A DNA stretch of 32,000 bases. It comes from Archaeoglobus fulgidus DSM 4304. Its GTDB lineage: Archaea > Halobacteriota > Archaeoglobi > Archaeoglobales > Archaeoglobaceae. Both the position numbers and the translations under genes were made by a program. The DNA is taken from positions 90,001 to 122,000 of the forward strand of contig NC_000917.1 in assembly GCF_000008665.1 (NCBI RefSeq), given 5' to 3'. Position 1 is the first letter of the stretch, and each line of letters begins with the position of its first letter. Shown piece after piece: positions 1 through 32,000 of the stretch. The notes below the pieces were generated by a model. That model was given only the letters and a program-made list of their open reading frames with translations, ran no database searches and was not told the DNA's origin.

Positions 1-590
1 TTCTTCCGTTGAGCATCACCGCCACCTCATCCGCAAGCATCGCAGCTTCAATAAGATCGTGAGTTACATGCAATATCGGAACATCAAACTCCCTCTGCAC
101 AAACCTCAGCTCCTCCATCAACACCCCCTTCGTTTTTAGATCAACAGCAGAGAGCGGCTCGTCAAGCAGAAGGAGCCTTGGCTGGATTACAAGGGCTCTT
201 GCCAGCGCCACCCTCTGTCTTTCCCCACCGCTGAGCCTTGCAGGTTTTCTGTCAAGTAAGTGGGCTATGCCGAGCTTTTCCGCCATCTCCCTGACTCTCC
301 TGTCTCTCTCAACCCTCTCAACATTTCTGAGGCCGTAGGCGATGTTCCTGTAAACGCTGAGGTGGGGGAAGAGGGCGTAGTCTTGGGGAACAAAGCCGAT
401 TCCTCTCCTCTCTGGAGGAAGCGGAGTGATGTCAGCACCGTTTAACCTCACCTCTCCCCTGTCAGGCTTTACAATCCCGGCAATAAGTTCGAGAAAAACG
501 CTCTTTCCAGCACCAGTCGGGCCGAGCAGCACGCAGTAGTCTCTGCCCATCTCAAAGTCCACGTTAAGCCTGAAGTTCCCCAGCCTTTTC

Positions 591-613
<23 letters not shown>
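1..613 (-). CDS. modC: ABC transporter ATP-binding subunit, molybdate/tungstate type. The N-terminal ~204 codons are present and the C-terminus lies beyond the window start.
   Basis: Own minus-strand translation from the ATG at 613 gives [46 protein letters not shown]... It has Walker A (GPTGAGKS), the signature [15 protein letters not shown] and Walker B (LLLLDEP). It overlaps the upstream permease gene by 23 nt. It is missing from the ORF track because it runs off the window edge. Confidence 0.9.
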
Positions 614-2407
<1,794 letters not shown>

Positions 2408-2553
2408 TCATATCGGATATTTAACTTTTGTGAAGTGTCGCAAACCCTAACATTTGGTTTAGGGGGAATAATTCAAACGTTTACAAACTCGTTTTGGAAA
2501 GGCTGGAAATAGTCTGAATTCAGTGAGCTAACATGCGTATTATAAAATTTTTG

Positions 2554-2615
2554 TTTTCGAAAATATATTAAAAATTCGATTAATTCCGAATTGTTCGGAG
2601 CCAACCGAATTGTTC
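2554..2615. promoter_or_regulatory. Cluster of palindromes and direct repeats with a TCGA/CCGA core upstream of the modA operon
   Basis: There is a perfect 10-nt palindrome TTTTCGAAAA (2554-2563). There is a second palindrome TCCGAA-ttg-TTCGGA (2585-2599). An 11-nt direct repeat CCGAATTGTTC occurs at 2586-2596 and 2605-2615. Further TCGA-core copies continue to about 2705. Confidence 0.35.
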
Positions 2616-3027
2616 AGAAAGTCCTCATCGAATTTTAGTTTAATAAATTTTGTTTTTGTAATTAAAAATTCGACTTTAAATGTCGAATAAATCAATAATC
2701 GAAATTTGGATAAAATTATTTAGCAATAGATTAACCCTCACACGATACAGGAGCCGATATCCACTTGTTTCTTTCCATATCTGTAACATTCCCTAGAGCC
2801 GAACACCTGAGAGAGTGATAGTGGCCGAAATTCGTGTACCGAAAATGTCTACATAATCAAATTCAAGGTAAATACAGACTGATGAGCAACCTGACTAGCT
2901 GGCATTGGTGTAGCTTCGGAGGATTTCTACGGAGTCATTATCTATTTTGTATTCGCTGAGAGATTTTCGCTCATCTTGGGGAATTCGACCCTGAACTCCA
3001 TCCTGTACAGGGTTTCGTTCTTTCTTT

Positions 3028-3354
3028 TCAGGCCAAAGTTTTTCGGATGGTAGCTTGTCCCCGGTTAGCTTTATGATGTTCGGTTGTTAATCTTTGTAGT
3101 CTCGAAATTCTTTGGTGGGAGCTCCACAGAGCCCAGCTTTGCCGTTGGGACGAACAGTGTGTTACGTTTTCGAACGGTTCTTCGCTTAGGAGGAATATGT
3201 AACAGTCTGAGGTGTATCTTCCTTTAACAGCAAAAGGGTCGAGAAGCCCAAAACCACGGTATACGATAAACATCGGTAAGAAAAAATTCCAAAAAATATA
3301 AAAATAATAACTGCTAATGATACAGTGCCAAGTTAATGGGTCCCATCTTTCCAC
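3028..3354 (-). CDS. Hypothetical ORF of doubtful status, possibly part of a decayed gene
   Basis: The 108-aa ORF has a hydrophobic N-terminus but an odd S/Q/R/W-rich C-terminal half. Adjacent minus-strand frames down to ~2945 also give protein-like stretches, so this may be a gene remnant. Confidence 0.2.
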   Translation of the reverse strand: MERWDPLTWHCIISSYYFYIFWNFFLPMFIVYRGFGLLDPFAVKGRYTSDCYIFLLSEEPFENVTHCSSQRQSWALWSSHQRISRLQRLTTEHHKANRGQATIRKTLA

Positions 3355-3364
3355 TCCACTCTAT

Positions 3365-3728
3365 CTAAGGCGTCCCCATGTGGGCTCCGTAGTAAGCATC
3401 ACCGTATTTGAAGCAGTATGTGTAGCCGCATTCACCAACTTCAGCCTGCTTTTCTGTTAGATACTCGCTAATTTTGTTTCCGGTGCTGAAGTCGAGCTCG
3501 TAGCTTCTCTCCTCTCCCGGAGCCAGTTTCTGCAAGTCCACGAATATCTCCTTCAGCTTCGGAATCTCCCGAAAGTCCTCTTCGGTGATTTCGAAGTAGT
3601 TCTGGGGGGAGGATAGCTTTTTGACGTAGAAAGACATGTGGAGCCCCCATGTGGCCAGCATTATGTGCAGGAAGACCACTGACAACAAAATTAATTAAAA
3701 GTAAAAAGACGAGGTGTTTTTTCTTCAT
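3365..3728 (-). pseudogene. Small secreted protein with terminal His-Met-Gly motifs, apparently frameshifted because the signal peptide and body lie in different frames
   Basis: Frame A (from the ATG at 3728) encodes a clean signal peptide, MKKKHLVFLLLINFVVSGLPAHNAGHMGAPH, and then degenerates. Frame B carries a protein-like body, ...MSFYVKKLSSPQNYFEITEEDFREIPKL...YYGAHMGTP*. A strong SD (GGTGAT) precedes the frame-A ATG. Three homopolymer runs of at least 5 nt lie in the switch zone (3604-3609, 3618-3622, 3644-3648). Confidence 0.4.
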
Positions 3729-3825
3729 GGTATCACTTATCGCTTATTCCGTTGATGTTGATGTTCTATCCTGTGCCTGCATGAATCGCACCATGTATCG
3801 CCCCCTAAAGTGACCCAGCAGCAGT

Positions 3826-3972
3826 TCATGATGCACGGTCATGCTCCCAGTGGGAAATCTCATGCTGTGCAACGATATCCGGGGTTAGGGGTTTCCGTCC
3901 CCTGCCATTGCTTGTGCTAATTCCTCCAAGCTCTCCCAGCACCAAACCACCAGTACTGCTGCCCCATTTCAT
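3826..3972 (-). CDS. Candidate 48-aa small ORF (MKWGSSTGGLVLGELGGISTSNGRGRKPLTPDIVAQHEISHWEHDRAS)
   Basis: This is my own translation; the ORF is below the track cut-off. The ATG is preceded by AGGTGATAC, the same SD context as the neighbouring signal-peptide ORF. It lies 8 nt downstream of the 98-aa membrane-protein gene. Confidence 0.25.
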   Translation of the reverse strand: MKWGSSTGGLVLGELGGISTSNGRGRKPLTPDIVAQHEISHWEHDRAS

Positions 3973-3980
3973 TGTATCAC

Positions 3981-4277
3981 CTATCCGGAAAATTTGGGCA
4001 GCAATTTAGCTATAGTAGCGTAAAATATGCTCAACACGATCGTATTCAGAAAACACAGAAGTATTAACGTCCCATAGAAGCGTATCAGTGGATTTGGATT
4101 TTGCATGATTATCTGTGGCACAAGTTGGATTGTGGGACCATTTGTAGGGATAGCTCCAAAATTTACGAGGAAAAGGATGAAACCTTCAGCAAAAGTGATT
4201 GCAAAACCTATAGCAAGCAAAACGGGGAAGTAGCCTTTTCTAATCTTGGACACTCTTATGAACACATAGCTTGCCAC
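3981..4277 (-). CDS. Hypothetical small integral membrane protein
   Basis: The 98-aa ORF has about 3 hydrophobic helices ([51 protein letters not shown]). I recognise no family. Confidence 0.5.
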
Positions 4278-4326
4278 TGTTGCAGGTATTAAAAAAATAA
4301 ATAGAATTAAAAAACATCCTCAACCC

Positions 4327-4650
4327 TCATCTCATCCCCCTACCCTTCTCACTTCCCTTAAGATACGAGCCAACCGATATTATTAAAGGTAAACTTCCTA
4401 TGGCATAAAGTATCACCCTGTAATGCAGATTGGAAACATGAATGGCTTCTATAAATACTGCTGCAGCGATGCAGACGGCGATGGCGAGACGTGAGATGCT
4501 GATGTTCAGCGATGCAAAAAGAGATGCAAGCCCCACAAGTATAATTATGTAGGAACGGTGGTCGAATTCCATAATTAGATCTAATATTCCAAGCAGGATT
4601 ATAAAAAATGAGATAAAAACCAAAAATTTTTTGCCCTTCATTTTATCCAC
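4327..4650 (-). CDS. Hypothetical small integral membrane protein
   Basis: The 107-aa ORF has about 4 hydrophobic segments. I recognise no family. Confidence 0.5.
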   Translation of the reverse strand: MDKMKGKKFLVFISFFIILLGILDLIMEFDHRSYIIILVGLASLFASLNISISRLAIAVCIAAAVFIEAIHVSNLHYRVILYAIGSLPLIISVGSYLKGSEKGRGMR

Positions 4651-4931
4651 CTCTCATTTGAACAGCTCTTAGAACTGCATACTGTGATTTGTTCACCGCC
4701 GACGGCCATCACCGGCACAACGCTACTATTCAGCACCAAAACCAGACTCAACACCTTTTTCAGATGCTACCACCATTAAAACAATACATCAATTGCTATA
4801 TGTAGTTTCTGACCATAGTTTGAGAATATTTATGTAGAATATTTTGACAACTAAATTATTATATTATATAATTTAAATAAATCCAAGCAGCATTCTGATG
4901 AGTAAGGATATCCCCGCTACCAAACCCCATT

Positions 4932-5396
4932 TTACAGAATCTCGTCCAAATCCGAAATCGGAGAGTAAAAGCCTTTTGCTATCATTTCTTTAAGGATTTG
5001 ATTTCCTTCATCTTTTGAAATCAGGTTCTTTTCAACGCATCGAGCCAGCACGCCGACAGTACCTGAAACTGGAACACCTAAAATGTTGGCAACCTTTCTG
5101 GCATCGAAGTCGTCTGTAAGGAGAGGTATTTTTCGATTTTTTGCAATAGCCAAGCAAGAAGCTTCTCCCTTCCCCAGATTTGTTCTCAGAGAGTTGTAAA
5201 TATCCAACTCATACTCCTCAAGCCTCAGAATTTCAAAATTGCGGGGCAAAGCTGGTAACACGCCTCGTTTAACACCAAACTCAAACTCTTCCTTAACCTG
5301 CTCGGTCACAAATAGTTTTTCGAAGGCTTTACTGAGAAGGTCGACTCTACCGACTTTTGCAAAGTTCGAAAGAACGGTATTATCGACTAAAACCAT
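4932..5396 (-). CDS. PIN-domain nuclease, probable toxin (DUF3368/COG2405-like)
   Basis: The 154-aa ORF starts MVLVDNTVLSNF (N-terminal acidic PIN signature) and later has LLTDDFDARK. It overlaps the upstream UPF0175-like gene by 10 nt, a typical toxin-antitoxin arrangement. Confidence 0.75.
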   Translation of the reverse strand: MVLVDNTVLSNFAKVGRVDLLSKAFEKLFVTEQVKEEFEFGVKRGVLPALPRNFEILRLEEYELDIYNSLRTNLGKGEASCLAIAKNRKIPLLTDDFDARKVANILGVPVSGTVGVLARCVEKNLISKDEGNQILKEMIAKGFYSPISDLDEIL

Positions 5397-5668
5397 TTGA
5401 TCGCCTCTACTTCGGCGACCAGGTCATCTTTGTTCAAATTTCTTAGAGGCACTCCCCTCTTTCTAAGAATCTCAGCCATTTCATCTCGCGTAATTTCAAG
5501 CAATTCAGAAGCCTTGGACAGGCTAATCAGCCCCTCAACGTAGGCGGAGATAACAATTTCTTCGAACAACTCCTTATCTCTCCTGAGATTGGCAAGAAGC
5601 TCTTCGAGTCTCTTCGGATTTGATTTAACAACATTTTCTATTCCTTTTACAATCCAGATGGCGTTCAT
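5387..5668 (-). CDS. UPF0175-family protein, probable antitoxin of the PIN toxin
   Basis: The 93-aa ORF has the motif ISLSKASELLEITRDEMAEILRKRGVPL (an HTH-like UPF0175 hallmark). It lies immediately upstream of the PIN gene and overlaps it. Confidence 0.7.
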   Translation of the reverse strand: MNAIWIVKGIENVVKSNPKRLEELLANLRRDKELFEEIVISAYVEGLISLSKASELLEITRDEMAEILRKRGVPLRNLNKDDLVAEVEAIKWF

Positions 5669-6065
5669 ATTCTCCCACTATACTTCAGTGGTTAAAGAGC
5701 CTCAAATAATTTTCGACTCGCCGACTGTGGAGCAGCATCCAGATTGAAGTAACCAGGAATACCTTTTGATGCTTCCAAAATAAGGGAAGTCCAATCAGAA
5801 ACGTTCACAGTTCGTGGCTATTAAAATCACGTAAAACAGTCCAAAATTGTGGCTATTAATTGAAACAAACCGTAAGGTAAAAGCAGAGCTTCTCCAATCA
5901 ATGGCGCTCTGTGAAAAGCAGTTGCTGCGAGAGAGGACATGTGGAGAAGTTCAGGCAGCTGCTGAGGGATAAGCAGAGGGTACCAGTAATAGAACGGATT
6001 AGAGCAGAATAAACACTAAAAAATTAAGGCAAAGACCATTAAAGTCGATTATAGAGTGTGTTCGA

Positions 6066-6296
6066 TCAAAGTGAAGCTTTCGTGAGTTGGGAAATATTTG
6101 GAAATGCCCTATAGACTAACATCAAAAATACATAGGCCAGAAGAGAGAAGGCAAAGGGTACGTCAGATCTCTTACTCTTCACCTCCATACTCAGAAAAAC
6201 CAAACCTGTGAAATTACTGCAAGAAAGGCTCCAAATTCGTGAAAGGATAGTCTTGGGAATACTATGTAGATCGAAATATTCATAAACACCTATCAT
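6066..6296 (-). CDS. Hypothetical small ORF of uncertain status
   Basis: The 76-aa ORF has its ATG overlapping the upstream gene's TGA (ATGA at 6293-6296), which suggests translational coupling. Its composition is unremarkable. Confidence 0.3.
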   Translation of the reverse strand: MIGVYEYFDLHSIPKTILSRIWSLSCSNFTGLVFLSMEVKSKRSDVPFAFSLLAYVFLMLVYRAFPNISQLTKASL

Positions 6297-6943
6297 ACCG
6301 CGAAAATTAACCTCACTCTCTCTTCACCCTCCGCAAGCTGCCAGCCTTTTTTGGTGATTTTTACTTCCAGATACTTGTGCCCTGCGTAAGGTTTCCAGCC
6401 GTATCTGGGCTCCCACGGAATTGTGAAGGTGAAGAAAAAGGGAAGAGCTTTAAAACCCGACTCTACGTGTAAAGTGACATAAATCGTAGAGTTCCCCTCA
6501 AATTCTGCATAAACGGGAATCTTAACTCTGTAGACCATAGATAACTCTTTCTTGTTTTCTGTTTTTGAAAGGAGTTCCCTTTCAAGAATCGGAGAGAGCG
6601 TTATATTTTCATTTATAATATCAATTGTTTTCTCGCTGCTTATAAAACTCGTTATGGTTATATGACCCACTTCCTCAGCTTCGATCTTTATCATTTTACC
6701 GTACTGAGTATCGAGAAGGGAAATGTTGCCTTCACGAAGAGGCTTAATTTCGGCGATATCCCCATTTAAACTGCAAGTTGGAATAATCAAAGTCACATTC
6801 TTTGGCAATTTTTTATCGAAGCTGGTCACATAATACGTATAACTTGAAGGAAGATTTATGAATGCAAGTGTCATGTCCGAAAACTCGAAACCTATGAAGA
6901 AAATTAAGAAAAAAATAACCAGAATAACATTTTTCCTCCTCAT
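6293..6943 (-). CDS. Hypothetical exported or membrane-anchored protein
   Basis: The 216-aa ORF has an N-terminal signal/anchor sequence (MRRKNVILVIFFLIFFIGF). The remainder is beta-rich in appearance. It lies 3 nt downstream of the regulator gene. Confidence 0.6.
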   Translation of the reverse strand: MRRKNVILVIFFLIFFIGFEFSDMTLAFINLPSSYTYYVTSFDKKLPKNVTLIIPTCSLNGDIAEIKPLREGNISLLDTQYGKMIKIEAEEVGHITITSFISSEKTIDIINENITLSPILERELLSKTENKKELSMVYRVKIPVYAEFEGNSTIYVTLHVESGFKALPFFFTFTIPWEPRYGWKPYAGHKYLEVKITKKGWQLAEGEERVRLIFAV

Positions 6944-6946
6944 CTT

Positions 6947-7513
6947 TCACCACCCCATGAAACTAAAATCTACACTCCAATCCCATAGGCTTTTTTGTCG
7001 TAGTACCTCCTCAGTTAAAGTCAGCTTCACATCCCTCTCTGCTGAGAGTTCCAAAAACAAATGGGGAAAGGCAGGGTGATAGACTGAAGAGAGGCCTTGA
7101 ATTCGCCCGGAATTTTTGACGATGTCGAGCCACTCTGGAAGGAACTCGTAAGGGTTTTTCTTGGTGTAAATCTTTGCTCCATAAAGCATTCCAACTCTGT
7201 TGAGCAGGTTTGCAGGGATGGGTGAAATATCGTGCTCACTCAGGAATTTTCCGCAGCTTCCAATAACATTGAGAAATCTGGCAAACTCAGAAAACTTTTC
7301 AAGAAAAAGCTCACCGACTTTTGTTGTCCTGTAATGCCTACCATTTTTTTCAATAAGTCCAAAGGTGTTCAGGAATTTTAAGTGCGGAATTAAACTCTGC
7401 TTTCTCAGCCCAATTTCGCAGGAAATTTCTGAAAGGTCTTTCCATTCTTTCAGAAGTTTAAGCAGCCTCATTTTCGTCGCTGACAGGTTCCTGAGCTCGT
7501 CCAGTCCTGCCAT
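6947..7513 (-). CDS. Winged-helix transcriptional regulator with a DUF1724-like C-terminal domain
   Basis: The 188-aa ORF has an N-terminal ArsR-like wHTH (KMRLLKLLKEWKDLSEISCEIGLRKQSLIPHLKFLNTFGLIEKNGRHY). Its C-terminal part resembles archaeal DUF1724 regulators. Confidence 0.65.
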   Translation of the reverse strand: MAGLDELRNLSATKMRLLKLLKEWKDLSEISCEIGLRKQSLIPHLKFLNTFGLIEKNGRHYRTTKVGELFLEKFSEFARFLNVIGSCGKFLSEHDISPIPANLLNRVGMLYGAKIYTKKNPYEFLPEWLDIVKNSGRIQGLSSVYHPAFPHLFLELSAERDVKLTLTEEVLRQKSLWDWSVDFSFMGW

Positions 7514-7622
7514 TTGATGAATGTTGAATTGGTAAATTTATAAAGCTTGTGCTGCTTCAGCAAGTGCATGTTCTTTGGTCTCATGCTAAAAAGTTATCTA
7601 AATCCCTGCCCCTATTTCGTTC

Positions 7623-8192
7623 ATGGAGAAGAAGATTGTCTACTTCAACAAACCCGGAAGGGAGAACACCGAGGAAACTCTGAGACTTGCGGTCGAGAGG
7701 GCTAAGGAGCTTGGTATTAAACACCTTGTCGTGGCGTCATCCTACGGCGATACAGCCATGAAAGCTCTTGAAATGGCCGAAGGGCTCGAAGTGGTCGTTG
7801 TGACCTACCACACTGGCTTCGTGAGGGAGGGAGAGAACACAATGCCTCCTGAGGTGGAGGAAGAGCTCAGAAAAAGGGGAGCGAAAATCGTAAGGCAGTC
7901 CCACATCCTCTCCGGCTTGGAGAGGAGCATCAGCAGGAAGCTTGGAGGAGTCAGCAGAACCGAGGCTATTGCTGAGGCTCTTCGCTCCCTCTTCGGGCAT
8001 GGGCTGAAGGTCTGCGTTGAGATAACAATAATGGCCGCAGACAGCGGGGCAATACCCATTGAGGAGGTCGTTGCCGTGGGCGGGAGAAGCAGAGGAGCAG
8101 ACACCGCTGTTGTCATTCGCCCGGCTCACATGAACAACTTCTTCGATGCTGAAATAAAGGAGATAATCTGCATGCCGAGGAATAAGCGTTGA
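7623..8192 (+). CDS. Pyruvate-kinase C-terminal (alpha/beta) domain-like protein of unknown function
   Basis: The 189-aa ORF begins [45 protein letters not shown]... This is typical of the stand-alone archaeal PK_C-like family. Confidence 0.6.
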
Positions 8193-8202
8193 TGGGATAG
8201 AC

Positions 8203-8619
8203 TCACCATAAAAAGAGCCCTGTTTGCTCGTCAAAAGCCCTTTCGGGAGCCTCTCCACTCAGGGGCAGAACGAAGACCTCGCAGGCGAAAACCTCCGCTG
8301 AAAACAGATGTCCTCCGTAAACCTCCCCATCCTTCCCCAGCAAAACGTGGATGTGGCAGAAGGGCTTGCTATCCTTCATCGAGACATTACCGGACAAACT
8401 TAAGATTTCAAGCGGCTCCATCAACTCCTTTTTTACGTACTCTTTCTTCTCCTGATCATAGTAGCCTATCACAGCACTCCTGACCGCTCCTATCGCTGAA
8501 ATGTGGGCTGCATGTATTCCCTTCTCCTCCAGAAATTCCTCGATCTGCCTTACCAGATCTTTCCCGTAGTCCAGCCTGAGCAGGAAACCTTTGCCTACCT
8601 CAAACTCGAATACCTTCAT
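8203..8619 (-). CDS. PPC/DUF296-domain protein
   Basis: Starting at the internal Met gives MKVFEFEVGKGFLLRLDYGKDLVRQIEEFLEEKGIHAAHISAIGAV..., which is DUF296-like. This start overlaps the upstream gene's stop by 4 nt. The 30-codon N-terminal extension in the ORF track looks spurious. Confidence 0.7.
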   Translation of the reverse strand: MKVFEFEVGKGFLLRLDYGKDLVRQIEEFLEEKGIHAAHISAIGAVRSAVIGYYDQEKKEYVKKELMEPLEILSLSGNVSMKDSKPFCHIHVLLGKDGEVYGGHLFSAEVFACEVFVLPLSGEAPERAFDEQTGLFLW

Positions 8620-8963
8620 ACTCCTCCAATCTGCTGCTCCGCAATGTCTCCTACAACAGGAAGCTTGAACCACTCGTTGCTGTAGGCCTTGTAAATGCAC
8701 ACCAGCCACGTTATAAAGGCGACCAACCCCACGATGGGAATCAAAAGCACTCCTATGTAGGGGATAAACGAGAGAGCTATGTCCAGAACCCAGAATCCGG
8801 CAAAGGTAATCGTCGATTGCATGGCGTGGAACTTCACAAACTGGCTCTCCTTTTCCATCAAGAGGAAGAGAATACCCGTAATCGGGCCAAGCAGGTAGCT
8901 CAGCGCTCCGGCAACATTTTCCTTCAAACCAGTAGAACTCGGCATGGAGTATAATTTCTTCAT
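8616..8963 (-). CDS. DUF4870-like small membrane protein
   Basis: The 115-aa ORF contains the motif LLGPITGILFLLMEKESQFVKFHAMQS and has 3 transmembrane segments. Confidence 0.6.
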   Translation of the reverse strand: MKKLYSMPSSTGLKENVAGALSYLLGPITGILFLLMEKESQFVKFHAMQSTITFAGFWVLDIALSFIPYIGVLLIPIVGLVAFITWLVCIYKAYSNEWFKLPVVGDIAEQQIGGV

Positions 8964-9022
8964 AATTATTTAAGCTTTTGCTTGGTTATATCAAGTGCAA
9001 TAGCATACGGGAGAAAGTTTAA

Positions 9023-10397
<1,375 letters not shown>

Positions 10398-10401
<4 letters not shown>

Positions 10402-11210
10402 CTCTTCAGGAACTCCAAGGCCTCGCTGACGTCAGCGTTATCGTGGACTATCATAGATATTGCCCTCGTCATCTTTGTCGGATTATTGGCTTGGAAAATG
10501 TTCCTTCCTATTGCCACTCCCCTCGCTCCAGCATCCATTGCCATCCTGACCATTCTGAGTATGTCCTCATCGCTGCCCATCTTCGGCCCCCCAGCCACCA
10601 CAACCGGCACTGGACATCCATCGACAACTCTCCTGAAGCTTTCCACGTCTCCGGTGAAGTTCGTCTTGATTATGTCCGCCCCAAGCTCCGCCCCTACCCT
10701 TGCAGCGAGAGCTACCGCCTTCTCATCGAACTGGTTGATTCCATCCCCTCTCGGGTACATCATCGCCAGCAGCGGCATTCCCCACTCCCCGGCTATTTTC
10801 GAAATCTCCCCGAGCTTCCTCAACTGGTATGCCTCTGTCTTGCTGCCCACATTTACGTGAACGCTTACAGCATCAGCACCGAGCTTTATCGCCTCCTCAA
10901 CCGTGCACACCAGAACCTTCTCATTCGGGTCAGGAGCGAGAGAGGTTGATGCACTGAGGTGGATGATTAGGCCAACATCCTTCCCGTATCCCCTATGACC
11001 GAAGCCAACCACACCCTTGTGCAAAACTACAGCATTCGCCCCACCCTCAGCCACAGCATTTACAGTCTCAGCCAAATTTTTCAGCCCCTCGATCGGCCCC
11101 ATAGACACTCCGTGGTCCATTGGGACGATTACGGTATTCCTGCTTTCCCGGTTAATTATTCTCTCAATTCTTATTTTCTTGCCAATCTTTGTCATGCTAC
11201 TTAGTTTCAA
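10398..11210 (-). CDS. aroA': DhnA-family class I aldolase, likely 2-amino-3,7-dideoxy-D-threo-hept-6-ulosonate (ADH) synthase or a class Ia FBP-aldolase homolog
   Basis: The 270-aa TIM-barrel aldolase shows the DhnA pattern (VIVPMDHG, a Schiff-base Lys region IIKTNF, and GRNIFQ). Confidence 0.7.
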
Positions 11211-11219
11211 AGTGGCAAT

Positions 11220-11558
11220 TTAAACTTTGCGGTTTACTCTTTTGGGCCGGATGGGAATTCTCCTCTCAAAACCGCAGTTGAGGCATGTGATAATAACCCT
11301 GCTCTTCCTCACCCTCACTCTGAATTTCCCAGCCTTGTAGGGGTAGAGGCACTTCTTGCAGTAAGTTGCCTTCAGCTCTCGCGGAATTCTCACCCTGTAC
11401 CTCATCGCAATTTTCCTTGCCAGCTCAACGTATCTCCTTGCAAGCTCGTAGTCGATGTTTTTCCACTCCTCAGCCCTTTTTATGAGGTAAAAAACCCTCT
11501 CTCTGGCAATCCTCGACTCCCTCTTCTTGTCCCTTCTGAGCACGCAGGCAGTAAACAA
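11220..11558 (-). CDS. rnp4: RNase P protein component 4 (Rpp21/Rpr2 family)
   Basis: The ORF has a basic N-terminal helix ([24 protein letters not shown]) and a zinc ribbon (CKKC...CLNCG). The start is either the TTG at 11558 or the GTG at 11543. Confidence 0.85.
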
Positions 11559-11590
11559 AAAGATAAATAGCCTTTTGTATCTCAGCCGTT

Positions 11591-20638: not shown

Positions 20639-21843
20639 CACCAATTTTTTGGCCCTGTTTCATCATACTTGGAATTTCACCTCCACCATACAACCCTTCC
20701 CAACCATCTCACCAATAAACGACTCATACCTCTCCCTCTCAACATATCTCCTCAGCAGCAAATTCAGCAGGTTCTTTGCCCCTCTCTCGCTCCATGACAT
20801 CCACTTGTTCTTCATTCTCTTTGCTATTTCACCCATAAGCCTCCATCCAGTTATTGTGCCAGGGAATTGTTATCCCCTCAAGCTTCTTGTATGCAAACAA
20901 AAGAATGTTCTCCATATGCCTTTTAAAGAACCTCGAAACCCTCCTTTTTCTTCCATTTCCTTTACGAATTCATTCAGAGCCTTCTCTGTTTTCTTAATTC
21001 TGCTCTCTAAATCTGGCTTCTCTATAGAGTTCTTAAGCCTGAGCAGGATTCCCTTAACTTCGTTCACGTACTGTTTTCTTGTTTCGAGATCAACTCCGTG
21101 CTGCCAGAGTTTGTAGTTAACCTCTCTCCAGATGTGAATGAGATCTATCTGCCTTTCTTCAAAACAGCTGAGATCTCTGTCAGCATCTCCTACGATTGTT
21201 GCTTTAACGTCGTACTCTCCTTTCATTTCCCTATAGCTCTCGTTAATCCCAACGATAACGCTTTTCCCAGCGATAACCTTTACATCGAGCTTACCTTTAC
21301 CCTGGGCATGGAGCTTAGTACTGTCAGCAGATACAAAGTCATCGTATTCGAATTCCGATTCTGCTTCCATTCCAAGCTCCTGCACCCTCCTCCATATCGT
21401 GAGATGGGATGGAGATTCTGTCATTCTCTGCAGTCTCTGTCTTGAATCCCTGTAGCTCATGGATAAGGCGTAATCGACAGCTATTGCAGCTATGTCTGGC
21501 TGATAAGTTCTTTTTCCATCGAATTCTACAAGGCTGTACAATGGGCAGAAAGTTCTGCCGGTCGATTTTGTCTTTGACCCTGCTAACTTTAAAGGCGGTC
21601 TTACCGAGCTGCGTTACAATTGTTCTCTTCTCTCTGCTGTGTTTATAGTAATCGTTTTTGCCATATCCTTTTCCACAGATTGAAGAGACAAGAATGTTGT
21701 CTATTTCCCCAAAACCTTTCCTAAAATTACAGCTTCAATTTCTTTTAAAGCATTCTGAGTATGTCCTTGTTTGTTAGCTTCCTCACGTGACAATCTTGTT
21801 GGGATGTAAAGTTATTTCGGGATACTACAGCACCAATTTTTTT
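20639..21843 (-). mobile_element. Insertion sequence of ~1.2 kb with a decayed transposase, inserted between the two triple-module paralogs
   Basis: Transposase-like coding sequence fills the whole interval. A direct repeat CACCAATTTTTT occurs at 20639-20650 and 21831-21842, possibly an 8-bp target-site duplication (AATTTTTT) plus chance. The terminal inverted repeats are weak (GGCCCTGTTTCATC vs GGTGCTGTAGTATC). The size is compatible with the ~1.2-kb IS class reported for A. fulgidus, but this is from memory and unverified. Confidence 0.65.
20663..21793 (-). pseudogene. IS transposase (ISLre2/UPF0236-like by eye) disrupted by several frame changes
   Basis: The longest ORF (20870-21541) is only 223 aa, has a TTG start and ends at a TAA. 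Protein-like continuations lie in other frames. Upstream is ...ICGKGYGKNDYYKHSREKRTIVTQLGKTAFKVSRVKDK. Downstream are ...RHMENILLFAYKKLEGITIPWHNNWMEAYG and GEIAKRMKNKWMSWSERGAKNLLNLLLRRYVERERYESF...*. Confidence 0.6.
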
Positions 21844-21855
21844 AACAAAAAGTTT

Positions 21856-21868
21856 TATAACAGTTAAT
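21856..21868 (+). promoter_or_regulatory. TATA-like promoter element (TATAACAGTTAAT) of the second paralog
   Basis: It matches 19274-19286 at 12 of 13 positions. It lies just outside the IS boundary, 23 nt upstream of the ATG at 21891. Confidence 0.4.
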
Positions 21869-21890
21869 TGTTTCCTAATTGTGGGGTAGC

Positions 21891-23209
21891 ATGAAAGCCG
21901 AGATGCTGTACTGGGTGGACAGGGTAGGAGGCAAAGTCGAGAAGCTTGAAGTCGAGCTCAAACCTTTCGGATACAAAATGGCGCCCGTTACGCAGTGGAA
22001 GACTCTGATAGCGGATGGAGATGCAGAGGTCGAGAGGGGCAAACCTACGATTATAAAGGTGAAAACCATAGAAATCCCGGAGAACACGATTGTAGGCCCT
22101 CTGAACATAATGCGCCACGCCCTTGGAGTCGTTGCGGATGTTGTGGAGTGCGGAATTCCCGGCAGGGTTGAGGAGGACAAGTGCGTAAGCCAGGTTCTCT
22201 TCGTTCCGATTGAGGACGGTGTGGTAAAGGATGGGGACCTCGTTGGCGTTCTGAAGGTCTTCTTCATACGCACCGGATTGCTTTCCCGGATACCGCTATT
22301 AAAGCCGCCAAAGGTTGAGCTGAGGGAGGAGATAACCGAGGCGAACATAACTTGGAGGGATAACGGGAACGTTTACAGGGAGAAAATCAGGACGAAGGTC
22401 TTCGGATACACGAGGAGCCACGTCGGTGTGTGGGAGCTTCTCGTTGCGGATGAAACGGTGAGGGTGAAGAGGGGTGACGTGCTGAGAATCAGAATAAAGG
22501 AGGTCAGACTACCACCTAACACCGTTGTGGTGCCTCTGTCGATAATGAGGAACGCTACGGAACCGTGCTTGATGTCGTGCAGCTTGGCAAGCCGAGCAGA
22601 GTTGAGGACGAGAAGAGAATCCAGCAGGCGGTGTTTCTTGCAGTGGAGGACGGAGTGATAGAGGAAGGGGACCTGATTGGAGTGATAAACGTTTACTTCG
22701 TCGGAGTTGATAGGCTTGAGAACGTCCCGATTGAACTCGAAACCAGAGAGGTGAACATAGTTTACAGGACGGGTGGGGGGATAGTGAGAAAGAAGCTGAG
22801 TGTTGACCCCTTCGGCTACAGAAGGTCTGCCAACGCGTCTTGGGAAGTGATAATAGCCGACGAGAGGAAGGAAGTAAGATACGGGGAGCCCGAAATTATA
22901 AAGATTAAGAAGATAAAGATTCCGAAGAACACGATAACCTACCCAATGTGCATAATGAGGCACGCCTACGGGTCCTTCGTGGACCTCTACTCAGACCTTC
23001 CACCCCGAAAGGTTGAAGAGGACAGATTCGTCAATTATGCGGTCTTCCTCCCAATCGCCGACGGTGAGGTGAATAGGGGGGAGATTCTTGGAATTATAAA
23101 CCTCTATGCGGTCGAGGTTGGAAGCCTGACCAAGGTAAAGCAGTGGATGGATAGGTGGCTGGACGAGATGGGTGAGGCGTTTGCGGAATCCGACTGGCCG
23201 ATGTGGTAG
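21891..23209 (+). pseudogene. Second triple-module repeat protein with a DWPMW tail, interrupted by a 1-nt frameshift near 22556/22557
   Basis: The ORF-track pieces 21879-22658 and 22565-23209 together are collinear with the 19308-20633 protein. At ...IMRNA the frame is lost: aacgct-acggaacc in this copy versus aacgcctttgggacg in the first. Restoring one base gives NA[Y/F]GTVLDVVQLGKPSRVE... Confidence 0.7.
22437..22528 (+). repeat. 92-nt tract identical to 19860-19951
   Basis: See the partner feature. The tract ends ~28 nt upstream of the frameshift site. Confidence 0.85.
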
Positions 23210-23620
23210 CTACTCTCCGATTGCGCCGAGTATCAGTGGTCTGACTGCACCGAAGAGAAGCTCTGCAACGACGAGTATGGTTAAAATACGGTAAATTCCC
23301 TTCATTTTTGGCAGAATTGAGAGCAGTGCAAAGACGGGCGCTAAGGCGAGGAAGAAAAGCGAGAAAACTGCAACATTGTCGGGATGGGCGATGTACAGAA
23401 ACTCGGAGTAGCTTTCCATCTCTTTTCCAACATTCACCTTCCAGAACTCCGATGCCGGCAGGTGCCAGGTTTCAACCACCCTGTCTGGCTCAACGAACGG
23501 GTCGATGTCGAGCAGATACATTGCAGAGGACACCACGAGCAGAATCAACCCCGCGAGGGTGAAGTACCTTATAACCTTTGCAAATCGAATACACTCCTCA
23601 CCCACTTCAACATTCATCAT
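23210..23620 (-). CDS. Small membrane protein, DUF1634-like, partner of the TauE permease
   Basis: Starting at MMNVEVGEECIRFAKVIRYFTLAGLILLVV... gives 136 aa. This start overlaps the stop of the upstream TauE gene in an ATGA arrangement. The 66-codon Arg/Cys-rich extension in the ORF track looks spurious. Confidence 0.5.
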   Translation of the reverse strand: MMNVEVGEECIRFAKVIRYFTLAGLILLVVSSAMYLLDIDPFVEPDRVVETWHLPASEFWKVNVGKEMESYSEFLYIAHPDNVAVFSLFFLALAPVFALLSILPKMKGIYRILTILVVAELLFGAVRPLILGAIGE

Positions 23621-24486
23621 ATCACCCCCAGACCAGCAAGCCCCTTCTCTATGTCGAGGATTGCGGCGAATAGCATGATTCCGAGCACAACCAGCCTTAT
23701 CACCCTCGGCCTGACCTTCTCTGCAATCATCGCCCCTATCCTTGCTCCGAGAGTCACGCCGAAAACCGATGGAACAACTATGAGCGGCAGAACGGCACCT
23801 CTGGCAATGTAGACCCACATTGCAGCCGCGTCGTTGAGGGTTATTATGAGCATGCTCGTCGATACTGCAACCCTAAGCGGAGCGCCCATCAGCAGGTTCA
23901 GCACTGGCACATTTGCCCAGCCCGCACCGAGACCAAACATTCCCGCAACCAGGCCAACACCGGCAAAGGCGGGGAGGGAGTAGGGCAGTCTTGTGAGCCT
24001 GTATTCAATCACCTCATCCCTCGATGGCTCGTACCACCTTCCGCTCAAGTCGAGCTTTGCGGAGATTGAGTCCACACTGTCAACTTCTGGAAACTCCACC
24101 CTCTTGCTCTTCACCATCACGGCGAAGATGAAGAAGAGAGATATGCCGAGGGCAATGGTTATGTAGTGCTTTCCCTCTGGCATCTCATTGGTTATCCAAA
24201 GCCCCAGAACGCTTCCGGCAATCGATGAAGCTATTGAAACTGTCGCAATAACGATCGAAGCTCTAAGATTTGCGAGACCCTTCTCAAGAAGCCTTGGTGA
24301 GGAAGAGAGGGCTGAGGTAAGTGCTATTGCCAGCCCGGCACCTCTCACAAAATCGATGTTGAATGGAAAGAAGGCTGTGGTGAGGGGGACGAACAACACA
24401 CCCCCACCCACTCCCGAAATGGGGGCGATAATCCCGATCAGGAACGTGAACGCAAAAAGCAAAACCATCCACATAACGTACTCCAT
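23617..24486 (-). CDS. TauE/SafE-family anion permease (sulfite-exporter family)
   Basis: The 289-aa polytopic membrane protein has GVGGGVLFVPL and a second half-repeat GLGAGWANVPVL. Confidence 0.8.
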   Translation of the reverse strand: MEYVMWMVLLFAFTFLIGIIAPISGVGGGVLFVPLTTAFFPFNIDFVRGAGLAIALTSALSSSPRLLEKGLANLRASIVIATVSIASSIAGSVLGLWITNEMPEGKHYITIALGISLFFIFAVMVKSKRVEFPEVDSVDSISAKLDLSGRWYEPSRDEVIEYRLTRLPYSLPAFAGVGLVAGMFGLGAGWANVPVLNLLMGAPLRVAVSTSMLIITLNDAAAMWVYIARGAVLPLIVVPSVFGVTLGARIGAMIAEKVRPRVIRLVVLGIMLFAAILDIEKGLAGLGVI

Positions 24487-24629
24487 TTCGGCGTCACCAG
24501 AATTATTTGTGTATTAGGCAATGATAAATTTTTTTATTTCTCTCTAAATGTTTAATCGTTTAATTTTAAAAGGCAACTTATATAAAGGTTTGCAGTGATA
24601 ATAGGGTATCGGACGGGGTATGTGATATT

Positions 24630-25133
24630 ATGAAATCACATGAAAGGGGAAGGGTTATCCTTGTAATCGACGACACGGATTGCGGGAGGGTTGCAGCCGA
24701 GAGGCTTGTTTTTATGGCAAGAGCCGGTTTCAGGGGAGATGTGTTCGTAGTTTTCGGCAAAGACATTGAAATATCCCCAATAGCGTCCTACGAGAAGGAG
24801 ATGAAGATATACACCTCTCTGAGAGTTAAGGCTTCGAAGTTCGTGGAGTTCTACAGGGAGAGATTGGAGGAGGCAGGGCTTGAAGTGAAGCAGGTCAAGA
24901 TAATCCTCGGAAACGTATCGGAGGAGGTGCTGAGGCTCGAAAAGCTGCTGAACCCCGACCTAATAGTTTTCGGAATGGAGAAAAGAGGCTTTCTGAAAAG
25001 GTTGTTGAGGGGGGACCCTTACAAGGAGATAATCTACGAAACCAAAGCACCGGTGATGGTCTGCAAGGCAGGATACGAAAGAAAAGACGTTGATTATGAA
25101 AAAATTAGGTGTGCAAAGTGCGTTATGGGCTGA
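24630..25133 (+). CDS. Universal stress protein (USP)-like protein
   Basis: The 167-aa ORF has VILVIDDTD... and LIVFGMEKRGFLKRLLRGDPYKEIIYETKAPVMVCK, which follows the USP alpha/beta pattern. Confidence 0.65.
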   Translation: MKSHERGRVILVIDDTDCGRVAAERLVFMARAGFRGDVFVVFGKDIEISPIASYEKEMKIYTSLRVKASKFVEFYRERLEEAGLEVKQVKIILGNVSEEVLRLEKLLNPDLIVFGMEKRGFLKRLLRGDPYKEIIYETKAPVMVCKAGYERKDVDYEKIRCAKCVMG

Positions 25134-25214
25134 CTACCAGTAGGGCCACTCTGTTTTCTCAAAGACCTCTCCGAAGTACTCCATCTGCGCATCAAAAAGC
25201 TCTTTAAGCCTCAT
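25134..25214 (-). CDS. 26-codon micro-ORF encoding a free-standing copy of the EWPxW tail (MRLKELFDAQMEYFGEVFEKTEWPYW)
   Basis: This is my own translation and is not in the ORF track. The ATG overlaps the TGA of the long TauE gene (gcATGAgg). GGGTG and GGAG SD-like elements lie upstream. The ORF exactly fills the convergent gap to the USP stop codon. It aligns residue-for-residue with the C-terminal tails at 20556-20633, 23132-23209 and 27462-27524. Confidence 0.55.
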   Translation of the reverse strand: MRLKELFDAQMEYFGEVFEKTEWPYW

Positions 25215-26638
25215 GCTCCTACACCCGCCTTAACCTCTGAAGCCCACGCGTCTATACCCTCATACCCGCTCTGGGCTATTGATTTGGCGAGGTCATCTCT
25301 CAGCGCTGAAACCTTGATGAGGTCGAGGAATGCGTGTGCAAAGCTCCCGTGGATGAAGCTCCAGTAGATGGCAAGCAGTATAACTCCGATTGACAGCACC
25401 ACCCCTGTCAGAGGGTCGGCGTGGGGTATTGAGGTGACGAAGTTCGGCCACCATTCAGGGTCGCGGAAGAGCCAGTAGTAGTTTGCGAGTGTCCAGACGC
25501 CGAATATTCCGAGCCTCTTGAGGTTGCCAGACCCGGTGTGGGCCGAGGCTTCAATAGCCCTGTCAAGCAATCCGAGCTTCTTCAGCTTCATCCTAACCTT
25601 CATCATCGGATATCCGACGAGTGGAGTTACGGAAAGCATCGCAACAGCCATTACCGGAAGCACGAGTGAGTTCAGGGTTTCTACCACTCCCTCATCCAGC
25701 TCAATCCACCCAAGCTCTGCCAGGTAGCCCGGAACGGCCAGAGCCCTGCTCAGCGTTACGAGGAGCATCACTGTCGCCATCGCCATCTTTATGTAGTACT
25801 GCCTGACGTAGGTCGTTCCGACAGCTCCAATCTGCACCCCTATGAGCGACGTGGCAAGAATGAGGGTTGTGAGCCTGAAATCAACAGCTCCAAGCAAGTA
25901 AATCCACGTGAATGTACCGGTAGAACCCATGACAAAGGCTATTCCCAGCTCTGTCCCACTCGCAACGGCACTGGAAGCGCCAATAAGGTATATCATGGAA
26001 GGAACGCCTATAAAACCACCAACGGCAATCGTTGCAGCGAGGAACCCTGTACCAAATCCGAGGGGAATCGTGAGCCATGCTGAATGCGTTCTTCCGACAA
26101 CGTCGAACCTTATCCTCGGAGGAAGCCTAAATTTCTCTTCAAGCTTCTTTGGCAGGGTTGATTCGGTGTCGGATATGCCGAGCTTTTTCGCCCTCACCAC
26201 GTCTCTCAAAAGAAGCAGGGATACTGCAGGCAAAACAACCAAGAATGCAATACTGACATAAAGGTTTGTTCCCGTTTCTCCGAGAGCCTCATAAATCTGC
26301 TTCTGAACCTGAATTCCGACCTGAACACCTGCTATTGCAGAAACGGCCATAATAACTGCAAGCTTCGGGTCAAGCTGCCTGAGCTTGTATCTCCTGTAGG
26401 CGCCTATCATTGCTTTAGGGAACTTGTGGCACATGTTTGATGCTACTGCTATCGGCCCCGGAGTGCCGATTGACATCATACCGGGAGTGAGGACGAAAGC
26501 GCCTCCGCTGCCGATGAAGCCGCTCAGCATTCCACCGAAGAAACCGAGGGCAAGGAGAAAAATCGCTTCAAAGGGCCCAATGTGGATGAACATGTCGGGC
26601 GTCATTGCACTTCCGCCCGTCGCAAAGCTTCCACCCAT
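25211..26638 (-). CDS. Long TauE/SafE-family permease with a C-terminal membrane extension (DUF1634-like by eye)
   Basis: The 475-aa ORF is preceded by the SD GGAGGTG. It has GSGGAFVLTPGM and IAVGGFIGVPSM half-repeats. The extra ~150-aa C-terminal region has additional transmembrane segments (HADPLTGVVLSIGVILLAIYW). Confidence 0.75.
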   Translation of the reverse strand: MGGSFATGGSAMTPDMFIHIGPFEAIFLLALGFFGGMLSGFIGSGGAFVLTPGMMSIGTPGPIAVASNMCHKFPKAMIGAYRRYKLRQLDPKLAVIMAVSAIAGVQVGIQVQKQIYEALGETGTNLYVSIAFLVVLPAVSLLLLRDVVRAKKLGISDTESTLPKKLEEKFRLPPRIRFDVVGRTHSAWLTIPLGFGTGFLAATIAVGGFIGVPSMIYLIGASSAVASGTELGIAFVMGSTGTFTWIYLLGAVDFRLTTLILATSLIGVQIGAVGTTYVRQYYIKMAMATVMLLVTLSRALAVPGYLAELGWIELDEGVVETLNSLVLPVMAVAMLSVTPLVGYPMMKVRMKLKKLGLLDRAIEASAHTGSGNLKRLGIFGVWTLANYYWLFRDPEWWPNFVTSIPHADPLTGVVLSIGVILLAIYWSFIHGSFAHAFLDLIKVSALRDDLAKSIAQSGYEGIDAWASEVKAGVGA

Positions 26639-26820
26639 TTTTCACACCTCCGATTTTTTATGATTTTTAATTTACGTTGTATGATTTGATTCGATAAAGC
26701 TTGTTTTCAGTTTACAAAAATAAATTTTTTTATGTTTAGTATCTCAATCTATATTACGATAGAATAAGATGAAATATAGTGAAAGATACTTGTATACCTT
26801 AGAACAAATGAGCATAAATT

Positions 26821-26870
26821 TTATGATAAGGTATGGTAAAGTATTGGTAAAGTATCACTATTTATGATAA
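26821..26870. promoter_or_regulatory. Symmetric repeat array upstream of the RHH gene, a candidate operator/promoter
   Basis: The array reads TTATGATAA (26821-26829), then ggta, then TGGTAAAGTAT twice in tandem (26834-26844 and 26845-26855), then cactat, then TTATGATAA (26862-26870). More TATGAT copies occur at 26658 and 26680. Confidence 0.45.
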
Positions 26871-26915
26871 TTGTTTCAGAAAACCTTTTATGCTCGCAGC
26901 AATAATAAAAGTTCA

Positions 26916-27524
26916 ATGCCGAAGTTCAAGAGATTGTCCGTTGCAGTTGATGATTCTATTGTGGAAATCCTTGAAAAGCTAACGGCAGTGGAAAATAAGA
27001 CAGTATCCGACATTATCAGAGAATCGATTATAACTTATGCCGAACTTGCAGAGGGTGGGGCGAGAATATCTGATCTCAAGCAGTACGAGGACATCCTCGA
27101 AAGAAGGGACCACGTAATGGTGGACCTCGAAATGTGGATTGCCCTCCTCGACCTCGTAAACGCGAAGGCCGACGAAGAATTCTGGAAGCTCATAGAGAAT
27201 GTTGGTTACGAGCTAGGCGTGGAGATGAAGCTTAAAGGCTTCGGCCTCGACGAGCTGCTCGAGCATATGAGAATCAAAAACCTGCTCAACTACAGCAGAG
27301 AGGGTGGAATTTACATTCTGACGCTGGTTTCGAGAAGTGCTACGAACATGGTCATGAGGATGTTGAGAGGAGCATTCAGGGCAATGCAGATTGAAGCGGA
27401 GGTTATTCCGGGAGTCAGAAAAGTGGTCATAGTGGACAAGAAGGCCCTCAAAGATAAGGACGTGCAGAAGTGGATAGCAGAGATGGGAAGGACCTTTGAG
27501 GGGTCCGACTGGCCAATGTGGTGA
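26916..27524 (+). CDS. Ribbon-helix-helix (CopG/Arc-like) DNA-binding protein with an unknown middle domain and a C-terminal DWPMW tail
   Basis: From the ATG at 26916 the N-terminus is MPKFKRLSVAVDDSIVEILEKLTAVENKTVSDIIRESIITYAELAE, which follows the RHH pattern. The protein ends VQKWIAEMGRTFEGSDWPMW*. The ORF track starts at the TTG at 26871. Confidence 0.75.
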   Translation: MPKFKRLSVAVDDSIVEILEKLTAVENKTVSDIIRESIITYAELAEGGARISDLKQYEDILERRDHVMVDLEMWIALLDLVNAKADEEFWKLIENVGYELGVEMKLKGFGLDELLEHMRIKNLLNYSREGGIYILTLVSRSATNMVMRMLRGAFRAMQIEAEVIPGVRKVVIVDKKALKDKDVQKWIAEMGRTFEGSDWPMW

Positions 27525-27561
27525 TTTTTGAAAAGCGGGGGGGAGGTGGGGGCTGGGCAAA

Positions 27562-27636
27562 TAGCGGGGCGTGGATTTGAACCACGGATCTGCGGGTTAT
27601 GAGCCCGCCGGGATCACCTGACTACCCCACCCCGCT
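27562..27636 (-). tRNA. Initiator tRNA-Met (anticodon CAT)
   Basis: The minus-strand sequence is AGCGGGGTGGGGTAGTCAGGTGATCCCGGCGGGCTCATAACCCGCAGATCCGTGGTTCAAATCCACGCCCCGCTA. It folds as a cloverleaf with a 7-bp acceptor stem and a T-arm CGTGG/TTCAAAT/CCACG. The A1:T72 pair and three G:C pairs at the base of the anticodon stem are archaeal initiator hallmarks. CCA is not encoded. Confidence 0.93.
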
Positions 27637-27659
27637 TCAGAACACTTTTGAACAAACTG

Positions 27660-28325
27660 TTATTTAAGCTTTGAGGTTGGAGTCAACTCCCTCTTAACCT
27701 CCTTGGTAAGTTTGTCGGCGATTCTTATCGGCTCAGGAAGCTTGTAGCCTTTAAGGCACTTTCTCGTCAGCTCCAAGGCTGAGTCAGGAGATATGTAACT
27801 CCCCGGTGAGATGAAGATTGGTTTGCACCTCCTGCAGCTTTTAAGGGCGTAGCCTATGGTTTCACTTCCATCTAAAAGCCTCCAAAGCCCATCTTCCACC
27901 TCTACCATCTCACCAAAAAGCCTTTTCTTTGTTATCCCCACAGTCGGCTTTCTCAGCTTTAGGGCGATGTATGTTGCAAGCCCGCACCTTCTCGGATGGG
28001 CAATTCCGCTCCCATCAACCATGATTGCCGCTCTGTCATCCACAAGCCCTTTGACCGCATTAACTGCAGGCTCTCCCTCCCTGAACATGAGAAAGGTGGG
28101 GATGTAGGGGAAAGTGACCTTCTCAACCCTCACAGCTTTATCAACAACCTCCAGTTCCGGAAAGGTCAGCTTGACCGCACATGAGACAACCTCATCGCTG
28201 ATAAAGGCCTGATCAACACCCACAACGTACTCAAGCTCTTCAAGAGGGATTAAGTCTTCGAGAACCACACTTCTGGACATCTCCTCCTGTATCCTCCTCA
28301 GCTCTTCGAGATTCATTTGAAGCAC
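27660..28325 (-). CDS. nfi: Endonuclease V
   Basis: The 221-aa ORF has VVGVDQAF and DGSGIAHPRRCGLATYIAL motifs typical of EndoV. Confidence 0.9.
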   Translation of the reverse strand: MLQMNLEELRRIQEEMSRSVVLEDLIPLEELEYVVGVDQAFISDEVVSCAVKLTFPELEVVDKAVRVEKVTFPYIPTFLMFREGEPAVNAVKGLVDDRAAIMVDGSGIAHPRRCGLATYIALKLRKPTVGITKKRLFGEMVEVEDGLWRLLDGSETIGYALKSCRRCKPIFISPGSYISPDSALELTRKCLKGYKLPEPIRIADKLTKEVKRELTPTSKLK

Positions 28326-29392
28326 TTCCAGTATTTTGAGTGAACCCTCTTCACATCCTCTATGTTGTGCTTCAGCTTCACCAATGCCGAATCCCTCTTC
28401 CGCCAGAGCAGCTCGGGGAGGTAGTTTTCGGGCTCCCTTATGGCTGACAGGTCAAAGCCCGCCATCGCCGCAATTATCCCGAGGTTTGTGTAAGGCAGGG
28501 CCCCTTCAACGCTGTAACCTCCCTCAAGAACGGCAACAAGTCTTCCGTCGCAGTGCTTTTCAGCCATTGCAACAGCCCTCCGCATCATCTCCGCATATCC
28601 CCTTGCAGTCAAAGCCAGGCTTGTAATTGGGTCCGTGAAGTGGTTGTCCTGTCCGGCAGAGATAGCAATGAACTGCGGCTTAAATTCATTGACAACTGGC
28701 TCAATTATCTCGTCAATGACCATCATGTAGCCCTCATCTCCCGTTCCGGGAGGGAGAGGGATGTTTACCGTGTAGCCCTCGCCCTTGCCAGTTCCGCACT
28801 CCTCAGGATAGCCCGTTCCGGGGTAGAGGGGCATCTGGTGGGTTGATATGAAAAGAACTCTGTCGTCGTTGTAGAAAATCTCCTGAGTGCCGTCGCCGTG
28901 GTGAGCGTCCCAGTCCAGAATGGCAATCCTTTCAAAGCCCTGCTTCAGCAGCCACTTCACCATTATCGCCATGTTGTTGAGGTAGCAAAAACCAGCCCCG
29001 ATGTAGGGCTTCGCATGGTGCCCCGGAGGGCGAATCATCGCAAAAGCGTTCTCGCACTCCTTGTTTAGCACGGCCTGAGCAGCCCTTATCGCTCCACCAG
29101 CCGCCAACAGGGCCCTGTCAAAAACCCCTACAGGAATGTTGGTGTCAAAGTCAATAATTCCGCCCTTCTTGCTCTCCATCTCAAGGAATCTTACATACTC
29201 CTCAGTGTGCACCTCAAGAACATCCTCAAGCGATGCTTTGAAGGGCTCAAGAAGAACAATACGCTCGCTCTCGAATATCCCCTCCTCCCTCAGCTGGTCC
29301 ATTGTGTAAGCAAGCCTCTCACGCCTTTCGGGATGAGTTGGGCTCTGCTCGTGCTTCAGATACTCCTCATGAAAGACAATGCCGGTAACCAT
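28313..29392 (-). CDS. Histone-deacetylase-family (class I/II HDAC/AcuC-like) Zn-dependent deacetylase
   Basis: The ORF has RPPGHH, DWDAHHGDGTQEIFY and EGGY motifs. It overlaps the nfi start by 13 nt. Confidence 0.9.
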   Translation of the reverse strand: MVTGIVFHEEYLKHEQSPTHPERRERLAYTMDQLREEGIFESERIVLLEPFKASLEDVLEVHTEEYVRFLEMESKKGGIIDFDTNIPVGVFDRALLAAGGAIRAAQAVLNKECENAFAMIRPPGHHAKPYIGAGFCYLNNMAIMVKWLLKQGFERIAILDWDAHHGDGTQEIFYNDDRVLFISTHQMPLYPGTGYPEECGTGKGEGYTVNIPLPPGTGDEGYMMVIDEIIEPVVNEFKPQFIAISAGQDNHFTDPITSLALTARGYAEMMRRAVAMAEKHCDGRLVAVLEGGYSVEGALPYTNLGIIAAMAGFDLSAIREPENYLPELLWRKRDSALVKLKHNIEDVKRVHSKYWKCFK

Positions 29393-29464
29393 CTAAAACA
29401 AATTACCGTGTGAATATAAAGCTCTTTTCAAAAAGCTTTTAACTGAACTTAATTTTTAATTTTT

Positions 29465-30049
29465 ATGGAGCTTCTTGAGTGTGTCGAGCATGTTATAAAG
29501 ACGAGGAGAAGCCACAGGCTTTACCTCGACAAGCCGGTTGAGAGGGAGAAGCTTGAGAAGATGATAGAGCTTGCCATGTGGGCACCTTCAGCTATGAACA
29601 GGCAGCAGTGGTTTTTCGTGGTTGTTGCGGGGAAGAGGCTCAAGGAGATGATAGGAATCGTCGAGAAGGGCTACGAGCACATTCTGCCCAGATTGCAGAG
29701 GTTCTTTGCTGAGACGCCAAAGGTAATAGAGCAGACAAGGAGGTTTTTCAAAAGCCTTGGAAACGCTCCTGCTGCGGTTTTTGCCTACTACACGCCAACT
29801 GGAGATGACTACAGCGATGTTCAGAGCGTTTCAGCAGCAATCCAGAACATGCTTCTCGCTGCCCATGCGATGGGCCTTGGAACCTGCTGGATGACTGGGC
29901 CTGTACATGTCGAGGAGGAGATAAACAAGGCTCTCGGCGTTGAGGGTAAAAAGCTCGTTGCTGTCATCACAGTTGGCTACCCTGCGAAGCAACCACCAGT
30001 CCCGCCGAGGAGGGATAGCGAGAAGAAAGTGGTGTGGATGCTGGATTGA
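29465..30049 (+). CDS. Nitroreductase-family oxidoreductase
   Basis: The 194-aa ORF has RRSHRLY near the N-terminus, APSAMNRQQW and GLGTCWM. Confidence 0.85.
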   Translation: MELLECVEHVIKTRRSHRLYLDKPVEREKLEKMIELAMWAPSAMNRQQWFFVVVAGKRLKEMIGIVEKGYEHILPRLQRFFAETPKVIEQTRRFFKSLGNAPAAVFAYYTPTGDDYSDVQSVSAAIQNMLLAAHAMGLGTCWMTGPVHVEEEINKALGVEGKKLVAVITVGYPAKQPPVPPRRDSEKKVVWMLD

Positions 30050-30114
30050 TGAGTAAAGCGCTTCTAAGCCAAATCCTGCTGCATCCATTTTTAGACATCA
30101 AAAAAGTTAAAAAA

Positions 30115-30588
30115 TCACTTATAGATAACCTCAAAGGCAGGCTCTACCCCAATCAAGTCTGCAAGCTTCCCCTTGCACTCCTCAGCCCAAACCGCCTTAA
30201 CTTTCATCCCCACTCTGACCTTCTCCGGCTCAGTGTTTATTAAAGGCAGAACCAAAGACGAGGAGGTGCCCTCAAATCTCACCATAGCCAGAATTATCTG
30301 CTCTCCCTCCTTCAGAAATCCTGCCTGAACTGCATCAATGCCCGCAATGACAACTTTCCCCTTCTCAAGGGGTGGGGAGACGAGGAAGGCGAGCACCTCT
30401 CCATACTGGCTGACCTCAACCTTCTCCGCTGTCTCTGTGAAGCACCTCGCACAGATTTCCCTCGGTGGCACATACACCCTGCCGCATGAAGCGCAGAGGG
30501 AGCCTATGATTTTTCTCTCCCTGAAGCTTTTGACGTACTCATCCAGATAGCCCACCGGAGCCTTCCACCTGTAGGCTCCCAGTTCCAC
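30115..30588 (-). CDS. DUF35 protein (rubredoxin-like zinc ribbon plus OB fold), thiolase-associated
   Basis: It has CASCGRVYVPPREICARC followed by an OB-fold-like C-terminus. It lies directly downstream of the thiolase genes. Confidence 0.8.
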   Translation of the reverse strand: MELGAYRWKAPVGYLDEYVKSFRERKIIGSLCASCGRVYVPPREICARCFTETAEKVEVSQYGEVLAFLVSPPLEKGKVVIAGIDAVQAGFLKEGEQIILAMVRFEGTSSSLVLPLINTEPEKVRVGMKVKAVWAEECKGKLADLIGVEPAFEVIYK

Positions 30589-30643
30589 TCTCCCTCTACC
30601 TGCATGGTTTTTTCGAATTTTTCCTTAATAAGCCCCATTTCCA

Positions 30644-31879
30644 TCACCTCGGCCTGTCTCCAAGCACCATTACCGTGTTGAACTGCACCTGTCCCCCCCA
30701 CGCGTGAGCAACTGCATTTCTCACGTCCTTTGGAACCTGATGCTCCTCAGCCTTCCCCATTATCTGCAGTGCTGCCTCCACAACCCTCTGCATGCCAGAA
30801 GAGCCAATGGCGTTTGTTGCGTTAACCCCTCCTGAGGGGCAGATGGGGAAGTCGCCGTCAATTTCTGTTACTCCCTCTTCCACAGCTTTCCATGCGGTGC
30901 CATCATCGAAGAAACCAAGTCTCTCGCTGAACATCAGCTCTTGATGGGGGAAGGGGGCGTAAATCTCAGCAACATCTATCTCCTTCCTTGGATCCTTAAT
31001 CCCCGCCCTTTCGTAGGCCTTTCTGGCAGAGAGAATTGCCCCTGTCTGGTCGGAGTAGTCAACAACTGCTGTCCCCTGATAGCTCTCTCCCTGATCAGCC
31101 TCCTCGTCAGCGTAGGCTGCAACACCCTTTACCCACGCCACCTCCTTGATTCCAAGCCTCTTCACCGCATCCTCGCTGGCGTAAATAACGCATGACGCAC
31201 CATCACTTGCAGGGCAGACGTGGCCGAAGCGCATGGGCCATATCAGCATCTCGGTCTTTGCTATGTCTTCAGGAGTGCAGTTGGGCCACTTAAGGTGGGC
31301 GTACTTGTTCTTTGCAGCATTTCTCCTTGCCTTGGCTGCAACCATGTCGAAGTGCTCGATGCTGCATCCTGATCTGGCCATGTAGAAGGCAGCCTGATAG
31401 GCTGATATGCCAGCAGCAGCACCGGCAAGGCCCATAATTGCGAAGCTCCTCATGTCCATGCCAATTTTCATCATGTAGCTTAAATTGGCGAAGGCTACGT
31501 GGAGTAAGCCTGTTGTCGCACCCGGCTCTGCGCTGTCGCTGTGCTTCTCCCAGCTCACAGCCAGAACAACATCGTACATCCCTGAAGCGACCTCGTAGTA
31601 GCCGAGGTGGGCGGTGGAGCCACCAACCGTCCCTCCTGTGGCAACTCTCTGCATCGCTTTACCCCCTGCAGCGATGTAGTCGGCAAACACCAAATCGGGC
31701 TGGCAGATCCCACCAAACCCCTGCATGTTTCCAACAGCGTAAGCCTCAATGTCTTCGGGAGCGATGCTTGCATCTTCTATCGCCGCCCAAACGGCTTCTG
31801 CAACAAGCTCAGCTTGGCTAACATCAGTCCTTCTACCATGCTTCGACTGCCCGCAACCAATAATCGCAACTCTCCTCAT
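30644..31879 (-). CDS. Thiolase-like protein (SCP-x / acetyl-CoA acyltransferase type)
   Basis: The 411-aa ORF starts MRRVAIIGCGQSKHGRR, carries a catalytic Cys/His-context region, and ends GGQVQFNTVMVLGDRPR. Confidence 0.85.
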   Translation of the reverse strand: MRRVAIIGCGQSKHGRRTDVSQAELVAEAVWAAIEDASIAPEDIEAYAVGNMQGFGGICQPDLVFADYIAAGGKAMQRVATGGTVGGSTAHLGYYEVASGMYDVVLAVSWEKHSDSAEPGATTGLLHVAFANLSYMMKIGMDMRSFAIMGLAGAAAGISAYQAAFYMARSGCSIEHFDMVAAKARRNAAKNKYAHLKWPNCTPEDIAKTEMLIWPMRFGHVCPASDGASCVIYASEDAVKRLGIKEVAWVKGVAAYADEEADQGESYQGTAVVDYSDQTGAILSARKAYERAGIKDPRKEIDVAEIYAPFPHQELMFSERLGFFDDGTAWKAVEEGVTEIDGDFPICPSGGVNATNAIGSSGMQRVVEAALQIMGKAEEHQVPKDVRNAVAHAWGGQVQFNTVMVLGDRPR

Positions 31880-32000
31880 GGCCTATCACCCAGCACAAAA
31901 ACAAGATTCTTCTGAGCACACAACCCCCACTGAGCATGAGCCAAAGCAGTTCTGCAATCTTCGACCTGATTCTCTGCCTCACCCCTGACCTGCCTTGCAG
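31876..32000 (-). CDS. Second thiolase-like paralog. Only the C-terminal 41 codons are present; the N-terminus lies beyond the window end.
   Basis: Own translation gives ...ARQVRGEAENQVEDCRTALAHAQWGLCAQKNLVFVLGDRP*. It aligns with the C-terminus of the 411-aa thiolase (..VAHAWGGQVQFNTVMVLGDRPR). Its TGA overlaps the downstream ATG (ATGA). Confidence 0.7.
   Translation of the reverse strand, partial: ARQVRGEAENQVEDCRTALAHAQWGLCAQKNLVFVLGDRP

What the first reader, a model, noticed from the sequence alone, without database searches (positions are those of the whole stretch)
25134..25214. Unannotated 26-codon micro-ORF encodes a free-standing copy of the WPxW tail, translationally coupled to the long TauE permease
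Reverse-complementing 25134-25214 gives ATG AGG CTT AAA GAG CTT TTT GAT GCG CAG ATG GAG TAC TTC GGA GAG GTC TTT GAG AAA ACA GAG TGG CCC TAC TGG TAG, which translates to MRLKELFDAQMEYFGEVFEKTEWPYW*. Aligned from the C-terminus it matches the tails of the three larger proteins at R, K/R, E/Q, D, G, F, E/D, E/D, W, P and W. Its ATG overlaps the TGA of the 475-aa TauE-like gene (ATGA). SD-like GGGTG and GGAG elements precede it. Its stop codon abuts the USP gene's stop, so it fills the convergent gap exactly. The same peptide thus exists both fused to proteins and as a separate gene product next to a membrane permease. That pattern fits a modular interaction peptide, for example a competitor or adaptor for the tail receptor, or a detached permease C-terminus. 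The ORF is below normal gene-calling thresholds.
Basis: seen in the sequence. Interest (0 to 1): 0.85.

Follow-up and report, generated by a model that had tools for sequence, protein, structure and literature searches.

The report
Conserved tail-only small protein AF_0126
The 26-codon ORF is a real small gene of Archaeoglobus fulgidus, kept by selection and already catalogued as hypothetical protein AF_0126, that encodes by itself the tryptophan-capped C-terminal tail which neighbouring larger proteins, and sister copies of the adjacent membrane permease, carry fused to their ends.

Summary
Window 25134-25214 (-) encodes MRLKELFDAQMEYFGEVFEKTEWPYW; its ATG overlaps the TGA of the 475-aa TauE permease (ATGA) and its stop abuts the Usp stop. 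It is not unannotated: it is AF_0126 (AAB91107.1, Swiss-Prot O30111) of A. fulgidus DSM 4304, function unknown.

- Conservation: present just after the permease in 8 of 9 lineages whose permease is at least 78% identical.
- Selection: the 15-codon core varies at codon positions 1/2/3 in 0/2/10 columns; dN 0-0.08, dS large to saturated.
- Start geometry: ATGA, an 11-nt overlap or a 1-nt spacer, so it starts independently and is not a frameshift fusion.
- Fusion: sister permeases carry the same tail in frame (...WIDMMSDKFEKGKWPIW).
- Profile: a profile built only from large-protein tails ranks all six AF_0126-type ORFs directly below the true tails (E 1e-4 to 6e-3).

The tail is an amphipathic helix plus a [DE]WPxW end. 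AlphaFold leaves that end exposed on DUF22 proteins.

Best reading: a split-off permease tail supplied in trans as a docking peptide. The partner is unknown and untested. Tail-only mini-ORFs arose at least twice more in related loci. Moderately interesting and restricted to one lineage.

The parts
25134..25214 (-). AF_0126 micro-ORF, 26 codons plus TAG: MRLKELFDAQMEYFGEVFEKTEWPYW*
   Evidence: Exact match to AAB91107.1/O30111. Orthologues found in L091, L081/L086, L082, L087, L083-85, L102 and L001. Purifying selection.
25211..25214 (-). ATGA stop/start overlap between the permease and the micro-ORF (the micro-ORF is in the -1 frame)
   Evidence: The same ATGA overlap is present in L091, L081/86, L082, L087 and L001. 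L083 has an 11-nt overlap in the +1 frame, and L102 has a 1-nt spacer.
25222..25226 (-). GGGTG Shine-Dalgarno-like element 7 nt upstream of the ATG (GGAG also at 25216-25219)
   Evidence: A GGTG core occupies the same position in 5 of the 7 orthologues compared; L001 has GGAGG and L102 has GGAGAGGTGA. These bases also encode permease residues.
25137..25181 (-). Conserved 15-codon core EYFGEVFEKTEWPYW: the end of the amphipathic helix plus the [DE]WPxW cap
   Evidence: 0/2/10 variable columns at codon positions 1/2/3, dN 0-0.08, dS large to saturated. P=5e-4.
25099..25104 (-). T6 tract about 30 nt after the micro-ORF stop; a possible archaeal transcription stop for the permease/micro-ORF transcript (inferred)
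   Evidence: Read from the sequence. There is no T-tract between the permease and the micro-ORF.
25211..26638 (-). Long (475-aa) TauE/SafE permease (AAB91106.1 / WP_010877639.1). It ends ...GIDAWASEVKAGVGA without the WPxW cap.
   Evidence: Pfam PF01925, E 5e-36. Identity. Paralogues P0009, P0011, P0013 and P0047 end in ...W-I-D-x-M-x-x-x-F-x-K-x-x-WPxW.
24630..25133 (+). Universal stress protein gene, convergent; its stop abuts the micro-ORF stop
   Evidence: Pfam PF00582. Syntenic in L081 and L082. Absent in L083, where the micro-ORF is still conserved.
26871..27524 (+). RHH/CopG-type protein, divergent from the permease, ending ...QKWIAEMGRTFEGSDWPMW
   Evidence: Pfam PF01402. The tail is conserved in the RHH orthologues of L081, L082, L083 and L091.
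19299..20633 (+). Triple-DUF22 protein ending ...RQWLDNWLTEMGRTFDEGDWPLW
   Evidence: Pfam PF01629, E 6e-125. AlphaFold model: the helix at 415-434 is confident and the last 7 residues have pLDDT below 50.
21879..23209 (+). Second triple-DUF22 gene, split across two frames (21879-22658 and 22565-23209), ending ...DRWLDEMGEAFAESDWPMW
   Evidence: Repeat families D1-D5.
23617..24486 (-). Short (289-aa) TauE permease, followed by an overlapping membrane-protein ORF of about 135 aa (23210-23620) in the position held by AF1633-family (PF27423) genes in L081 and L082

Best explanation
AF_0126 is a genuine small protein of 26 aa (26-33 aa in its orthologues), translated by coupling or re-initiation at the end of the long TauE permease gene. 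It consists only of the 'tail module' that other Archaeoglobus proteins carry at their extreme C-terminus: an acidic amphipathic helix (hydrophobic residues at -16, -13 and -9; Gly at -12) followed by a [DE]WPxW cap. Close paralogues of the permease carry this module fused in frame, so the most likely reading is a split permease. The AF_0127-type permease lost the cap from its own C-terminus and receives it in trans from a separately translated peptide made from the same mRNA. The exposed WPxW end then serves as a docking peptide for the still unidentified partner that also recognises the tails of the DUF22, RHH and fused-TauE proteins. Shown: the ORF exists; it is conserved; it is under purifying selection at the protein level; it starts independently; it is homologous to the tail; fused forms exist; the predicted cap is exposed. 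Inferred: that it is translated in vivo; that it associates with the permease; that the tail is a docking motif; and what the partner is.
For: The ORF and its overlap are present. A micro-ORF lies immediately after the permease in 8 of 9 lineages with a permease at least 78% identical: window, L091, L081/86, L082, L087, L083-85, L102, L001; absent in L103. Seventeen loci fetched at 75% permease identity or less have no ORF of the AF_0126 type after the permease; in one of them (L010) the tail is fused instead. Codon-position bias in the core is 0/2/10, whole-ORF dN/dS is about 0.1-0.3 where computable, and stop codons vary TAG/TAA/TGA (P=5e-4). Three junction geometries and different frame offsets exclude a conserved frameshift. 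An SD-like GGTG/GGAGG element precedes the start. Permease paralogues 76-79% identical, in the same contigs (L081, L082), end in WIDMMSDKFEKGKWPIW, as does the more distant P0047. AF_0126 shares the FEK-x-x-WPxW pattern with them. A profile built from 27 large-protein tails ranks all six AF_0126-type ORFs directly after the true tails among 4,235 ORFs (E 1e-4 to 6e-3). In L102 the micro-ORF is the only WPxW ORF in 10 kb, so it tracks the permease and not DUF22 or RHH. AlphaFold: in DUF22 the helix is confident and the EGDWPLW end has pLDDT below 50; in the fused permease the module extends the last helix (447-472) and the cap has pLDDT about 67. That is the behaviour expected of an exposed linear motif.
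Against: There is no expression, ribosome-profiling or proteomic evidence. No receptor was identified. A crude search for permease residues that track tail association found nothing (1 column against 2 in the control). WPxW-type DUF22 genes also occur with no long TauE within 8 kb (L100, L101), so the permease need not be the common partner. One close lineage (L103) lacks the micro-ORF, so it is dispensable there. The selection test rests on only six alignable sequences that are phylogenetically related.
Confidence: 0.6

Rival explanations
1. Decoy or competitor. The free peptide mimics the tails of the DUF22 and RHH proteins and competes with them for a shared receptor. Producing the permease would then titrate or release the RHH regulator or the DUF22 proteins, in the manner of eukaryotic microProteins.
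For: The same module sits on an RHH DNA-binding protein transcribed divergently from the permease/micro-ORF operon, and on DUF22 proteins in the same locus. Tail-only mini-ORFs arose independently next to other tail-bearing genes: L002, L004 and L088 after a single-DUF22 gene, and L083 after a triple-DUF22 gene. The cap is predicted to be exposed.
Against: In L102 the micro-ORF persists with no other WPxW protein within 10 kb. In L100 the RHH lacks the tail. No receptor is known and nothing was tested. This rival is not mutually exclusive with the best explanation.
Confidence: 0.2
2. Membrane-interface anchor. The Trp-rich amphipathic tail inserts in the plane of the membrane and tethers soluble proteins (DUF22, RHH) near the permeases. 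The free peptide would act on the membrane or the permease lipid interface.
For: The tail has three or four aromatic residues and an amphipathic helix (hydrophobic moment 0.42-0.63). It sits at the end of a membrane protein in the fused forms. It is associated with TauE loci.
Against: The tails carry a net charge of -1 to -3, with an acidic residue next to the cap, whereas known membrane-targeting helices are basic (my own knowledge). In the DUF22 model the helix is confidently predicted as part of the fold.
Confidence: 0.1
3. Non-functional relic. The ORF is a decaying remnant of a partial 3' duplication or of a frameshifted permease tail. Alternatively only the act of translating it matters, for example for mRNA stability or interference with convergent Usp transcription, and not the peptide sequence.
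For: Tail-only ORFs do arise from partial duplication. In L002 and L004 the mini-ORF is DNA-identical to the neighbouring gene's 3' end. One close lineage (L103) lacks the micro-ORF.
Against: The amino-acid sequence is conserved while synonymous sites are largely saturated. AF_0126 has no DNA-level repeat partner in the window. It is conserved in L083, which has no Usp gene. There is no RNA family or unusual RNA fold.
Confidence: 0.04
4. Frameshift fusion. The micro-ORF is joined to the permease by programmed ribosomal frameshifting, or the split is a sequencing error, so that the real product is a tail-bearing permease.
For: Fused paralogues exist, and the ORFs overlap.
Against: Eight independent assemblies show the split. 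The frame offset is -1 in most lineages but +1 in L083, and L102 has a spacer. Each micro-ORF has its own ATG and SD-like element. The micro-ORF encodes a complete module including its N-terminal helix turns, not just the missing end.
Confidence: 0.03
5. Substrate of a peptide-modifying radical-SAM enzyme. The Trp-containing C-terminal cap would be post-translationally cross-linked or otherwise modified, as in RiPP precursors.
For: A radical-SAM gene lies next to the WPxW-type DUF22 gene in the window (17875-18837), in L083 and in L100. The L100 enzyme is a SPASM-type enzyme of family TIGR04084 (351 bits).
Against: The enzyme in the window and L083 is activase-like, scores below every family cut-off, and sits in housekeeping synteny (hemD, CN-hydrolase). 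It belongs to a different family from the L100 enzyme. Most carriers of the tail are large proteins, not precursor peptides.
Confidence: 0.03

Closest known systems
Small proteins encoded with, and acting on, membrane transporters (E. coli KdpF, AcrZ, MgtS and CydX, from my own knowledge; Methanosarcina mazei small protein that inhibits ammonium transport, PMC10714827)
   Same: It is very short, encoded in the same operon as a transporter, below gene-calling thresholds, and plausibly acts by binding the transporter.
   Different: From my own knowledge, KdpF, AcrZ, MgtS and CydX are single hydrophobic transmembrane helices. AF_0126 is acidic and amphipathic with no membrane-spanning segment. 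It is homologous to the C-terminal tail of unrelated soluble proteins and of sister permeases. No binding has been shown.
Gene fission / split proteins whose fragments reassemble (general phenomenon; my own knowledge)
   Same: Fused and split versions exist in close paralogues, in the same genomes, with the split piece encoded immediately downstream and translationally coupled.
   Different: The piece is only 26 aa and is a complete copy of a module also used by other families. The upstream permease keeps a degenerate remnant of the helix (W-A-S-E-V-K...), so this is not a simple cut.
Eukaryotic microProteins (for example Id and LITTLE ZIPPER; my own knowledge): small proteins that consist only of the interaction domain of larger proteins and act by competition
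   Same: It is a small stand-alone copy of an interaction-type module found in larger multi-domain proteins. It arose repeatedly by partial duplication.
   Different: This is an archaeon, the module is a terminal peptide of about 25 aa and not a folded domain, and competition has not been tested.
C-terminal docking peptides shared by many client proteins: the bacterial SSB tail D-D-D-I-P-F, the HbYX motif of proteasomal ATPases, and encapsulin cargo-loading peptides (my own knowledge)
   Same: It is an acidic stretch followed by aromatic/Pro residues at the very C-terminus. It is exposed in models, and the same motif sits on unrelated proteins encoded near each other.
   Different: The motif differs. 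No receptor is known, and no shell, proteasome or SSB-client context was seen among the called genes of the related loci.

Membership tests
AF_0126-type micro-ORF (orthologue group defined here) | An ORF of 26-33 codons that starts within 11 nt before to 2 nt after the stop of a long (about 475-aa) TauE permease, on the same strand | tested here: met
   Window, L091, L081/86, L082, L087, L083-85, L102, L001.
AF_0126-type micro-ORF (orthologue group defined here) | Ends in Y-[FM]-G-x-x-F-x-[KY]-T-x-W-P-[YL]-W followed by a stop, under purifying selection | tested here: met
   Alignment and NG86 statistics. L102 and L001 carry the variant PDYMGxxFxxTPWPxW.
WPxW C-terminal tail module (DUF22 / RHH / long TauE) | WPxW at the extreme C-terminus, preceded by an acidic residue | tested here: met
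   EWPYW followed by a stop. All four WPxW in the window, and 39 of 44 in related loci, are terminal.
WPxW C-terminal tail module (DUF22 / RHH / long TauE) | Preceding amphipathic helix with hydrophobic residues at -16, -13 and -9 and Gly at -12 | tested here: met
   M/F/F and G at these positions (alignment A2). Hydrophobic moment 0.46.
WPxW C-terminal tail module (DUF22 / RHH / long TauE) | Significant match to a profile built without the micro-ORFs | tested here: met
   E=0.0015 (16 bits) among 4,235 six-frame ORFs. All six AF_0126-type ORFs rank just below the true tails, with no false positive above them. The score is modest, and the L001 variant is not detected.
TauE/SafE (PF01925) permease (upstream gene) | Pfam PF01925 match above the gathering score | tested here: met
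   124.9 bits against a cut-off of 32.6.
Single-pass membrane small proteins of transporters (KdpF/AcrZ type) | A hydrophobic transmembrane helix | tested here: not met
   Mean hydrophobicity 0.01, net charge -3, charged residues throughout.
Single-pass membrane small proteins of transporters (KdpF/AcrZ type) | Physical association with the transporter | not testable with these tools
   No complex prediction or coordinates were available.
Programmed -1/+1 frameshift fusion | Conserved frame offset and a slippery site at the junction | tested here: not met
   Offsets differ: -1 with ATGA, +1 in L083, and a 1-nt spacer in L102. No X XXY YYZ heptamer is present at GGGTGTAGGAGCATGA.
microProtein-type competitor | A small protein homologous to an interaction module of larger proteins and lacking their other domains | tested here: met
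microProtein-type competitor | Competes with the larger proteins for a common partner | not testable with these tools
   The partner is unknown.
Encapsulin / microcompartment cargo-targeting peptide | A shell-protein gene in the locus | tested here: not met
   No encapsulin or microcompartment shell family appears among the Pfam assignments of the genes in L081-L085 and L098-L103. The rest of each genome was not examined.
RiPP-like precursor | A consistently adjacent peptide-maturase gene | tested here: inconclusive
   Two different radical-SAM types lie next to DUF22 genes. Only the L100 enzyme is SPASM-type, and none is adjacent to the micro-ORF itself.

The most novel reading that the evidence does not exclude
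The [DE]WPxW tail is the address label of a lineage-specific protein-docking system in Archaeoglobus. One receptor, either the long TauE permease or the DUF22 body, would bind the exposed cap of DUF22 proteins, an RHH transcription regulator and the permeases themselves. Repeatedly evolved tail-only mini-proteins (AF_0126, the 46-aa ORF of L083, the 45-50-aa ORFs of L002, L004 and L088) would act as competitive regulators. That would be an archaeal counterpart of eukaryotic microProteins, coupling transporter synthesis to release of a transcription factor.
Probability: 0.2. Interest if true: 0.75.

Novelty: new variant of a known kind. Interest (0 to 1): 0.55.

Why it matters
The result turns a 26-residue 'hypothetical protein' from a 1997 annotation into a well-supported small gene. 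No RefSeq protein accession was listed for it in the collection searched.

It shows that a short C-terminal peptide module can move between unrelated proteins (an all-beta DUF22 protein, a DNA-binding RHH protein and a membrane permease) and can also exist as a free gene product, with natural fused and split forms side by side.

That gives a concrete, cheap handle for finding what the uncharacterised DUF22 and long-TauE proteins of sulfate-reducing archaea do: a synthetic 26-mer with two tryptophans. It is also a clear example of the kind of gene that length thresholds remove.

The scope is narrow, limited to close relatives of A. fulgidus, and the function is still inferred.

Tried and rejected
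- **Tail-profile searches of the large protein databases.** The word-index search found only 3 proteins, after two rejected attempts. The exhaustive HMMER search found 6, three of them spurious. Both were useful for identifying AF_0126, but neither mapped how widely the tail occurs among large proteins.
- **PDB sequence searches.** DUF22 and RHH gave nothing.
- **Literature searches.** Searches for DUF22, AF0126/AF0127, WPxW and Archaeoglobus small proteins found nothing relevant.
- **Bacterial-type promoter/terminator scan.** It is not applicable to an archaeon.
- **RNA explanations.** Rfam and RNA folding of the junction showed nothing.
- **Permease residues that track tail association.** No signal.
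- **Tail sharing in DUF22 loci with other tail types.** None in the ...EGLQ and ...ILYE loci.
- **Radical-SAM modification idea.** The neighbouring enzymes are inconsistent.
- **Pfam scan of the peptides.** No family.
- **P0148 contig look-up.** No record.

Full report
**1. The observation**

The minus strand of window 25134-25214 reads ATG AGG CTT ... TGG CCC TAC TGG TAG and translates to MRLKELFDAQMEYFGEVFEKTEWPYW*. Its ATG (25214-25212) overlaps the TGA (25213-25211) of a 475-aa ORF that matches Pfam TauE/SafE (PF01925, E 5e-36). Its TAG abuts the stop of a convergent universal stress protein gene (24630-25133). GGGTG and GGAG precede the ATG.

Three larger ORFs in the window end in the same way:
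- a triple-DUF22 protein (19299-20633, ...EMGRTFDEGDWPLW);
- a second DUF22 gene (ending at 23209, ...EMGEAFAESDWPMW);
- an RHH/CopG protein (26871-27524...EMGRTFEGSDWPMW).

WPxW occurs only four times in all six reading frames of the 32 kb. All four copies lie directly before a stop codon and follow D or E. Shuffles give 0.035 WPxW-stop. In 269 kb of related archaeal loci, 39 of 44 WPxW are terminal (P about 1e-46).

**2. Identity and annotation**

The window is from Archaeoglobus fulgidus DSM 4304. The 26-aa product is identical to 'predicted coding region AF_0126' (AAB91107.1; Swiss-Prot O30111, 'Uncharacterized protein AF_0126'). The permease is AAB91106.1 / WP_010877639.1. The word 'unannotated' in the finding is therefore wrong for the original record. 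No WP_ accession was listed for the peptide, which is consistent with it being absent from RefSeq; that last step is my inference. I found no paper that mentions it.

**3. Is it a gene? Orthologous loci**

I fetched loci through the permease, not through the micro-ORF, so that presence could be scored without bias. A micro-ORF ending in [EGP]WP[YL]W-stop lies immediately after the permease in these loci:

| Locus | Micro-ORF |
|---|---|
| L091 | MKVKEFFESQMDYFGEVFEKTEWPYW |
| L081/L086 | MIQSIIRFFESQIEYFGEVFEKTEWPYW |
| L082 | MIRQIIQFFEGQMEYFGEVFEKTEWPYW |
| L087 | MIKQLIQFFECHLEYFGEVFEKTGWPYW |
| L083-85 | MLLKLFKFLNSQIDYFGEVFAKTEWPYW |
| L102 | MSFSKFIYFIKNYPDYMGEQFAKTPWPLW |
| L001 | MKSAFSVISLIQFILNFPDYMGHSFLYTPWPYW |

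Counting the window, that is 8 of 9 lineages whose permease is at least 78% identical; L103 lacks the ORF. Seventeen loci fetched at 75% permease identity or less have no ORF of this kind after the permease. In one of them (L010) the tail is fused to the permease instead.

**4. Selection**

Six sequences align without gaps. In the 15-codon core EYFGEVFEKTEWPYW, the variable columns fall 0/2/10 on codon positions 1/2/3 (P=5e-4). Pairwise dN is 0-0.08, while dS is large to saturated (about 1 or more in most pairs). Over codons 2-26 the split is 9/6/19, and dN/dS is about 0.1-0.3 in the pairs where it can be computed. The stop codon is TAG, TAA or TGA depending on the lineage.

The peptide sequence, not the DNA, is what is conserved. 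Four further results exclude an RNA-element or overlap explanation:
- no Rfam family matches;
- the junction has no unusual fold (z -0.97);
- AF_0126 has no DNA repeat partner in the window;
- the ORF is conserved in L083, where the Usp gene is absent.

**5. Start-site geometry**

Six lineages have the ATGA overlap, which puts the micro-ORF in the -1 frame. L083 starts 8 nt before the permease TAA, in the +1 frame. L102 starts 1 nt after the TAA. A GGTG core (GGAGG in L001, GGAGAGGTGA in L102) lies 6-10 nt upstream in most lineages. This fits independent initiation coupled to termination of the permease. It argues against a programmed frameshift or an assembly error. In the window a T6 tract follows about 30 nt after the stop.

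**6. Relationship to the tails**

The micro-ORF aligns without gaps to the last 26 residues of the DUF22, RHH and fused-TauE tails. F(-9), W(-4), P(-3) and W(-1) are invariant, and Gly(-12) and the hydrophobic residues at -16 and -13 are conserved.

To avoid circularity I built an HMM from 27 tails of large proteins only and scored all 4,235 stop-to-stop ORFs (at least 15 aa) of the window and nine loci. The 18 highest-scoring ORFs were all tails of large proteins. Next came the 46-aa mini-ORF of L083 (E 2e-6), and then all six AF_0126-type ORFs (E 1e-4 to 6e-3; AF_0126 at 0.0015, 16 bits). No unrelated ORF ranked above them. The scores are modest, but six independent orthologues all score.

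**7. Fused forms**

Five of 120 permease homologues end in the tail fused in frame, among them:
- P0009 ...EEWIDSMSDKFEKERWPLW;
- P0011 ...EAWIDYMEREFGKDKWPVW;
- P0013 ...EEWIDMMSDKFEKGKWPIW;
- P0047 ...EKWIDSVGKKIAGKREWPLW.

P0009, P0011 and P0013 are 76-79% identical to the AF_0126-linked permease. Such a copy lies in the same contig as the split form in L081 and L082. So fused and split versions are close paralogues living side by side.

The split permease still ends in a degenerate start of the helix (W-A-S-E-V-K-A-G...), while the micro-ORF encodes a complete module. The split is therefore not a simple cut. A local duplication of the tail-coding segment is one possibility, but that is an inference and the origin is unresolved.

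**8. What the tail is**

The DUF22 family appears confined to Archaeoglobaceae: 144 hits, and every hit that carries a source name is from that group. All members share the start of a C-terminal helix (K-x-K-x-W-[LY]-x-x-W). Only the subfamily nearest to A. fulgidus ends in DWPxW (21 of 120). Some relatives end in DWP[FI], and others in ...EGLQ or ...ILYE.

The AlphaFold model of the window's DUF22 protein (pLDDT 91.9, pTM 0.91) has three all-beta domains, a confident helix at 415-434, and a last heptapeptide EGDWPLW below pLDDT 50. In the fused permease model (pLDDT 87.7) the module continues the last helix (447-472), and the cap has pLDDT about 67.

The tails are acidic (net charge -1 to -3) and amphipathic. 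An exposed, acidic, aromatic C-terminal end on unrelated proteins is the signature of a docking peptide. That reading is an inference and was not tested.

**9. The same invention elsewhere**

In L002, L004 and L088, which have no AF_0126-type ORF, a single-domain DUF22 protein ends in ...AISIDPEVFIKSDWPYLWKK. It is followed by a 45-50-aa ORF that repeats only that tail, and a TauE gene comes next.

Within a genome the two copies are identical at the DNA level over the last 14-20 codons. Between genomes they differ at about 90% of synonymous sites. That indicates gene conversion or repeated re-duplication.

In L083 a 46-aa ORF (P0123...KKWIKNWIRDIENVFDEAEWPFW) follows the triple-DUF22 gene. Tail-only ORFs therefore arose at least three times.

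DUF22 loci with other tail types show no such sharing. WPxW-type DUF22 genes can also lie away from any long TauE (L100, L101).

**10. Mechanism**

Most likely (0.6), AF_0126 is the permease's tail supplied in trans. It would be made from the same mRNA, and its WPxW end would dock to the same unknown partner as the other tails. The strongest specific argument is that the micro-ORF tracks the permease even where no other WPxW protein is nearby (L102), and that sister permeases carry the module covalently.

The rivals are:
- a decoy or competitor role (0.2, and compatible with the best explanation);
- a membrane-interface anchor (0.1, disfavoured by the acidity of the tail);
- a relic, or an effect of translation alone (0.04);
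- a frameshift fusion (0.03);
- a radical-SAM substrate (0.03; the neighbouring enzymes are of inconsistent types).

I could not identify the receptor.

**11. Comparison with known systems, and verdict**

It works most like three known things: the small proteins that accompany transporters, split-gene fragments, and the microProteins of eukaryotes. It is not a member of the KdpF/AcrZ type because it has no transmembrane helix. It matches no Pfam family.

The ORF itself has been in the databases since 1997. Four points appear to be undescribed, given the negative literature searches:
- the evidence that it is a real gene under selection;
- its homology to a tail shared by three unrelated families;
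- the coexistence of fused and split forms;
- the recurrence of tail-only ORFs.

The finding is solid as an observation and moderately interesting. It is restricted to close relatives of A. fulgidus, and its function is still inferred.

Noticed in passing
L002 6941-7735; L004 5403-6240; L088 2109-2939: A second kind of tail-only mini-ORF (45-50 aa, ...RIDKAISIDPEVFIKSDWPYLWKK) directly follows a single-domain DUF22 gene that has the same tail, upstream of a TauE gene. Within a genome the two copies are DNA-identical over the last 14-20 codons. Between genomes pS is about 0.9, which points to gene conversion or re-duplication.
   Followed up: partly
L083 7499-7645 (-) (also L084, L085): A 46-aa ORF (P0123, MLAITKKQKGGEKIYDVKGEFNPKKWIKNWIRDIENVFDEAEWPFW) lies just downstream of the triple-DUF22 gene and convergent with the AF_0126 orthologue, at the position the Usp gene occupies in other loci. 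It resembles the DUF22 3' end, including the last beta-strand.
   Followed up: partly
window 21879-23209 (+): The second triple-DUF22 gene is split across two overlapping reading frames (21879-22658 and 22565-23209), whereas the related locus L081 has two intact DUF22 genes. This is either a frameshifted pseudogene or a sequence error.
   Followed up: no
window 20870-21541 (-): A truncated ISH6-family transposase (112 bits against a cut-off of 240; it covers profile positions 103-333 of 414) is inserted between the two DUF22 genes, which are adjacent in L081.
   Followed up: partly
protein P0060 (614 aa): A natural fusion of the long TauE permease with a universal stress protein domain (PF01925 + PF00582). 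It suggests a functional link between the permease and the convergent Usp gene seen in the window.
   Followed up: no
DUF22 model m06b4490a5f9a (window 19299-20633): The three DUF22 domains are all-beta. The only recurring fold-search hits for single domains, all weak, are dUTPase/dCTP-deaminase barrels (probability up to 0.85, E above 0.08). A pseudo-trimeric dUTPase-like arrangement is possible.
   Followed up: partly
L100 9318-10340 (-): A radical SAM/SPASM enzyme of family TIGR04084 (AF0577 type, 351 bits) lies between a WPxW-type DUF22 gene and an RHH gene that lacks the tail. It belongs to a different family from the activase-like radical-SAM gene next to DUF22 in the window (17875-18837).
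   Followed up: partly
window 23210-23620 (-) and 23617-24486 (-): The short TauE gene overlaps at its stop with a membrane-protein ORF of about 135 aa, at the position where AF1633-family (PF27423) genes are called in L081 and L082. This is a second coupled permease/small-partner pair in the same locus.
   Followed up: no
DUF22 homologues P0168, P0169, P0171, P0177, P0184, P0214: Some DUF22 tails end in DWPI, DWPF, DWPIG, DWPMG or DWPFGSKKISK. They have the D-W-P core but lack the final Trp or carry an extension, which may be intermediate states of the cap.
   Followed up: no
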